The notes under the pieces: generated by a model
The model's database searches: none
Told to the model about the DNA's origin: nothing
Seen by the model: only the letters and a program-made list of their open reading frames with translations
Shown: positions 1 through 64,000 of the stretch, piece after piece
Layout of the letters: each line of letters starts with the position of its first letter
Position numbering within the stretch: the first letter of the stretch is position 1
Program-made: the position numbers and the translations under genes
Assembly: GCA_963699755.1 (NCBI GenBank)
Contig: CAVOVB010000001.1
Coordinates: 1,376,001 to 1,440,000, forward strand
DNA length: 64,000 bases
Source of the DNA: an uncultured delta proteobacterium
GTDB lineage: Bacteria; Myxococcota_A; Polyangia; Polyangiales; Houyiibacteriaceae
Direction of reading: 5' to 3'

Positions 1-410
1 AACCAAAGAAAACCAAGTTCCGAAAACAGATGAAGGGCCGCATGCGCGGCAAAGCGTACCGAGGCGGAAAGATCTCGTTCGGCGACTTCGGGCTTCAGGC
101 GCTCGAGCCCGGCCGGATCAGCCAACGACAGATCGAAGCGGCTCGTATGACCATTCAGCGGAAGGTGAAGCGTCAAGGGCAGCTATTCATTCGCATCTTC
201 CCGGACAAGCCGATCACCAAGAAGCCTCTCGAAACTCGACAGGGCAAGGGCAAGGGCAGCGTCGAAGGCTGGGTGGCGGTCATCAAGCCCGGGCGCATGC
301 TGTACGAAATGCAGGGCGTCCCCGAGGATGTCGCGCGAGCAGCGTTTGCGCTCGCTGCACACAAGCTCCCCATCAAGACAGCGTTCAGGTCGAGGGAGAC
401 TGAGCTATGA
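1..410 (+). CDS. rplP: 50S ribosomal protein L16 (5'-truncated by window edge)
   Basis: The frame extends upstream of the ORF-track ATG as [36 protein letters not shown] motif. Confidence 0.98.
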
Positions 411-613
411 AACCCGAAGACATTCGTACGAATACGCTCGAAGAGCTCGCCGTCATGGAAGGCGATCTGCGTCGCCAGCTTTGGAAGGTCCGCTTCGACA
501 ATCACACCAATCAGCTCGACGATACGAGCTCCATTCAAAAAATTCGCCGGGACCTCGCCCGCGTGAAGACCATTCTTGCCGAGCGCCGCGCTGAAGCGGC
601 GAACAAGGAGTGA
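407..613 (+). CDS. rpmC: 50S ribosomal protein L29
   Basis: [15 protein letters not shown] motif, ATGA overlap with rplP, synteny. Confidence 0.95.
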
Positions 614-619
614 TCGGCC

Positions 620-937
620 ATGACTGCTGTTGAACCAGGACAACCGACACCAAAAGCCACCAAGGAGCGTGGCCGGCGTCGTCGCTTGGTCGGACGCGTC
701 GTGAACGAGACGCAGACCGAGGGGCGAGTCCAACAAACCGTCGTGGTGGAGGTCATCCGCCGCGCCCGCGATCCCTTCTACGGGAAATACGTCAAGCGCA
801 AGAAGAAGTTCCATGCGCACGACGAGGCCAACGAGTATCGCACGAACGACGTCGTCGAGATTCGCGCCTGCCGCCCGCGCAGCAAGACGAAGCGCTGGGA
901 GGTGGTCCGCCTCATCGAGAGGCCGCCGGAGGTATAA
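620..937 (+). CDS. rpsQ: 30S ribosomal protein S17 (N-terminal extension)
   Basis: [26 protein letters not shown], synteny. Confidence 0.96.
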
Positions 938-939
938 CG

Positions 940-1308
940 ATGATCCAGACCGAAACACAGCTGGATGTGGCCGATAACAGCGGCGCGAAGCGAGTGTCCT
1001 GCATCAAGGTGCTCGGCGGTTCGCGACGTCGTTATGCCGGCCTCGGCGACATAATCGTCGTCTCGGTGAAGGAAGCTCTTCCCACCGCCCGCGTGAAAAA
1101 GGGCGAAGTTGCCCGTGCGGTCGTGGTGCGCACCAAGCGTGAGTACCAGCGGCCGGATGGCACCTACATCAAGTTCGACACGAACAGCGCCGTGCTCATC
1201 ACCAAGGACAACGAGCCGATCGGCACCCGAATCTTCGGACCGGTGGCCCGTGAGCTACGCGCAAAAAAGTTCATGAAGATCGTCTCCCTCGCGCCGGAGG
1301 TGGTGTGA
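940..1308 (+). CDS. rplN: 50S ribosomal protein L14
   Basis: [17 protein letters not shown]...[12 protein letters not shown]. Confidence 0.99.
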
Positions 1309-1625
1309 TGACTGCGCGTATCAAAAAGGGTGATCTGGTTCAGGTCATCGCAGGCAAGGACCGCGGCGAAAAGGGCCGTGTTCTCCAAGTGGTTCGGGCG
1401 GACTTGCTCCTCGTCGAGGGCGTCAACCGCGTGAAGCGACACCAGAGCCCCCGTCGTTTCAAAGAGGCTGGCATCGTCGAAAAGGAGATGCCAATTCACG
1501 CCTCGAACGTGATGCTGGTCGACCCGAAGACCGACGAACGCACCCGCGTCCGCATCGAAGCCGACAAGAAGGACCCCAACAAGCGCGTACGCGTGGCCGT
1601 TAAGAGCGGCTCGGTCCTGGATTGA
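1308..1625 (+). CDS. rplX: 50S ribosomal protein L24
   Basis: KOW motif [23 protein letters not shown]. Confidence 0.98.
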
Positions 1626-1632
1626 GGTCGTC

Positions 1633-2184
1633 ATGAGTGAATACGAACCCCGACTCCGCAAGAAATACACAGACGAGATCATCCCTCAGTTGATGAAGGA
1701 ATTCAGCTTCAAGAACGTGATGCAGGTTCCGAAGCTGGACCGAGTCGTGATCAACATGGGCCTCGGTGAAGCGGTGCAGAATGCGAAGCTCGTCGAATCG
1801 GCAGTCGAAGAGCTCGCCGCAATCACCGGCCGCAAGCCGATCGTCACTCGCGCGAAGAAGTCCATCGCGAGCTTCAAGCTTCGCGAGGGTATGCCGATTG
1901 GCGCGATGGTCACGCTTCGCGGTAGGCAGATGTACGACTTCGTCGATCGACTGGTTTCGATCGCCCTGCCGCGTACGCGTGACTTCAAAGGCATCAGCCC
2001 AAAAGCATTCGACGGCCGTGGCAACTACACGCTCGGTATTCGCGAACAGATCGTCTTTCCAGAGATCAACTATGACAAAATCGATCACATCAAAGGCATG
2101 AACGTGACCTTTGTTACGACCGCAAAAACTGACGAACAGGGACGTGCCTTGCTGAAGTCGCTCGGCATGCCGTTCAGGAACTAG
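1633..2184 (+). CDS. rplE: 50S ribosomal protein L5
   Basis: [27 protein letters not shown]. Confidence 0.99.
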
Positions 2185-2193
2185 AGGACGCAG

Positions 2194-2379
2194 ATGGCTA
2201 GTAGGCGCGCATTTGCCAAAATGGAGAAGACACCGAAATTCTCGGTGCGACAACGGAATCGCTGCAAAGTCTGCGGACGCCCGCGGGGTTACTACCGCAA
2301 GTTCGAGATGTGCCGCATTTGTCTTCGTAAGTATGGGCTCTCGGGCGATGTCCCGGGCCTCACGAAATCGAGCTGGTAA
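2194..2379 (+). CDS. rpsN: 30S ribosomal protein S14, type Z (zinc-binding)
   Basis: 61 aa, CKVCGRPRG...CRIC. Confidence 0.97.
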
Positions 2380-2391
2380 GGAGGTGCAGTC

Positions 2392-2784
2392 ATGATGACC
2401 GATCCAATCGCAGACATGCTCACGCGCATCCGGAACGCCGCACAGGCTCAGCACGATCACACCGTTCTTCCTTCTTCGAATCTCAAGGCGCAGCTGGCCG
2501 AGATTCTCAAGCAAGAAGGCTTCATCGACGACTACCGTGTCGAAGACGGGGTTCAGAAAAGCCTCACGATCTTCCTCAAGTACGGTCGTGACCGCCAGAG
2601 CGCGTTCGTCGGGATGCGCCGCGCGAGCCGCCCAGGACGGCGCTTCTACGTGGGCCACAACGACATCCCACGTGTCCAGAACGGCATGGGTGTTGCGATT
2701 CTTTCGACATCCGTCGGCGTCATGACCGGCCGCGACGCTCGCCACAAGCGAGTGGGCGGTGAGGTGCTCTGCGAGGTTTGGTGA
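2392..2784 (+). CDS. rpsH: 30S ribosomal protein S8
   Basis: [15 protein letters not shown]...GGEVLCEVW. Confidence 0.99.
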
Positions 2785-3377
2785 TGACTGAGACATTTGC
2801 AGGAAAGCAGTCTAGAAACGGCAAGAAACCGGTCGAGGTCGCCAAGGGCGTACAAATTTCCATCAGCGGCCGGGAGATCAAGGCCAAGGGCCCGAAGGGC
2901 GAGCTGAGTCAGGTTCTTCGACCCGAGGTCGTCGTCACCCAGGAAGAGGGCGTGATCACGGTCAGACCTGCTCCACAGTCCGGCAAAACGGGCCTTCAGT
3001 ATCAGGGGCTCACTCGTGCGATTCTTCGCAACATGGTCGAGGGTGTCGCGAACGGTTACAAGCGTTCGCTCGATTTCCGTGGCGTTGGCTACCGCGCGGA
3101 GTTCAAGAACAACCAACTCAAGATGACGGTCGGGCTCTCCCATCAACCGATCGTCGACATTCCCAAGGCTGTGACCGTAAACGTCGAGACGATCGACGAG
3201 GCGGGAACCAAGTTCCCGCGCGTTCATCTCGAGTCTCCCGACAAGCAACTCGTCGGGCGTATTGCAGCGCGGATTCGTCAGATGCGACCCCCGGAGCCCT
3301 ACAACGGCAAGGGGATTCGCTACACCGGCGAACGCATTCGTGAGAAGGCGGGCAAGGCCGGAAAGGCTGGAGGTTAG
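2784..3377 (+). CDS. rplF: 50S ribosomal protein L6
   Basis: [26 protein letters not shown]; start taken at ATG overlapping the rpsH stop. Confidence 0.97.
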
Positions 3378-3379
3378 TC

Positions 3380-3724
3380 ATGCGGCAGAAACTCACCGGA
3401 CGCACTCGGCGCAAGCTGAGGATTCGCAGAAAGGTGCAGGGAACCTCCGCGCGCCCCCGGCTAGCGGTCTTCCGGAGCGCGAAGCACATTTACGCGCAGG
3501 TCATCGACGACACTCGGGGTACGACAATCGCTCATGCCTCGAGCGTTGCGGCGCCTGGCGAAGGAAACAAGGTCGACGTCGCGAAGTCGGTCGGCAGTGC
3601 CGTGGCCAAGGCCTGCATCGACAAAGGTGTCGAGCAGGTCGTGTTCGATCGCGGCGGGTATCAATATCATGGACGCGTTCGCGCACTGGCCGAATCGGCA
3701 CGCGAAGCCGGCCTTAAGTTCTGA
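3380..3724 (+). CDS. rplR: 50S ribosomal protein L18
   Basis: [29 protein letters not shown]. Confidence 0.98.
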
Positions 3725-3731
3725 GGACGAG

Positions 3732-4319
3732 ATGGCATACAAAGACCAAATCATCGATCCAAACACACTCGACGATCTCGCCGAACGGGTGATCTTCATC
3801 AATCGCGTTGCCAAGGTCGTCAAGGGTGGCCGGCGTTTCAGCTTCAGCGCACTCGTCGTCGTGGGCGACGGCAACGGACACGTCGGCGTCGGCATGGGTA
3901 AGGCGAAAGAGGTCCCGGAGTCGATTCGCAAGGGCACCGAGGCTGCCAAGAAGAACCTCTTCAAGGTCCCGCTGACGGGTCGTACGATTCCCCACAAAAT
4001 CGTCGGCTCCTCCGGTGCTGGTCGCATCGTGCTGCGCCCGGCCTCGGAGGGAACCGGCGTCATCGCCGGTGGTGCGATGCGTCCGGTGCTCGAAGCCGCA
4101 GGCGTCAAAGACGTCTTGGCGAAGATTCTCGGAACCACCAATCCGTACAACGTGGTCAACGCCACGGTTGCGGCGCTCAAGGAGCTCGAATCGCCCGCCG
4201 AGGTCGCTAGCCGCCGGAGCCGCCGCAAGGGCGAGATACAGCAGTACGAGCACGGGCCCAAGGCGGAACGTCCCGCCGCCGAGCCTGACGAAGCGCCTGC
4301 GGAGGCGAGCGCATCGTAA
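3732..4319 (+). CDS. rpsE: 30S ribosomal protein S5 (C-terminal extension)
   Basis: [19 protein letters not shown] 3732 preceded by GAGG. Confidence 0.98.
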
Positions 4320-4330
4320 GAGAGGCAATC

Positions 4331-4522
4331 ATGAGCGCTAAGAAACTCAAAGTGACCCAGGTCAGAAGCGAAATCGGCCGGATGGACAAACAACGACGAG
4401 TCCTCCGGGGCCTTGGCTTGCGCGGGATGAACAGCGAGGTCCTGGTGGACAACACCCCTTCGTTCCGTGGAATGGTCAAGAAGGTGCTCCACCTCGTCGA
4501 AGTGGAGGAAGTCAATGAGTGA
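4331..4522 (+). CDS. rpmD: 50S ribosomal protein L30
   Basis: [11 protein letters not shown]...LGL...[13 protein letters not shown]. Confidence 0.96.
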
Positions 4523-4997
4523 GCAGAGCAAGACGCCAATCCTTTCACGGCTTCGCCCCGCAGCGGGGGCCGTCCGTGGGAAACGACGCAAAGGACGTGG
4601 CCCTGGCTCTGGCTTGGGCAAGACCGCTGGCCACGGCCAGAAGGGCCAAAAAGCCAGGCATCCCGGCAACTTCAGCAAGCTCGGCTTCGAAGGCGGGCAG
4701 ATGCCGCTCTATCGGCGCATCCCAAAGCGTGGCTTCGTCAACCCCTTCACCAAGAATGTGGGAACGGTCAATGTGAAGGATTTGGCTCGGTTCGACGCTG
4801 GCGCGACGGTCGATGAGGCCGCTCTGCGAGAAGCTGGCCTCATCAAGCGCAAGGTGGACATCATCAAGGTTCTTGGCGATGGCGAGCTCGACAAGGCTCT
4901 CACCGTCAAAGTCCACGCAGCTAGCGCGACAGCCACGCAGAAGATCGAGAAGGCGGGCGGTATCGTCGAGCTAGTCGCCGCGACACCCGCCTCTTAA
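4515..4997 (+). CDS. rplO: 50S ribosomal protein L15
   Basis: [34 protein letters not shown] 4515 after GGAGG. Confidence 0.98.
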
Positions 4998-5017
4998 CCG
5001 AAAGCCCGTAGCAAGCC

Positions 5018-6343
5018 ATGAGCACCGTCGCGAACATCTTTCGAATCCCCGAGCTCCGTCGCCGCATTCTCTTCACCTTGGGAATGCTCGCCGTCTATCG
5101 CATCGGAATTTTCGTTACGACACCCGGCGTAGACCGGTCGGCCATGCGAAAGTACGTCGCCGGGCAGTCGGGCGGCTTCTTGAGCATGTTCAACCTGTTC
5201 TCAGGTGGTGCGCTCGAGCAGGCGTCGATTTTCGCGCTCAACATCATGCCCTACGTCTCGGCGAGCATCATCTTGTCGCTGATGACGGTCGTGGTGCCCT
5301 CGCTCATGGAGCTTCGCAAGGAAGGCGAAGCGGGCCAGCGCAAGATCAACCAGTACACGCGCTACGGAACGGTCGGGCTCAGTATTTTTCAGAGCATGGG
5401 CCTCGCCATGCTTTGGGAGGGCTGGAACGAAAGCTCGACGGCGGGTGACATCGTCGCCAACCCGGGCTGGAGCTTTCGTTTCATGACCGTCCTCGCGCTC
5501 ACGACCGGCACCTCGTTCCTGATGTGGCTCGGCGAGCAGATCACGGAGCGCGGCCTCGGAAACGGCATTTCGCTCATCATTTTCGCAGGAATCGTGGCCA
5601 ATCTCCCCGACGCCCTGTTTCTGACGCTCGAGCAATTCAAGCTTGGGGAGCTCCAGCCGATCGACCTGATGCTGCTCATCGTGATCGCGCTCGGTGTGAC
5701 TGCGTTCATCGTCTTCTTCGAACGCGCCCAGAGGCGTCTGCCGATCACCTACGCCAAGCGCATGATAGGCCGGAAGATGTATGGTGGGCAGCAGTCTCAC
5801 CTGCCGCTCCGCGTGAACATGGCCGGGGTCATTCCACCGATCTTCACCTCGTCCTTGCTCATGTTCCCGGTCACTCTGGCGGGTACCAATATTCCATATC
5901 TTTCCGATGCGATGCGCTGGATCAGCAACAACCTGGTCCCAGGCGGCTGGGTGTACATCGTCGTCTTCGCGTCCATGACGATCTTCTTCTGCTTCTTCTA
6001 TACGGCAATCACCTTCCAGCCGGTCGATGTCGCAGAGAACCTCAAGAAGCAGAGCGCCTTCATTCCGGGCGTGCGTCCGGGCAAAGCCACGGCCGAGTAC
6101 ATCGATGCCGTTCTCACTCGAATCACGGTGGGTGGCGCGCTCTACGTGTCGGCCGTCGTCACGCTTCCGACCCTCCTTCAGTCTCGGTGGAACGTGCCGT
6201 TCTACCTCGGTGGGACCTCGCTCATGATCGTCGTCGGTGTTGCCCTGGACTTCGCGCAGCAGGTCGAGAGCCACCTCATCACCCGACACTATGAGGGCCT
6301 CACGGGGAGCAAGGGCTCCCGCATCCGAGCGAGGAACGCGTAA
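5018..6343 (+). CDS. secY: Preprotein translocase subunit SecY
   Basis: [43 protein letters not shown]. Confidence 0.99.
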
Positions 6344-6993
6344 TGGATCTGCTCCTTTTCGGACCGCCTGGCGCTGGCAAGGGCACGCAAGCCAAGCTGC
6401 TCATCGACCTCTTGGGGATCCCGCAGATCTCGACCGGCGATATGATGCGAGCCGAACGGAAGTCCGGGTCGGACCTCGGGAAGCAGTTCGACGAGTACAT
6501 GTCAGCTGGAAAGTTGGTGCCTGACAGTCTGGTGCTGGACTTGATCTTGAAGCGCCTCAGCCAGGATGATGCCAAAAGCGGCGCGATCTTCGATGGTTAC
6601 CCGAGGACGGTAGCGCAGGCCGAATCGCTCGACACCCTTCTCGAGAAGCTCCATCGACGCATCGACCGGGTGGTTTCTCTCGATGTTCCGCTGCAGGACA
6701 TCGTCGACCGGGTCACGGGCCGGAGGGTCTGCCTGGACTGTGGACAGACCTATCACGTCCGCTATACTCCGCCGCCCCAAAACGGAGAGTGCATCTCCTG
6801 TGGGGGGAACAAGATTGTGCAGCGTTCGGACGACACTGAAGAGGTCGTTCGAAAGCGGTACGAAGAGTACAAAGCGAAGACCGAGCCGGTGCTCGCCCAC
6901 TACGATGCCAGGGGCGTCGTGAGGGGTGTTGAAGGCGTGGGATCATTGGAAGAGATTACAGAACGCATTAAGGAAGCGATTGGGGTTGACTAA
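6343..6993 (+). CDS. adk: Adenylate kinase with zinc-binding LID
   Basis: GPPGAGKGTQ, DGYPRT, CLDC...CISC. Confidence 0.98.
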   Translation: MDLLLFGPPGAGKGTQAKLLIDLLGIPQISTGDMMRAERKSGSDLGKQFDEYMSAGKLVPDSLVLDLILKRLSQDDAKSGAIFDGYPRTVAQAESLDTLLEKLHRRIDRVVSLDVPLQDIVDRVTGRRVCLDCGQTYHVRYTPPPQNGECISCGGNKIVQRSDDTEEVVRKRYEEYKAKTEPVLAHYDARGVVRGVEGVGSLEEITERIKEAIGVD

Positions 6994-7001
6994 CGAGCAG
7001 G

Positions 7002-7214
7002 ATGACTGAAACCAGAACCACCCGAGGCACCATCGAGACGGTGCTGCCGCGGGCGCTTTACCGAGTGAGGCTAGACGACGGTATGGAGATCACCGCGTCA
7101 CTGTCTGCCAAGGCAAGACAGGTTACGGTGAAGCTCCTGCCGGGAGACGGTGTGATGGTTGAGGTGTCTGTTTACGACCCGACGAGAGGACGAATCCAAG
7201 AGAGGCTGACATGA
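7002..7214 (+). CDS. infA: Translation initiation factor IF-1 (divergent)
   Basis: 70 aa between adk and rpm[29 protein letters not shown]. Confidence 0.8.
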
Positions 7215-7324
7215 AGGTTCGACCAAGCGTCAGAAAGATTTGTGACAAGTGCAAGATCGTGCGCCGCAGGGGCGTCGTGCGTGTCTTGTGTGACAATCCC
7301 CGTCACAAGCAACGGCAAGGATAG
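7211..7324 (+). CDS. rpmJ: 50S ribosomal protein L36 (not in ORF track)
   Basis: Translated by hand: [37 protein letters not shown]. Confidence 0.98.
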
Positions 7325-7330
7325 AAGCGA

Positions 7331-7699
7331 ATGGCACGTATCGCAGGCGTCGACCTCCCAGGTCGGAAACACACGGTGATTGCGCTTCAGTACATCTACG
7401 GAATTGGTCCGCACCACGCGAAGCACATTTGCGAAGTTGCAAACATTCCGGAGAGTAAACGTGCTGACGATCTCGACGAGACCGACGTCAAGAAGATCCG
7501 CGAGTGCATCGATCTGAACTACAAGGTCGAAGGTGACCTTCGTCGTGAGGTCAACATGCACATCAAGCGGCTCATGGACCTTGGTTGCTATCGCGGGCTC
7601 CGCCATCGGCGCGGCCTGCCGTGTCGCGGTCAACGGACTCACACCAACGCCCGCACCCGCAAGGGACCGAAGCGCGGCGCAATGAGCAAGAAGCGCTAA
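7331..7699 (+). CDS. rpsM: 30S ribosomal protein S13
   Basis: [36 protein letters not shown]. Confidence 0.99.
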
Positions 7700-7703
7700 G
7701 ATC

Positions 7704-8105
7704 ATGGCAAAGGCGAAAGCAAAGCCCACCAAGGGCAAGAAGCGTAAGACGAAGAAGGTCGTGACGAGCGGAATCGCTCACATCCAGTCGACCTTCAACA
7801 ACACGATCGTCACCATTACCGATTTGGGTGGTGAAGTGGTTTCCTGGTCGACAGCTGGTTCGCGTGGCTTCAAGGGCTCGCGCAAGAGCACTCCGTTTGC
7901 TGCGCAGCTCGCAGCAGAGGATGCGGCGCGCAAGGCGCAGGACGTAGGCATGAAGACCATCGCGATCTTCGTAAAGGGTCCAGGTGCAGGCCGAGAGTCT
8001 GCGCTTCGAGCATTTCAGAACGTCGGGATGCGGGTCACCCTGCTTCGCGACGTGACACCGATTCCACACAATGGCTGCCGGCCGCCAAAGCGGCGGCGCG
8101 TTTAG
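7704..8105 (+). CDS. rpsK: 30S ribosomal protein S11
   Basis: [30 protein letters not shown]. Confidence 0.99.
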
Positions 8106-8124
8106 AAGGCTGCGGAGGCAATTA

Positions 8125-9147
8125 ATGACGAGTCCGACTCTAGTCGCACGCAATTGGCGGGAGCTCATTCGCCCCAGAAGCGTCCCGGTTGATCAGGAGT
8201 CGCTCAGCGACACCTACGGCAAGTTCGTCGTAGAGCCGCTCGAGCGTGGTTTTGGCATCACGCTAGGTAACTCGCTGCGGCGGGTGTTGTTGTCTTCTCT
8301 TCAGGGGGCAGCAATCACGGCCGTCAAGATCGACGGCGCGCTGCATGAGTTCACCTCGGTTCCGGACGTCGTCGAGGACGTCACCGAGATGGTCCTAAAC
8401 TTCAAGGAAGTCGTCGTCCGCTCGCACACCGCGCGCACACAGACCGTCCGCATCGAGAAGGAAGGCCCCGGTGTCGTGACAGCCGGCGACATCAAGGCCA
8501 GCGATCAGATCGTGATTCTCAATCCAGATCACAAGATCTGCACCCTGGCGAAGGATGGACGCTTCGCTGCCGAGCTCACGATCAACGTCGGTCACGGCTA
8601 CGTCCCCGCAGACCGAAACAAGACCGCGGGTATTCCAATTGGCACGATCGCGATCGACTCGCTGTTTTCGCCGATCCGCAAAGTGAACTACGCGGTCACC
8701 AATGCTCGTGTCGGCCAGATCACCGACTACGACAAGCTCACCCTAGAGGTTTGGACCAACGGTGCTGTGAAGCCGGCCGATGCCGTTGCCTATGCCGCCA
8801 AGATCCTCAAAGACCAGCTCACGATCTTCATCAACTTCGAAGAGCACGATGAGCCGGTTGAAGAGTCGAGCTCGGAAGAGCCGCTCAACGAGAACCTCTT
8901 CCGCTCGGTCGACGAGCTCGAGCTCTCGGTGCGCTCCGCCAACTGCCTCCAGAATGCCAATATCAAGTTGATCGGGGAGCTGGTGCAGAAGAGCGAAGGC
9001 GAGATGCTCAAGACGAAGAACTTTGGGCGCAAGTCGCTCAAGGAAATCAAGGAAATCTTGGCTGACATGGGTCTTTCCCTCGGCATGCATATCGACAACT
9101 GGTCGCAGATGCTCGAGCGCTGGAAGACACAGCAGGCCAATCAGTAA
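8125..9147 (+). CDS. rpoA: RNA polymerase alpha subunit
   Basis: [36 protein letters not shown] 8125 after GGAGG. Confidence 0.99.
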
Positions 9148-9179
9148 AGTAGCTAGCGATAGGTCGCGGATAGGTCGTC

Positions 9180-9656
9180 ATGAGGCATCAAAAGGCAGGC
9201 AGGAAGTTTGGTCGGAACACGAGCCATCGCCGAGCCATGTTCAGGAACATGGCGGGCAATCTGGTTTTGCACGAGCAGATCAAGACGACCGACGCAAAGG
9301 CAAAGGAGCTTCGACGCATTGCAGAGCGCTTGCTCACCAAGGCGATCCGGCTCGGCGACGACCTCATCATCGATGTGGCGAAGGTGAAGGACGAGGCAGA
9401 GCGCCAGCGCATTCTGTCTCGCCGCCTTCACGCCTACCGTCAGGTGGCTCGCTTCCTCCCGAAACAGCTCGCCAAGACCAACCCGGATGGCACCATACAA
9501 GACGTGGATCTGATCCACAAGCTCTTCACCGAGCTGGCCCCTCGCTACCTCGAGCGAGCCAAGGCCGACAAGGGTGGCGGCTACACCCGAATCATCAAGG
9601 TCAACCACCGTCGAGGCGACAATGCGCCGATGTCCTTGATCGAGTTCATCGCCTAG
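9180..9656 (+). CDS. rplQ: 50S ribosomal protein L17 (internal insertions)
   Basis: [33 protein letters not shown]. Confidence 0.97.
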
Positions 9657-9679
9657 CGCCGGGCTCCTCTTGTAGCGGT

Positions 9680-10096
9680 TCAGCGGCCGGCGCGTGGCCG
9701 ATCGCGGCTTTCTCGCGTGGGGAAGCGAGCGAACATGAGGACCCAGGCGACCGCGAAGAACGGCACCACGACCCTGGCCGGCGCGCCGAGGAAGCCGAGG
9801 ACTAGCCCAAAGATCGCGACGCTTTCCGCAAGGGCCAGCGCCAGGATGAGGGTGGTGAGGTAGCGGCTTTGCCTCTGGCTCGCCGAGTCACCGATTCGGC
9901 TCCGCCTGTGCATGAACCTCGGTAAGAGCAGGCTGGCGCCTGCCGTCGTTGCCGCGATTAACGCGAACGGGTAGACGAACATCTCCCAGCTGGCGCCGGT
10001 CTGTACTTCAACGAGCTCGAGAACGAGCAGGTAGATCAAGGTCGAGGCGAATAGTGCCGCCCAGAGCATGCGAGGAACAAACAGCAAATCCTTCAT
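9680..10096 (-). CDS. Hypothetical 4-TM membrane protein
   Basis: Four hydrophobic segments, ALAESVAIFGLV; start assumed at MKDLL. Confidence 0.7.
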   Translation of the reverse strand: MKDLLFVPRMLWAALFASTLIYLLVLELVEVQTGASWEMFVYPFALIAATTAGASLLLPRFMHRRSRIGDSASQRQSRYLTTLILALALAESVAIFGLVLGFLGAPARVVVPFFAVAWVLMFARFPTRESRDRPRAGR

Positions 10097-10305
10097 TCTT
10101 TCATGATGGCAGAGCTCGATCGCCGCTACCAAATAGGGAACCCGCGGCTCGACCAGTGACCACGGCGACGAATCCCTGAAGAGGGATGCGAACGCGGAGG
10201 CCGGTCGCTAAGAACAATTGCGTATATCGGAGCGCCCGTCGCAGGCGTAGGCTCCGGGATTCTACGGCGATCGGTGGGCGCTCGCCGGCGCAAAGGAGCA
10301 AGACA

Positions 10306-10656
10306 ATGGCTGATGCAGCAATTGTAATTCGATGGAATCGCGTCGTACCAGGACGCGAGAAGCAAGGCCTTTCGATCTTTGGTCAGTCCTTGGAGTACTA
10401 CGGAAGCTTGCAAAGCAAGGGTGCCATCGAGAGCTTCGAGCCGGTGATTTTCAACCCGACTGGTGGCGACCTGAACGGGATCATTCTCATTCGCGGAAGC
10501 GCGGATCAACTCGAAGCGCTCAAGCGCGAAGATCGGTTCATCGAGCTCATGATGCGCGCGGCGCACAATTGCGAAGGACTCGGCGTGAACGACGCCTATC
10601 TCGAAGGCGAGCTCCAATCGCGCATGGGGCGTTGGACGCAGATCATCAACGAATAA
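10306..10656 (+). CDS. Hypothetical protein (~116 aa)
   Basis: AAGGAG RBS before ATG 10306; globular composition (MADAAIVIRWNRVVPGRE...). Confidence 0.8.
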   Translation: MADAAIVIRWNRVVPGREKQGLSIFGQSLEYYGSLQSKGAIESFEPVIFNPTGGDLNGIILIRGSADQLEALKREDRFIELMMRAAHNCEGLGVNDAYLEGELQSRMGRWTQIINE

Positions 10657-10767
10657 TCCCGGGTCGCGGAAAAACGCGCGAGATGGAGCTGCGTCGAACG
10701 GCTCGGCCCCATATCGCGTATGTATCCGCGGCCCTCCATATGAGATGTTCCGCGCCACGGCTCGGAA

Positions 10768-10807
10768 TCGCATCCCGGATCGCGCGCAAGATCGCGTCCG
10801 GGAGCGA
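10768..10807. terminator. GC-rich hairpin between convergent genes (possible bidirectional terminator)
   Basis: TCGC-a-TCCCGGA-t-CGCG / CGCG-TCCGGGA-GCGA; no U-tract. Confidence 0.4.
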
Positions 10808-10821
10808 CTGCGGTTTCGCGC

Positions 10822-11814
10822 TCAGGCTGCGACGACGGGGAGCTCGGTCGGCTTCGCGGTTTCCCGGATGTAAAACTGCTTGCAGTACCGTCGGTATTCG
10901 CCGATCGGCCCGTCGCCCTCGGCGAGAATCGGTCTTTCCACGTAGCGTTTGGCTTCCCAGATCGGCGCGTCTTGACCAACCTCTCGATTGAGGCCCCAAG
11001 TGGCTGCGGCGCGGAGCACATGCGCGAGCGCCAACCGTCGCGGTCCCAGCTGCTTCACCGACGATGCGGTGCGCAGAACGATCTTGCCGCGCTCGACGGG
11101 GCTCGACAGGACTAGCAAATTGATCTCGATGCCGAAGCGCTCGATGCTCACACGCACCAGGGAATATCCAAGTCCGTGAACCTCGACACGGAACTTGGCG
11201 ACGAAGCGGATCTTGCTTCCCAGTGGGTATTGAATCCCATAGGCCCCTTTCAGGAGATGCCCGTCGATCTCGAGGTCCCCCTCGGTCCAGGCACCACCGA
11301 AGCCGTGAACCTGAACGAAGTGCCCGATGTCGACGCTATTCTCACTCGTCTCTTGCGGGTGGCTCTTCAGCTCCATGGCTCGGGTGCTGAAGGCAGTCCA
11401 ACCCTCAGCGGGGCCCGGTAGGATCGGAATCTCCCAATCGGGCTGCTTCCCTTCCGGGTGGTACCAGGCGAAGATGTAACCGTTGTGCTCGCGAGTCGGC
11501 CAGGAGCCGAGCTTGGCCTTGCGCGGAACCGCCTTCCCGTACGCGGTCCGCACGCAGCGGCCATCAGCCCCAAATTCGAAGCCGTGAAATGCGCACCGGA
11601 GGTTCTCTCCAACGACCTTTCCTGCGCCCAAGTGTGCGCCCAGGTGCGGACAGTACCCGTCCGCCAAGTGCGCCCTGCCGGACTCAGTCCGATAGAGAAC
11701 AAGCTCCTCGCCGAAGTACCTGACTGGAAGGACCTGGCCCGCGCGCACCTCCTTGGAGGTCGCAACGGTGTACCAACCAAACGGAATGCCCGGAAAGCGG
11801 TAGTCATCGACCAC
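10822..11814 (-). CDS. Rieske [2Fe-2S] oxygenase/desaturase, KshA / Neverland-like
   Basis: CPHLGAH...CAFH Rieske motif, ENSVDIGHFVQVH iron motif, C-terminal QDAPIWEAK...DGPIGEYRRYCKQFY; GTG start after GGAGG. Confidence 0.85.
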   Translation of the reverse strand: MVDDYRFPGIPFGWYTVATSKEVRAGQVLPVRYFGEELVLYRTESGRAHLADGYCPHLGAHLGAGKVVGENLRCAFHGFEFGADGRCVRTAYGKAVPRKAKLGSWPTREHNGYIFAWYHPEGKQPDWEIPILPGPAEGWTAFSTRAMELKSHPQETSENSVDIGHFVQVHGFGGAWTEGDLEIDGHLLKGAYGIQYPLGSKIRFVAKFRVEVHGLGYSLVRVSIERFGIEINLLVLSSPVERGKIVLRTASSVKQLGPRRLALAHVLRAAATWGLNREVGQDAPIWEAKRYVERPILAEGDGPIGEYRRYCKQFYIRETAKPTELPVVAA

Positions 11815-12030
11815 GATAGTTCTCCTCCGAAGGCGCGCGGAACCCCTTCTCGCAGGGGAATGTAGGCCCATCCCCCCCACTGCAACGAAAAACCGGGTGA
11901 ATGGTACTCAGACGGGGGTGAATGGAGGGTCGGCCGGGGCGAACCGTCCGGATTCGGCCTTTGACGGCAGAAAAGCCTGCATTTCGGAGGGTGTCTATTC
12001 CACGCGGGCGGGGGCCGATCTCTTTACAAG

Positions 12031-12879
12031 ATGCCCGAAACCGATATTAACGCGCCTGTGATAGCAAAGTTGCTAGGCCTCCCGGACACGCCCGGCGTGA
12101 TGTTCCTCGTTTTTGCTGGCGGCGGGATGCTCTACTTCTTCACGATCGCGTCGATTGCGTACTATCTTTATTTCAAAAAGTTCAAAGCGCGCTTTCATCC
12201 CGACTACGAGCTCGATCCCCAAGAGATGAAGTCCGCCATCAAATGGGTGGTCATCGGGATCATCGGCAACGGCGTCCTGATGCTTCCGATCCACCTGCTG
12301 ATCGCGAAGAACTACTCGAAAATGTACTACGATGTCAGCGACCACGGTTGGGGTTGGATCTTCGCGCAGGTCGTCTTGCTTCTGGTCTTCACCGAGACGC
12401 TGATTTACTGGACGCATTATGCGTTTCACCGCGTGCCCTGGCTCTGGAAGCACGTTCACCAGCGCCACCACGTATACAAGGTTCCGCAGCCCTATTCTGC
12501 GCTGTCATTCAATCCAATGGACTCGTTTCTGCAGGCAGTCCCGCATCACGTTGCGGCATTCTTCTTCCCACTGCATGCGGGCGTTTACGTCGCTTCGGTG
12601 ACCTTCGTGACGCTCTGGGCAGTCTGCATTCACGATCGTGTGAGCTTCTTTCGCTGGCCCTGGCTCAACTACACCGACCACCACACGCTTCATCACTGGT
12701 ACAGCGATTTCAACCTGGGTCAGTACTTCACGTTCTGGGATCGCCTGGTGGGGACGTATCGGAGCCCGAAAATCGACTACGGAGACGTGCCCGAGGGCAT
12801 CATCTACCGGCCAACGCACGCCAGGGCGACTTCGACGGCTCCGAGCGCGCTCGGCGGAAGGTCCGCGAATCCGGTCTGA
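12031..12879 (+). CDS. Sterol desaturase family protein (ERG3/SC5D-like, fatty acid hydroxylase superfamily)
   Basis: His boxes HYAFH, HQRHH, HHTLHH and NLGQYFTFWDRLVGTY; TM segments. Confidence 0.88.
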   Translation: MPETDINAPVIAKLLGLPDTPGVMFLVFAGGGMLYFFTIASIAYYLYFKKFKARFHPDYELDPQEMKSAIKWVVIGIIGNGVLMLPIHLLIAKNYSKMYYDVSDHGWGWIFAQVVLLLVFTETLIYWTHYAFHRVPWLWKHVHQRHHVYKVPQPYSALSFNPMDSFLQAVPHHVAAFFFPLHAGVYVASVTFVTLWAVCIHDRVSFFRWPWLNYTDHHTLHHWYSDFNLGQYFTFWDRLVGTYRSPKIDYGDVPEGIIYRPTHARATSTAPSALGGRSANPV

Positions 12880-12881
12880 GC

Positions 12882-13160
12882 TCAGCGGGTGATTCTGAAG
12901 TCGGTGAACTCGCCGGTGTAGCTTCGCCAGCGGACATCAACGGCGTCGACTCTCGCCGTCGAAGGACCTGCCTGGGCCCAGGACAAGAAGTCTTTCACGT
13001 CATCCTCTTCGCCTTCGGCGACGATTTCGACCGAGCCATCGCTGCGGTTCTTGACCCAACCGCTCAAGCCGTGCTGTCGCGCTTCGCGCTGCGCGGTCGC
13101 CCTGAAGTACACGCCCTGAACGCGGCCGCGGACGACGAGGTGAATTCGTTTCTGGCCCAT
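12882..13160 (-). CDS. acyP: Acylphosphatase
   Basis: GRVQGVYFR, GWVKNRSDGSVE. Confidence 0.95.
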   Translation of the reverse strand: MGQKRIHLVVRGRVQGVYFRATAQREARQHGLSGWVKNRSDGSVEIVAEGEEDDVKDFLSWAQAGPSTARVDAVDVRWRSYTGEFTDFRITR

Positions 13161-13197
13161 CGTTTAGTTATTGCCTATCGGCTCGGCGCCGCAAACC

Positions 13198-13458
13198 TCA
13201 ACCGTACCGGACATCCAAAACATGGAAGTATCCGAAAACTAGGAGCTTTCCGACGTGGCTTCCCAGTGAGCCACCATCCTCGGCGGCAAGGTTCTTGGCG
13301 AAGGCAAATGCCTCGGCCGCATGCACCGCCAGGAGGCCCAAGAAGAGCGTCTGGCCGATCCCTGCCTGTGGCACCGACGCCGGCGCAAGGTAGGAGAGAA
13401 CGCCCCAAACCCATCCAGCCAGCACGAGTACTTTTCCGACTGCGGCTGCGCGCTTCAT
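13198..13458 (-). CDS. Small membrane protein (DUF1145-like)
   Basis: LLAVHAAE...LLVFGYFH pattern; TATGCT 6 nt before ATG. Confidence 0.65.
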   Translation of the reverse strand: MKRAAAVGKVLVLAGWVWGVLSYLAPASVPQAGIGQTLFLGLLAVHAAEAFAFAKNLAAEDGGSLGSHVGKLLVFGYFHVLDVRYG

Positions 13459-13471
13459 GCGCGGAGCATAC

Positions 13472-15151
13472 TCAATCGGGAAGCCTCATGACACCCGGCA
13501 GGGGCTGAGTTGGGGCGCCTGGAGGAGCCGGGACACCGAGCAACGCGGCAAGGCTCGTTGCAACTTGCAGCACATTCTGTGGTTCCGCGCTGATGCGGCG
13601 CTCGATCGCCGTTCCCCACATCAGGACCGGGACACGGCGGTCGTAGTCCCACGGGGTTCCGTGGTTCGTCCCGCCTAGCTCGGAAAGCCCGTCGAACCAG
13701 CCAGGCTCTGTGACGAGATAGAGATCACCAGGTGGTTCGTTGGGGAGCGTGGCACCGATCAGTCGCTCGATCTCCTTCCCGCTCGCGCGAAGCGCTGCCG
13801 AGTTCTGCGTTTCGTAGACCGCTTCGACGCCTTCGACCTCGGGCAGAGCCTTGCGTAATGCCTTGCCGAGCTCCTCTCGACGGGCTTTGCCTTCGGCCGT
13901 GTAAGTGAGCAAGGGCGCAACGTAGCCGGCGATCCAGTCCCCGTCACCCAGGGCTGCGTCGGCAGCATCCTCGGCCGCTTTTGTCAGTACGTGGCCCTGC
14001 AGACGGCCCCCGGGTCTGCCTTCCGCGCGGGCTCGCTCCGGAAGCTCTGCGACCCCGTGGTCAGCCGTGAGCACGAAGGCAACCGGACCACGAGCCTGCA
14101 GGAGTTGCACGAAGCGGGTGAGCGCGCGGTCGATTCGCTGAAGATTGTCGGCGTACTCCCAAGACTGCGGACCCCAGACGTGTCCGACGAGGTCGGTCCC
14201 CGAAATTCCGAGCGCGAGCAAATCAGGCACTTCATCCATGCCCATTCGTTCTGCTTTCACGACGGCATATGCGGCGGCCATCAAGTACTCGCTCGCTTCG
14301 GGCGTTCCGGCAAACGCGTACCAGGGATCTGGAGCCTCCCGCGGATCGTGCGGGAAGGCAGGATACATCTCCCCGGGCGCGGCGTCGGGGCCGAGCGCCT
14401 CCTCGAGCCTGCGCGGATCGCTGGGCTCCCAAGCTTGAAGCAGAGGCTCGACCGGATTCGCCTTGTTGAAATCCCGCAGCCATCGAGGGAGCGACGTGTC
14501 CGGCGCGTAGTACGTCGACGTCGTCATGGAGCGCGCTACAGCGTCGTAGAAGACAGCGATGTCGGGCTTCTTGCCGACCGGAAGCACAGCGGAGCGCCCC
14601 TTGATCGAGATCCCCACGATGCGCGCCCTCCCAGCGCTCTCGCGCTGCAAGATGTCGGCGACCGTTTCCGCGCGCATTTGCGTCGGGCTCACGAAGCGAT
14701 CCGGATTTCCGAGAACGGCATGTTCGCGGTCGTCCACGGTGCGACGCGATCCGAGCTCGGCATCATATACTGCGTTCGCGACGATCCCGTGCACGGCAGG
14801 GGGCACGCCACTGGTGAGCGAAGCGTGCCCGGGCGCCGTCTGGGTGCAAGCGTAAGGAAACTCCGCCCGATGAGCCGCGCCGTCTTCATACGCGCGGCGA
14901 ATCGCACTGTCGCTTGGGAGCAGTTGCAGCTGTTCGTCGAGCACCCAGGAGCCAAGTTGATCGAGGATGATCAACACGACGAGCCGCGGGGCCACCGAAG
15001 CCTGGGAAGCCGGCTCCGGCGTGGCCAAGGTCTTTTCGACCGGCGTTTCGGCTTGTGGTGCAGTCCTTGCACAGCCGGGCACGACGGTCGTCGCCACCGA
15101 GAGCGATGCAGCGAGAACGACACGGGCGATAGTCTTCGATTTCATCCTCAC
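13472..15151 (-). CDS. Alkaline phosphatase superfamily protein (PafA-like, Thr nucleophile), secreted or lipoprotein
   Basis: LIILDQL, TQTAPGHA, IKGRSA, DLVGH, TADHG, HGTPWDYD. Confidence 0.88.
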   Translation of the reverse strand: MRMKSKTIARVVLAASLSVATTVVPGCARTAPQAETPVEKTLATPEPASQASVAPRLVVLIILDQLGSWVLDEQLQLLPSDSAIRRAYEDGAAHRAEFPYACTQTAPGHASLTSGVPPAVHGIVANAVYDAELGSRRTVDDREHAVLGNPDRFVSPTQMRAETVADILQRESAGRARIVGISIKGRSAVLPVGKKPDIAVFYDAVARSMTTSTYYAPDTSLPRWLRDFNKANPVEPLLQAWEPSDPRRLEEALGPDAAPGEMYPAFPHDPREAPDPWYAFAGTPEASEYLMAAAYAVVKAERMGMDEVPDLLALGISGTDLVGHVWGPQSWEYADNLQRIDRALTRFVQLLQARGPVAFVLTADHGVAELPERARAEGRPGGRLQGHVLTKAAEDAADAALGDGDWIAGYVAPLLTYTAEGKARREELGKALRKALPEVEGVEAVYETQNSAALRASGKEIERLIGATLPNEPPGDLYLVTEPGWFDGLSELGGTNHGTPWDYDRRVPVLMWGTAIERRISAEPQNVLQVATSLAALLGVPAPPGAPTQPLPGVMRLPD

Positions 15152-15247
15152 CAGCGCAACCTATCCTGGCAAAAGCGTGGCCGCTAGGCGCCGGAAGAGC
15201 CGAGGCTTGAAACCTGGGGTGGGTCGGCGCTAGACGTAGTGTCCCAG

Positions 15248-15793
15248 ATGAGCGGACGTCTACGAAGCATTCATGCCAACGCGCGCATTGCGCGAGGCTG
15301 GTCGATCGGTTTTTACATCGCTGGCGTTGCAGCACTGGGCACAGGACTGCTCCTCGGAGCGATCGTCGCCGCCGCGACGGGCACGGCCGCCGGCCTCACC
15401 GTCGCTGCGCTGATCGCAGGCGGTGGCGTTGCGACCGGTGGCTTGAGCCTTTGGGAGAGCCGCCGCTTCGAGCAGCGCGCGAAGCGACTCGAAAGCAGGA
15501 TTTCGGAACAGCGCCTCTTTTCACTTGCGGAGAAGCACCGTGGGATGTTGCGCGTCGTCGACGTGGCCAAGGGACTTGGCGTCATGAGCGCGGAAGCCGA
15601 GGCGCTCCTCGATAGCCTGGTGGACGAGGTACGCGTTTCGATGCACGTGACCGAGGAAGGCGAGATTCGCTACCTTTTTCGCGAGATCGTCGACCCATCC
15701 GGCCCGCATGTTCGCGTAGAGCTTGCCGAAGCGGAAAGCGTAGAGGAAACCGAGCCGCTGAGCGTCGAGCGAAAGAAGTATCTAAGTGATTGA
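15248..15793 (+). CDS. Hypothetical membrane protein with C-terminal winged-helix-like region
   Basis: Two TM helices then LAEKHRGMLRVVDVA...EGEIRYLF; start uncertain (15239 or 15248). Confidence 0.7.
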   Translation: MSGRLRSIHANARIARGWSIGFYIAGVAALGTGLLLGAIVAAATGTAAGLTVAALIAGGGVATGGLSLWESRRFEQRAKRLESRISEQRLFSLAEKHRGMLRVVDVAKGLGVMSAEAEALLDSLVDEVRVSMHVTEEGEIRYLFREIVDPSGPHVRVELAEAESVEETEPLSVERKKYLSD

Positions 15794-15799
15794 TATAAT
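15791..15799 (+). promoter_or_regulatory. Candidate extended -10 promoter for rpmE operon
   Basis: Perfect TGaTATAAT in an AT-rich patch ~115 nt upstream of rpmE. Confidence 0.45.
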
Positions 15800-15852
15800 G
15801 GAATTTTGGGAGTGACAAGCTTGCGCCTGAAGGGGCTCAGCCCGATGATTTG

Positions 15853-15902
15853 CCGTCTGGGGTCGCCTAAGCTACATACGGCGACCTCGCTTAGCGACGG
15901 AG
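15853..15902 (+). ncRNA. Candidate structured cis-regulatory leader of rpmE
   Basis: Two mutually exclusive stems overlapping or adjoining the GGAG RBS (see findings). Confidence 0.5.
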
Positions 15903-15912
15903 CACGACTGCA

Positions 15913-16158
15913 ATGAAACCCGACATCCATCCTGAATACAACACGATCACCGTGCACTGCGCTTGTGGCGCCTCGTTCGAGATGCGCTCGACCCGGAGCA
16001 TCGATCAGGTGGATATCTGCTCGGAATGCCACCCGTTCTACACCGGCAAGCAGAAGCTGGTGGACACCGCGGGTCGCGTCGAGCGTTTCCGCAGGAAGTA
16101 CTCGAAGGCAGGCAAGACGAAGGCCGACGCGGCGCCCGAAGCGCCCGCCGACAACTAG
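15913..16158 (+). CDS. rpmE: 50S ribosomal protein L31 (zinc-binding type)
   Basis: [26 protein letters not shown]. Confidence 0.98.
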
Positions 16159-16194
16159 GCGGCCTTGCCCCGCAAGGGCACCATATTGGCAACG

Positions 16195-17208
16195 ATGGCC
16201 CAACCCTACATTGGTGGGCAGGCGGTCATCGAAGGCGTGATGATGCGCGCTCCTGCCTGTCTAACCGTCGCCGTGCGGCGGCCCGACGGGACAATTGCGC
16301 TCCGCGAGGGCCCGTACCGCTCGACCTGGTCGAAGAAGCTCTGGAAGCTTCCGGGCTTTCGGGGCGTGGCGATGTTGGTCGAATCGATGACGATGGGCTT
16401 CTCGGCGCTTCAGTTCTCTGCGGAGCAGCAGATGACCGAAGAGGAGCTCGCGCAGGACCAGGGATCGGGGCGACTGGCCGTAGTCATTTCGACCGTGCTG
16501 GCGCTTGGACTCTTCGTTGCACTGCCGCAATTTCTCGCGAGCCTGGCGTCGAAGGGCGCAGGCTGGGACCTGGGCCTCACCGACACAGGGTTCCACGTGC
16601 TGATCGGAGGATTCAAATTACTGATCTTCGTTGGATACCTATTCGCGATCAGCCGAATTCCCGATGTGCGGCGCTTGTTTCAGTATCACGGTGCCGAGCA
16701 CAAGACGATTCACGCCTACGAAAAGAACCTGCCGCTGACCGTCGAAAACGTGCAGGCCCAGACTACACTTCATCCACGCTGCGGAACCACGTTCCTCGTC
16801 GTCGTCATCGTCGTTTCGATCATCCTCGGCTCCCTTGCGGCACCGCTGCTGATGCCCGAGGTCGAAGGTTGGTTGGCTCAGGCCTCGCTCCTGCTGATTC
16901 GCATCGGAATTCTCCCAGTCATCGCCGCCATCTCGTATGAGCTTCAACGACTGAGCGCGCGCTTCTGTACGACCGGCTGGCGGCGGGTCGTGCTCTATCC
17001 AGGCTTTCTATTTCAGAAAATCACCACTCGGCAGCCCGACGACGACCAAGTCGAAATCGCCATCGCGGCCATGGAGACCGCTGCCTGGCGTGACCGCATC
17101 CAGGACCAGGCACCCCATGGTCAAGAGCCGATTGTCTTTGCGAGTTTTGCCCGCTTCAGGGAAGTATTGGGCGGGGACGGCTCCTTGGGCGCGTCCCGCG
17201 CGGCCTGA
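16195..17208 (+). CDS. DUF1385 (YqhQ-like) membrane protein
   Basis: GGQAVIEGVMMR, FQYHGAEHKTIH, HPRCGTTF; usual rpmE-prfA context. Confidence 0.9.
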   Translation: MAQPYIGGQAVIEGVMMRAPACLTVAVRRPDGTIALREGPYRSTWSKKLWKLPGFRGVAMLVESMTMGFSALQFSAEQQMTEEELAQDQGSGRLAVVISTVLALGLFVALPQFLASLASKGAGWDLGLTDTGFHVLIGGFKLLIFVGYLFAISRIPDVRRLFQYHGAEHKTIHAYEKNLPLTVENVQAQTTLHPRCGTTFLVVVIVVSIILGSLAAPLLMPEVEGWLAQASLLLIRIGILPVIAAISYELQRLSARFCTTGWRRVVLYPGFLFQKITTRQPDDDQVEIAIAAMETAAWRDRIQDQAPHGQEPIVFASFARFREVLGGDGSLGASRAA

Positions 17209-17210
17209 AC

Positions 17211-18284
17211 ATGCTTCCCACCGACAAGCTCGAATCCCTAGCGGCTCGCTACCGCGAGATCAACGAGCTGCTTTGCCAGCCGAACGTCGTGTCGGACACC
17301 AAGCGGTACACGGGGCTCAACAAGGAGCGCTCGGATCTCCAGGAAGTCGTGGAGGCGTACGCGCGCTATGAGCAAGTCGTGGAGGACCTCGCGGGTCACA
17401 AGGAAGCGCTTGCCGACCCCGATCTTCGCGGGCTCGCAACCGACGAAATTCCCGGGCTCGAAGAAGAACGCGAACAGCTCGAAGCCGCAATCAATCTCTT
17501 GCTATTGCCGAAAGATCCGAACGACGAACGTGACACGATCCTCGAGATTCGCAGCGGCACCGGTGGCGAGGAAGCGGCTCTGTTCGCCGCAGACCTCTTT
17601 CGTATGTATTCGCGATACGCGGAAACACAGGGATGGAAGGTCGAGGTCATGTCTCTGAGCGAGGCGTCTGCCGGCGGACTCAAGGAAGTCATCGCGACGA
17701 TCTCCGGTGACAATGTCTATTCGCGGCTCCGCTTCGAAGGAGGCGTGCACCGGGTTCAGCGCGTTCCGGCGACCGAGTCGCAGGGGCGCATCCACACTTC
17801 GACGGCGACCGTTGCGGTGTTGCCCGAGGTCGACGACGTCGACGAGGTCAAGATCGACCCCAAAGACCTGGAAATCAGCGCGACCGCGGCCGGTGGTCCG
17901 GGCGGCCAGCACGTGAACCGGACACTCTCCGCAGTGCAGATCAAGCACATCCCGAGCGGCATCATGGTGCGCTCCGAGCAACAGCGTTCACAGCACCAGA
18001 ACAAGGCCAAGGCGCTGCAGATCCTCTCGGCAAAGCTCCTCGAGATCGAACGAGAGGCTCAGGCGAGCGCGATCAGCTCGGAGCGGCGCAGCATGGTAGG
18101 CTCAGGGGAGCGCTCCGAAAAGATCCGCACGTACAACTATCCCCAAAACCGAATCACCGACCACCGCATTCAGCTGACTCTGCACAACCTCGACCAGGTC
18201 ATGCAAGGCGATCTCGACGGGCTCTTCACCTCCTTGAGAAGCCATCATCAGGCCGAGCTAATGCGGCAGCAGTCAGAGAGCTGA
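17211..18284 (+). CDS. prfA: Peptide chain release factor 1
   Basis: GVHRVQRVPATE (PxT), GGQ, RSEKIRTYNYPQNRITDHR. Confidence 0.97.
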   Translation: MLPTDKLESLAARYREINELLCQPNVVSDTKRYTGLNKERSDLQEVVEAYARYEQVVEDLAGHKEALADPDLRGLATDEIPGLEEEREQLEAAINLLLLPKDPNDERDTILEIRSGTGGEEAALFAADLFRMYSRYAETQGWKVEVMSLSEASAGGLKEVIATISGDNVYSRLRFEGGVHRVQRVPATESQGRIHTSTATVAVLPEVDDVDEVKIDPKDLEISATAAGGPGGQHVNRTLSAVQIKHIPSGIMVRSEQQRSQHQNKAKALQILSAKLLEIEREAQASAISSERRSMVGSGERSEKIRTYNYPQNRITDHRIQLTLHNLDQVMQGDLDGLFTSLRSHHQAELMRQQSES

Positions 18285-18302
18285 GCATGGGATCGCACTT
18301 CC

Positions 18303-18959
18303 CTACGGAATCAGCCTCTCTTCTTTGAGCTTCTTCGCGACAGCCGCGGTCATCGATTTGCGGGCGTCGGGGATCGACGACGGGTCAACCGTGTCCGACT
18401 GGCCCGTCCAGACCAGACCGCTGGTGGCCAATGAGTAGAGGTTGGTTTCCAATCGGATCGTGGTGCTCGTCTCGAAGTAGCCCGGCGTATGCACCTGGGC
18501 ATAAGTGGTGCCGTAGAATCCATAGAATCCGTATCCGTAGATCCCGCCACCGCCTGCGTAGTACCTCGTTCTTGGGTTGTTGTAGGTCGATGGCGGCGTG
18601 TACTCCTGACTCTTGTCGACGCTCAGCAGGCGGGTGATGAGCACGCCATCGAAGCCACCGGCTCCCATCGCGCTTCGAATCTCCTCTTCGCTGAGTTGCT
18701 CGCTCTTCGGCAGGTGGCCCCAACTCGCCTCAGCCGAACCGCCTTGCTCCGTGATCGCCTCAGCGAATGCGTCCTCGAAGGCCTGCCGGCTCTCCTGGTT
18801 CTCGGCCACCCCGATGACGAACAGCTTCTTGAAGACCGTCTGTTCATAGCCGGGGTTGCGATAACTCTGAGAGATGTTGGTTGTTGTTTTGCTGCAAGCT
18901 GCGAGCGCAGAAATCGCGATCAGGATGACGGACAGTGTGGCGAGTTGAGTTTGGGTCAC
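18303..18959 (-). CDS. Putative lipoprotein
   Basis: LAAC lipobox, Gly/Tyr-rich segment, LETNLY...LVWTGQS. Confidence 0.8.
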   Translation of the reverse strand: MTQTQLATLSVILIAISALAACSKTTTNISQSYRNPGYEQTVFKKLFVIGVAENQESRQAFEDAFAEAITEQGGSAEASWGHLPKSEQLSEEEIRSAMGAGGFDGVLITRLLSVDKSQEYTPPSTYNNPRTRYYAGGGGIYGYGFYGFYGTTYAQVHTPGYFETSTTIRLETNLYSLATSGLVWTGQSDTVDPSSIPDARKSMTAAVAKKLKEERLIP

Positions 18960-19042
18960 TCGGTGAAGGTACGGTAGGAGCCCGGCCGATGCTAGCCGGC
19001 GGCGAAGCCACGTGGGTGACGCGACGCGTCGCCTCTAGCAGG

Positions 19043-19666
19043 TCAGTCGTCCCCGTTGGTACCGAGGTGACCGAGCCGGTCCTGCTTGGTCTTCAAGTAT
19101 TCGCGGTTGTGCTCGTGAGCTTCGATTTCATGCGGCTCGCGGCGCGTCACCCGGATGCCGCCGCTTTCGAGGCCTTGAACCTTGCGAGGATTGTTGGTCA
19201 TTAGCGCCACCGAGCGAACACCGAGGTCCCGAAGCATGTCGGCAGCTACTTGGTAGCCACGCTGGTCCTCCTCGAAGCCGAGCGCCAGATTCGCATCGAC
19301 GGTGTCGAGGCCTTCGTCCTGTTTGGCGTAGGCGCGGATCTTGTTGCCGAGGCCTATGCCCCGCCCTTCTTGTCGCAGGTAGATGACAGCGCCGGTGCCG
19401 GCTGCCTGAATACGTTCGAGCGCCAGGTCGAGTTGGTCGCGGCAGTCGCAGCGCAGAGAATGAAAGACTTCTCCAGTCAGGCACTCGCTGTGAACGCGAA
19501 TCAGCAGATCCTCTGCGCCTTCGACCTCGCCCGCAATCACCGCCAGATGTTCCTTGTCCCCACCGAGCTCCCGATACACGACCAGGCGGAACTGTCCAAA
19601 GCGCGAAGGCAATTGAGCCTCGGCATAGCGTTGCACGGTGGGTGCCTGGTCGCGCGATACGCTCAT
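19043..19666 (-). CDS. ribA: GTP cyclohydrolase II
   Basis: RVHSECLTGE, SLRCDC, YLRQEGRGIGL, MTNNPRK. Confidence 0.96.
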   Translation of the reverse strand: MSVSRDQAPTVQRYAEAQLPSRFGQFRLVVYRELGGDKEHLAVIAGEVEGAEDLLIRVHSECLTGEVFHSLRCDCRDQLDLALERIQAAGTGAVIYLRQEGRGIGLGNKIRAYAKQDEGLDTVDANLALGFEEDQRGYQVAADMLRDLGVRSVALMTNNPRKVQGLESGGIRVTRREPHEIEAHEHNREYLKTKQDRLGHLGTNGDD

Positions 19667-19712
19667 GGTGAAAGGGTTCGGTACCACAGGCAGGGGACTC
19701 GTTCCATCTGAC

Positions 19713-20375
19713 CTAGGACGGCACATGTGCATCGGAGAGCTGCGCAAGTAGCGAGGCGACCGATTCGGTGACCAAGTCCACCCGTTCCTTGATGTTGCTC
19801 GTCTCGAGTATCCGCTGACGTTCCTCGGGACTGACGACGAGCTGATCGGCTATGACGTCGGCCGCCTGCGCCGGCATGAGCTCGGCCGAAACCTGCAGGG
19901 CGAAATCCGGCTGCCGTTCTCGAACCTTGGCCGCCACTCTCGTCGCGCAGGCCATCATGGCGAGCACATCCGAAGATGATGCGCTGCCTGAATCCTCGAT
20001 AGGAACGGCGCGGGCGCAGCGGTAGGCGCGACCCGCGCTAGGAACCTCGTGGAGCCGAACTCGGTTGAGGCCGTGCAAAATCACATCGTGGGTACCGTCG
20101 GCTCGCGCCTGATGTGCCACGATACGGCCCGCGCCAGCGACCTCGTAGATCGCCGGCGTGTCCTCGTAGTGGTCCTCCCAACCCGGTGCGAGCAGAGCCA
20201 CCGCCATCGCGGTGCAACCACTTTGGAGGCAATCCTCGATCATCTCGGTGTATCGTGGCTCGAACAGGTGAAGCGGTAGCGCGGTTCCCGGGAAGAAGAC
20301 CACTCGGGGCAGAGGAAACACCGGAAGCCTGGCCAGCTCCTCAGCCGACAACGGAGTGCTCGGTTGCCATTCCAT
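19713..20375 (-). CDS. LON peptidase substrate-binding domain protein (no ATPase or protease domain)
   Basis: LPVFPLPRVVFFPGTALPLHLFEPRY. Confidence 0.9.
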   Translation of the reverse strand: MEWQPSTPLSAEELARLPVFPLPRVVFFPGTALPLHLFEPRYTEMIEDCLQSGCTAMAVALLAPGWEDHYEDTPAIYEVAGAGRIVAHQARADGTHDVILHGLNRVRLHEVPSAGRAYRCARAVPIEDSGSASSSDVLAMMACATRVAAKVRERQPDFALQVSAELMPAQAADVIADQLVVSPEERQRILETSNIKERVDLVTESVASLLAQLSDAHVPS

Positions 20376-20383
20376 TCGAGCCT

Positions 20384-20896
20384 CTACTCGGATTCATGCC
20401 AGAGCACTCTCAGCGCCCTCGGCAACTGCGGGCTTCCAAGCACATCGCAGCTCTCGCAAGCGATCGGGAAGTTTCCCTGATCGCAAGACTGACATTCTGT
20501 AAGCACGGACACCATTGCGGTGAGCTCCTCTCGCAGCTTACGGAGCTTTGCAATCTTCTGTTGCATGGTGTCGATTTGCTCGGTCAACACGTGGGACATC
20601 CGTTGGCTGGCTTCTTCGGGACAGTCACAGTCGGACTTGAGGCAAAACAAATCTTTGATGTTTTGCACGGATAAGCCGGCCTCCCGAAGGTCTAGGGCCA
20701 GTTGCAGTTTCATCAACTCCCGACCCGAAAAGAGCCGATGCCCGCAGGCGCTTCGGCGCTCGGGCTCGATGAGGCCTTCCTGCTCGTAAAAGCGCACCGT
20801 TCGAAGCGTGCTCTGACTGAGCCGCGCCATGTCTCCGGTGGTGAGCAAGTCGCCGCACGGAGATGGCTCGACTACTGGTGCTTGTGTATCGGTCAC
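20384..20896 (-). CDS. MerR family transcriptional regulator, Cys-rich C-terminus
   Basis: LTTGDMARLSQSTLRTVRFYEQEGLI HTH; CDC and CQSC...CESC. Confidence 0.9.
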   Translation of the reverse strand: MTDTQAPVVEPSPCGDLLTTGDMARLSQSTLRTVRFYEQEGLIEPERRSACGHRLFSGRELMKLQLALDLREAGLSVQNIKDLFCLKSDCDCPEEASQRMSHVLTEQIDTMQQKIAKLRKLREELTAMVSVLTECQSCDQGNFPIACESCDVLGSPQLPRALRVLWHESE

Positions 20897-20937
20897 GTAG
20901 GAAGCTCGAAAACGCCTGTGTTTCCAAGAGCTTGGGG

Positions 20938-20966
20938 AAATATGGAGGCCGGCGGGTTCATGTCAA
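20938..20966 (-). promoter_or_regulatory. Candidate sigma70 promoter for merR-lonN-ribA
   Basis: TTGACA followed 16-18 nt later by an AT-rich CATATTT. Confidence 0.35.
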
Positions 20967-21478
20967 GGCCCTGGGTCCATGCCCTCGGGATTGTTCAGCA
21001 AACTGAGATATGCCTGCTCGATCGCTTCAAAGCGCACAGTGAACGTATAGAAGTCCCGATCACGGACGTCGCCGTAAACCCAAAGCGCCTGCTCGACCCG
21101 GAGCTGATCCTCGGGTGCGCATTGCAGCTCCGCTCCCCAGTCGGACAGGTCTTGGCCCAGCAGCACTTCGAGCGCGATGCCGATCGGGTTGAAGGTCAGC
21201 GAGGAACGCTCGAAGTGCAGACGCCAGCGCGTGTAGTCCTCGGGGTCGGTGGCCCATTGTCCATCCTCGAACTGGCGGCGCAGGAGCTCGCCGAAGTAGG
21301 CGCCGCTCATCGGGGCGAGCAACGACACCAGCTCGGCTCTCGGGGAGTCGAGGAGCTCCGCGTAGTGATCGAGAATGGGGAGCGTGTCCGGACTCAAGTC
21401 GAGGTCCATCCCAGTGGCGTTCTTCGCCGAGGTTACGCAGGCTACGGTGAGGTCCATCACGAGCTTGTTGGTTTCCAT
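20963..21478 (-). CDS. Hypothetical protein
   Basis: LDLSPDTLPILDHY...GAYFGELLRR (DUF3806-like pattern). Confidence 0.7.
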   Translation of the reverse strand: METNKLVMDLTVACVTSAKNATGMDLDLSPDTLPILDHYAELLDSPRAELVSLLAPMSGAYFGELLRRQFEDGQWATDPEDYTRWRLHFERSSLTFNPIGIALEVLLGQDLSDWGAELQCAPEDQLRVEQALWVYGDVRDRDFYTFTVRFEAIEQAYLSLLNNPEGMDPGP

Positions 21479-21625
21479 GGGAATCGCACAATAGCGTGCT
21501 TCGCCCAACTGACCATCTCCCGATGCATGCACTAGGTCTGCGCTTGGATGCGGCTTTGAACCGCCACCCGTACACTGACTGCTCAGCTCGAGGCGGGCCC
21601 TCGGCTTGTGCAGGGCTCTCGGTTT

Positions 21626-22292
21626 ATGCCGGCCCCTCGGGCCGCACCCGCAAGGAACGGGTTCTTGTGTTTCGAGCGGAACCCGAGCCCAAAGAGGTCG
21701 AGATGCTTCGCGTCGTCAATGTCGGGGAAGACCCCGAACTTCGCGGGGCGGCTCTCGCCGGCACCTTGGACGAGCTCGATGAGGGTGAGCTCATCGACGT
21801 GCCTTTTGCCAATCATGACCCTCTCGCGCAGCAGCTCGTCCTGATGAGTCCTCATGCAGCACGCGGCCGCGAGCTGTCGGAGCGGGCAAAGCTAGTCGAT
21901 TCGCTGAGTGCGGTAGATGCACTTCGTCGCCTAGAGCGCTTCGAACAGTGGAGCAGTCCCGACGAGATCGAGGAGGCGCTCCCGGTCGTCAGCATCCCGA
22001 GGACGGCCTTCGAGCTTTCGAGGCAGCGCATCGTCTCAGATGGCGCACGGTTCGGCCTGGCATGTCCGACGGGCTCGCGCTCCAGGCGGTTCGCTTCGGC
22101 TGGGCTCCCAGTGCCCAAGAACTGGTGGCTTCGCTGGGACGCCGATTCGAGGAAATCCTGTCCTCCGCGTCTGCGCAGGGCCTCCGCGCGGCTCGGGGTC
22201 AGGCGAACCAAGAGGCTCTGGCGCGGCTTTCACACATACACGGTACTTCGACCCTCCCAGGCCTTTCGTGTACCATGCAGGTTTCGGGATAA
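21626..22292 (+). pseudogene. Probable frameshifted gene with CpXC-like N-terminal region
   Basis: VNVGEDPELR...VPFANHDP resembles CpXC; protein-like text switches frame at ~21630 and ~22061. Confidence 0.45.
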
Positions 22293-22306
22293 CTGGCGAA
22301 CCAACC

Positions 22307-23044
22307 ATGCGGCTCGGCATATTCAGCGACGTACATGCGAATCTCGAGGCCATGTCCTCCGTGATGGAGGCCTATGGCAGCGAGGACATCGATACCTATT
22401 ACTGCTTGGGCGACGTCGTCGGCTATGGCGGAAGCCCCAACGAGTGCGCTGACATCGTGCGCGACGTGGCTGAGGTCACCATCCTCGGAAACCACGATGC
22501 AGCGGTCGCCGGCCGGATGGACTACTCGTACTACTACGAAGCGGCCCGTCAGGCGCTCGACCTTCACGCACGCTCTCTGACGCCGGAGAACATGGCCTGG
22601 CTCAAAGCGCTTCCATACAAGTACGTCGTGGAGGGGACCGGCGTCGATCTTTGCCACGGCTCGCCGGTTCGGCTCGAGGAGTTCGAGTACATCTTCGCAC
22701 CAGACCAGGCAGCCGAGTGCCTGCCGATCTTGAACCAGCTCGGCCACATTACGCTCATCGGCCACTCGCACCTATGTAAGGTGTTCGCCCTTCGACCCGG
22801 GGAGGTGGAGGAGCTGCCGCCCGAAGATTTCGTCCTCGAGGATGGAACGAAGTACATCGTGAGTGTGGGCTCGGTAGGCCAACCGCGCGACTACGACAAT
22901 CGCGCGAGCTACACCGTCTACGACACAGACTCGCGCTCTTTCCATTTCAAGCGTATCGAGTACGACATCGAGGGCGCCGCCTCTAAGATCTTCGGCGCCA
23001 AGCTGGAACGGAACTTCGGACAGCGGCTCTTCATCGGCGTCTAA
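22307..23044 (+). CDS. Metallophosphoesterase (calcineurin-like)
   Basis: SDVHAN, LGDVVGYG, GNHD, HGSP, GHSH, GSVGQPRD. Confidence 0.93.
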   Translation: MRLGIFSDVHANLEAMSSVMEAYGSEDIDTYYCLGDVVGYGGSPNECADIVRDVAEVTILGNHDAAVAGRMDYSYYYEAARQALDLHARSLTPENMAWLKALPYKYVVEGTGVDLCHGSPVRLEEFEYIFAPDQAAECLPILNQLGHITLIGHSHLCKVFALRPGEVEELPPEDFVLEDGTKYIVSVGSVGQPRDYDNRASYTVYDTDSRSFHFKRIEYDIEGAASKIFGAKLERNFGQRLFIGV

Positions 23045-23062
23045 CAGGCCTATCGCCCAGCC

Positions 23063-24268
23063 TCAGGACCGAAGGAGCCCGCGCCAGGTCGGCTTGCCGT
23101 CCGCAGGTGCGTCGAGGGGGGGTGTCTGCATGGTGCCGAGGGCGCATGCGTACGCGCTGAGCCTCCCGCTCTCATGGAGGCGGGAGCGGAGCTCCGTGAT
23201 CGATGTGGGGTCTGCCCCGACGCACTTCAGACTCGATCCGATCGATTCCATCGCCTGGATGGCCTGGTCGAGCCCCTGAATCGGGACGATCGTCACATTG
23301 CGATAGCCGGGGCTCCAACGTATCTCCTGGGCTGGGCGGATGCCAAGAGCGTAGCTGGTGCCCTGAATCAGCGTTCCTTCGACCTCGGCCATTCCGCGCC
23401 ACTGTGCTTGCTCGGCGCCAACCGATGAGGGCAGTGGGCCCCTTGGGAGCGTGTCGCTCATCGGGTCGAGGCCCTCATCCGCCAGACGCCGGGCAAAGCC
23501 CTGGGCAGTGAGAGCGGGGGTTTGCTCGACATAGACCAGCTGCGGGGAGAGGCATCCGCGCTGGTCGTAGGCGCAAATGTCGAGAGAAAGCTGGGCGATG
23601 GTGTCACTCAGCCGCGCCTCGCCGAGCGCTTCTGCGCCACAGTACGCCGCGCTCACGCCGTGTCCGTGAGCAATGAGCCGGGCCTTGCCAACCCGGGCCG
23701 CGACCGCGGCGATCGTTTCGTCGCTTCCATAGACCGAAACGGCCTCGGCGCGCTCGACGAGGGCAGTCTCGCATTCGAGGTCACCTCCCGGGAACGTCAC
23801 CAGGTCGACTGCAGCCCCGAGGCGGGCGTCGGCGTCGCGTAGGGCGTCTCGGAGCATTGCGGGGAAGACGGTCTCCCTCGAAGAGGCTTTGACCAGGACG
23901 GGAACGCCCAAGAGTAGCGGGACGACGATGCCGCGCACCGAGGCAGTGAACACATTCCCCGCGAGCAGCAGCGAGAGCATCGAAATCGGAGCTTGCGGGC
24001 ATTCGAGACTTGCTCCGCGGGCCAGGGCGAGCAAGGCGTCCTCCGTCATCGTGTCGAGCGTCGTGCCGATTGCCCAGTCCACCATTGAAGTGCTGAGGCC
24101 CGTTGCTTGCGATAGCTCGGAGCGGCGTAGTCGCCCCCGTTGCGTCAGGGTCTTGGCCGCTCTGGCAAGCCAGAGTGCACGCTCTGCGCTGCCCACGGCG
24201 CGAATGGCGTCACGTGCATCCAGCACGGCGCTGGCTCGAGCTCGAATCGCCGAGGCGTCGTCGATCAC
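23063..24268 (-). CDS. Acyl-CoA/acyl-protein reductase (LuxC-like)
   Basis: AGNVF, VKASS, YGSDETI, HGHG, YDQRGCLSPQ (catalytic Cys); GTGA overlap with luxE-like gene. Confidence 0.87.
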   Translation of the reverse strand: MIDDASAIRARASAVLDARDAIRAVGSAERALWLARAAKTLTQRGRLRRSELSQATGLSTSMVDWAIGTTLDTMTEDALLALARGASLECPQAPISMLSLLLAGNVFTASVRGIVVPLLLGVPVLVKASSRETVFPAMLRDALRDADARLGAAVDLVTFPGGDLECETALVERAEAVSVYGSDETIAAVAARVGKARLIAHGHGVSAAYCGAEALGEARLSDTIAQLSLDICAYDQRGCLSPQLVYVEQTPALTAQGFARRLADEGLDPMSDTLPRGPLPSSVGAEQAQWRGMAEVEGTLIQGTSYALGIRPAQEIRWSPGYRNVTIVPIQGLDQAIQAMESIGSSLKCVGADPTSITELRSRLHESGRLSAYACALGTMQTPPLDAPADGKPTWRGLLRS

Positions 24269-25329
24269 CGTGCCCCCAGGGCCTGGTCTGCGGCAAGCGA
24301 GCAGCCGCGTGGCGTCGCGCCAGCGGCCCGCCCGAGCACGACGATCCCGTCGTCGGCACGTCGCGCCAGGTCGGCGGTTTGAATGCAGCATACCGAATCC
24401 AGATTCGCCGTGTCGTCGATTCGCAGGATTCCCACCGCGTTTCCTTCGACGGGTTGGAGAGTGTCGGGCTCCACCGGCGTTGCGCGCACCCAGGGCGGCA
24501 CCCAGAGCCTGCGAGGCCGAGCGGAACCCTCGATGACCTCCCGCAACGTCGTCTCGTACATCTGCGAGCTGAGCTCGGTCGCCCCGAACTCGTTGATGAT
24601 GAAGGGGGCAGCGATGCCGTAGCGATCTCCGAGCGCCCGAAGCAGTAGGTCGGAATCCACTTCGCGGGAACGCCCCTTGTAGCCACCGGTCTGCATGATT
24701 CGGCTCCCCGGTGCGAGCGCGAAGCGCTGATCGCCGAGCCCGTCCTCGGCATGTACGAACGCGAACGAAGTGCCGAGCAAGGCGATCGCCTCCCCTGACG
24801 CCTCTGCGCTCCGGAGCACCTCGGTGAGGCGCTCGAGGTCGAGCGCGCCGTGACGCCAGGCCCAGGTACAATCGGTCCCGAACCATTCGGCAAATCGCGC
24901 CAACATGTATTCGAGAGAGGAGTCGGGGGATTCGTCTTCTCTTGGAGCCAGCATCACGAGCGGTAGTCTATCGACATCTGGAAAAAGCATTCGGCGCGCT
25001 GCGGCGCGGGCTGCAAGGTCGTACAGACTCAGGTCGGCGTAGACGTGCACGCTGCGCTCGGATGAGGTCGTGCCTGAGCTCCGAAACAGGCGGACATCGT
25101 CTTCCTCAGGGTGCGCCGCGATTCGTCGAAACCGAAAGACGTCGGTTGGGAGGGCGGGCGGCCAGGCTCCGTGACGCTGCAATCGGCCGTATGCTGGGAT
25201 GCGACTCGCTTGCCATGCTCCGAGGTCTTCGATCAGCGCGTCCCGAAGTGCCGGATCGACGTGCTCGCCAGCCTCGAACGCTGTGATCAGCGCTTCGATT
25301 CGGCTCTTGAGGATGGTTCGTTGGGTCAC
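24265..25329 (-). CDS. Acyl-protein synthetase (LuxE-like)
   Basis: RSSGTT, TGGYKGR, EFGATEL, QTADL, LGR...RGCS C-terminal Cys. Confidence 0.88.
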   Translation of the reverse strand: MTQRTILKSRIEALITAFEAGEHVDPALRDALIEDLGAWQASRIPAYGRLQRHGAWPPALPTDVFRFRRIAAHPEEDDVRLFRSSGTTSSERSVHVYADLSLYDLAARAAARRMLFPDVDRLPLVMLAPREDESPDSSLEYMLARFAEWFGTDCTWAWRHGALDLERLTEVLRSAEASGEAIALLGTSFAFVHAEDGLGDQRFALAPGSRIMQTGGYKGRSREVDSDLLLRALGDRYGIAAPFIINEFGATELSSQMYETTLREVIEGSARPRRLWVPPWVRATPVEPDTLQPVEGNAVGILRIDDTANLDSVCCIQTADLARRADDGIVVLGRAAGATPRGCSLAADQALGAR

Positions 25330-26639
25330 GGGCCCCCGAGCGCGTCTCGCAGCGACGCGATGAAGCCCTCGACTTGCGGGTCGGTCACCGTGACCGGCGG
25401 CGCCAGCTGAATCACGTCGGCTTCCGCGCCCGCAGGTAGCACGAGATAGCCGAGTTCGAGGAGCGCGCGGCTGACGTTCAAGGCCTGCATGCTCGTTCGC
25501 AGTTGCAGTCCGAGCATCAGCCCCGCCTGACGTACTTCAGTCACGGAGGGGAGCTGCGCTTCGCGCAGCAGGGCAGCGAGCGCCCCGCCCCGAGCGGCGG
25601 CCCGCCGGGCGAGCTGGTCGCGTTCGATCAGCGCGATGGTGGCAAGCGCCGCTGAGGAACCCAGAGGATCGCCGAAAAACGTGCCCGTGTGAATCGCCTC
25701 GCGGTCCGGATGACCCCATGCCCGCATCACGTCTTCGCTCCCGATGCACGCGCTGACCGGCAGACCGCCACCAAGGGCCTTGCCCGCGCAGATCAGATCC
25801 GGGGTGACGCCTTCGTCGACCGATCGCCACCATGCACCGCAGCGGCCAAGCCCGGTGAAGATCTCATCGACGATCAGCAGCGCATCGTTTTGCTTGCACG
25901 CCCGGCCGAGCGCTTCGAGAAAGCCCGGCGGGGGCAAGCGAACACCCGCGCGTCCCTGAATGGGCTCGACGATCACCGCGCCGATGCTGCCCCAGTCGTC
26001 GGGCAGCGTTCCCAGAGCCGCGTCGACTCCGAGATTGTAAGCGGGCCAAGGTGCGAAGTGTATGTCGCGCTGCAGTTGTGCCAAAAAGGGTTCGCGGAAG
26101 CGCTTGGCAAACCCGGAGACCGCCAACGGACCGTGGCTTAGTCCGTGGTAGCTACCCTCGAATGCGACGACTCCGGTCTTGCCCGTCGCCATGACCGCGG
26201 TCTTGAGCGCCGCTGTGACAGCATCGGCGCCGCTGAGCGAAAGCATGGCCCTTGCTTGCGGCCATGGCGCCAGCGAACAGAGTCGTTCGAGAAGCTCGAT
26301 CTTCACGTCCGAGGGGTGTAGGTCGCCGAGCGCGTGCAAGAGTCGATCTGCTTGCCGCTTCACGGCGTCGACGACCTCTGGATGACGATGCCCGACGAAC
26401 GCCACGCCGAATCCCGATGTGAGGTCGACGTATCGGTTGCCATCGGCATCGATCACGTTCGCGCCCTGGGCCTCGACCCAGACGATCGGATCGTGACTCG
26501 CTCCCGTCAGTTCTTCGCGGCGTTTGCGTCGAGTGGTGAGCGCGGGGCACTCACTTGCCGCGAGGCGCTCTACCCAGGTTTGACCCGCCGCCGCCGGGAT
26601 CGGGCGTCGAATACGTGGAAGGGCTTCACCAGGCTTCAC
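25326..26639 (-). CDS. Class III (omega) aminotransferase, PLP-dependent
   Basis: FEGSYHG, VEPIQG, DEIFTGLGR, AGKALGGG, HTGTF. Confidence 0.93.
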   Translation of the reverse strand: MKPGEALPRIRRPIPAAAGQTWVERLAASECPALTTRRKRREELTGASHDPIVWVEAQGANVIDADGNRYVDLTSGFGVAFVGHRHPEVVDAVKRQADRLLHALGDLHPSDVKIELLERLCSLAPWPQARAMLSLSGADAVTAALKTAVMATGKTGVVAFEGSYHGLSHGPLAVSGFAKRFREPFLAQLQRDIHFAPWPAYNLGVDAALGTLPDDWGSIGAVIVEPIQGRAGVRLPPPGFLEALGRACKQNDALLIVDEIFTGLGRCGAWWRSVDEGVTPDLICAGKALGGGLPVSACIGSEDVMRAWGHPDREAIHTGTFFGDPLGSSAALATIALIERDQLARRAAARGGALAALLREAQLPSVTEVRQAGLMLGLQLRTSMQALNVSRALLELGYLVLPAGAEADVIQLAPPVTVTDPQVEGFIASLRDALGGP

Positions 26640-26655
26640 GCTGGTGTCTTAGCAC

Positions 26656-28107
26656 CTATTGGGCAAAGGGTTTCGGCTTCCACGGATAGAAGACGAAACC
26701 GTTTTCACGGGCTTTGCGAAGCATGTCATGCCCGTCGATGAGTAGAACGTCGACTTCCATGTCGTGACGGCGGCTGGCGTCGATGAGCTCTTTGATGATC
26801 GCGGTCACGTTGTCCCGAAAGTTGTCGGCGATCCGCAAGCCGACCGCCGGAGTCGGGTCTCCGCCTTTCCGCGCAACCTCGCAATAGGAGGCCCACTCGA
26901 TCTCGAAAAAGGCCCTCAGGACCTCGGCCATAGTCTTGAGCCAGTCCTCGTTCGGCGCCTCCTGCAGCTCTACCAGCTGGATTCCGTCTCCGATCGAGGG
27001 CCCTACGATTCGCTGCGGCTGCACCGTCCGCGGCTTCGCGTCGGGCTGCGTGAGCTCCTCCTCCTTGGGAGGGGCCGACGCCTTGGCTTTGGGGCTCACC
27101 GGCGGCGGTGGCCCGATGTGCGGGACCGCGGGCAGCCTCAGCTTCTGGGGATTAAATGAAGGCAGGGCCTGAGCGGCTGGTGCGGTCGGTGCATCGGAGT
27201 TGAGCCTTGGTGCATTGGAGCTCAAGGAACGATCTGATTCGGCGTCGCCTTGGTCCTTGGACGTGACGACCATCGACGGAGTGATCGGCATGGACGGCTG
27301 TCCGGCCGTTGGAAAGACGCTGGCCGCGCCATACGTACCGCCGTCACCCAGCTCGGCCTCGTCCGCCTGCACCTCCTCGATCTTCATGTTGGGGGGCTCA
27401 CTCTTGGGCTTGCGTGCAGGGCGCGAGCTCTTGCGCGGTGTCGACGCAGCCTGATCCTTCTTCGGCGCAGCCTCGCTTTGCTTGACGGCGGCCCGCGGCT
27501 GGGTCGGCGGCTCGCTATCATAGGGCATCGCGTACGGCTGCGTCGGCAGCTCGATCAGCGCCGTGATCTTTTCGGCTTCGCTTGGCCCCATGCTGTACAT
27601 GGTCGAGATCCGCTCGACTGGTGGTGGGAATGAGCTTTGCGCCGCCGTCTTCTCAGGCGCTGGCGGGGGTGGTGGTCGCGACGTCCGGAAGGGACCCGTG
27701 CTGTCCATCTCGCGAAGGATCGTCTTGAGCTCGCCGCGCTCGTATTCGAGCGAATGAGCCATGCCGATGTCGATCACGACGAAGGCATACTCACGTGTCC
27801 ACGCATGCCGCAGGATGTCTCCACCGATCGCGCGATGGGTCGCGATCGTTCCGTCGGCTTCCAGCCAGCCGAATTGCTCGGCCGTGGCCTTGAGCACCCT
27901 TTCCGAGCTGAATACCGCGAGAGCTTCTTCACCATTCGTATTGATCAGCGTGCGGAAGCCTTCCGCGCGTGGTTCCCAGGTCGCCAGCCAGACCGGTCGC
28001 AGCGAGAGCGCCTCGAGCGCCTCGGACTTCGGCCTCGCGCCTTTGGCGCCTTCGCGGAGCAGATCGCGAAATGCGTCGCTGCCCCGTTCATCTGCTGGGC
28101 TCTCCAT
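26656..28107 (-). CDS. SseB-like protein with long Pro/Ser/Thr-rich linker
   Basis: N-terminal GEEALAVFSS (SseB-like), low-complexity middle, C-terminal globular domain ending FVFYPWKPKPF. Confidence 0.65.
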   Translation of the reverse strand: MESPADERGSDAFRDLLREGAKGARPKSEALEALSLRPVWLATWEPRAEGFRTLINTNGEEALAVFSSERVLKATAEQFGWLEADGTIATHRAIGGDILRHAWTREYAFVVIDIGMAHSLEYERGELKTILREMDSTGPFRTSRPPPPPAPEKTAAQSSFPPPVERISTMYSMGPSEAEKITALIELPTQPYAMPYDSEPPTQPRAAVKQSEAAPKKDQAASTPRKSSRPARKPKSEPPNMKIEEVQADEAELGDGGTYGAASVFPTAGQPSMPITPSMVVTSKDQGDAESDRSLSSNAPRLNSDAPTAPAAQALPSFNPQKLRLPAVPHIGPPPPVSPKAKASAPPKEEELTQPDAKPRTVQPQRIVGPSIGDGIQLVELQEAPNEDWLKTMAEVLRAFFEIEWASYCEVARKGGDPTPAVGLRIADNFRDNVTAIIKELIDASRRHDMEVDVLLIDGHDMLRKARENGFVFYPWKPKPFAQ

Positions 28108-28175
28108 CCCGATCACACCATCCGATTCACATTGTAATCGTGAACCCGGACCGGATCGCAAGTTTTCTCAGACCC

Positions 28176-28203
28176 TTGACAGCTCCCTATCCACAGCTAG
28201 GCT
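28176..28203 (+). promoter_or_regulatory. Candidate promoter of tRNA-Phe
   Basis: TTGACA-16nt-TAGGCT followed by a GC-rich discriminator. Confidence 0.5.
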
Positions 28204-28220
28204 CCGCGCCTCAATTCCGG

Positions 28221-28293
28221 GCCCAGATAGCTCAGTTGGTAGAGCAGTGGACTGAAAATCCTCGTGTCCCTGGTTCGATTCCAGGTCTGGGCA
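28221..28293 (+). tRNA. tRNA-Phe (GAA), CCA not fully encoded
   Basis: GCCCAGA/TCTGGGC acceptor stem, GCTC/GAGC D stem, CTGAAAA loop, CCTGG-TTCGATT-CCAGG T arm. Confidence 0.96.
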
Positions 28294-28294
28294 C

Positions 28295-29986
28295 CTAGGC
28301 CGGCCGGCGCCGCCGCCTCATCAGGAGGGCGAACAAGGCCAGGCTGGGCCAGGTTGCCGCGTGGGAACGAGGCGACACCACCCCACATCCACACCCACTC
28401 GGCGAGGGGACCGTCGCGTTGTGTTTGGCCAGCGATTGGTCGATCGCGGCGGAGTTGTCTTGCACCACCGAACCGGGCCCGCTGGTCGTCAGCGAGAGGA
28501 CCAGCGCGTTGGCCGGCGGTGTGTCTTCTTCGCCGACGAGGAAGGGCCAGGGGGCGCCTGGGTTCAGACGAACGACGCGGCCATCCTCGAGCTCGAAGCG
28601 CGAAGGGGCCTCCCATCGGTAGAGGCTTCGATGACATTCGATCACGCGGCGGGCCGTGTGGATGTTGGACACCTCGGGGAGGTCGGGGTTGAAATCGAAC
28701 AGCGGGTCCAGGTCCATCTCGGGCGCTGACAGGGTCGTGTAGAAGCGGGTCACGTACGGTCGCGAAAGGATGAGCTCCTGCGTGCTGATCATCGGCTCGA
28801 CGACTTCCTCGCCGAGCGCGTCGATGAACGCCTGCTTGTCCAGGGCTTCGAAGGCCTCGGAATTGCAGCTGGGGCATCCCAAGAACGCATCCGCATCGAC
28901 ACCTTCTGGAAGAACGCGTTCAATCAGCCCTCGGTACCCGTCCCAGCCGATGAATCGACGGCTGCTCTCGGCGAGTAGCTCCGACGCGGTGAGAGCACCG
29001 GCGCTCATGCGCAGCGCCTCCCAGTCCAATCTCTCGAATTCGAGAACGAGGATGCCCTCATAGTCCGAGCTCGGACCGGCGCGCTCCGAGACGAAACCCT
29101 GTCCGCCGGCCTCGTTCGCCGCAGCAATGGCGACCTGATTGTAGTTGCGGCCCCCAGTGAGCCAGTTGATGAGCGCCTGGTTCAGCTCGAGCGCTTTGTA
29201 GTTGACGGGCACGGCGCGGCTTTCGCCGAGCACCCAGACCATCACGCCCATGTCATCGTTGGCCGCTACTGCGGTCGGCCGAATCGGAATCATCGGTTGG
29301 TCGGATTCGTAAGTGATCCAAACCGGGCGAATCGTGCCCGTGTCATTTCCTTTCGTGAGCCGAAACGCGAGCAGATTCATCGCCTCCTGCAGGTACTCGC
29401 CGAGGAGCCGTGCGATGTCGTTTGGGTCTCCGCCGGGTGGCACCACGTCGTAGCCTTCGCCAGTCAGCCATTGGACCGCGACGTCACCGACGTGCTCGAA
29501 GCTCGATTCGGGCTCGATCACCACGTAGTCGTAGGGACCGACGGTCCCAGCGGCGAGCACGTTGACGCCGCCGTTGCCGCCTGAGCCGCTATCGTTGAAA
29601 TTGCCTCCCGGCGCCCCGCTCGACGCGGAATCGTCTCCGCGCTCTTGCTTGCAACGGCCTTCGACTTCCGTCGTGAAGCCATATTGCGGGTTGCTCGCTT
29701 GTTGGAGCCGGGCAAACGCGAGGTCCGACGAGACCTTCACCTCTGGAATTCCGGGCACCGGCAATACCCAGGCGAACTTCTCCGAGGGCCCCTCGTATTG
29801 GATCTGGACGACGGCCGTCACCGTTTGATCTTCGTTCTTCGAGAAGATGATGCGCTCGGCTGCCTGATTGACCGGCGCGGTGGCGGAGCAAAAAAGCCCG
29901 CCACAGGCCTGAGCGGGCATGGGCTGGGCGAGCAGGGTCAGCAGGAGGGCCGATCCGAAACCAGGGAGCAGGCGCAATCTAGACAT
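28295..29986 (-). CDS. DUF2330 domain protein with MYXO-CTERM sorting signal
   Basis: Signal peptide, ACGGLFC, VNQAAERIIF, FAWVLPVP; C-terminal SGCGC-TM-RRRRR. Confidence 0.88.
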   Translation of the reverse strand: MSRLRLLPGFGSALLLTLLAQPMPAQACGGLFCSATAPVNQAAERIIFSKNEDQTVTAVVQIQYEGPSEKFAWVLPVPGIPEVKVSSDLAFARLQQASNPQYGFTTEVEGRCKQERGDDSASSGAPGGNFNDSGSGGNGGVNVLAAGTVGPYDYVVIEPESSFEHVGDVAVQWLTGEGYDVVPPGGDPNDIARLLGEYLQEAMNLLAFRLTKGNDTGTIRPVWITYESDQPMIPIRPTAVAANDDMGVMVWVLGESRAVPVNYKALELNQALINWLTGGRNYNQVAIAAANEAGGQGFVSERAGPSSDYEGILVLEFERLDWEALRMSAGALTASELLAESSRRFIGWDGYRGLIERVLPEGVDADAFLGCPSCNSEAFEALDKQAFIDALGEEVVEPMISTQELILSRPYVTRFYTTLSAPEMDLDPLFDFNPDLPEVSNIHTARRVIECHRSLYRWEAPSRFELEDGRVVRLNPGAPWPFLVGEEDTPPANALVLSLTTSGPGSVVQDNSAAIDQSLAKHNATVPSPSGCGCGVVSPRSHAATWPSLALFALLMRRRRRPA

Positions 29987-30072
29987 TTTAATCGTCCTTT
30001 TGGGGCGCTGGGCGCAGCTTGGCACAGGCGGAAGCCGATGTACCGAGGGAATCAGCAAGTGTCGTGCCAGCC

Positions 30073-30972
30073 CTAGCGGTCGAGGGTCGTAGCGGCGTTT
30101 GCCGGTGGCAGGTCTGCGCCGTTTCGAAGCCCCAAGTAGAGCGCCGCAAAGAGCAGAATCGCCAAGGGCGCGCCGAACAGGAGGCCGACGCCGCAGAACA
30201 TCGCTGAGCCCGCGACGATCAGAAGTGCAATTGAGCCCACGCCGATGATTGGCCAGCGCTTCCCACGCGCGATGCGCCAAGAATAGACGATGGCCTCGAT
30301 CGGTCCCGCGTCGTCGTTGAAGGCGAGCTCAGCTTGAATGAACGCGATGCCCGAGACGATGTAGACGTAGACCGGGAGGAGCACCAGGGTCGCAAACCCG
30401 AGGGGTCTGCCAGCGTCGTCGATGATTTCGCTCATCGGCGTTTCGAGATCGACCGGGCCTACAAAAACCAACCAAACGATCACGACAATCGGCAGAACGA
30501 TCAAGACCGCTCCAAGGGACACCGCAAGCGCCTGAACGATGTACTTCCCGATCTTGGATAGTTGACTAAACAAGGCCCCGACAGTCGCTCGCTTTCCGTG
30601 AAGACCTCGAACGGCCATCGCCCAAAGCCCGAGCGAGAAGACCCCCGAGAGCACCAACTGGATCAAGAACAGAACCACCTGCACGATGATGTCCACTGTT
30701 GCGAACGTCGCGCCCTGGTCCGCTCCCGACTGTTGGAAGGCGCTCACCAGCCCCCAGGCCAAGCTCAGCGCGAAGGGGATGCCCATCCCGAGCAGCCAGT
30801 ACAGAAGCATGGCGAGCACCCAGTTGCCGAGGTCCCTCGACCATGCCTCGGAAGCGCGAGAAAGTAGGTCGGCGAGATGGACCCGATCGCGGGTCAGCGT
30901 GAAACCGAGCTTTGCAGGGCGTGCTTCGATGGGTCCACGCTTGGCTGGAACAGGCTCTTGAGGGGCTTCCAT
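30073..30972 (-). CDS. Integral membrane protein (DUF975-like)
   Basis: Multiple TM helices, GPIEAIVYSWRIARGK pattern. Confidence 0.75.
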   Translation of the reverse strand: MEAPQEPVPAKRGPIEARPAKLGFTLTRDRVHLADLLSRASEAWSRDLGNWVLAMLLYWLLGMGIPFALSLAWGLVSAFQQSGADQGATFATVDIIVQVVLFLIQLVLSGVFSLGLWAMAVRGLHGKRATVGALFSQLSKIGKYIVQALAVSLGAVLIVLPIVVIVWLVFVGPVDLETPMSEIIDDAGRPLGFATLVLLPVYVYIVSGIAFIQAELAFNDDAGPIEAIVYSWRIARGKRWPIIGVGSIALLIVAGSAMFCGVGLLFGAPLAILLFAALYLGLRNGADLPPANAATTLDR

Positions 30973-31080
30973 CGGAGCGAGGATTAGCATCCGCCGAATC
31001 GAACGGCGAAGAGAACGTCACAAACGCGTTCCGAGAGGAAGCTCTTCGACGAACGCTGATTCAATGATAGGTTTCGCGCC

Positions 31081-32532
31081 ATGTCTACACGATGCCTTCT
31101 TGCTTCAAGCTTGGTTTTTGCTTTGATCACGGCCGGATGCGGGAGTGAGAGCGCCTCAACGCTGGGCCCCGACGGCTCCGGGGGACAGGGCGGTTCGGCC
31201 GGTCTCGGTGGCTCCGCAGGCGCGGGCGGCTCCGGCTTCCAGCCTCCTGACTACGGCACTTGGGTCAAGTTCGAGCCCGAGGGCGCAACCTGCAGCGACG
31301 GCAGCCCCTACAAGTTCTGGGTCGAGTTCTCCGAAACCTCGGACAATGTCATCGTCTTCTTCGAAGGTGGCGGCGCATGCTGGGACTACGAGAGCTGTAG
31401 CGGCAAGGGAGGCATTCGCGGCGCGGCGAATCCAAATGGCCTTTCCGACAACCACGCCGACGCCCAGCGAGAGGTCGCCGGCATTCCAGTCGGCGCGAGC
31501 GTGATCTACCCACTCCTGAATCAAGATCCGAACGTGAGCCCAATGGCCGATTGGAACAAAGTCTTCGTCGCCTATTGCACGGGCGATGTGTACTCCGGCG
31601 ATCGCACGGTGACCTATGAGGATCCGGATGGCATCGAAGACGACCTCGAGTTCCACCACGTAGGTCACCGAAACGTCCTCGCGATGATCGAGATGCTCAA
31701 CGACATGTTCACGACGGTGCCCAAGCTCTTCGTGAGTGGTTGCAGTGCTGGCGGTGCGGGTGCGATCGTGAATTACTACTTCTTGCGGACGGGAATCGAA
31801 GGCGTGCAGAAGGGCTATCTCCTCGACGATTCGGGTCCGCTGTTCCCCGACCAGGCGCCGACCTCGCGCTCCCTCGCCCTGCACGACCGCGTTCGCTCGT
31901 CCTGGGATGCCGACAAGCTCATCGACACGGCGCCGCGCCCCGACGAGCTCAAGGCCGATTTCGGAAACATCAATACGATGCTGGCCGAGGAGTTCCCTAG
32001 CGATCGCTTGGCGATGACCTACAACCGCCTCGACTTCAACTACTCGCTCTACTCCTACGAGCGCTTCTGGCAGCGAGAGAACCCGACCGAGCTTGTGCCG
32101 ATCGTGCCATTCCTGGGCACCGGCCTGGGCCTCGACGAAGTCCTCTCGCTCGATCGTGCGGCCGTCTACAGCCTCTGGTGGGACGATACGGCGCTCCTTC
32201 TCGACCAGTACGATTCGAAAAGCAATCTCGGCTACTACCTTCCCTTCTACCGTACGACCAACAGCAGCCACTGCGTGACGATCCCGGGCTTCGAGGAGTT
32301 CAGCTTGGCGGAGGCGGTGACTCTCTTCGCGACTGACTTCGGCACCCTCGCCTGGGCAGGCACCGAGATCGGCGACATGAACCTCTACGACTACGTGGAG
32401 CACCTGCTCAACGACGAGGAGCCTCTCGAGAGCCATTTCGAAGAGACCCCCGAGGGTCGATACCGAACCTGTACGCCTGCGGAGTTTGATCCGGTAGCCT
32501 GCGAGGCCGCGGTCAATAATCCGCCGGAATGA
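31081..32532 (+). CDS. Pectinacetylesterase/Notum-like serine hydrolase lipoprotein
   Basis: TAGC lipobox, Gly-rich linker, CSDGS, FEGGGACW, YCTGD, GCSAGG. Confidence 0.87.
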   Translation: MSTRCLLASSLVFALITAGCGSESASTLGPDGSGGQGGSAGLGGSAGAGGSGFQPPDYGTWVKFEPEGATCSDGSPYKFWVEFSETSDNVIVFFEGGGACWDYESCSGKGGIRGAANPNGLSDNHADAQREVAGIPVGASVIYPLLNQDPNVSPMADWNKVFVAYCTGDVYSGDRTVTYEDPDGIEDDLEFHHVGHRNVLAMIEMLNDMFTTVPKLFVSGCSAGGAGAIVNYYFLRTGIEGVQKGYLLDDSGPLFPDQAPTSRSLALHDRVRSSWDADKLIDTAPRPDELKADFGNINTMLAEEFPSDRLAMTYNRLDFNYSLYSYERFWQRENPTELVPIVPFLGTGLGLDEVLSLDRAAVYSLWWDDTALLLDQYDSKSNLGYYLPFYRTTNSSHCVTIPGFEEFSLAEAVTLFATDFGTLAWAGTEIGDMNLYDYVEHLLNDEEPLESHFEETPEGRYRTCTPAEFDPVACEAAVNNPPE

Positions 32533-32535
32533 ACC

Positions 32536-32568
32536 TGGAATTGAAGGGAACCGTTCCCTTCAATTCCA
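32536..32568. terminator. Perfect 16-bp inverted repeat between convergent genes
   Basis: TGGAATTGAAGGGAAC-c-GTTCCCTTCAATTCCA. Confidence 0.7.
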
Positions 32569-33471
32569 CCTGAAGCCTTCCATCGTTTGCTTCGCGCTGT
32601 AGCGGGGTTCGAAGCCCGTGGCTGCTACGAAGGCCCTGTTGTCGATGACGATGGGGTATTTCACATGAGCGATTGCGTCGTCAGGAAGGTAGGGGAAACC
32701 GAAGCGGCCGAGGACGCTCGAGTAAAGCGGCTCGGGGATCGGCACCGCTCGCTTGCCGGTCGCTTCGCAGACGATGGACAAAGGGACCGGTGGAGGGCCG
32801 GCGACGTTGAAGACACCTCGGAGCTGCCTCTCGACCGCCAAGGTGATTGCTTCTTCGGCGTCCCATTCGTGCATGAGTTGGTAGAGCGGATCGAAGCCTA
32901 ACACCATGGGCACGCGGCTCTTCGAAAGGAAGCCGGCGAGGGTGCCGCCTCGGCTCGGACCAAGGAAGTAGCAAAGCCTCAGGACGGCCGTGTTGAGCTC
33001 GGGCCATCGCCAGAGCGCGCTTCCGGCGTACAGGTCTGCGGCCACCAGGTCGGCGAGCTCCTTGAAGGCCGCACCTGCAAGCGGAGGTTCATCCTCCGTA
33101 TGATACAGGGGCGAATCCGGGGTCGCACCGTAGACCGTGTGGCGGCCGACGAAGACCGCCTGCTTGACGCCGTACTCATGGCAGTATTCGAAGAGCTTTC
33201 GGGTGCCGCCGAGGTTGATCCGGTAGCGCTCCTCGGTGTCCGTCGTGAAATGGGTGACCGTGGCCATGTGAATGAGCGCGTCCGGTCGTGAGATTCGGAA
33301 CACGTCTTCGGCGGGGCGCTTGCGAATATCGGCTTGGTGCATTTCGACGCCCTCGGGCACGTCGGGCCAGGGACGCCGGTCGATGCCGATGACTTGGTGT
33401 CCGCGGCGGGTCAGGCGGTACGCAACGCCGCGCGCCAAGGTGCCGCTGATGCCCGTGATCAATATCTTCAT
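32560..33471 (-). CDS. NAD-dependent epimerase/dehydratase family (extended SDR)
   Basis: [24 protein letters not shown] overlap with upstream acyltransferase. Confidence 0.88.
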
Positions 33472-34316
33472 CGCCTGTGCTCCTGGTCGGGGTCCGGCAT
33501 GCGCTCGAACATGAACGCCCGCGGCCGTGCGTCGAGCCCCGTGCTAACCAGCCGTTCCATCGCCTGACGAACATCTTCGACGTATTGCTTAATGACGTCG
33601 TCAGGCTCCGAGCCATCTCCTTGGAAGTGCATCGGGGGCCCATAGTAGATCTGGCAAGCCACGGGCAGGGGGAAGAAAATGAGCTGCGGTGCCACCGGCA
33701 CAAATGGACCATTGACTAGCTTCGCGAGCCACTTGATGTGGAAAAGCTGAGGGAACGACTCTTCGCCTCCGATGAATGCGCAGGGGATGATGGGCGTGCC
33801 GGTCTTGAGCGCGAGCCGCATGAAGCCGGTCCCGAAGCGCACGAGCTTGTATCGGTCCTTGTAGAGCTTGCCGGCCCCGCGCGCGCCTTCGGGGAAGACG
33901 AGCACCAGGCGCTCGTCATTCAGCAGCTGCTCGCCGTGCTCGGGCAAGCCGGTGAGATGTCCGAGCTTTCGCAATGCCGGTCGTGCGAACGGTGAGCGCG
34001 TCAGGAAGTACTCCGCCATGCCTTGGCCGAGCCGCGGGGCCTCGTCGTTGAGTATCAGCGAGGTGAGAATCATCGCCGCGTCCGCCCCTAGGCCACCAGA
34101 GTGATTGGAGACGATGAGGGCTCGACCGGTGGCTGGAACGTTCTCGAGACCGAAGGCCGTCACTTTGAGGTAGTGGCGGTAGATGTAAGCCATCGGTGAG
34201 TAGGCGCGAATTAGCGCCTTCCGCGAGAGTCCAAAGCGATCGAACCCGTAGTCGTCGAATTCGATCGGGAGGCGGTCTACGTTCCGCCTGACTTGTGGAT
34301 CATCTAGAAGTGACAT
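33468..34316 (-). CDS. Lysophospholipid acyltransferase family protein
   Basis: [25 protein letters not shown]. Confidence 0.9.
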
Positions 34317-34392
34317 AGTGCGAGCGTCCGGGGGCAATTAGCGAGTGGTGAAATAGCTCAACTTGGCGCCCGAAGCGACCAGCTCGGAATCA

Positions 34393-34656
34393 CTACGGGG
34401 TGGTCTTCCAGAGCGGGCGCTTGAAGCACCAGAGCGTCTCGTTCTTCTTGCCCGCCGAGGTGACGAGCTCCCAGCCCTGCTCGCCCATCTTGTTGGCGCG
34501 CTCCGTGACCTGGGCGACGCCTTCAGCCTCGAAGCACTGGTACTGCCACTGGGCCTTCTTGGGTGGGTTATCGGCCGCAGCCGGATTGGCCCCCGAGATG
34601 AAGGCGCCCGCGATGAACGCTCCAACTAGGCACACTGCAACGATGATGGTTCGCAT
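34393..34656 (-). CDS. Small secreted DUF4177-like protein
   Basis: Signal peptide, WQYQC...ANKMGEQGWELV...CFKRP; AGGAGG RBS. Confidence 0.75.
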   Translation of the reverse strand: MRTIIVAVCLVGAFIAGAFISGANPAAADNPPKKAQWQYQCFEAEGVAQVTERANKMGEQGWELVTSAGKKNETLWCFKRPLWKTTP

Positions 34657-34714
34657 ATCCAAACCTCCTTAGGGCTTGGCTTATAACATGAGGGCTGCTG
34701 TCGGGACTGCGTTT

Positions 34715-35587
34715 TCAGCCGAGTATGTCCGTCACTCGGTGTACGTCGTCGGGGTCGGCGGTCGTGGGGACGAGCAGGACGTCATCGGCACCTGCATCGT
34801 TGGCTTGCTGAACGGCGTCCCTGAGTGCCTGGGGGCCGGTGGCTATGCAGATCTGCTTGACGTTCTCGCGTGCAACCGGCGCCATGAAGTTCAGATAGCG
34901 ATCCAAGTAGGCGTCGAGCTGCTCGCGGGCGTTCGGTCCGAGTGCGTACCAGAAGCCGGTGCCGAGCCACGGCGCAGGACGGTCTCGCTCTTTCCACGCG
35001 CGTCGCGCCGCTTCGAATTGGAGATTCATTTCGGCGGCCGATGGCCCGAAGCTGAATCCACAGAGGCCGTCAGCCCATTTCGAGGCGGCTTGGATCGACT
35101 CGACCATGAGTGAGCCCGCAAGAAGCTTGGGTCCGCCTTCTTGAACGGGGGCGGGGCCGACTGGGAGCGCGCCCTCGACGACCGGTTCGCCACGCCAGAC
35201 GCTGCGCATGGTTTCGACGCTGCGCGCGAGCCGGCTGAGCCGGTGTCCGAGCGGGGCATCGACCGATTGGTAGTCCTGCTCGCGCCCGCCCACGCCGAGT
35301 CCAGCAACAAAGCGGCCGCCTGACAATACGTCGATGGTGGCGAGCTGTTTGGCTAGCATGACCGGGTGGTGAAGCATTGGGACGAAGACACCGCTCACGA
35401 TTTTTACTCGCTCCGTCAGGGCGGCGGCGGCGGAGAGCGCGGCTGTCATGTCCGGGTTGTAAAAGGAGATGCGCTCGCCTGCTGCCAGGCTTGCGAAGAA
35501 GCCTGCATCGATGCGCTCGCACCATTTGAGGAAGGCGTCTCTGTCGAGGCCCGGTGCCATCACCGGAAGGTTCATGCCGATTTCCAT
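34715..35587 (-). CDS. LLM-class (luciferase-like) flavin-dependent oxidoreductase
   Basis: [27 protein letters not shown]. Confidence 0.92.
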
Positions 35588-35655
35588 GTGCTCCTCTCGT
35601 CGGTGTCGGGGGCTCGTTGCATCTCCCCAAAATGGCGTCTAGGACTGGGACCACC

Positions 35656-36705
35656 ATGCGCAATCCCAAGGACTTCTTCAAACCCATGGCCATCGGCGCA
35701 CCGGAACCCCCACGGGAAATCCCGTTCCGGCCGTCGCGGATGATCCACTTTTTCGACCCCAGCAATCCGAAGATGGCTGCCAAAGCGCCGAGCATCGCTG
35801 CCAAGTGCGATGTGCTTCTCGGGAACCTCGAGGACGCCATCTCGGCTGACAAGAAGACCGAGGCGCGCGAGGGCTTCATCGAGATCGCCAAGGAGAACGA
35901 CTTCGGCGACTGCCAGCTCTGGACCCGCGTCAACAGTCTCGACAGCCCCTGGTTCCTCGATGACATGTGGCAGATCGTCCAGGAAGTCGGCGACAAGGTC
36001 GATGTGATCATGGTGCCCAAGGTCGAGGGGCCCTGGGACATCCACTATGTCGATCGTTTGCTCGCCCAGCTCGAGGCGCGCGCCGGTGTGAGGAAGCCGA
36101 TTCTGGTTCACGCGATTCTCGAGACGGCCCTCGGGGTCGCGAACGTGGAGGAGATCTCCGGCGCCAGCCCGCGCATGCAGGGCTTGAGCCTCGGTCCTGC
36201 CGACCTGGCGGCATCGCGCCGAATGAAGACCACACGCGTGGGCGGGGGGCATCCTGGTTACCTAGTTCGTCAGGATCCAAATGCCGACGACCCCGAAGCC
36301 CCACGCGCAACCGCACAGCAGGATCTGTGGCACTACACGATCGCGCGCATGGTCGATGCCTGCGTCGCGAACGGCATCTTCGCATACTACGGGCCGTTCG
36401 GAGACATCCGCGACGTGGTCGCTTGCGAAGATCAGTTCCGGAACGCCTTCCTGCTCGGCTGCGTGGGCGCCTGGTCGCTTCACCCGGTACAGATCGAGAT
36501 CGCCAAAAAGGTGTTTAGCCCGCCGGTCGACGAGGTTCTCTGGGCCAAGAAGGTCATCGAAGAGATGGGCGATGGCACCGGCGCCGTGATGATCGACGGC
36601 AAGATGCAAGACGATGCGACCGTCAAGCAGTGCAAAGTGATGGTGGAGCTCGCGAGGATGCTCGCCGAAAAGGATGCCGACCTGAAGGCGGCCTACCAGT
36701 TCTGA
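35656..36705 (+). CDS. mcl: Malyl-CoA / beta-methylmalyl-CoA / citramalyl-CoA lyase (Chloroflexus-type CitE family)
   Basis: [13 protein letters not shown]-terminus, GNLEDAI, LGPADL, YGPFGD, WSLHPVQ. Confidence 0.82.
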
Positions 36706-36716
36706 GAGGTGTCACG

Positions 36717-37583
36717 ATGAGCACGAAGCATCGCCCCCGACGAAGTGTCTTGTACATGCCCGGCGCCAACGCCCGAGCTTTGGACAAGGCTCGCAACCTC
36801 CCGGCCGACTCTTTGATTCTCGATCTCGAGGATGCCGTATCGCCTGACATGAAGGCAAAGGCCCGCGATCAGGTCATCCGAGCGGTCGAGGCCGGCGGCT
36901 ATGGCAAACGCGAAGTCATGATCCGCACCAACGGTTTGAACACGCCTTGGGGCTACGACGATCTGGTCGCCGTCGCCAAGGTTGGCCCCGACGCCGTACT
37001 GCTTCCGAAAGTCGAGAGCGCCGAAACCGTGCGGCAGGCCGAGGCGGTCTTGCAGTCTCACGGCGCATCTCCCGACCTGGCGATCTGGTGCATGATGGAA
37101 ACCCCCCGCGCGATGTTGCATGCCGAGGAGATCGCAGATGCGAGCCCACGCCTCGGCGGCCTGGTGATGGGCACTTCGGACCTCGCCAAAGATCTTCAGG
37201 CGCAGCACACCGCGATGCGCCTCCCCCTCATCACGGCCTTGGGCCTTTGCCTGCTTGCCGCACGTGCGGCGCGGCTCGTGATTCTCGACGGGGTTTTTCT
37301 GGACTTGAACGACCAGGAAGGGTTCATCGACTCCTGCCGTCAGGGGGCGGAGCTCGGCTTTGATGGCAAGACGCTCATTCACCCAAAGCAGCTAGAGGCG
37401 GCCAACGAAGTGTTTGCGCCTTCCGAAGAGGAGCTCAGGCTGTCCCGGCGGATCATTGACACCTATGCCGAAGCCGAAGCGCAGGGCAAGGGCGTCGTCG
37501 TCGTGGATGGCAAGCTCATCGAGAAGCTGCACGTCGACCATGCCAAGCGCGTGGTCGCGCTTGCCGAGGCGATTGCGGGTTAG
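36717..37583 (+). CDS. CitE-family lyase/thioesterase (Mcl2 malyl-CoA thioesterase-like)
   Basis: RPRRSVLYMPGANARALDKA, LDLEDAV, MGTSDL, GFDGKTLIHPKQ. Confidence 0.85.
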   Translation: MSTKHRPRRSVLYMPGANARALDKARNLPADSLILDLEDAVSPDMKAKARDQVIRAVEAGGYGKREVMIRTNGLNTPWGYDDLVAVAKVGPDAVLLPKVESAETVRQAEAVLQSHGASPDLAIWCMMETPRAMLHAEEIADASPRLGGLVMGTSDLAKDLQAQHTAMRLPLITALGLCLLAARAARLVILDGVFLDLNDQEGFIDSCRQGAELGFDGKTLIHPKQLEAANEVFAPSEEELRLSRRIIDTYAEAEAQGKGVVVVDGKLIEKLHVDHAKRVVALAEAIAG

Positions 37584-37603
37584 GCTCGCCGCGGCGCTCC
37601 ACA

Positions 37604-37669
37604 TTGAAACTCGTTTTCATCGGGGGCCTCACCACAGGCTTGCGCAACGCAGACCAGAAGCGCTAGTCT
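37604..37669 (+). promoter_or_regulatory. Palindromic operator plus candidate internal promoter
   Basis: TGAAACT-C-GTTTTCA (37605-37619); TTGCGC-18nt-TAGTCT (37640-37669). Confidence 0.4.
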
Positions 37670-37681
37670 CGCCCATCCATC

Positions 37682-38875
37682 ATGCGCTTTTACGAATTCG
37701 AAGCGAAGCAACTTCTCGAAAAGCACCGGATTCCACTGGTTGAGAGCAGAGTTGTGAAGACAGCCGATGAAGCAGCGAACGCTGCCTCGGAACTCGGTGG
37801 CCCCGTCATCTTGAAGGCCCAGGCTATCGCGCCCGGTCTCGCCGCGACATCGATGAGAGAGGTTTCCGATGCGGCCAGTGCAAAGGCAGCGGCAACCGAG
37901 CTCCTCGGAATCGATGACGGCGGGCGCAAACCCAAAGGCATTCTGGTCGAGGCCAGGCCAGCGGGCGAAGCTGTGTACAGTTTGAGCTTCACCTACGATG
38001 GGACCATGAAGCGTCCCGTGGTGGCGGCCGCCGACATGGCCGGCAAGATCGATGATCTCGGCGACAGTCACCCGGACCGCATCGTCCGCCGGCACTTCTC
38101 TGCGCTCTATCCGTTCTCCGACTACATTGGCAAAGAGCTCGCCAGGTCGCTCGGCCTCGGAGGCAACGATCTCAACCGAATGACACGCATCGTCGCGGGG
38201 CTCGCCCGACTGTTTCTCAAATACGACTTGGCGGATCTGGACATCACCTCGCTGGTGAAGCTCGGGGACGGGAGCTTCATCGTCCGTGACGTGGAGGCGG
38301 ATCTGGAGATCGAAGCCCGTCACCGGCAAAGACCGATGCTCGACGAGCTCGGCTTTGCGAAAGAAGACCTTCGGCAGGTCCGCGAGCCCACTGCGTTCGA
38401 GCTTGAGGGCGCGAAGATCGACGAGGAGGACGTCCGAGGCATCATCAGCCCGATCGCCGAGTTTGACGGCAACATCGGCCTGGTCATTGGTGCCGGCGGC
38501 GGCTCGCTGACCTTGACCGATGCGGTGCGCAAGCACGGCGGTCGCCCCGCCAACTACGCGGCGATCGGAGGCAACCCCAGCGTCGACAAGGCTCGCAGGC
38601 TCACCAAGCTGGTGCTGAGCAAGCCAGGAGTCGACAAGATTGCGGTGATGTCCAACGTCGTGTCCAACACACGTGCTGACCTCGTCGCGCGCGGAGTCAT
38701 CAAGGGCATCATCGAATTGGGGTTCGAGCCGGCAGAGAAGATCCTGATCTTTCGTGTTCCGGGCGCCTGGGAGGCCGACGCGGCCAAGATCCTGCAGAAG
38801 TACGGGATCGAGTACTGCGATCGCACGGTGTCGATCAGCGAAGCGGCGAGACGCGCCGTCGAGAAAGTCGGGTAG
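37682..38875 (+). CDS. Succinate/malate-CoA ligase beta subunit-like protein (divergent)
   Basis: MRFYEFEAKQLL, DGNIGLVIGAGG, GGRPANY..IGG, DLVARGVI. Confidence 0.82.
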   Translation: MRFYEFEAKQLLEKHRIPLVESRVVKTADEAANAASELGGPVILKAQAIAPGLAATSMREVSDAASAKAAATELLGIDDGGRKPKGILVEARPAGEAVYSLSFTYDGTMKRPVVAAADMAGKIDDLGDSHPDRIVRRHFSALYPFSDYIGKELARSLGLGGNDLNRMTRIVAGLARLFLKYDLADLDITSLVKLGDGSFIVRDVEADLEIEARHRQRPMLDELGFAKEDLRQVREPTAFELEGAKIDEEDVRGIISPIAEFDGNIGLVIGAGGGSLTLTDAVRKHGGRPANYAAIGGNPSVDKARRLTKLVLSKPGVDKIAVMSNVVSNTRADLVARGVIKGIIELGFEPAEKILIFRVPGAWEADAAKILQKYGIEYCDRTVSISEAARRAVEKVG

Positions 38876-38886
38876 AGGGATAAGCC

Positions 38887-39786
38887 ATGGCCGTTATCGT
38901 TCATGCAGACTTTCAATTCATCGTCCAAGGAATCACCGGGCGTGAGGCATTGAACTTTACGAGGGAGTGCTTGCAGTACGGCTCGAAGATCATCGGCGGC
39001 GTCACACCCGGCAAGGGTGGGCGGGAGGTATACGGCGTTCCGGTTTACGACACGGTGCGCGAGATCACCGAGAAGCAACGAGTCGATGGGACCGTCATCA
39101 CGGTTCCGCTCGCCTTTGCGCCGGACGCTGCATACGAAGCGATCGATGCCGGGATCAAAGAGGTGATCATCATCACCGAGGGGATCCCGCGAAAAGACGC
39201 CTCCGCAGTCGTCGAGTTCGCGGAGCTCCGCGGCGCTCGGATCATCGGCCCAAACTGCCTCGGGATCATCGTGCCCGACGTCTGTCGTTTTGGAAGCCTC
39301 GGTGGCCCGGCTGTGGACTGCCGCAAGGCCTTCAAGCCTGGGGTCGTCGGCGTGATGTCGCGTTCCGGCGGCATGACCACCGAGATCTGCAACGCGCTGA
39401 CCCTCTCTGGGCTCGGGGTGAGCACGGCCATCTCGATCGGAGGCGACCCGGTGATCGGCTCGACTTATGCCGACCTGATTCCACTCTTCGAGGCCGACGA
39501 GGATACCAAGGCCGTCGTGGTCTACTCCGAGCCCGGCGGCACGGCCGAAGCCGAGCTGGCGCGTTGGACCCAGGAACACAGTAGCCGCCTTCCAATCGTG
39601 GCATTCGTGGCGGGACGATTCATGGACGAAATGCCAGGGATGAGCTTCGGCCACGCTGGAACGGTCGTGAACAAAAAGGTCGACTCCCCGGCCGACAAGA
39701 TGCGCCGCATGCGAGAAGCAGGAATCTCGGTGGCGGAAGAGATCGGCGACATTCCGGACCTCGTCCGAGAGCGTATTGGGAACTGA
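38887..39786 (+). CDS. Succinate/malate-CoA ligase alpha subunit-like protein
   Basis: [38 protein letters not shown] phospho-His. Confidence 0.92.
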
Positions 39787-39804
39787 GCAACAGAGGGACT
39801 GATC

Positions 39805-40026
39805 ATGGCCATGTTCATACGCGTAGATGTCGACAACAGCATCGTCGAGAAAACATCCGGCCTGGCCGACAAGCTCGTCGAAGTGTGCCCCGTCAAAATC
39901 TTCAAGCGCGGTTCCGGGCCGAACAGCGTCGAGGTCGTAGAAGCCAACGTAGACGAATGCACCCTCTGCGACCTATGCATGCAAGCCTCCCCCAAAGGGG
40001 TCCGCGTCGTAAAGCTCTACGAATAG
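39805..40026 (+). CDS. Small monocluster [4Fe-4S] ferredoxin
   Basis: EVCPV plus CTLCDLC; GAGGG RBS. Confidence 0.82.
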
Positions 40027-40280
40027 GGCACACGCTCCGACCGTGGAGTGGATCGGCGGGTCGGTACCTCTGCGTCCCCTTCATTTGCAGATCGTCGAGC
40101 AATGCGTCTACCACTCGCTTGAGCCCATGGCAGTCACCAGCCTGCTTCGACGCGCTCCTTATTGCGGTACCGAAGCGTCGTTTCCATGCAATTTGGGGTC
40201 TCCCGTCGCCGTGGGCTTGCACAAGCTCACTTTCGCGGTATCCGGCGCGTGGCAAATCGACGGATCGAACGAGCAGTAGA

Positions 40281-42368
40281 ATGAAAGATCTCAGTAAGTA
40301 CCGAAACATCGGCATCTTCGCGCATGTGGATGCCGGCAAGACGACGACCACGGAGCGCATCCTCAAGCTCACCGGTAAGATCCACAAGATCGGCGAGGTG
40401 CATGACGGCGCCGCAACCACCGATTTCATGGAGCAGGAGCAGGAGCGCGGCATTACGATTCAGTCCGCCGCAACGACTTGCTTCTGGAATGACCACCAGC
40501 TGAACATCATCGACACGCCGGGACACGTCGATTTCACGATCGAGGTCTATCGTTCACTCAAGGTGCTCGATGGCGGCATAGGCGTCTTCTGCGGCTCGGG
40601 CGGTGTCGAGCCTCAGTCCGAGACCAACTGGCGCTATGCGAACGACTCCAAGGTCGCGCGCCTGATTTTCGTCAACAAGCTCGACCGCTTGGGCGCAGAC
40701 TTTTACCGCGTCGTCGATCAAATCAAGAACGTCCTCGGCGCCAAGCCGCTGGTCATGGTGCTTCCCATCGGAACCGAAGGCGACTTCACCGGCGTCGTCG
40801 ATCTGCTCACCCGCAAGGCATATGTATGGGATGATTCAGGTCAGCCGGAGAGCTTCGAAGTTCAGGAAGTCCCCGAGGACATGAAGGAGCTGGTGGAGAA
40901 ATACCGCTTTGAGCTCATCGAAACCGCCGTCGAGCAAGACGACGAGGCGATGGAGCAGTATCTCGAGGGCAGTGAGCCCGACCTGAAGACGATCAAGAGG
41001 TGCATCCGAATAGGCACACGCGACCTCGAGTTCTTTCCCACGTATTGCGGTTCCGCATTCAAGAACAAGGGCATCCAGCAGGTGCTCGACGCGGTCGTCG
41101 ACTACTTGCCCGATCCGACTGAAGTTCCGCCTCAGCCCGAGATTGATCTCGAAGGGAACGAGACCGGAGAGTTCGCAATCGTCGACGCGAGCAAGCCTGT
41201 TCGCGCGCTTGCATTCAAGATCATGGAGGACCGCTTCGGCGCGCTTACCTTCACTCGCGTCTACTCGGGCACGATCAACAAGGGCGACACCCTGGTCAAC
41301 ACCTTCACCGGCAAGAGCGAGCGAATCGGCCGCATGGTCGAGATGCACGCCGATGACCGAACGATCGTGGATTCGGCGCAGGCCGGCGACATCGTCGCCC
41401 TGGTAGGCCTGAAGGACGTGCGCACCGGCCATACGCTCGCCGACCCGAAGAATCCGGCCACCCTCGAGCCGATGGTGTTCCCCGATCCCGTGATTTCGCT
41501 CGCAGTCAGCACCAAGGACAAGGCCAACAGCGAAAAGCTCAGCACGGCGCTGGGCAAGATGGTTGCCGAGGACCCGTCCTTCCATGTGGAGGTCGATCAG
41601 GAGTCTGGCGAGACCATTCTCAAGGGCATGGGTGAGCTTCATCTGGACATCAAGGTCGACATTCTTCGCCGTAGCCACGGGGTTGCTGTCGACGTTGGCG
41701 CGCCGCAGGTTGCCTACCGCGAGACCGTCACCAAGGCCATCACGGATAGCTACACCCACAAGAAGCAGACCGGCGGCTCCGGCCAGTTCGCGAAGATCGA
41801 ATACGGCATCGAGCCAGCCGAGCCGGGCGAAGGGTTCGTCTTCGAGTCCAACATCGTCGGCGGCAAGATCCCCAAGGAGTTCATTCCGGCCGTCGAGAAA
41901 GGCTTCAAGGTCATGATGGCGGAAGGGCCCCTGTGCGGGTTCCCCCTGCTCGACTGCAAAGTCACGCTCAACGACGGCGCGTTCCACGCGGTCGACTCCT
42001 CGCAGATGGCATTCGAGACGGCGGCAAGGGCGGCCTTCCGCCAGAGCATGCCCAAGGCCGGGCCGCAGCTCCTCGAGCCGATCATGAAAGTCGACGTCTT
42101 CGTTCCCGACGCGAACGTCGGTGATGTCATCGGCGATCTCAACCGCCGCCGCGGCATGGTCAACGCGCAGGAAAAGGGTCACACCAACGTTCGCATCAAG
42201 GCGGACGTGCCGCTGAGCGAGATGTTCGGCTACATCGGTGACCTTCGCTCCGCCACTTCAGGTCGCGGGCAGTTCTCGATGGAATTCAAGAACTACGCGC
42301 CCGTTCCGCGAAACATCCTCGAGAAGGTCCAGGCCGAGGTCGTCGAGCGCAACGCCAAGAAGAAGTAG
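40281..42368 (+). CDS. fusA: Elongation factor G (stand-alone paralog)
   Basis: [39 protein letters not shown]. Confidence 0.96.
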
Positions 42369-42475
42369 CAAGGGCTCCACGTCAACCAGCTACCGAACCG
42401 AGGCCGCGGCCGCGCTCGCATCGGGCTCGCGGGTAGCGCCACACGCGCTCCGGCACCATATACCCAGAGCTTCTC

Positions 42476-43321
42476 ATGCCACGTTTGATCCCAGTTTTTG
42501 CACTTTGCCTCTTGGCCTGTGCTTCCTGCAGGAAGAAGGCCGACACCGCCGTAAAGGAGACTGCCATGACCAAGAGCGCGAGCGCGCCCGACATCCGAGG
42601 CGAAGAAGTTTCCTATCAAGCAGGCGGCACTACGCTCAAAGGCTACATCGCCTGGGATGCGAGCAGGCCTCAACCTCTGCCTGGAGTCATCGTCGTGCAC
42701 GAGTGGTGGGGGCACAACGAGTATGTCCGGCGACGCGCGCGCATGCTAGCCGCGGAAGGCTATGTCGCGCTGGCCCTCGACATGTACGGCGACGGGAAGA
42801 ACACTCAGCATCCCGAGGACGCGCAAAACTTCGTGATGGAAGCGGTCAGCAACGCGGAGGTCGCCAAGGCGCGCTTCTTGGCTGCAACCGATCTGTTGAA
42901 GAAGCAGGATGCGACCGATCCATCCAAGATCGCCGCGATCGGCTATTGCTTCGGCGGAGCGGTCGTCTTGCAGATGGCCCGTCTCGGGGCAGACCTCGAT
43001 GGGGTTGCGAGCTTTCATGGAACCTTGTCGCCTCAGGGCCCTCCGGCTCAGCGAGGCCTTTTCAAGGCCAAGGTCTTGGTGCTCCATGGTGCCGACGACG
43101 CGCTGGTTCCTCCAGAGCAGGTTGCCGCATTTAAGAAGGAAATGGACGCGGCCGGCGTGGACTACCGGTTCATCGAGTATCCAGGGGCCCAGCACGCTTT
43201 CACGAACCCGGAGGCGACCGAGCGGGGGGCGAAGCTCAAGATGCCCCTGGCGTACGACGAAGCGGCAGACACGCAGAGCTGGGCGGAGCTTCAGAAGTTC
43301 CTTCGAGGGTTGTTCAGCTAG
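42476..43321 (+). CDS. Dienelactone hydrolase family protein with signal peptide
   Basis: HEWWG, GYCFGG, HAFTNP. Confidence 0.92.
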   Translation: MPRLIPVFALCLLACASCRKKADTAVKETAMTKSASAPDIRGEEVSYQAGGTTLKGYIAWDASRPQPLPGVIVVHEWWGHNEYVRRRARMLAAEGYVALALDMYGDGKNTQHPEDAQNFVMEAVSNAEVAKARFLAATDLLKKQDATDPSKIAAIGYCFGGAVVLQMARLGADLDGVASFHGTLSPQGPPAQRGLFKAKVLVLHGADDALVPPEQVAAFKKEMDAAGVDYRFIEYPGAQHAFTNPEATERGAKLKMPLAYDEAADTQSWAELQKFLRGLFS

Positions 43322-43328
43322 CCCGTGC

Positions 43329-44912
43329 TCACGTGAGCTCGCGCCTCATTACCTTACCTGTCGCATTGCGCGGCAGCGCGTCGATGAACACGACGTCGCG
43401 GGGAACTTTGAAGCTCGCCAGGCCCTCCTTCACGTAGGCCTTCACCGCGTCCTCGTCGAGTCTGGCGCTCGGCTTTAGGACGACGAAGGCCTTGAGACGT
43501 TGACCCCACTCCGGATCGCTGACACCGATGACGGCCGCTTCTTCCACGTCGCCGTGGCCGGCGATAAGGTCTTCGATTTCGCGCGGAAATAGGTTTTCGC
43601 CGCCCGAGATGATCATCTCGTCGTCGCGACCGTCGACGAAGAGACGGCCGTTCTCGTCGAAGTGCCCGACGTCACCGCTGCTAACCATCGAGCCCCGCCG
43701 TTCTTTGTCATCACCGCTGGTGTAGCCCTCGAAGGAGATCGAGTTGGCGACGAAGATGCGCCCGGTTTGGCCGATGGGCAGCGGTTCGCCCTGTTCGTCG
43801 AGGATCTTCACCACGGTGCCCAATGGAGGTGTTCCAGCGGTTCCAGGAGCGGCACGCATGTCTTGTGGCGAAGCGACCGTTGCCATGGCGACCTCGGTCG
43901 AGCCGTAGAAGTTGTAGAGGTTGTCTCCAAAGGTATCCATCCACTCGCTTGCCACGTGATCAGGGAGGGCCGAACCGCTCGCCGCCGTGATCCGTAGCGA
44001 GCTCAGGTCGTACTTGCGCTTCACCTCGTCGGGCAGGGCGAGCATGCGTTGCATCATGATCGGAACGACAGCGAGCGAGGTGCACTTGTGCTCGGCGACC
44101 GCACGTAGGGTCGCTTCCGGATCAAAACGTCGAGTCATGACGTAGGTCGTTCCTAGAACCATTCCAAGCTGAAACTGTCCGAGACCCCAAGAATGAAAGA
44201 GCGGAGCCGCGATCATGGTTCGCTCGCCGCTCCGCAGGGGAAGCGCGGAAAGCATCGAGGCGATCGGCATCATGCCTTTTGGAGAGCCACGCTTCGCACC
44301 CTTGGGCGTTCCGGTCGTTCCCGACGTGAGCATGGTGAAGCGCGACTCGATGCTCGGTGGCTCGACGTCGCGGTCTGCGTGGTTCACGATCAGGTCTTCG
44401 ATGCTCTGGTCGTCACCCGATCCGTACACGACGAACCTTGGCATCTCCCGAAGGCCTTCGAGCAAGCCGGTAAACTCCTCGTCGTAGAGTAGAGCGCTGA
44501 CCTTCTCACGCTTCGCGACCTCGGTAAGCTGCGGGGCAGCGAACATGGTGTTCAGCAAGACCATGTTCGCACCGACCTTCGAGCAGGCGAGTATCGCCTC
44601 GACAAAGCCCCGATGATTGCGGCACATGAGGCCGACCACATCGCCCGCGGACACGCCGGCCTCTCGAAGCCCGCGCGCGAGCGCATTGGACCGCCGATTC
44701 ACCTCGTCGAAGGTGGCCGGGCCATCGTCATCGATGACCGCGACCGTATCGGGCTGACGGATCGCGAGCGCGATGAAGCCCATCGCAGGCGAACGTCCCC
44801 AGCCCTTTGCGGCTCTCACGATGCGTATCGTCTTGTCGGGTCGGATCGGTTTGAGTACACCTGCACGATAGAGCACGCGCAGGACTTCGAGCTTCTCGGC
44901 GAGATTTCCCAC
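43329..44912 (-). CDS. Acyl-CoA synthetase (AMP-binding, FadD-like)
   Basis: TSGTTGTPKG, YGSTE, SGDVG, LPRNATGK. Confidence 0.93.
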   Translation of the reverse strand: MGNLAEKLEVLRVLYRAGVLKPIRPDKTIRIVRAAKGWGRSPAMGFIALAIRQPDTVAVIDDDGPATFDEVNRRSNALARGLREAGVSAGDVVGLMCRNHRGFVEAILACSKVGANMVLLNTMFAAPQLTEVAKREKVSALLYDEEFTGLLEGLREMPRFVVYGSGDDQSIEDLIVNHADRDVEPPSIESRFTMLTSGTTGTPKGAKRGSPKGMMPIASMLSALPLRSGERTMIAAPLFHSWGLGQFQLGMVLGTTYVMTRRFDPEATLRAVAEHKCTSLAVVPIMMQRMLALPDEVKRKYDLSSLRITAASGSALPDHVASEWMDTFGDNLYNFYGSTEVAMATVASPQDMRAAPGTAGTPPLGTVVKILDEQGEPLPIGQTGRIFVANSISFEGYTSGDDKERRGSMVSSGDVGHFDENGRLFVDGRDDEMIISGGENLFPREIEDLIAGHGDVEEAAVIGVSDPEWGQRLKAFVVLKPSARLDEDAVKAYVKEGLASFKVPRDVVFIDALPRNATGKVMRRELT

Positions 44913-44994
44913 GCGGCGAGATTAGCGCCTTGCCGCTCTGGTGTCAGGGGGGTGCTGGCGCGACCGCGCTCGGCGGTCTACTTGGATCACGGAC

Positions 44995-46215
44995 ATGCAA
45001 GAGACTCAGACATCGGTGGACGAGAGGCTGGAGATCCCGGCAATGGCCTCATCGCGCGGTCGAGTAGGCGCGCTCATCGCCGGCCTCGTCATGGTGGGAG
45101 CTGCGATGGGGATCTACTTCTTGACCCGTGGTCCAGACGCGAGTCCCTACCGGGCCACCGAGGTCACCAGGGCCTCGATCGTGAACGAGATTCGGGTGAC
45201 CGCAAGCATTGTCCTGACCGACCAAGTGGAGGTGCCCGCGCCCGTCGAGGGACAGCTCGTCGAGGTGGCCGTTCAATCGGGAGACCAGGTGGAGGAGGGT
45301 CAGCTTCTCGCGCGGCTCGACAAGGTGTCCGCCGAGGTTGCCTACCTCATCGCCCAGGCAGACTCGCAGGTCGCGCGCGCGCGCGTCTCCGAGGCGGAGG
45401 CTTCGGCGGAGCGCGCGAGCCGATCACTCGAGCGCACCAATCGGCTCGCCGACAAGGGGCTGGCGAGTGCGAGCGACCTGGAAGCGACGCGTTCCGAAAT
45501 GACCAAAGCGCGGGCGTCTCTCAAGGCGGCCCGAGCTGAGCACTTGGCGGCCCTCGAGCGTGTTTCTCTGCGAGGGCGCGAGCGAGACCAGACCGAGATC
45601 GTCGCTCCGCGCGCAGGACTCGTGCTCGAGGCCCCGTCTCATACCGGCATGGTCGTTGGGCCACGGACACGACTCTTCCGAATCGGTGCTCCGCTCGACC
45701 AGGTGAACGTCGAGGCGCCAATAGGCGAGGCCGACATCGGCGATATGTCGCTCGGCCTCAGCGCCAAGTTCGAGGTGCCCACGTATCCGGGCCGTATCTT
45801 CGAAGCCACCGTGAAGCACATCAGTCCCGACCCCAAGACCGAGCATGGGGCAATCTTCTACATGGTGAAGCTCGCCGCGAACAATCCAGATCACGCGCTC
45901 CTACCTGGCATGACCGCGCAACTCAGGATCAAGGTCGCCCAGGTCGACGATGTGCTGGCGGTGCGCGAGGCGACCCTTCGATTTACGCCTGAGGGCGCCC
46001 CTGAAGCGCCCCCCCGCAGTCGCGTCTGGCGGATCCGCGGGACGGAGCTGGAGGAGGTCCCGGTCGAGGTCGGTTTGTCCGACGGGGCACTCACCGAAGT
46101 CCGCCCGAGCAACCCCGACGACCTTCAAATCGCCGACTCGATCGCAATCGGGCTCGCGTTGGACGGTGACAGTGGCGCCGCGGCTCCTTCCTTGTCGCTC
46201 AAGGGACATCGATGA
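44995..46215 (+). CDS. Efflux periplasmic adaptor (MacA-like)
   Basis: N-terminal TM, lipoyl half-motifs, coiled coil, LLPGMTA. Confidence 0.9.
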   Translation: MQETQTSVDERLEIPAMASSRGRVGALIAGLVMVGAAMGIYFLTRGPDASPYRATEVTRASIVNEIRVTASIVLTDQVEVPAPVEGQLVEVAVQSGDQVEEGQLLARLDKVSAEVAYLIAQADSQVARARVSEAEASAERASRSLERTNRLADKGLASASDLEATRSEMTKARASLKAARAEHLAALERVSLRGRERDQTEIVAPRAGLVLEAPSHTGMVVGPRTRLFRIGAPLDQVNVEAPIGEADIGDMSLGLSAKFEVPTYPGRIFEATVKHISPDPKTEHGAIFYMVKLAANNPDHALLPGMTAQLRIKVAQVDDVLAVREATLRFTPEGAPEAPPRSRVWRIRGTELEEVPVEVGLSDGALTEVRPSNPDDLQIADSIAIGLALDGDSGAAAPSLSLKGHR

Positions 46216-46913
46216 CTGCTACGTCGATCGTCGAGGCTCGAGGCATTCGAAAGGTGTTTCCGAACATGACGGCGCCCGTGCTCGACGGGGTGAGCCTGCG
46301 CGTCGATCGGGGAGAAATCGTCGCGCTCATGGGGCCGTCGGGCTCGGGGAAGTCGACCTTGATGAACATCCTCGGCTGCCTCGACGGTCCGTCGGACGGT
46401 TCGTATTCGCTTGGGGGCAAGGACGTTTCCACCTTGAGCTCGCGGGAACGCGCCTGGGTACGACTTCACTACATCGGTTTCATCTTTCAATCGTTTTACC
46501 TGATCGCAGACCACACCGTCCTCGAGAACGTGACGCTCCCGCTCTACTACGCTGGCGTGGATCGGCACCAGCGCGAGGCGCGCGCCGTCGAGCTCATCGA
46601 GCGGGTCGGCTTGGGTCATCGATTAAGCCACAGGCCGGCGCAGCTTTCGGGCGGTGAGAAGCAGCGCGTGGCGATTGCCCGCGCCGTTTCGGGTCAGCCT
46701 CGCCTCCTCCTTGCCGATGAGCCCACTGGCGCCCTCGATACGAAGACCGGCAACGAGGTCATGGAGCTGCTTCTAGAGATCCACGAGGCCAGAGCCCTGA
46801 CCTTGATCATCGTGACGCACGACCCGGAGATTGCGCAGTATTGCCACCGTCAGATCTATCTGCGGGACGGAAAGATCGTCCCCGAGGGAGGTCGGCATGC
46901 CGCGGACGCGTAG
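46212..46913 (+). CDS. ABC transporter ATP-binding protein (MacB/LolD family)
   Basis: GPSGSGKS, LSGGEKQRVAIAR, LADEPTGALD. Confidence 0.95.
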   Translation: MTATSIVEARGIRKVFPNMTAPVLDGVSLRVDRGEIVALMGPSGSGKSTLMNILGCLDGPSDGSYSLGGKDVSTLSSRERAWVRLHYIGFIFQSFYLIADHTVLENVTLPLYYAGVDRHQREARAVELIERVGLGHRLSHRPAQLSGGEKQRVAIARAVSGQPRLLLADEPTGALDTKTGNEVMELLLEIHEARALTLIIVTHDPEIAQYCHRQIYLRDGKIVPEGGRHAADA

Positions 46914-48111
46914 TGAGGTCGTCGGACGTGCGGTCCGCACTGCGATCCGGAATCCCGGCCGCACGTTGCTCACGATGCTGGGGCTCGCAATTGGCGTCGG
47001 TGCATTCCTCGCCATGGTGAGCTTCGGAAGCGGAGCACGCAGCTCGGTGATGGAGCAGTTTGAAATCCTGGGAACCCGGGTCGTCTACATCTGGACGAAC
47101 ATGGGGCGTCGCGACTTCGGAGGAGCTGCGAGGCCGCTGACCGATGCCGATGTCGACGCGTTGCTGCGTGACTCGATGACGATCGAGAGGGTGGTTCCGC
47201 GCATCACCGAGGTGCAGAACGTGAAGTCGGTCTACCGAACGTCTCCCATCAACGTCACCGGAACGAAGCCGGACTTCGTCCACATTCGCGAGTGGCCGAT
47301 GCTGATGGGAGGGATGTTCGACGAGACCGACGTCGTGCAGCGGGCGAAAGTCGCCGTCATTGGCACCACCGTTGCGCGCGAGCTCTTCGGCCGCCGCGAC
47401 CCGGTGGGGCAGACCATCACGATTGGGGCCAACCTTCCGTGCCGAATCATCGGCGTTCTGGTTTCGAAGGGCGAACAAACCACCGGCGAAGACATGGACG
47501 AGATCGTCTTGATCCCGGCGACAACCTACCAAGCATTTCTCGGCACGCCCATCGGCTACCACGAGCTCATGGTGCAGGTCCGAGACCTCAGTCTCATCGA
47601 GACGGCCATGCTCGAAGCAGTGCCGATCATGCGACGCTCGCATCGTCTGGCCGATATCGAGGAAGACGACTTCAGGATGGCGAGCCCTGCGCAAGCTGCG
47701 CAGCTCGCACGCTTCGTTTCGACGGTTCTCACCGGCCTACTGGTCGGTATCGCCGCCGTGTCGTTGCTCGTCGGTGGAATCGGCGTGATGAACATCCAGT
47801 TGGTTTCGGTCGCCGAACGGACTCAAGAAATCGGCATTCGATCCGCGATCGGCGCCTCGCCGAGACAGATTTTGATGCAGTTTCTCGCTGAAGCCGTGGT
47901 CTTGTCGTTCACCGGTTCATTGGCAGGCGTGGCGCTAGGTTGGCTCGCGTCCACCATGGTCGGTCGGGCCATGACCTGGTCGGGCAATCTTTCGCTCCTG
48001 ATGATGATGGCTGCGGCTCTTTTCGGAACCAGTGTCGGCGTAGCTTTCGGGTATCTTCCGGCGCGACGCGCAGCGCAGCTCGAGCCCATCGAAGCGCTAC
48101 GCCATGAATGA
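46897..48111 (+). CDS. ABC transporter permease (MacB/FtsX family)
   Basis: RTLLTMLGLAIGV, GGIGVMNI..SVAERTQEIGIR, PIEALRHE. Confidence 0.94.
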   Translation: MPRTRSEVVGRAVRTAIRNPGRTLLTMLGLAIGVGAFLAMVSFGSGARSSVMEQFEILGTRVVYIWTNMGRRDFGGAARPLTDADVDALLRDSMTIERVVPRITEVQNVKSVYRTSPINVTGTKPDFVHIREWPMLMGGMFDETDVVQRAKVAVIGTTVARELFGRRDPVGQTITIGANLPCRIIGVLVSKGEQTTGEDMDEIVLIPATTYQAFLGTPIGYHELMVQVRDLSLIETAMLEAVPIMRRSHRLADIEEDDFRMASPAQAAQLARFVSTVLTGLLVGIAAVSLLVGGIGVMNIQLVSVAERTQEIGIRSAIGASPRQILMQFLAEAVVLSFTGSLAGVALGWLASTMVGRAMTWSGNLSLLMMMAAALFGTSVGVAFGYLPARRAAQLEPIEALRHE

Positions 48112-49427
48112 GGTGGAACATGAATATGGTCTGCGAAAGGAAGGGCGGAGGGGTGGCCGTGCTGGTCGTGCTCGCCGCGATGCTCGCGCCGACAGCGGTA
48201 TCGGCTGAAGTCGTCACACTGCAGAAGCTAGAGACGCTCTCGCTTCAGAACCAAGCGCATTGGGAGGCCGTCGAAGCGGGCGCGGTGCGGGCGGACGCGG
48301 AGGTCGACGCGGCTCGAGCGGGGAAGATGCCCACATTCTGGATGAACATCATGGGCGTCGCGGCACCTGGCTCTTACATCGAGCGTGTCCAAACCGTGGA
48401 CGGGCGCGTGGTCAACGTCCAGGCGTCCCCCACGGTTACGGAGAGCACAGCGTTTCGGCCAAACATTCGGTACGAGGGGACGATCGACATGCGCGCACCC
48501 ATTTATGACAGTCAGACCCGGGCCTCGATCAAGGCGGCAGAAGCGTATCGAGCCGCTGCGGAGGCCAACTCTGGCGCGTCTCGCGAGACTGTGCTCAGCA
48601 TGGTGCGCGCCGCCTATCTCGATTGGTTGGCGACCGAGCTGACACAGGACTTGGCGCTAGGCTCCGCAGAGGAGGCCAAGGCGCAGCGCGAACGCATCGA
48701 AGAACGGGTCTCGGACGGGGATCGCGCGCCTTCCGAGCTCGAAACTGCGCGCTACGAAGAGCTCCAGGCAGAGCTCGTTGCGGCGGATGCCAGGGCGAGA
48801 GCCGTCGCCGCCAAGCGGCTCTTGGAATCTGCGGTCGGAAGCGAGCTCTCCCCGGACGCAGAGCCGGACAGCTCGCTTCTGAGCATGGACTCCAGCGAGC
48901 TCGACTCGGATAGGGGTTGGGAGGCGGAAGCGCTCGAACGGCAACGCGACGCGGCGCTTCAAGAGGCGCGGATGCATCGCAAGGGTCGAGCCCCGGTCCT
49001 CGCCATCATTGGCCAAACCGGTCTGGCCGGCGTCAACGAGCGGGTGTTCCCGATGTATCGACTCGGTCTCAATCTTGCGGTGCCCCTCTGGGACGGAGGC
49101 AAGGCGGTCGCTCTGGCGCGCGCTGCCGACGCCCAAGGCAGCGAGTTTGGCGCGCGTGCCCGCGAAGCGCGCCTGGCCCGAAACGACGCGCTGCAACAGG
49201 CCCTCCTCGATCGGGAGCACAGCGAAGAGCAACTCGATCTCGCCGATCGCCTCGTCGCCGTTTCGGAGATTCGCGTGGAGCAAGCACAGACGAGCTACGA
49301 GCTCGGCGCAGGGGATGTCGAGACTGTCGCCGACGCGCGCGTCGCGCTCCGGGATGCCCAATCCCGCCGCGTTCAAATCCAAGTCGCCCGCGCCGATGCC
49401 ATTCTGCGGCTGGGCGGCAAAAACTGA
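48108..49427 (+). CDS. TolC family outer membrane protein
   Basis: Signal peptide, two OEP-like repeats, LAVPLWDGG, YELG; operon context. Confidence 0.85.
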   Translation: MRWNMNMVCERKGGGVAVLVVLAAMLAPTAVSAEVVTLQKLETLSLQNQAHWEAVEAGAVRADAEVDAARAGKMPTFWMNIMGVAAPGSYIERVQTVDGRVVNVQASPTVTESTAFRPNIRYEGTIDMRAPIYDSQTRASIKAAEAYRAAAEANSGASRETVLSMVRAAYLDWLATELTQDLALGSAEEAKAQRERIEERVSDGDRAPSELETARYEELQAELVAADARARAVAAKRLLESAVGSELSPDAEPDSSLLSMDSSELDSDRGWEAEALERQRDAALQEARMHRKGRAPVLAIIGQTGLAGVNERVFPMYRLGLNLAVPLWDGGKAVALARAADAQGSEFGARAREARLARNDALQQALLDREHSEEQLDLADRLVAVSEIRVEQAQTSYELGAGDVETVADARVALRDAQSRRVQIQVARADAILRLGGKN

Positions 49428-49428
49428 G

Positions 49429-51498
49429 CTAGAAACGAAAGACGTACTCGACCCAGAGCCAGTGCTCAGGGTTGGGCACGCGCGCTTGCGTCGACTCACG
49501 CTCATCTACAAACACGCGGAAGTCGTAGCGAAACCGCAATACGTCGCGGTCGCGCAAGTCGAGCGCGACGTCTAAATGCGCCCACAGCCGTTGGGGAAGG
49601 CGATGATTGTCCCAGACGTCGTCGAAGTCGTAGCGTACACGGAGGGCGATGCGCAGCCGGTCGAGCGGGCGGGTCGTGACGTTCAGGATTGCAGCCATGT
49701 CCTGCTGAAGCCGGTGGCCCCCGAGCTTCCCCTTCCAGCGGTACCGAAACTGCCCCGACAAGCCGACTCGGCCTTGTGGCGCATAGGCGAGCTGCGTCGC
49801 CGCCACGAACCGCTGGCCAGCACCATTTCGATACTCGCCCCAGGTTGCCCAGGTCCATGACGAGCTGATTCGCCAATCCGTACGCGCGAAGACGAGCGCG
49901 TTGAGCAGACGGGAAGAGAGCTGACGCCATCCATCGATGAGCGCGCGGAGCCCAACGTGGCGTCCAAGCCGAGCTGTTGCGCGAAGTCGAACCCCGGCCT
50001 CGTCCGTCGCCCGCAATCCGCCTAGCTCGTCCGGAGCCGAGACGGATCGCGCATAGGGATTCGCGAAACGCGAAGTGTAGTATCGCAGCGAAGCGTCGAG
50101 CTCGCTATTGGGCAGCGTGGTCACGCTTCGAAGCACGGCGCCGTATCCGCCTCTACCGGCAGGCTGAGCATCGAAGCTCCGCGCCACCTCGACGAAGAAG
50201 TCTTGCGAACCGAAGCCGAACGCTGCGTCTAGCCCCAGAGCTCCGAAAGGCCCACCGAACGGCCTGCGCGAAAAATCTTGGAAACCGAGCTCGGCGCCTC
50301 GGACGAGCCACCTCGGCACCGAGCCATAGCCGGTGATGCCGAGATGAGCCCGGTCCCTCCAGAAATAGCTCATGTTCGCGCCTGCAAGCCCCTCGGCGAA
50401 CATCGCCGGCAGGGTGGCGAACCTGGCTGTGCTCGCGGGTGCCCTTTGGTCGACTGTTCTCACGTAGACTCGCGGCGACACGCAGCCCGGGTCGGCATCT
50501 CGGCGAGGGTCGGCACAAGTAGCCGCATCGACGAGCTCGATCTGCGGAATGCGGTGGACTTGATACGAGCCCCATGCGTAGGCCTGCAGCCATCCTTTCC
50601 CAAGACGAAGCTCCTTCAATCCTATGGCGATGCCTGCAAGGCGATTCGTCCATGCGAAGTCGGGCGTGACCCTCGACTGCGGACCGGCCGAGCAGGGCGA
50701 TTGTGCAAGCTCTCCGGCCGCGCGTCTACATCGGAGCGCAAGCTCGTTGTCCCATCGAAGCTCGTAGTCACCGAACGAACCGTTCGGCGCCACCTGGTCG
50801 GTCACATCAAACGTCAGCCGTTGCCCGAAACCAATGCGATAGGTTCCTGCCACGATCTCCCAGTCGTCGTCCTTCCATTCGACATAAAGCTTGGGAACCT
50901 CGAACCGTACTCCTTCGGGCGCGGCGCTAAGCGCATTTCGATTCGGATCCCAGCGAACCCGACGCAAGCCGTTTCGCGTCAAGGCCCCGGCTATGCCGAT
51001 GTCCAAGTTGCCCAGCGTCCGGACCCGCGCCTGGAGCGCGGACGCGGGTGGTAGTCGGTCGTATCGGCCCGTCCATCGTCCTTGGAGCCGCAGCGAGCCC
51101 AGGGTTCGTGACCTTCCGCGCTCCGGATCGCGGAAGACGACGAATGCGCGAAGGGAACGCGCCAAGTTCGACTCCAGCACGCCGGCCTCGATCAACTCGT
51201 CCAAGCCGTGAATCGTCCCAGCCGCGTTGCGATAGGCGAGGAGCTCGTCGACCTGCGCGTAGTCCAGGTTTGGAAGTAGATACAAACTCTCCCGTCCGGC
51301 CCGATTGAGGTCGACGCGAGTCTGATGAAGGAGCAGGAGTGCGTTGAAGGACTGCTCCGAGATTTGCTCGGTGGCGAGGAGGTCGTACAGGTCTTCCTCG
51401 GTTTCGACGTCGATGAAGATTTCGTACTCGGCCGCAGATGCCGTGCGAGCGGAGAGCAGAAGAAGGAAGCCGAAGAACAGGGCGTGCCTCAGGAGCAC
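49429..51498 (-). CDS. ComEA-type helix-hairpin-helix domain fused to a predicted outer-membrane beta-barrel
   Basis: Signal peptide, VDLNRAGRESLYLLPNL...LLAYRNAAG, amphipathic beta-strands, terminal WVEYVFRF. Confidence 0.8.
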   Translation of the reverse strand: MLLRHALFFGFLLLLSARTASAAEYEIFIDVETEEDLYDLLATEQISEQSFNALLLLHQTRVDLNRAGRESLYLLPNLDYAQVDELLAYRNAAGTIHGLDELIEAGVLESNLARSLRAFVVFRDPERGRSRTLGSLRLQGRWTGRYDRLPPASALQARVRTLGNLDIGIAGALTRNGLRRVRWDPNRNALSAAPEGVRFEVPKLYVEWKDDDWEIVAGTYRIGFGQRLTFDVTDQVAPNGSFGDYELRWDNELALRCRRAAGELAQSPCSAGPQSRVTPDFAWTNRLAGIAIGLKELRLGKGWLQAYAWGSYQVHRIPQIELVDAATCADPRRDADPGCVSPRVYVRTVDQRAPASTARFATLPAMFAEGLAGANMSYFWRDRAHLGITGYGSVPRWLVRGAELGFQDFSRRPFGGPFGALGLDAAFGFGSQDFFVEVARSFDAQPAGRGGYGAVLRSVTTLPNSELDASLRYYTSRFANPYARSVSAPDELGGLRATDEAGVRLRATARLGRHVGLRALIDGWRQLSSRLLNALVFARTDWRISSSWTWATWGEYRNGAGQRFVAATQLAYAPQGRVGLSGQFRYRWKGKLGGHRLQQDMAAILNVTTRPLDRLRIALRVRYDFDDVWDNHRLPQRLWAHLDVALDLRDRDVLRFRYDFRVFVDERESTQARVPNPEHWLWVEYVFRF

Positions 51499-53114
51499 AA
51501 GGGATTCGCGGCGCCGGGCGTACCCAAGTCACCCTCTCCGTAGGCCTCCGTGGCATCACAGCGATTACCCAGCTCGTCGATCTGAGTTGCCACACCAGCG
51601 CTGGAGCGCTCGTAGCTCACCGAGTCGAGGACTTGCTCACCGACATGCAAGCGGATCGTCTCATCGCCGTTGTTCAGAGCCAGAGACAGCTCGGCATCTA
51701 CAGCAGGTAGCCCCCCATTTTCCAGGGGATTGGCGTTTCGCGCAAAGACGACGTGAGCCCCTGCCGCGACTTCCAGACAATCCTCGCGCTCGAGTGCGGC
51801 CGTGCTGGAGCTGCGATCGGAGAGCACGAGCCCGTTGAGGTCGACGGCGCTGTCGAAGCGAACCTCGACCCACTCGCCGTCGCGGTTCCCGACCTCGCGC
51901 GGGTTTGCCATCCACTCGCTGATCGAAGCCTCGCCCGGAACCGGACTGAGGATCGCCCGAGGCTCTCCCTCGTCGAGGCACATGCCTGGACCGAGGAGGA
52001 TCGGACAACTAGGGTTGGCGTCGCCGGGGGTCCCGAAGTTGCCGTTGATGTACTCGTCGTGCGGCAAGGCGAGGCAGACCTCGTCATTCGGGTCGAGCTG
52101 CCAGGCCACGCCTTCGACCGTGCTCTCATAGCTCACCTGGTCGAGGACGATGTCGCCCGCAGCTGCCACGATGCTCCGCGAACCGGAGTTGCCCAGGCTG
52201 AATCCTAGCTCCGCGTCGACGCGGGGAGCCGCCGTCGGACTCGCTCCGAAGACGACCCGTGCGCCCGCGCCGACCGGAAAACAGGTTTCCTCTTCGAAGA
52301 CCGTGAGCAAGGCATCGGGCGCCGGCCCGAGTTGAAAGCCGTTTAGGTCAGCTTCGGCACGGAAGAGAACCTCGACCCACTCGAAATCCGCATCTGCACC
52401 CTGGGGATCGGCCATCCATTCGCGGAGCTGCACCTCGCCTGGCTCTGGGAGTTGGATTGCCCGGCGGGTTCCGGATTCGAGGCATCCACCCGGCGGCTCC
52501 TCTACCACACAAGGGCTGTTCGGCGCGCCAGGGGTCCCGAAATTGCCTGGAAAAACCTCGTCGACCCCCTCCGGGGTCGTGCACCAGTGCTTCGCCTCGT
52601 CGTTGAGCTCGTGGTCCGGAGCGAACCTCCCGTCGAGCTCGAGCGCACGGCCGTCTGTGGTCCGAGCGTAGCCCACCTGATCGATGAGCACCTGGCCGCA
52701 GAGAAGGGCAACCCTTGCATCCGAGTTTCGAAGGCTGCCGAGCGTGCTTCCGTAACTGTAGTCGACGTGCGGCGGCATCGAGTCTGGCGCTGCATTTCCA
52801 ACGACCAAGTAGTCGCCGGCCGCGATCGAGAGGTCGAAGAAACGATGGGTGGTGGCGCCGGTCCCAGCCGAGCGGCTCGAGCTCAGTGTGAGACCGTCGA
52901 GCGAAAGCGGGACCTCGCTTGCGTTGAAGAGCTCGATGTACTCACCATCGCCGTCGCTCCCGTCGGGGTTGGCATGCAGCTCTGTGATGACGACGTCACC
53001 AGGCGCTAGGTCATCATCACAGGCGCCCGTGGCAGCGAGCTCCTCCCGCATGCAACTTCCGAGCACCAAGAGCAGGCAAACGAGCCCGCGCGCGCAATTC
53101 CAATCACCCGCCAT
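51489..53114 (-). CDS. Lipoprotein with three lamin-tail (LTD) domains
   Basis: LGSC lipobox; three repeats of ExxAxP...E(Y/W)(I/V)E...GTPGxxNxxC. Confidence 0.85.
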   Translation of the reverse strand: MAGDWNCARGLVCLLLVLGSCMREELAATGACDDDLAPGDVVITELHANPDGSDGDGEYIELFNASEVPLSLDGLTLSSSRSAGTGATTHRFFDLSIAAGDYLVVGNAAPDSMPPHVDYSYGSTLGSLRNSDARVALLCGQVLIDQVGYARTTDGRALELDGRFAPDHELNDEAKHWCTTPEGVDEVFPGNFGTPGAPNSPCVVEEPPGGCLESGTRRAIQLPEPGEVQLREWMADPQGADADFEWVEVLFRAEADLNGFQLGPAPDALLTVFEEETCFPVGAGARVVFGASPTAAPRVDAELGFSLGNSGSRSIVAAAGDIVLDQVSYESTVEGVAWQLDPNDEVCLALPHDEYINGNFGTPGDANPSCPILLGPGMCLDEGEPRAILSPVPGEASISEWMANPREVGNRDGEWVEVRFDSAVDLNGLVLSDRSSSTAALEREDCLEVAAGAHVVFARNANPLENGGLPAVDAELSLALNNGDETIRLHVGEQVLDSVSYERSSAGVATQIDELGNRCDATEAYGEGDLGTPGAANPLCS

Positions 53115-53180
53115 ATCGACCTCCCACCGTTGTGGTTTCGGGCGTTATCGGACGGCGGTTTGGTCGGTTTCGTCCGAGGC

Positions 53181-54293
53181 TCAGGGCAGGGAGGGAAGCG
53201 CAACCTGATCAGGCTCGGTGACGACGATTTGAAGCGTCCGGTAGTTGCCCTTCTCGTAGCGCTCCACCGTCCCTCGAACGGTCACAGGCTCTCGTCTGAA
53301 GCGTTCGATCCCGCTTTCGCGAAACACGTCGCGATCGAAGAAGATGACGGGAAAGCTCTTGTTGGGCGCGGTCTCCAAAGAGACGCGAACCAGGCCGCCG
53401 AAGTGCTGGATTCGGTCCACGGTGGAAAAGACCGTGACCTTCTTTCCTAGATTCTGTTCGAGTCGGTCCTGCACATCCCATTGCGTCAACAGGATGAAAT
53501 CTTCTCGGCGATTTGCTTCGTGCTCAAACGCACGAATGAAATCGGCGCGCGCGTCCCACCAGGCTTTGCGTTCGTCGTAGTCGCCATAGCCCTGGGCACT
53601 CGGATTCCAGATTCCGCGTTGCGCCTCTCGAGCGTCGGCTTCCGCGTGCGCGAGTTGATTGTGAAATCGGCGCGAGTATCCGTATTTCGTGAAGTACGGG
53701 CTCATCCCGGCGCGCACGCACTCGACGTTGTAGCTCGTCCAGCGACCGTTCTTCTTCACGAACGCGTACGCGAGGAGGCGTCCGTAGTTTCCCCGGATCT
53801 CCTTCGGGTCATCGCGTTCCAGGCGAACTTCGTCCGCACCTTTGAAAAAATTCTCCGCAAACTTAGAGGCCTCTTCCCCCATCGGCGTTCCAGCCTTCAC
53901 GGGCCGCGCCGCGTCGCCACGCTTTGTTCTCAGGTATTGTTTGAAATCTTTGGAGGCCGCTGCCCGGTCGGTCTTGCTGTGAAATCTCTCCTCGGTGTCG
54001 AGCGAAAGCAATCGAACGGAACCGTCGATCCCTTCGACCCGGATGGTGTCCCCGTCGATGACTGGATCGTCTGCCAGCCGGTACTCTCCGATCAGCAGAC
54101 CCTCTTGGTCCGATCCGCTTCGATCCCTTTCGCGTGGTCGCTCGGCAGCTCCGCTATGCGCCTCCGTGGCGTCGACCTGCTGCACTGGCGTCTCGACCGT
54201 AGCACCTCGGTCGCAACCCACGCTCCCGACGGAGATACACGCACTCGACAGCCAGATGCTCACCCACCTTCGCATCAGCCGTAACCTATTCAA
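53181..54293 (-). CDS. Thermonuclease (SNase-like) with C-terminal OB-like domain, exported
   Basis: VIDGDTIRV, VRLLSLDTEE, YGRLLAY, EADAREAQRGIW; start uncertain (54293 or 54275). Confidence 0.88.
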   Translation of the reverse strand: MNRLRLMRRWVSIWLSSACISVGSVGCDRGATVETPVQQVDATEAHSGAAERPRERDRSGSDQEGLLIGEYRLADDPVIDGDTIRVEGIDGSVRLLSLDTEERFHSKTDRAAASKDFKQYLRTKRGDAARPVKAGTPMGEEASKFAENFFKGADEVRLERDDPKEIRGNYGRLLAYAFVKKNGRWTSYNVECVRAGMSPYFTKYGYSRRFHNQLAHAEADAREAQRGIWNPSAQGYGDYDERKAWWDARADFIRAFEHEANRREDFILLTQWDVQDRLEQNLGKKVTVFSTVDRIQHFGGLVRVSLETAPNKSFPVIFFDRDVFRESGIERFRREPVTVRGTVERYEKGNYRTLQIVVTEPDQVALPSLP

Positions 54294-54363
54294 TTTGGCC
54301 GCTGCCCGCTAGCGCCTAGAGAGGTCGGTCATCACGACCAGCGCGAATCTGGAGCTGAGGCAG

Positions 54364-55845
54364 CTATTTGTCCTCCGGCGACTCTACCCTGGCCAATCGA
54401 CGCGCTAGCCCCTTCTTGAAATCGAGCTCCATCTGTCGGCCGATCTGAATTCGCTGGGCTTGCGGTGAGCCCGCGCCGTGCAGTGACTCAGTGAGGTAGC
54501 CGACCGCGTTGCGGCCCATGGTCATGTTTTCGATCAAGCGCAGGATGCGGATGCGGGCTTCGGTTGGGACATCGGCTCGGCCTTTGAGGTACTTGTCGAG
54601 AAGCGCGCCGATCTCCGGGTGCTTCAGCTCTTTCTCCGATGGCGCGGTGCTGACCAGGCCACCTGCCAAGTCCTGCGCCAGCCTTCCGATTTCGAAAGGC
54701 ATCCTGGTGACGTGGTGCTTGCAGACGTTGGCGAGCATGTCGTCGTTCAAGTAGCAGCCTGACTTGGTGGGCCGTCCCTGGTATGACGACGCAATGCCCG
54801 CCGCGTACATCGTCTCGTTGAGATGAGTCATCTGCACGAGCTTGTCTTTGATGTGCGAGGCCTTGTCTATGCCGTTGTATTCCGCGATTTGCGCGGCTGC
54901 ACCAATCAGGACGTCGCCGACCCCCGTTTTGCAGACATAGCTGCGGCGGTGGTAGCAGGTGAATCGTTCGACCAGCATGGACGCAAACTCGTACTCGCCG
55001 CTCATGAAGACATGATCCCAGGGGACGAAGACCTCGTCGAGCACGACCATGGCCTCTTGGCCAGAGAAGTCCGCGTTGCCGACGTCGATTGAGCCCGCTT
55101 CCATGCTGCGGGTGTCGCAGGATTGTCGTCCGTAGATGTAGGTGATGCCAGGTGCATCCACGGGGAAGGCGGCCACCACTGCGTAATCTTTGTCGGCGAT
55201 CCCTAGGCGCATGGTCGGCATGGCGATGATCCAATGCGAGTTGATACAACCGGTCTGGTGGGCCTTGGCGCCCTTGAGCCAAAGGCCTTCGTCGTTGCGC
55301 TTGGTAATGTGTACGAAGAGATCGGGATCAATCTGTTGGTGCGGGGCTTTGCTCCGGTCTCCCTTGACGTCGGTCATCGCGCCGCCGACGACGTAGTTTC
55401 GCTCCTGCATCGTCGTCAAGAATGCCTTGAGGCGCTCGTGGTATGGCGTGCCGTGCTTCTCGTCGATTTCGTAGGTGACAGAATAGAGAGAATTGAAAGC
55501 GTCCATGCCGACGCAGCGCTGAAAGCATGTGCCGGTGTTCTGGCCGAGCTTGCGCTGCATGACGTTTTGGGCGACCAAATCTTCGGCACTTCGTGCAACG
55601 TGAAGGAATCGGTTGACGCGTTTGCCCGTCAGGGACGAGTCTGTTGTAGCGATCGCGGGCTCACGAAGTGCAAGCTCGTAGGTTTCGGCTACTGCGTTGA
55701 TCGAGGGCCGGATCATCGGATGATCGACCGGCTCGTCGACTAGCTCTCCGAAGAGAAAGACCCTCAGATTCCGGCCGCGAAGGCTGTCGATGTACTCGTC
55801 GCCCGTTTCGATTCGTTTCGGGTTCTCGCGGTCGCCGTCAGGCAT
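54364..55845 (-). CDS. abfD: 4-hydroxybutyryl-CoA dehydratase (HpaB/AbfD family)
   Basis: TGTCFQRCVGMD and YHRRSYVCK ([4Fe-4S] ligands), MTDVKGDR, ESLHGAGSPQAQ. Confidence 0.88.
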   Translation of the reverse strand: MPDGDRENPKRIETGDEYIDSLRGRNLRVFLFGELVDEPVDHPMIRPSINAVAETYELALREPAIATTDSSLTGKRVNRFLHVARSAEDLVAQNVMQRKLGQNTGTCFQRCVGMDAFNSLYSVTYEIDEKHGTPYHERLKAFLTTMQERNYVVGGAMTDVKGDRSKAPHQQIDPDLFVHITKRNDEGLWLKGAKAHQTGCINSHWIIAMPTMRLGIADKDYAVVAAFPVDAPGITYIYGRQSCDTRSMEAGSIDVGNADFSGQEAMVVLDEVFVPWDHVFMSGEYEFASMLVERFTCYHRRSYVCKTGVGDVLIGAAAQIAEYNGIDKASHIKDKLVQMTHLNETMYAAGIASSYQGRPTKSGCYLNDDMLANVCKHHVTRMPFEIGRLAQDLAGGLVSTAPSEKELKHPEIGALLDKYLKGRADVPTEARIRILRLIENMTMGRNAVGYLTESLHGAGSPQAQRIQIGRQMELDFKKGLARRLARVESPEDK

Positions 55846-55879
55846 CGTCCCTCCAAGCTGGGCTACTCTACCATGGGGC

Positions 55880-56749
55880 TCAAAGGGGGGCGCCCAGCAG
55901 CTCGGTCGAGGTTTCCTCCACGAAAAACCGGCCTTTGTCGTTCCGGGCGATTCGTCCGAGGGCGACCTCGTGGTCGTGCGTGAAGAAAAGACGTCCGCGC
56001 TGTTCGATCAAACGCGTTAGCAAGTCCCTCTTTTCATCGATCAGCTGCTCCGGATACCGGTCGTAGCCCATGGTGATCGGCAAATGCACCCAGGCACGCC
56101 CTGGGACGAGGTCCGCCACAAACACCACGGGACCATCGTCGCCCGGGATCTCGGTCAGCATGAGTCCGGGAGTATGCCCTTCGGAAAGCCAGAGCTTGTA
56201 GTCCGCGCCGAGGGTTTCGGAACGGGATCCTTTCACGACTTCGAGCCGCCCGCTCTCCTCGAGCAGAAGGGGAAGCTCAGGAATGAACGAAGCCCGGTCT
56301 CGAGCGTGTGGATGCTTGGCGCGCTGCCAGGCCTCCGCGCTGACCACGAATGTAGCCTTGGGAAATAGGAGGCGCATCGGCTCTTCCGGCTCATAGGCGT
56401 TGAGCAAACCCCCGGCGTGGTCGAAATGAAGGTGTGACAGGACGACGCAGTCGATGTCCTCGTGCGCGAACCCAGCTCGTGTCAGATTGTCGAGCAGGAC
56501 GTGGCGCTCCTCTTGGATGCCAAAGCGGTCGCGGAGCTGAGGTGGGAAGAAGGCACCGACCCCGGTCTCGAACAGGATGTGCCGACCGCCGTCTTCGATC
56601 AGCAATGCCCTGCACGCGAGCGGAATGCGATTTCGTTCGTCCGGTTCGACCCATTTGTGCCATAACGCGCGAGGAGCGTTTCCAAACATGGCGCCGCCGT
56701 CGAGGCGCTGTGAATTGCCTAGAATCGACCATGCGTTGCGTTTCCCCAT
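55880..56749 (-). CDS. MBL-fold metallo-hydrolase (YtnP-like)
   Basis: [27 protein letters not shown]. Confidence 0.92.
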
Positions 56750-56785
56750 GGGCGAAGCCTAGCAGGGCAGGATGCGCGTTTGAAG

Positions 56786-57211
56786 TCAGCGCCTGACGAC
56801 GTACACGTTGCACGCTGCGTGTCGGACCACGCGCTCGGCGACGCTGCCGATGAGCCAGCGCTCCATGCCGCCTCGTCCATGAGAGCCCAGCACGATCAGA
56901 TCGACTCCATGGTTCTCTGCGTAATCGCAGATGGCCCTTGCTGGGGCATGGTCTGCAATCACGGCGACCTCGACCGGAACATCGGATAGAAACTGGTCTC
57001 GTAGCGCGGCCAGCTCGGCTGCGCGCGCAGCGTCGTCGGTCTTGGACACGGGCTCGAGCACGGCTTGCGGAGGAATGAAGGCTCGCGGGTCCGAGATGTG
57101 GATCAAAGTGACCTTGCTGCCGTTTGCTCTAGCGTATTCCCCAACCTCATCGAGCGCCCTCGTCGAGTGTTCCGAGAAGTCGATGCATGCGAGGATATGC
57201 TTTGCCGCCAT
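56786..57211 (-). CDS. Universal stress protein
   Basis: ILACIDFSE, DLIVLGSHGR, IGSVAERVVRHA. Confidence 0.95.
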   Translation of the reverse strand: MAAKHILACIDFSEHSTRALDEVGEYARANGSKVTLIHISDPRAFIPPQAVLEPVSKTDDAARAAELAALRDQFLSDVPVEVAVIADHAPARAICDYAENHGVDLIVLGSHGRGGMERWLIGSVAERVVRHAACNVYVVRR

Positions 57212-57236
57212 GCGCGAAACCTATCATCTTTCCCAA

Positions 57237-57533
57237 ATGGGGGGCATCTGGAGAGCTCGGCTGGCGCTGATGGCGGCTTGTTTCGTCGTTCTTGCCCTGG
57301 GATGCAGCAAAGCGGCCGATACGGAGGGGACCACGGCGGCGGGCCGGAGCAGTGAGGGTGAGCCGCGTAGCTCCCGCCCTTCGAGGTCCGAGATCGCCTG
57401 CCACCTGCACTCCTGCGCGCCCCCGTTTTATTGCAACCGGGGCAAGGGCGTCTGCGAGCGGTTGCCCTGCATCGAGAGCCGGGACTGCCCATACGGTTAC
57501 AAGTGCGATCTTTCGAAGAACGTCTGCCAGTGA
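57237..57533 (+). CDS. Small Cys-rich lipoprotein
   Basis: LALGC lipobox; C-terminal 8 Cys in two mini-repeats. Confidence 0.7.
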   Translation: MGGIWRARLALMAACFVVLALGCSKAADTEGTTAAGRSSEGEPRSSRPSRSEIACHLHSCAPPFYCNRGKGVCERLPCIESRDCPYGYKCDLSKNVCQ

Positions 57534-57546
57534 AGCCGTTCATCCG

Positions 57547-57684
57547 GTGTAAGCACCGCTCAGATGTCGGTCCAAAGACAAGTAATCACTGGTAACATTG
57601 GAGCTCGCACGCATGGCTGGCGATTGGAGTCAGAAGTTAGCAGCGCTTACTTCCAATTCGCCGCGAAGTAAGCGACGATAACAT
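57547..57684. promoter_or_regulatory. Four 19-bp imperfect palindromes, candidate TetR operators
   Basis: Boxes at 57547, 57580, 57634 and 57666; consensus AAGTwAGC-n3-GnTwACwT. Confidence 0.6.
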
Positions 57685-57703
57685 CTTCTGGTAGGCTCGC
57701 CCG

Positions 57704-58309
57704 ATGAGCGCGGAACAGCAATCCTACCACCACGGAGGTCTGAGAGAGGCCCTCCTCGAGACCGCCTTCGGTCTCGTCGACGCCGGGGGCGCCCAGGCGA
57801 TCAGCATGCGCGCCCTCGCGCGGGCGGCTGGCGTTTCGTCGGCCGCGCCTTTCCGGCATTTCGCCGGCAAGCAGCAGCTTTTGGACGCAATTGCCGAGAG
57901 AGCAGCCGCAGCGCTCCAAAGCAGGCTCGATGACGCGACCGATGACCGCGACGACGCCCTCACTCAGTTTCGGGCGATGACGGTGGCTTACGTTCGTTTT
58001 GCAACCGAGCACCCACGGCTTTTCGAGCTGATTCAGCGGACGCCCTCGCTTTGCGGTGCTTTCATGGGTGGACTCGAGGATGAGCGCAGACTGAAGTTGA
58101 TCGCGCTCATCTGCGAGGGCCAGAATGCCGGACTCATCCCCGATGCGGATCCGGAGCTCATCGCCCTGACGAGCGAGGCCCTCACTCACGGTCTTGCCCG
58201 GATGATGGTGGACCGCCATCCCAGAGTTCGAAACCTGAGCTCTGAAGACGCCCGCAAGCTCGCCCTGGCCGCGACCCAGCTCCTCCAAAGCGGCATCGGG
58301 CTTTCGTAG
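57704..58309 (+). CDS. TetR/AcrR family regulator
   Basis: YHHGGLREALL, ISMRALARAAGVSSAAPFRHF, AYVRFATEHP. Confidence 0.94.
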   Translation: MSAEQQSYHHGGLREALLETAFGLVDAGGAQAISMRALARAAGVSSAAPFRHFAGKQQLLDAIAERAAAALQSRLDDATDDRDDALTQFRAMTVAYVRFATEHPRLFELIQRTPSLCGAFMGGLEDERRLKLIALICEGQNAGLIPDADPELIALTSEALTHGLARMMVDRHPRVRNLSSEDARKLALAATQLLQSGIGLS

Positions 58310-58408
58310 CCGAACGCGACTTCTCCTTACAGCGCGGCTAGAACGCAAGCGTCTCCTTCTGGAGGCGGAATCCGATTCGGAAGAGGAAGGTTCGGGGAGG
58401 GCTCGCGG

Positions 58409-58822
58409 CTATCTGTCTCGCGGGTTGGTTCGATGGAGTGCTGTTCGGCTTCCAGCTGGATTCGAACTGGCGTGTCCGGAGCCGTGCATGGCCGCCGTGA
58501 CCCGGATCCCTCTGTCTGAGTCGAGGATCGACAGGAGCAGGGCTCGTCGGTCTGTGTAGCCCGAGCGCTGATCGTGCGTTTCGTCAGTGCCTGCGTCGGG
58601 CGTGCCATGAATCTCGGCGGACTCGGAATGCCGATGCTCGCTCGGGTCGTGCTGATGCACATCGGCGTGAACCCAATCGCCGTGCTCGGCGCAGCGGCTG
58701 TGCTCGACCAGAGGCAGGGGACCGCCACTTGAACCGTGGAGAACGAGCGCGAGCAAGCCGGAAAGGACGCAACCATCTAGAATCATTGCAGATCCACGGA
58801 TTAATTCCATTGCAGGGGGCAT
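58409..58822 (-). CDS. His-rich hypothetical protein, possibly degraded
   Basis: VEHSRCAEHGDWVHADVHQH motif; flanks look poorly protein-like. Confidence 0.4.
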   Translation of the reverse strand: MPPAMELIRGSAMILDGCVLSGLLALVLHGSSGGPLPLVEHSRCAEHGDWVHADVHQHDPSEHRHSESAEIHGTPDAGTDETHDQRSGYTDRRALLLSILDSDRGIRVTAAMHGSGHASSNPAGSRTALHRTNPRDR

Positions 58823-58962
58823 CGTGAAAGCTCAAGTATGGCCGAAGCCCCGTGGAGATTGGTCTGCCTACGATGTGTGCTGGAGCGGCTCACCCTGCGG
58901 GGCTACACCCTCCTCCTGTCCTGCACGCTACTATCTAATCGGCTTTGAAGGCCCACCCTCTG

Positions 58963-60492
58963 ATGTCGCGAGACGATCCCACCGAAGTAACACGCCAACA
59001 CGTGTTCAAGCAGAAGGGCCTCTCCAACAAGGAGGAGCAGGCGCGCATCGTCGTGCTCGCCGGCAAGCTTGCGGGCGACAAGTATGCCATCGGAAAAGAG
59101 CTGACGCTCGGCCGCGGGGACAAAGCCGACGTCCAGATGGACGACACGCTCGTTTCGCGTGTCCACGTGCGCATCTTCCAGCACGAGAACGGATCCTATT
59201 TGATCGAAGACCTCGACAGTCGCAACGGCACGCAGGTCAACGGGATGTCGGTGAGTCGGCGGGTGCTCACGTACGGCGACAGAATCCAGATCGGCAGCTC
59301 CTTGCTTCTGTTTGCGCATCACGATCCCATGGAAGAACAGGTCGCGCAGCGGCGCAAGCTCGAGGCAATCGGGCGACTCGGAACGGGAGTGGCACACGAC
59401 TTCAATAATCTTCTTGGTGCCGTGAGGTCGAGCATCGATTTCTTGAACGGCCTTCCCGCGGAAACCAAGGTCAGCGACCCGGACGTGCGCGAAGCATTCG
59501 ACGACATCCGTTCGGCTGCGTCGGCCGCGACCGAGATGACCAGCCGCTTGCTTGGTTTCGCCCGCGAAGTCGAGCGAAGTCATACCGAAGTCGACCTCTC
59601 AGAGCTATGCCACCATGTCGTGCAGCTTGCGCGTCACACCTTTCACCGAAGCATTGCGATCGAGGCCCGGATCGATCGAGGCCTCAAGGTCAGTGGCGAT
59701 CGTGGTCAGCTCCATCAGCTCCTCATGAACCTGCTGATCAACGCCCGCGATGCGATGCCCAACGGGGGGAAGCTCAAGCTCACTGCCAAGAAGGCCGATC
59801 CAATCGACCTCGAGAAGGCGCCCCTCAACCCCTTGGTTGCGCATGCGATCATCACCGTGGAGGACACCGGCATCGGAATGGACGATGCAACGCGAGAGCG
59901 CGCGTTCGATCCCTTCTTCACGACGAAGGGCGACCAGGTTGGTGCAGGCCTGGGTCTCGCCGCGGTGTACGAGATTGCGAAATCGCACAACGGCCACATC
60001 ACTCTGCACAGTGTGCCGAACCGGGGCAGCGAGTGTCAGGTTGTCTTCCCACTCACGAGCGAGCGGACCGTAGTGCCCACGGAGCCGAGTCTTCCGGCGA
60101 TCAAGCTACCGCGGACTCAGCTTCTGATCCTGCTGGTCGACGATGAAGACGTAGTCCGGCGAAGCGCGGGTCGTGTGGTCCGCCAGAGCGGCCACCGCGT
60201 GATCTTCGCACGCGGCGGCGACGAGGCGCTGCGGATCTACAATGAGACACAGCCGCGGCCCGACCTGGTCTTGATGGACCTCAACATGCCTGGGATGACG
60301 GGCGATCTGGCTTTCAGGAAGCTGAAGGAAGTCGATCCCGAGGCGCCGGTGGTATTCGTCTCGGGCTACTGGGACCGCGACCTCGAGCGCGAGCTTCGCG
60401 GCATGGGGGCGCTCGGCTTCGTTCAAAAACCCTACGAAGCTGCTACGCTCCGGGACGCCATCGTTCAGGCGATGACCTCCCAGACTTCATGA
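58963..60492 (+). CDS. Cytoplasmic hybrid histidine kinase (FHA-HisKA-HATPase-REC)
   Basis: FHA LGR..SRVH..SRNGT; AHDFNN; NARDA, DTGIGM, FFTTK; LLVDDE, MDLNMP, KP. Confidence 0.94.
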   Translation: MSRDDPTEVTRQHVFKQKGLSNKEEQARIVVLAGKLAGDKYAIGKELTLGRGDKADVQMDDTLVSRVHVRIFQHENGSYLIEDLDSRNGTQVNGMSVSRRVLTYGDRIQIGSSLLLFAHHDPMEEQVAQRRKLEAIGRLGTGVAHDFNNLLGAVRSSIDFLNGLPAETKVSDPDVREAFDDIRSAASAATEMTSRLLGFAREVERSHTEVDLSELCHHVVQLARHTFHRSIAIEARIDRGLKVSGDRGQLHQLLMNLLINARDAMPNGGKLKLTAKKADPIDLEKAPLNPLVAHAIITVEDTGIGMDDATRERAFDPFFTTKGDQVGAGLGLAAVYEIAKSHNGHITLHSVPNRGSECQVVFPLTSERTVVPTEPSLPAIKLPRTQLLILLVDDEDVVRRSAGRVVRQSGHRVIFARGGDEALRIYNETQPRPDLVLMDLNMPGMTGDLAFRKLKEVDPEAPVVFVSGYWDRDLERELRGMGALGFVQKPYEAATLRDAIVQAMTSQTS

Positions 60493-61607
60493 TCAAGTAC
60501 ATCGGCTCGAAACGGGTACTCGTACCGCACATCGTGCGCGCCGTTTCGGCGTTTCCCGAATCGGGACGCGTGCTCGACTTGTTTTCCGGCACCTCACGGG
60601 TAGCGCGTGGGCTCAAGCAAACGGGCCGTTACGTGATCGCGAACGACCACTTGGCATACGCGTCGACGCTCGCCCTTTGTTATGTGCAGGCCGACGCCGA
60701 TCGCTGGCACGACGAAGCGCGGCAACTGGTCACGCAGCTTTCGCAAGTCAAACCAGAAGCTGGCTACTTCACCAAAGCGTTCTGCGAGGATGCCCGGTAT
60801 TTCCAACCCAAGAACGGCGCACGCATCGACGCCATTCGCGAAGAGATCGTCAGTCGCAACTTGCCCAGCGAGCTAGAGGCGATCGCCCTGGTGTCGCTCA
60901 TGGAAGCTGCCGATCGCGTCGATTCCACGACGGGTGTGCAAATGGCCTACTTGAAACAGTGGGCCTCGCGGGCGTCCAACGATCTCGAGCTTCGGATTCC
61001 GGCGATTCTCCCAGGTCCTGGCGAAGCTCTACAGCTCGATGCGGTCGAGGCGGCGTCGCGGGTCCAGGCGGACATCGCCTATGTCGACCCGCCGTACAAC
61101 CAGCACAGCTATATGGGCAACTATCACATTTGGGAAAGCCTGGTGCGCTGGGACAAGCCCGACACGTACGGGATCGCGAACAAGCGCGTGCACTGCAAGG
61201 AATACAAAAGCGACTTCAACTCCAAGCGTCGCATCCGACAGGGGCTAGAAGCGGTTTTCGAAGCAGTGCGCTGCAAGCACCTCCTCGTCTCATTCAACAA
61301 CGAAGGGCACGTTGACCCTGAAGAGATGATCGAGCTCCTGTCCAAACGAGGGCATGTCGGCGTCGTCGCCGTCGACTTCAAACGATACGTAGGGGCGCAG
61401 ATCGGTATCCACAATCCGAACGGCGAGAAAGTCGGCCGTGTAAGCCACTTACGAAACAAGGAGTACCTCTTCGTCGTGAGCACTCTCCGAAACACGGTTG
61501 ATTCGGTGGTCGAGGCCATCGAGTCGAGCATCGAAAGTGCGGCGCTTGCGTCGCGACCGCAGAAGCGCAAAAGGAAGGGTCATGAATCTGAACGACGTGT
61601 TGAGTGA
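60489..61607 (+). CDS. D12-class N6-adenine DNA methyltransferase (orphan)
   Basis: KYIGSK, DLFSGT, ND, YVDPPY. Confidence 0.92.
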   Translation: MIKYIGSKRVLVPHIVRAVSAFPESGRVLDLFSGTSRVARGLKQTGRYVIANDHLAYASTLALCYVQADADRWHDEARQLVTQLSQVKPEAGYFTKAFCEDARYFQPKNGARIDAIREEIVSRNLPSELEAIALVSLMEAADRVDSTTGVQMAYLKQWASRASNDLELRIPAILPGPGEALQLDAVEAASRVQADIAYVDPPYNQHSYMGNYHIWESLVRWDKPDTYGIANKRVHCKEYKSDFNSKRRIRQGLEAVFEAVRCKHLLVSFNNEGHVDPEEMIELLSKRGHVGVVAVDFKRYVGAQIGIHNPNGEKVGRVSHLRNKEYLFVVSTLRNTVDSVVEAIESSIESAALASRPQKRKRKGHESERRVE

Positions 61608-62016
61608 CGACGCCCAGCGGGCGTCGATCGTAGAGGATGTGTGCCGCTTGGTGGACGACGAGGTCGCGAAGCAAAAGGGTATCAGCGGGGTCGCGGTCAA
61701 AGCGGGCTACAAGTTGGTCCAAGGCGTGAGGCCTGGGTTCGTGCGCAGGGTCGTGGAATCATTGCTTCCAGAGTTTGCGGCGGCGCTCGAGCCGATTCGG
61801 GAGCAAGCCGAATCGCAGGGGCAATCGGTCGGAAGCTACTTCAGCGCGCACACACAGGAAGTCGCCGAGGCTCTCCTCGCTGTCACCGACGGCCGAGCTC
61901 AAAGCTCCGACCACAGCTCAGTCAAGGGTGCGTATGGCAAGCTCCGCGGCTCGGCCCGCAAGAACGTCGAAAGAGCCGTCCCCGGCCTGGGCGAAATCGT
62001 CGAGAAATACACCTGA
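61582..62016 (+). CDS. Conserved helical hypothetical protein (DUF6918-like)
   Basis: GISGVAVKAGYK..RPGF..LLPEF..VAEALLAVTD. Confidence 0.75.
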   Translation: MNLNDVLSDDAQRASIVEDVCRLVDDEVAKQKGISGVAVKAGYKLVQGVRPGFVRRVVESLLPEFAAALEPIREQAESQGQSVGSYFSAHTQEVAEALLAVTDGRAQSSDHSSVKGAYGKLRGSARKNVERAVPGLGEIVEKYT

Positions 62017-62469
62017 ATGCAGTACTTCGAAGATATTCAGGTTGGGGATACCAGGGAGTCGCGCGAGGACTACGAGCTAACCGCGGAAGAGATCGTGAGC
62101 TTCTGCTCGAAGTGGGATCCGCTTCCTTTTCATGTCGACGAGGAGGCCGCGGCGGCGACCCCCGTCGGGAGGCTCTTCACTTCCGCGATTCACTCGGTGG
62201 CGATCGCGATTCGTCTCGGACATCAGATGCAGACCGAGCCAGCGGCGACCGTCATGGGGCTCGGCTGGGACGAGGTTCGCTTTGATACGCCGGCATGCGT
62301 GGGCGATCGCCTTCGACTTCGCGGAGAGATCATCGAGACGCGCGTATCGGAGAGCAAGCCGGGCCTCGGGATCATTCGAAGCCTGTTGACGCTCAGCAAC
62401 CAGCGAGGCGAAACCGTGATCAGGCTCAAAGCCGCGGCGCTGATTCGGCAACGGCCTCAGCAGACCTAG
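62017..62469 (+). CDS. MaoC-family hotdog dehydratase
   Basis: YFED, WDPLPFHVDEEAA, LGWDEVRF, SNQRGE. Confidence 0.9.
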   Translation: MQYFEDIQVGDTRESREDYELTAEEIVSFCSKWDPLPFHVDEEAAAATPVGRLFTSAIHSVAIAIRLGHQMQTEPAATVMGLGWDEVRFDTPACVGDRLRLRGEIIETRVSESKPGLGIIRSLLTLSNQRGETVIRLKAAALIRQRPQQT

Positions 62470-63289
62470 CCTTCGCGAGCATCTCGGCCACAGCATCTCG
62501 ACTCCGGTCGCGCAGCTCGGTGACCGCTTCGGGTTCTTCGAGCTCGGGGTTCGGGTAGAGTGGCTTGCCGATATGCACGGTGACCAGGCGATCCTCGGGG
62601 TCTTTGCTAGCTCCCGTGTCGACCTCGTCCCGTGACATCAGTGCAAACGTCCCGCTGATCGCGACCGGCACCACCGGCTTCCCGGCCAAGACCGCGGCCT
62701 GAAACGCGCCGGTCTTGAACGACTTGAGCTTGCCATCCGCGGTACGGGTCCCCTCGGGAAAGACTAGGAGCGGCTTTTCGCCCCGGAGCACGCTCTCGAA
62801 TGCCTCGGTGACGGCGGCGGCCGCGTCTTTGCCTTTGTTGCGGTCTACCGGCACGTGTCCGGCCAGCCTCAGGTGCCAGCCGAGAAACGGAATGTTCATC
62901 ACCGAGCGCTTGGCGGCCCATTTGAAATCGCCCGGAAGCGAGGCCCCGAGCACGAGGATATCGACTAGGCTCTCGTGGTTGCTCACGTAGACGAAGCCGC
63001 CGTCGGGAACGTTCTTCTGGCCTGTCGCTTCGATGTAAATACGAAGGCCCTTGGCGCAAGACTGGCTCCACTTCTTCGCCGCCCAGGTCGAAGCCGCGCC
63101 CCCGCTGATCGGTCCCGCGGTGATCGATACGATGACCCAGCCGACGGTGCGGGCTCCAAACGGAACCCACTGCTGCACCCAGCGCCCGCGCTGGCTCCAA
63201 CCCATTTCACCGCCTTTGCGGAAGATCCCCCACTCGGTGCGCGCCCATTCCACTGTGTCCCTGAGCCCCATTCTGAGCCTGTTTACCAC
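62426..63289 (-). CDS. 1-acyl-glycerol-3-phosphate acyltransferase (PlsC family)
   Basis: NHESLVD, VDR, FPEGTR, FKTGAF; start uncertain (63289 or 63271). Confidence 0.92.
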   Translation of the reverse strand: MVNRLRMGLRDTVEWARTEWGIFRKGGEMGWSQRGRWVQQWVPFGARTVGWVIVSITAGPISGGAASTWAAKKWSQSCAKGLRIYIEATGQKNVPDGGFVYVSNHESLVDILVLGASLPGDFKWAAKRSVMNIPFLGWHLRLAGHVPVDRNKGKDAAAAVTEAFESVLRGEKPLLVFPEGTRTADGKLKSFKTGAFQAAVLAGKPVVPVAISGTFALMSRDEVDTGASKDPEDRLVTVHIGKPLYPNPELEEPEAVTELRDRSRDAVAEMLAKARSAEAVAESAPRL

Positions 63290-63324
63290 TCCCCTCGGAC
63301 CATTGAAAGCAACCCGCGCCGCGT

Positions 63325-64000
63325 TCAGGTCATCGTTTGAACCGGACTCGGCGGAACATCGGAAAGATCGAGCGTTTCGGGAAGAGGCCGATACGGAAAC
63401 TGGAAATTCACGGATTTGGCATAGCTATAGAGCGGTGGTCCGTACGAAGTGAAGGGTGTTGGCGCGGAACCCAAAGCCCTCACCGCGCGGCGGTTGTCAT
63501 AGACCATGTCGGCCGCAACGTAGGGGATGAACACACTGAGCAGTGCTCCGATGCGTCGGAGAGGCCCGAGCCTCGAAACCCTGGCGAGCGCGTCCATCGT
63601 GCGTGCGAAGGGTACGGCAAGCCCACCCGCGAAACTTGGCGTCCGTTTTCCGAGTGAAACCGAAAACGCTTCTGCGATTTCTCCAATCGACCGCGCTTCG
63701 CTGCCCGAGCTGAGGTGGTAGGTCTCGTGTTCGAGGTCCTCGCGTAGGTGCAGCTCGGCGATGCCGTGGCCTACCCAGTCGGCGTTCACGACGTCGAGAC
63801 GAATGTCGCGATCGAGTGGCAAGATTGGCAGGTCGGTCAGTGCGCAGAGTGCCCGTACCATATCAAACTGCGTCGTCTCCGGGAAACGCGAGTCCCCGAT
63901 GACGCTGCTAGGGCGAAGAACCAGGCAAGGCACGTCTGGCAAGAGCTCTCGCACCATGTGCTCGCAGAATTTCTTGGTCCGCGTGTACGGATTGAAATCA
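63325..64000 (-). CDS. Fatty acyl-CoA reductase-like SDR (5'-truncated by window edge)
   Basis: NPYTRTK (YxxxK), LRPSSVIGDS, DVVNADWV. Confidence 0.8.
   Translation of the reverse strand, partial: DFNPYTRTKKFCEHMVRELLPDVPCLVLRPSSVIGDSRFPETTQFDMVRALCALTDLPILPLDRDIRLDVVNADWVGHGIAELHLREDLEHETYHLSSGSEARSIGEIAEAFSVSLGKRTPSFAGGLAVPFARTMDALARVSRLGPLRRIGALLSVFIPYVAADMVYDNRRAVRALGSAPTPFTSYGPPLYSYAKSVNFQFPYRPLPETLDLSDVPPSPVQTMT

Follow-up and report, generated by a model that had tools for sequence, protein, structure and literature searches.

The window, i.e., the whole stretch of 64,000 nucleotides analysed here, derives from the genome of an uncultured delta proteobacterium (9% contaminated), and its positions 23063-26639 are filled by three minus-strand open reading frames:

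25326..26639, minus strand: class III PLP aminotransferase, 437 aa (PF00202 297 bits, above the cut-off)
24265..25329, minus strand: LuxE-like adenylating acyl-protein synthetase, 354 aa (PF04443 36.9 bits, cut-off 24.9)
23063..24268, minus strand: LuxC-like acyl-thioester reductase, 401 aa (PF05893 113.6 bits)

A GTGA stop/start overlap is present at both junctions, the GTG starts being putative. The first-pass annotation had described three overlapping genes with intact catalytic motifs, and the reading frames, their junctions and the family alignments presented below confirm this description. Its statement that luxA, luxB and luxD are missing can be made more precise: neither luciferase nor LuxD families occur among the 16 window proteins scanned, both genes flanking the trio included, and a genome-wide profile search found no LuxD (PF02273) in the host, luciferase having been checked in the window.

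The aminotransferase gene adjoins the LuxE-like gene in all 30 loci from the host's order and in 36 of 50 loci of a sample taken mostly from distant families, so that in the co-occurrence survey proposed earlier adjacency is the rule. Given this recurrence, the arrangement of the trio is not due to chance. Furthermore, 12 longer homologs comprise two aminotransferase-LuxE fusions and ten LuxE-LuxC fusions, and none of them is fused to a Que domain; the three genes are tied together by these fusions. A homolog search returned, among the matches listed, close relatives only. A search for phage copies beside dpdA gave no hit among 50,697 phage records or, with one short pattern only, among viral contigs. 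An RNA run contained 5% of the words, in short pieces and mostly from related strains, and is therefore uninformative on expression.

The first protein belongs to the class III (fold type I) aminotransferases, as demonstrated by the PF00202 score, a DE motif and the PLP lysine Lys287, which is kept in 58 of 58 members of the family alignment. Among solved structures it matches best an amino-acid racemase, which shares this fold. The possibility that it is a plain GabT or ArgD, on which the first-pass annotation would have fallen, does not correspond to what is observed. For none of the 25 top-ranking NCBIfam families listed does the protein reach the cut-off, the ArgD (TIGR00707, 272 vs 410) and GabT (TIGR00700, 230 vs 507) equivalogs included, and a separate ArgD of the host genome scores 432. 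The motifs HGR, QxEGG and VxRx were taken from 4FFC and from the host's ArgD; their HGR arginine, QxEGG glutamate and late VxRx arginine are presumably functional positions of ArgD/GabT omega-aminotransferases, the arginines being those for the substrate. In the trio's family the HGR and VxRx arginines are each found in 0 of 58 members, and Arg230 replaces the Glu of QGEGG in all 58. These motifs set the enzyme apart from plain GabT/ArgD, whose substrate arginines it appears to lack.

In the LuxE-like protein, Lys218, Arg334 and Cys343 are kept in 61 of 61 family members and align with Lys238, Arg355 and Cys364 of Photobacterium LuxE, and Cys239 of the LuxC-like protein (59 of 59) aligns with Cys296 of Photobacterium LuxC. 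The best PDB sequence matches are two chains of the same structure, 7XC6_E for the LuxE-like protein (E 2.5e-39) and 7XC6_A for the LuxC-like one (E 3.4e-37). The AlphaFold model of the LuxE-like protein (pLDDT 93) has a PaaK-like adenylate-forming fold, and a fold search with it retrieves the general PaaK-like adenylate-forming group only (TM 0.4-0.6), which gives no clue to the substrate. Both proteins stay far below the NCBIfam equivalog cut-offs, with 24.7 bits against 750 for LuxC and 34.5 bits against 550 for LuxE. The gene of the LuxE-like enzyme, which carries a family-specific SSLxxM motif, is single-copy in the host. In 7XC6 (PMC9157457), residues P460-P488 form the roof of the long acyl cleft. 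The host LuxC-like protein stops about 10 residues past the conserved DG motif, compared with 44 in Photobacterium LuxC (7XC6), and this tail is no longer than 25 residues in 72 of 74 complete aminotransferase-linked reading frames. Most of the C-terminal lid over the fatty-acyl cleft is missing from this enzyme.

Queuosine synthesis is commonly taught with a single de novo route. The host keeps a FolE-like gene, a QueD above its cut-off with the CxxxHGH motif, a QueE-like protein (274 bits, below its cut-off of 300), a Tgt in which the residues equivalent to Cys158 and Val233 are those of preQ1-type enzymes, QueA and QueG; profile searches and purpose-built HMMs find neither QueC nor QueF in its genome, and YhhQ and QueT are not found either. 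The gap in this set corresponds exactly to the conversion of 7-carboxy-7-deazaguanine (CDG, -COOH) to preQ1 (-CH2NH2). In the families of the trio, chemistry proceeds from an adenylate to a Cys-thioester, followed by transfer, NAD(P)H reduction and transamination. Taking into account this genomic context, from which the substrate is deduced, we consider it probable that the trio is a QueC/QueF-free route to preQ1 via 7-formyl-7-deazaguanine, and it likely replaces the textbook pair, which is missing in the host and in most of the surveyed relatives. The LuxE-like enzyme would activate the carboxyl group of CDG with ATP and is predicted to hold it as a Cys343 thioester; the LuxC-like enzyme would reduce the activated acid and is predicted to release 7-formyl-7-deazaguanine; the third protein is a predicted 7-formyl-7-deazaguanine aminotransferase, which would convert the aldehyde into preQ1, feeding Tgt, QueA and QueG. 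CDG as substrate and preQ1 as product are both inferred assignments.

The distribution of these genes was surveyed in 261 genomes of one phylum, mostly drafts. The LuxE-like gene and the aminotransferase occur together in 203 of them, with QueC in three and canonical QueF in none, whereas the 41 genomes with neither gene contain QueC in 38 cases and QueF in 35; a marker of either route is present in 258 of the 261. An aminotransferase ortholog is found in 203 of 217 LuxE-positive genomes and in none of the 35 with QueC and QueF. Among the 14 LuxE-positive genomes without a match at E<=1e-68, two (G272 and G274) are accounted for, the LuxE of G272 belonging to a distinct clade that is linked to aconitase and lacks the aminotransferase. 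Since the LuxE-like family also serves other pathways, with TPP-riboswitch and aconitase-linked subclades, the LuxE-like gene alone is not equivalent to queuosine synthesis. In two of the three QueC carriers among the trio genomes, QueC lies in dpd-like islands with FolE2-HTH and DndB/DpdB-like genes; the remaining carrier has it next to a QueE-like gene on a contig of 2.2 kb. Ten weak QueF-like proteins occur in LuxE-positive genomes, and none of the four that were read has the canonical motif's Cys. A QueE-like protein is retained in 216 of 217 LuxE-positive genomes; 49 of these are weak matches, of which 16 were retrieved, and the two scanned against NCBIfam hit only QueE families, below the cut-offs. 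The distribution of the trio and QueC/QueF is complementary across independent lineages of this one phylum. An RpoB tree of 70 genomes, picked with their states already known and leaving out the three island-QueC genomes and four of the six genomes lacking both LuxE and QueC, indicates at least eight switches between the two states, one of them nested inside a single family (f40). Independent pairs gave 0 changes in the same direction and about 6 in the opposite direction (sign test p 0.03-0.06).

Physical linkage to que genes is sparse. queG lies directly upstream of the LuxE-LuxC genes at locus L254, and queD directly downstream of them at L308, a locus without an aminotransferase on its short contig; que genes amount to 2 of the 193 neighbour genes examined (rough P ~0.04). 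In one further genome (G029) QueE is located 3 kb upstream of the trio, the only such queE locus in 20 loci and 20 further ones. No preQ1 riboswitch reached the gathering score in the 21 loci scanned (9 + 12).

The trio might act in 7-deazaguanine metabolism in a different manner, with another 7-substituted product, a fourth unlinked protein or several aminotransferase families. This possibility, to which we assign little probability, would accommodate the LuxE-LuxC pairs that are unlinked from the aminotransferase, the four loci (L254, L283, L267 and L290) where a different class III aminotransferase adjoins them (with YHGD and EGG motifs in L254), and the persistence of Cys-less QueF-like proteins in family f42. 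However, Tgt is of the preQ1 type, QueA, which acts on preQ1-tRNA, is present in 69 of the 70 LuxE-positive genomes tested, and the three steps are chemically enough. It is comparably improbable that the trio produces another housekeeping amine, in the manner of ArgBCD, ProBA or HemAL, with preQ1 being salvaged and the QueC/QueF anti-correlation reflecting a lineage effect. The best named matches of the aminotransferase are indeed ArgD/GabT-like, and YhhQ occurs in 33 of the 70 LuxE-positive genomes, so that many could salvage preQ1; a published rule likewise counts a genome that lacks queF as a preQ1 salvager (25% of 1134 species; PMC10570037). Nevertheless, the other 37 genomes, including the host, lack YhhQ, salvage leaves the retained QueD and QueE unexplained, and the at least eight switches on the RpoB tree are concerted. 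Replacement of the arginine, proline or haem pathway was rejected: the host already has ArgB-ArgD-ArgF-ArgG plus ArgC, a HemL-like protein and motif-level ProA, ProB and HemA candidates, and ArgC is found in 60 of the 70 LuxE-positive genomes.

The first-pass annotation had proposed that the trio makes an alkyl or fatty amine, for use as an amino-lipid or signal, or breaks one down in reverse. A precedent exists in the enzymes of the tambjamine tail, where a LuxC-related reductase (TabE, which groups with LuxC in a sequence network) and an omega-transaminase (TabA) make a fatty amine (10.1101/2025.08.11.669332). We regard this reading as highly improbable for the trio. The long hydrophobic cleft has lost most of its lid and LuxD is not in the genome; the recurring neighbours of aminotransferase-linked loci include no ACP or lipid-gene cluster; the mutual exclusion with QueC/QueF would remain unexplained; and the trio is retained in G127, a 1.8 Mb single-contig genome without ArgC. 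LuxE-type activation consumes ATP in order to push the reaction towards reduction, which makes catabolism unlikely. What stands of the original proposal is an ATP- and NAD(P)H-driven conversion of acid to aldehyde to amine with a dedicated aminotransferase, while the phylogenetic profile points to queuosine.

With regard to the preQ1 route, open-access PMC and bioRxiv yielded no link between LuxE/LuxC and queuosine, and no account of a CDG to 7-formyl-7-deazaguanine to preQ1 route was found in the same sources. The nitrile-free route is probably the majority route of the phylum, and LuxE/LuxC would then represent a general family of small-heterocycle carboxylate reductases. Many genomes now classed as preQ1 salvagers would therefore be queuosine producers, and a pathway hole would be filled. 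Orphan LuxE/LuxC proteins, annotated under fatty-acid metabolism or bioluminescence, would gain their first non-luminescence housekeeping function, the bioluminescence enzyme becoming one specialisation of the family beside thiamine-salvage and other offshoots; a carrier-free heteroaryl acid-to-amine cascade would also become available.

Photobacterium phosphoreum LuxC-LuxE (7XC6) shares with the trio both families, the catalytic residues and the adenylate-thioester-reduction logic (PMC9157457). In contrast to LuxCDE, luxD is missing from the host genome and luciferase from beside the trio, most of the P460-P488 lid is absent, and it is a transaminase, not luciferase, that would receive the predicted aldehyde. 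QueC/QueF synthesis, as described in PMC10570037, is predicted to run between the same two points, with CDG supplied by FolE/QueD/QueE and preQ1 handed to Tgt/QueA/QueG, and likewise activates the carboxyl group with ATP and reduces with NAD(P)H. Its enzymes are unrelated to the trio and proceed through the nitrile preQ0, whereas the trio would employ an aldehyde and transamination without preQ0; the two systems are mutually exclusive in the genomes surveyed. The tambjamine enzymes TabQ/TabE/TabA and TamA/TamH also follow the order thioester, aldehyde, omega-transamination, but they use an ACP-bound C12 acyl substrate, without LuxE, within a secondary-metabolite cluster (10.1101/2025.08.11.669332), unlike the trio, which nearly all members of its lineages carry in a single copy. 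The earlier remark that no operon of this composition is known to have been characterised needs a qualification, as the TabE/TabA pair is characterised but ACP-dependent and LuxE-free. Finally, ArgBCD and LysZYJ activate, reduce and transaminate with a class III enzyme as the trio would, although through a kinase and a phosphate reductase instead of an adenylate and a thioester, and they are present separately in the host genome.

The aminotransferase, LuxE-like and LuxC-like genes (hereafter the trio) are real, lie on the minus strand and are linked by two GTGA overlaps, as the first-pass annotation had described:

25326-26639, minus strand: class III aminotransferase, predicted amine step of a route from 7-carboxy-7-deazaguanine (CDG)
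24265-25329, minus strand: LuxE-like gene, catalytic residues aligned with Photobacterium LuxE (7XC6)
23063-24268, minus strand: LuxC-like gene, catalytic residues aligned with Photobacterium LuxC (7XC6)

The catalytic motifs are indeed intact: their residues are invariant across the family alignments (58 aminotransferase, 61 LuxE-like and 59 LuxC-like members) and match those of the Photobacterium phosphoreum LuxC-LuxE fatty acid reductase (PDB 7XC6), with LuxE and LuxC roles as given in the available text of PMC9157457. Both Lux-like proteins score far under the NCBIfam equivalog cut-offs, and LuxD, already noted as missing, is absent genome-wide, which places the trio outside the lux system. 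The listed completeness of the genome is 100% and its contamination 9%; two full rpoB copies in the assembly (G000:C1:1666061 and G000:C7:331582) are in line with the latter figure. A further gene (26656-28161, minus strand), 16 nt upstream of the aminotransferase and with a long low-complexity middle, accompanies the trio only in close families, one relative having an SseB-like N-terminus; it is probably outside the pathway. Upstream of the operon, the opposite strand carries a gene for tRNA-Phe(GAA) (28221-28295, plus), which is not a tRNA that bears Q.

The three genes form one unit. Within the order, 38 of 41 genomes carry the LuxE-like gene, as do 217 of the 261 genomes drawn from the phylum, mostly in single copy. 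The aminotransferase adjoins it in 30/30 loci from the order and in 36/50 loci selected mostly from distant families, so the association proposed from one operon is not rare. Of the 14 loci lacking this adjacency, seven come from a distinct LuxE subclade whose neighbours are homocitrate synthase and aconitase genes; where a LuxE-LuxC pair is unlinked, the aminotransferase ortholog is found elsewhere in all five genomes tested. This ortholog is present in 203/217 LuxE-positive vs 3/44 LuxE-negative genomes (E<=1e-68). Twelve longer homologs comprise two aminotransferase-LuxE and ten LuxE-LuxC fusions, most of them known from single contigs, so that some could be frameshift errors. At four loci (L254, L267, L283, L290) LuxE-LuxC stands beside a different class III aminotransferase with an HGD motif; this suggests more than one recruitment of an enzyme for the amine step.

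The window's genome carries a FolE-like gene, QueD over the cut-off with its CxxxHGH motif (available text of PMC5041015), a QueE-like radical SAM enzyme (274 bits vs a cut-off of 300), adjacent QueA and Tgt, and QueG. Tgt keeps the equivalents of Cys158 and Val233, which mark preQ1-using enzymes according to the accessible part of PMC3660597. Neither QueC nor QueF, the textbook enzymes from CDG to the queuosine precursor preQ1, was found in the genome by curated families or custom HMMs, nor were the transporters YhhQ and QueT. The gap is the change of a carboxyl into an aminomethyl group, and activation, reduction and transamination do exactly such a change. It is therefore likely, with genomic context pointing to CDG as the substrate, that the trio constitutes an alternative CDG-to-preQ1 route without QueC and QueF. 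By analogy with the step types of LuxC-LuxE, the LuxE-like enzyme would convert CDG and ATP to CDG-AMP and then to a thioester on its Cys343; the LuxC-like enzyme would take over the acyl group on its Cys239 and reduce it with NAD(P)H to 7-formyl-7-deazaguanine, from which PLP-dependent transamination would yield preQ1.

Across the 261 phylum genomes, QueC is found in 4/217 LuxE-positive vs 38/44 LuxE-negative genomes (E<=1e-20), and QueC and QueF together in 0/217 vs 35/44. The 203 genomes with both the LuxE-like gene and the aminotransferase include three with QueC and none with canonical QueF; the 41 with neither gene include 38 with QueC and 35 with QueF, and for three of these 41 (G042, G084, G162) no route was found. 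Of the three QueC exceptions, two are embedded in islands that also contain FolE2-HTH and DndB/DpdB-like genes and one is on a contig of 2.2 kb. The QueC-bearing genome G272 has a sole LuxE, of the aconitase-clade type. Weak QueF-like matches occur in ten LuxE-positive genomes, and in all four that were read the canonical motif is without its Cys. One family detects QueE-like proteins in 145/217 LuxE-positive genomes and a second does so in 71 of the remaining 72, of which 22 exceed the cut-off and 49 are weak; 16 of the weak ones score 70-102 bits with a custom QueE HMM. QueA is present in 69 and YhhQ in 33 of 70 LuxE-positive genomes selected across families.

Related proteins were also seen. 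Loci L114 (6417-12995, two QueC copies) and L115 (283-4931) are dpd-like 7-deazaguanine DNA-modification islands with QueC, which also hold QueE-like, HTH-fused FolE2 and DpdB/DndB-like genes. Cys-less QueF-like T-fold proteins occur mainly in family f42 (L109:5650-6231, L110:6115-6696, L111:5083-5664, L112:5516-6133), and a divergent QueE-like subfamily (L219-L234), below all NCBIfam QueE cut-offs, occurs in several families of the phylum.

For the RpoB tree (INDEPENDENCE), RpoB was sought in 78 genomes chosen with their states known; three gave no match and five were not fetched, and the FastTree tree covers 70 (25 QueC, 43 LuxE-positive, 2 neither). On this tree, from which the three genomes with QueC in islands and four of the six with neither LuxE nor QueC are missing, the QueC/trio state changes at least eight times. 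Genome G169, with QueC, long-type QueF and no trio, is nested in a trio-bearing family, and family f53 is placed among trio lineages. Supported branches give seven independent pairs; trio and QueC change in parallel in none of them and in opposite directions in about six (sign test, p 0.03-0.06).

Physical linkage to que genes is sparse. Among 80 metagenome loci, queG lies directly upstream of the aminotransferase-LuxE-LuxC run at L254, whose aminotransferase is the different class III type, and queD follows LuxC at L308, both over cut-off; que genes make up 2/193 of the neighbour genes examined at loci from genomes and metagenomes (P roughly 0.04). In genome G029, a same-strand QueE gene lies 3 kb upstream, at a locus picked after coordinates had been seen. 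The other genes that recur nearby are unrelated and confined to particular lineages, and scans of 21 loci yielded no preQ1 riboswitch.

An arginine role can be set aside, since the genome already encodes ArgB-ArgD-ArgF and ArgG in one place and ArgC in another, and ArgC occurs in 60/70 LuxE-positive genomes tested. The aminotransferase has Leu/Val/Met at the position of the GabT/ArgD HGR Arg (Arg in 0/58), and an invariant Arg in place of the QxEGG Glu, and it lacks the Arg of the late VxR motif; it is thus not the plain GabT/ArgD that the first-pass annotation had considered. That annotation favoured a fatty or alkyl amine pathway. Its acid-to-amine logic holds, and the fatty substrate does not fit the que profile or the mostly missing lid: segment P460-P488 of 7XC6 roofs a long hydrophobic cleft (PMC9157457, available text), and the chain past the conserved DG is 44 residues in 7XC6 vs about 10 in the window's LuxC-like protein. 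This tail is <=25 residues (median 15) in 72/74 complete aminotransferase-linked ORFs, a few loci being the same genome twice. The short tail speaks against a long acyl chain without naming the substrate, and a lipid is probably not the substrate. Operation in reverse, as a catabolic pathway, is unlikely given the ATP cost of activation.

The CDG route would work like LuxCE coupled to an omega-transaminase, a coupling of reduction and transamination also used for tambjamine tails (10.1101/2025.08.11.669332, available text). A LuxE/LuxC route to preQ1 was not found in the literature searched (open-access full text without supplements), and a published survey, in its accessible part, counts queF-less genomes as preQ1 salvagers (PMC10570037). 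We rate the component families and end product as already known and the proposed pathway itself as an undescribed alternative.

A sister subclade on plasmids of Pantoea, Azospirillum, Lactiplantibacillus and Priestia consists of LuxE-LuxC-SDR operons with ABC or NCS2-type transporters (L102:6776-10321, L103:6559-12695, L104:1390-6321, L105:6812-12648), preceded by a TPP riboswitch in 3/4 loci. These operons are candidates for recovering oxidised parts of thiamine by taking an acid through the aldehyde to the alcohol, and suggest that further small heterocyclic acids may be reduced by members of the LuxE/LuxC family. The available text of the OarX paper (PMC11223231) leaves OarX without assignment and does not mention 'lux'. 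Finally, seven loci (L136, L137, L138, L149, L150, L157, L158) hold a distinct LuxE/LuxC subclade with an altered pocket motif (support 1.0). Its genes are accompanied by aconitase subunits, mostly with an FAD oxidoreductase, and L136 and L138 also contain a homocitrate synthase gene and one for a B12 radical SAM protein; these clusters probably encode a chain-elongation and reduction pathway.

Follow-up and report, generated by a model that had tools for sequence, protein, structure and literature searches.

Within the window, the whole 64,000-nt stretch of DNA that was analysed, we identified a cassette of three genes that we interpret, at a probability of about 0.5, as a system that digests nucleic acids at the cell surface and imports the fragments passively as nutrients through an outer-membrane barrel of a non-TonB type, working in a Ddb-like manner. 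The features are as follows.

54293-53181, minus strand: nuclease gene (370-aa ORF)
53114-51489, minus strand: LTD lipoprotein gene (541-aa ORF)
51498-49429, minus strand: HhH-barrel gene (689-aa ORF)
51489..51498, minus strand: overlap of the LTD gene end with the barrel gene start (10 nt, from sequence)

The nuclease and LTD genes are separated by 66 nt, and the 10-nt overlap that follows, identical in 13 of the 20 genus loci compared (by ORF calls), suggests translational coupling of the LTD and barrel genes. The ORF coordinates agree with the sequence-only reading, which had described three co-oriented genes with this gap and overlap, and its account of the products largely stood as well: an SNase with an extra C-terminal domain (a Pfam SNase match, the extra part being an OB fold), three Cys-bracketed acidic LTD repeats, and a ComEA-type HhH domain fused to a barrel ending in Phe. 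That comEC, pil and TonB genes are absent beside the trio is also correct for the flanking genes: on the upstream side these are HpaB-like, metallo-beta-lactamase-fold and Usp genes, and on the downstream side a convergent MacAB-TolC-type operon. These flanking genes are present in the genus loci and missing from the recurring neighbours of 40 more distant loci, and for this reason a functional tie between them and the trio was rejected. A promoter and terminator scan of the locus yielded nothing exceeding chance, a plasmid search returned no match to it, and no RNA holder is listed for it.

The barrel protein comprises a signal peptide, an acidic helical region with the HhH domain (approximately residues 23-122, predicted to be periplasmic) and the barrel (133-688). 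Its AlphaFold2 model is of high confidence (pLDDT 93.3, pTM 0.89) and has 24 long strands, counted from the DSSP output, with short and long loops in alternation and Phe as the last residue, in line with the expectation that the C-terminus forms a barrel; the long extracellular loops of this predicted barrel are conserved. The earlier description of the barrel as Arg-rich holds modestly for this protein (13.0% Arg, versus 6.9-11.8% in nine control barrel segments from the same genome) but not for its family, with a mean of 10.0% Arg and a net charge near 0. Searches of solved structures by sequence matched the HhH alone and none matched the barrel, while fold searches with the barrel returned generic barrels with no family assigned. 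The best of these were the ushers FimD and PapC (Z 15.8 and 15.0, rmsd 4.6-5.3 Å, 9% identity); given this low identity, the high rmsd and an equally good match to VDAC (Z 15.0), we regard the usher likeness as generic. Membership in the usher family was rejected on that identity and on the lack of an usher Pfam match, plug, periplasmic or C-terminal domains, and chaperone or pilin neighbours. TonB-dependent barrels with a plug have 22 strands; the 24 strands of the model, and the lack of a TonB-receptor Pfam match for the barrel, led us to reject membership in that class too. Eight TonB-receptor matches occur elsewhere in the genome.

The HhH domain gives a weak HHH_3 match on the single sequence (E 0.0027, below cut-off), and the family profile matches the ComEA structures 8dss (E 7.5e-14) and 8dfk; the helices are present in the model, and the two-HhH fold is homologous to that of ComEA. 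A GxG hairpin at positions 77-79 is found in 2 of 116 relatives (the query has N-L-D). Position 82, equated with the DNA-contact lysine (Vc K63, Bs K164) through alignment to 8dss, is never Lys among 114 relatives and is Arg in 3 and Asp or Glu in 66. The net charge of the domain is -3 (family mean -2.7, with a positive value in 13 of 110), compared with +7 for the HhH of the normal standalone ComEA encoded elsewhere in the genome. According to two studies, ComEA function requires the GIG hairpin and key lysine residues (PMC3879209, PMC9747964), and the G60E or G60V change renders Vibrio cholerae non-transformable (PMC3879209). Judged from residue conservation, the domain is a degenerate ComEA-derived module, and because the DNA-gripping residues have been lost it is probably not the tethered DNA ratchet that had been proposed. 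With both the HhH and the LTD parts acidic, only the nuclease and its OB fold look DNA-binding.

The LTD protein is a predicted lipoprotein (lipobox Cys21) with 15 Cys and three Cys-bracketed repeats (approximately residues 32-203, 211-371 and 379-541), each with a net charge of -20. It matches PF00932 in Pfam (E 9e-26), where two stretches pass, and the third repeat is clear in the repeat alignment. Residues E45, E58, E61, D145, E232 and E248 are invariant in all 34 LTD-protein relatives, and this protein is the sole LTD match in the genome. It likely partners the barrel at the surface, as scaffold or lid; a complex prediction for barrel residues 23-689 with LTD repeats 1-2 scored 0.00 and is uninformative either way on contact.

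The nuclease protein is likewise a predicted lipoprotein, its lipobox Cys27 (kept in at least 90% of relatives) being followed by a disordered linker, an SNase domain (approximately residues 66-232), a helical connector and, at the C-terminus, an OB fold (258-370). The SNase match is clear both in Pfam (PF00565, E 5e-12, 46.6 bits against a cut-off of 21) and in the structure model (pLDDT 83.7), which superimposes on 1sta with Z 15.1 and rmsd 2.5 Å over 133 residues. D80, D82, R94, D99, E102 and R172, invariant in all 26 relatives, align to D19, D21, R35, D40, E43 and R87 of staphylococcal nuclease, which we take to be its catalytic and metal residues. The active site is intact by this alignment, and the protein is predicted to be active and located at the surface. 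The OB fold matches MCM, RPA and tRNA-synthetase domains (Z 9-10.6, rmsd 2.3-3.9 Å, approximately 85-115 residues) as well as p202 (PDB 4jbm, Z 8.2).

The trio is conserved, as the sequence-only reading had anticipated, with all three genes present in 24 of 24 genomes of the genus and in identical order in 20 of 20 loci compared. Across the phylum, the barrel was found in 77 of 301 genomes and in none of the 26 from one large family. Sixty-two genomes outside the genus had a match that spanned the barrel, and 40 distant loci were picked from them; in these loci the most constant neighbour of the barrel is an LTD protein (35 loci, 34 by Pfam and one by BLAST cluster) rather than a nuclease. Nuclease-type neighbours were SNase in 19 loci and a single-HKD NucT-like PLD in 14, with one or the other in 32; 8 loci had neither, and 5 lacked the LTD neighbour. 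A quick tree of the barrels requires at least three changes of the SNase label and at least four of the PLD label, which indicates that the barrel-nuclease pairing was rebuilt more than once. This repeated exchange of unrelated nuclease families beside the barrel is the main evidence for the nucleic-acid role proposed earlier, which it backs. Six loci also have exported MBL-fold proteins close to the barrel, and the three scanned resemble the ComEC hydrolase domain.

In the digestion and import model, the lipoprotein nuclease would bind nucleic acid through its OB fold and cut DNA or RNA at the surface, with the acidic LTD lipoprotein, genetically coupled to the barrel, holding the nuclease close to it as scaffold or lid. 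Short oligonucleotides and nucleotides would then diffuse through the 24-strand barrel, where the long conserved loops and a moderately basic lumen may provide selection; the periplasmic HhH, its DNA grip lost, would probably act as a gate or docking site. Against this model stand the charge-neutral family-average barrel, the acidic HhH and LTD parts, the distant loci without a nuclease or LTD neighbour, and the different partners found in Bacteroidota-type loci. Imported products could be salvaged, and elsewhere the genome encodes a nucleoside transporter of the CNT type. Also counting against the model, SNase cleavage leaves 3'-phosphates and a search of the genome for a 5'-nucleotidase C-domain gave no match. 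The existence of cultured carriers (Nannocystis exedens, WP_096326139.1; Enhygromyxa salina, WP_146155576.1) makes the DNA-scavenging idea testable.

The barrel also has relatives well beyond the Myxococcota. ESM Atlas look-alikes fall in Bacteroidota, Spirochaetota and Cloacimonadota clusters, and the Bacteroidota link was confirmed by sequence comparison: against 75 Bacteroidota-type proteins, gathered with one motif and mostly also matching the profile independently over approximately its positions 369-699, hhalign gave full-length homology (probability 100, E 7.8e-41, 608 columns). These uncharacterised Bacteroidota/FCB barrels, annotated as 'helix-hairpin-helix domain-containing' and of approximately 680-700 aa, have an equally degenerate HhH and share the conserved loop motifs. 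They differ in their partners: the trio barrel has the LTD lipoprotein and nucleases, whereas the usual Bacteroidota partner is a small barrel of approximately 270 aa and sometimes comEC. A small FadL/PorV-like barrel gene accompanies 53 of 79 Bacteroidota-type loci (weak, FadL-like Pfam matches), and none lies beside the trio barrel within the window; comEC is directly downstream in 6 of the 79 (4 Pfam-confirmed). Searches with the trio SNase and LTD in these 79 loci gave no matches. In the deep relatives L080, L092 and L043, intact ComEA repeats, OB folds, DUF5689 and a 5'-nucleotidase share the cassette, with intact ComEA genes directly upstream of the barrel in L043 and L080. We tentatively suggest, with less confidence than for the trio itself, that HhH-barrels form a class of outer-membrane nucleic-acid channels, TonB-independent, widespread and so far undescribed, in Myxococcota and the FCB phyla, which may have originated as a DNA-uptake gate and, in Myxococcota, been drawn into DNA feeding together with an LTD lid and nucleases that are interchangeable. 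Our literature search found no functional study of the Bacteroidota HhH barrels, and the context of the Myxococcota loci gives a strong hint of what this widespread, unstudied barrel does.

Among other explanations, the one that survives best, although we consider it unlikely, is a role as a pore for export or anchoring: the barrel would place both the LTD lipoprotein and the nuclease at the surface, with the nuclease acting outside and the products entering through general porins. The closest folds by size are indeed 24-strand usher translocons, the LTD protein is the most constant neighbour, and the HhH is without DNA-binding residues. In addition, the small partner barrel of the Bacteroidota-type loci recalls the SprA-PorV pairing, and the upstream proteins of L080 and L092 have C-termini that by eye resemble FlgD-Ig/T9SS sorting domains; a scan for TIGR04189 (the SprA translocon of type IX secretion) gave no match in the genome and none in the control genomes either. 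The usher likeness is generic, however, and the intact ComEA and OB modules beside the barrel in deep relatives and the comEC genes directly after it speak against export.

Somewhat less probable still is that the barrel is the outer-membrane entry channel for transforming DNA, with the nuclease making ends and ComEA and ComEC elsewhere completing uptake. The downstream comEC and upstream ComEA genes favor such a channel, as do the statement in PMC11532111 that the outer-membrane step of Porphyromonas gingivalis competence is unknown and the relation of ddb to a transformation system noted in PMC12478041. Yet the trio's own genome has PilQ, standalone ComEA and ComEC, and the barrel does not complement the pilus route in its distribution: of 24 barrel-positive genomes, 22 have PilQ and 23 have ComEC, and of 56 barrel-negative genomes, 51 have PilQ and 54 have ComEC. 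Without an anti-correlation with PilQ, the proposal of a pilus-independent stand-in was abandoned. Furthermore, the HhH cannot plausibly ratchet DNA, non-specific nucleases would presumably destroy donor DNA, and a Riemerella screen, as far as PMC8459023 describes it, assigned the outer-membrane step to a different barrel with a carboxypeptidase-regulatory domain. Equally doubtful is that the cassette serves to clear away or remodel nucleic acid outside the cell (in biofilm matrix or prey lysate, or as incoming foreign DNA) with no meaningful import, the barrel being a surface platform or carrier of another solute: the effect of the LTD- and OB-containing nuclease ExeM on biofilm formation described in PMC6085458, the patchy distribution of the barrel and the rarity of adjoining nucleotide-catabolic genes (among the 40 phylum loci, hpt in L031 and, through its cluster, in L056) fit this, but it leaves unexplained a large barrel, coupled to a nuclease module, whose conserved loop motifs are shared with Bacteroidota.

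Compared with known systems, the digestion and import model is closest to the DNA-utilisation loci ddbABCDEF of Bacteroides thetaiotaomicron and the related Riemerella transformation genes RA0C_RS04915/04920, where, in the accounts given by PMC12478041 and PMC8459023, variable exported nucleases, an outer-membrane barrel and an accessory lipoprotein are likewise clustered. The ddb loci bring together nucleases that are secreted and a transporter in the outer membrane, and, as a point against the model, DNA is described as serving B. thetaiotaomicron poorly when it is the only source of C, N or P, even with ddb (PMC12478041). The Ddb trait of an exported nuclease clustered with an outer-membrane barrel is found at the trio locus and in 32 of the 40 distant loci, and both systems have OB-type DNA-binding modules, DdbD having been compared with p202 (PMC12478041), which the trio OB fold also matches. 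Unlike the TonB-dependent transporter DdbC, however, the trio barrel has 24 predicted strands, an N-terminal HhH and no TonB-receptor match, and its partner is an LTD-repeat protein; PF18942, the DdbD-type DUF5689, had no match in the trio's genome, while the positive control, B. thetaiotaomicron, matched. Shewanella ExeM similarly combines LTD, OB and (EEP) nuclease modules, and its LTD is reported to raise nuclease activity in vitro (PMC6085458), whereas the trio distributes the modules between two lipoproteins and links them to a dedicated barrel. Helicobacter pylori NucT has been linked to both purine salvage and transformation (PMC5714352). For the individual domains, the trio SNase retains the catalytic set of the staphylococcal nuclease family; the HhH shares the homologous two-HhH fold and predicted periplasmic side of ComEA (PF12836, TIGR00426; PDB 8dss, 8dfk, 2duy) but is acidic, fused to a barrel and without the GIG hairpins and DNA-contact Lys; and the barrel resembles FimD and PapC in size and as best structural match, without the other usher attributes. 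Our literature search, mostly outside subscription journals, found no description of the HhH-barrel family or the cassette. Extracellular DNA is described as a major P, N and C pool in sediments (PMC8289736), and the literature consulted sets out two outer-membrane routes for it, by pilus secretins and by the TonB-dependent DdbC type. If the digestion and import model is correct, a structurally different barrel family tied to unrelated nucleases would constitute a third, new outer-membrane route for DNA.

Inspection of the trio confirmed the positions of the three minus-strand open reading frames reported by the sequence-only reading, with a 66-nt gap between the first two and a 10-nt overlap between the last two:

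54293-53181, minus: gene 1, SNase nuclease with a lipobox cysteine (Cys27) and an SNase domain match
53114-51489, minus: gene 2, lipoprotein of three Cys-bracketed LTD repeats
51498-49429, minus: gene 3, HhH domain followed by a barrel predicted by AlphaFold2
44941-49427, plus: MacAB-TolC-type operon (membrane fusion protein, ABC ATPase, MacB permease, outer-membrane efflux protein)
54364-57211, minus: Usp, metallo-beta-lactamase-fold and HpaB-like flavin-protein genes, co-directional with the trio and upstream of it throughout the genus
60489-61607, plus: D12-class N6-adenine DNA methyltransferase gene

Relatives at about 75% identity carry Polyangiales or Myxococcales labels, which makes it very likely that the source organism belongs to Myxococcota. 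The MacAB-TolC-type operon runs convergently toward the barrel gene, from which 1 nt separates it, and adjoins it in only some genus genomes. No link of the Usp, metallo-beta-lactamase-fold and HpaB-like genes to the trio was seen in distant loci, and no restriction enzyme was noticed beside the methyltransferase gene.

Each trio gene was present in all 24 genus genomes, and gene order was the same in 20 of 20 fetched genus loci, of which one has a split nuclease, one a split LTD gene and one a contig-end cut; the 10-nt overlap was identical in 13 of these loci. A single-sequence barrel query found no match in 16 genomes of the order's other families. By profile, barrel-spanning matches (E 1e-43 or better; the remaining listed matches cover the HhH alone) occurred in 77 of the 301 phylum genomes, spread over 25 families as counted from the table, with none in the 26 genomes of one family; cultured carriers include Nannocystis and Enhygromyxa.

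The catalytic set of gene 1 is complete and unchanged in 26 of 26 relatives. The extra C-terminal domain noted earlier is present and is predicted to be an OB fold (residues 258-370; model pLDDT 83.7) resembling OB domains of MCM, RPA, a telomerase factor and a tRNA synthetase (Z 9-10.6). It likely binds nucleic acid because it is fused to a nuclease, although a shared fold is no proof by itself. The three acidic, Cys-bracketed repeats of gene 2, the sole LTD match in the source genome, were borne out at a net charge of -20 per repeat, an acidity that makes direct DNA binding unlikely; several Glu/Asp residues invariant across 34 relatives suggest a metal site.

For gene 3, the AlphaFold2 model (116 sequences; pLDDT 93.3, pTM 0.89) has 24 counted membrane strands. 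The turns are short at one end of the barrel and the loops at the opposite end reach 63 residues, which would place the N-terminal domain in the periplasm. Against solved structures, sequence matches were limited to the HhH, with none for the barrel. The top structural matches were usher barrels (Z 15.8), but at 9% identity and with VDAC tied no family could be assigned. The description of the barrel as Arg-rich holds modestly (13.0% Arg versus 6.9-11.8% in nine control barrel segments). The whole barrel is charge-neutral when averaged over the family. Positions inferred from residue alternation to face the lumen include 31 basic and 20 acidic residues (family means 28.7 and 19.6).

The proposed role of the HhH as a DNA ratchet fared poorly. 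The domain aligns with ComEA, but GxG is kept in just 2 of 116 relatives, none of 114 has Lys at the key-lysine position while 66 have Asp or Glu there, and all 111 of 111 sequences carry a net negative charge over residues 23-122. The genome's standalone ComEA has both GIG motifs intact and a net charge of +7. K62/K63 and G60 changes in Vibrio cholerae ComEA abolish DNA binding or transformation (PMC3879209), K164A in Bacillus subtilis ComEA lowers transformation more than 100-fold, and DNA binding is lost in the corresponding Geobacillus mutant, K166A (PMC9747964). Judged by its sequence the domain does not qualify as a working ComEA, and a ratchet role is therefore unlikely.

Neighbors were surveyed in 40 of 62 non-genus loci. 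An LTD protein lay adjacent or divergently adjacent to the barrel in 35, SNase was found in 19, and 14 had a small PLD with a single HKD, NucT-like but scoring under NucT cut-offs (both in one locus, either in 32); eight had neither and five had no LTD. The PLD proteins, 10 of 14 with a lipobox in the called ORF, are putative nucleases. An exported MBL-fold protein was near the barrel in six loci, and all three scanned resembled the ComEC hydrolase domain. In a quick tree built from 51 barrels, branches with strong support require at least three SNase-label and at least four PLD-label changes. That the barrel was paired more than once with nuclease folds unrelated to each other is the strongest indication that it works with nucleic acids. 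Among loci of barrel relatives, L035:4029-6992 and L036:3815-6877 encode ~1000-aa LTD-PLD fusions directly downstream of the barrel, besides SNase genes. At L031:4320-5657 and L056, from one family, hypoxanthine phosphoribosyltransferase and uracil-phosphoribosyltransferase-like genes adjoin the cassette, which may reflect salvage linkage or mere synteny. At L043:6481-7002, the gene immediately upstream of the barrel encodes an intact two-domain ComEA; this locus lacks LTD and nuclease genes.

The idea that the barrel stands in for the pilus was not upheld. The source genome encodes PilQ, ComEA and ComEC outside the trio. In a consecutively numbered run of 80 genomes from the phylum draw, PilQ occurred in 22 of the 24 that have the barrel versus 51 of the 56 that lack it, and ComEC in 23 of 24 versus 54 of 56, comparisons that are descriptive only given kinship among genomes. 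On these figures the barrel is an accessory to pilus-based uptake and does not replace it. Similar comEA-ssb-pepA regions on separate contigs of the source genome (G000:C1:1649211 and G000:C7:352180) are consistent with the assembly's 9% contamination figure.

A motif scan of species genomes gave at least 120 loci, mainly from Bacteroidota and allies; 80 came with flanking sequence, and in 79 an ORF carried the motif. Aligned, 75 full-length Bacteroidota-type proteins match the Myxococcota profile with E 7.8e-41 across 608 columns, and their HhH is also degenerate. Among the matches listed, the usual partner is a ~270-aa small barrel (53 of 79 loci), and comEC directly follows the barrel in six of 79 (L088, L108, L117, L149, L151, L154), four confirmed by Pfam; five of these six are labelled Sphingobacterium, Pedobacter or Daejeonella. 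Two deep loci bridge the Myxococcota and Bacteroidota-type groups:

L080:5833-14031: a pair of small FadL-like barrels precedes the barrel; one of the pair carries two fused OB folds plus an intact ComEA HhH
L080:5833-14031: a ComEA protein with LysM and five HhH, and a truncated second copy of the barrel N-terminus, also precede the barrel
L092:1-8843: LTD-DUF5689 protein with a FlgD-Ig-like tail, small barrel, two-HhH barrel, FadL-like barrel, 5'-nucleotidase

The L080 barrel scores E 1e-110 against the Myxococcota profile and has intact ComEA repeats nearby; T2SS gspC/D/E-like genes lie downstream. L092 links the barrel family to domains of the type found in DdbD, which carries DUF5689.

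Literature searches turned up no account of the barrel family or cassette. The source genome has a CNT nucleoside transporter; it gave no match to the 5'-nucleotidase C-domain, which counts against DNA utilization. Among the alternatives, a pore for export or anchoring is unlikely, and a competence channel and surface DNA clearance without import are each slightly less likely still. The most economical reading is that the trio would be a DNA-utilization module, a putative surface complex with a transport and nutritional role; because no energy source for the barrel is evident, short digestion products are proposed to enter passively through it. The functional class is already known from ddbABCDEF of Bacteroides thetaiotaomicron; the barrel family it rests on here is undescribed. 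The trio would be analogous to that locus (PMC12478041) in joining a nuclease that is exported with an accessory lipoprotein and a channel in the outer membrane, and differs in that its barrel is of a non-TonB kind.
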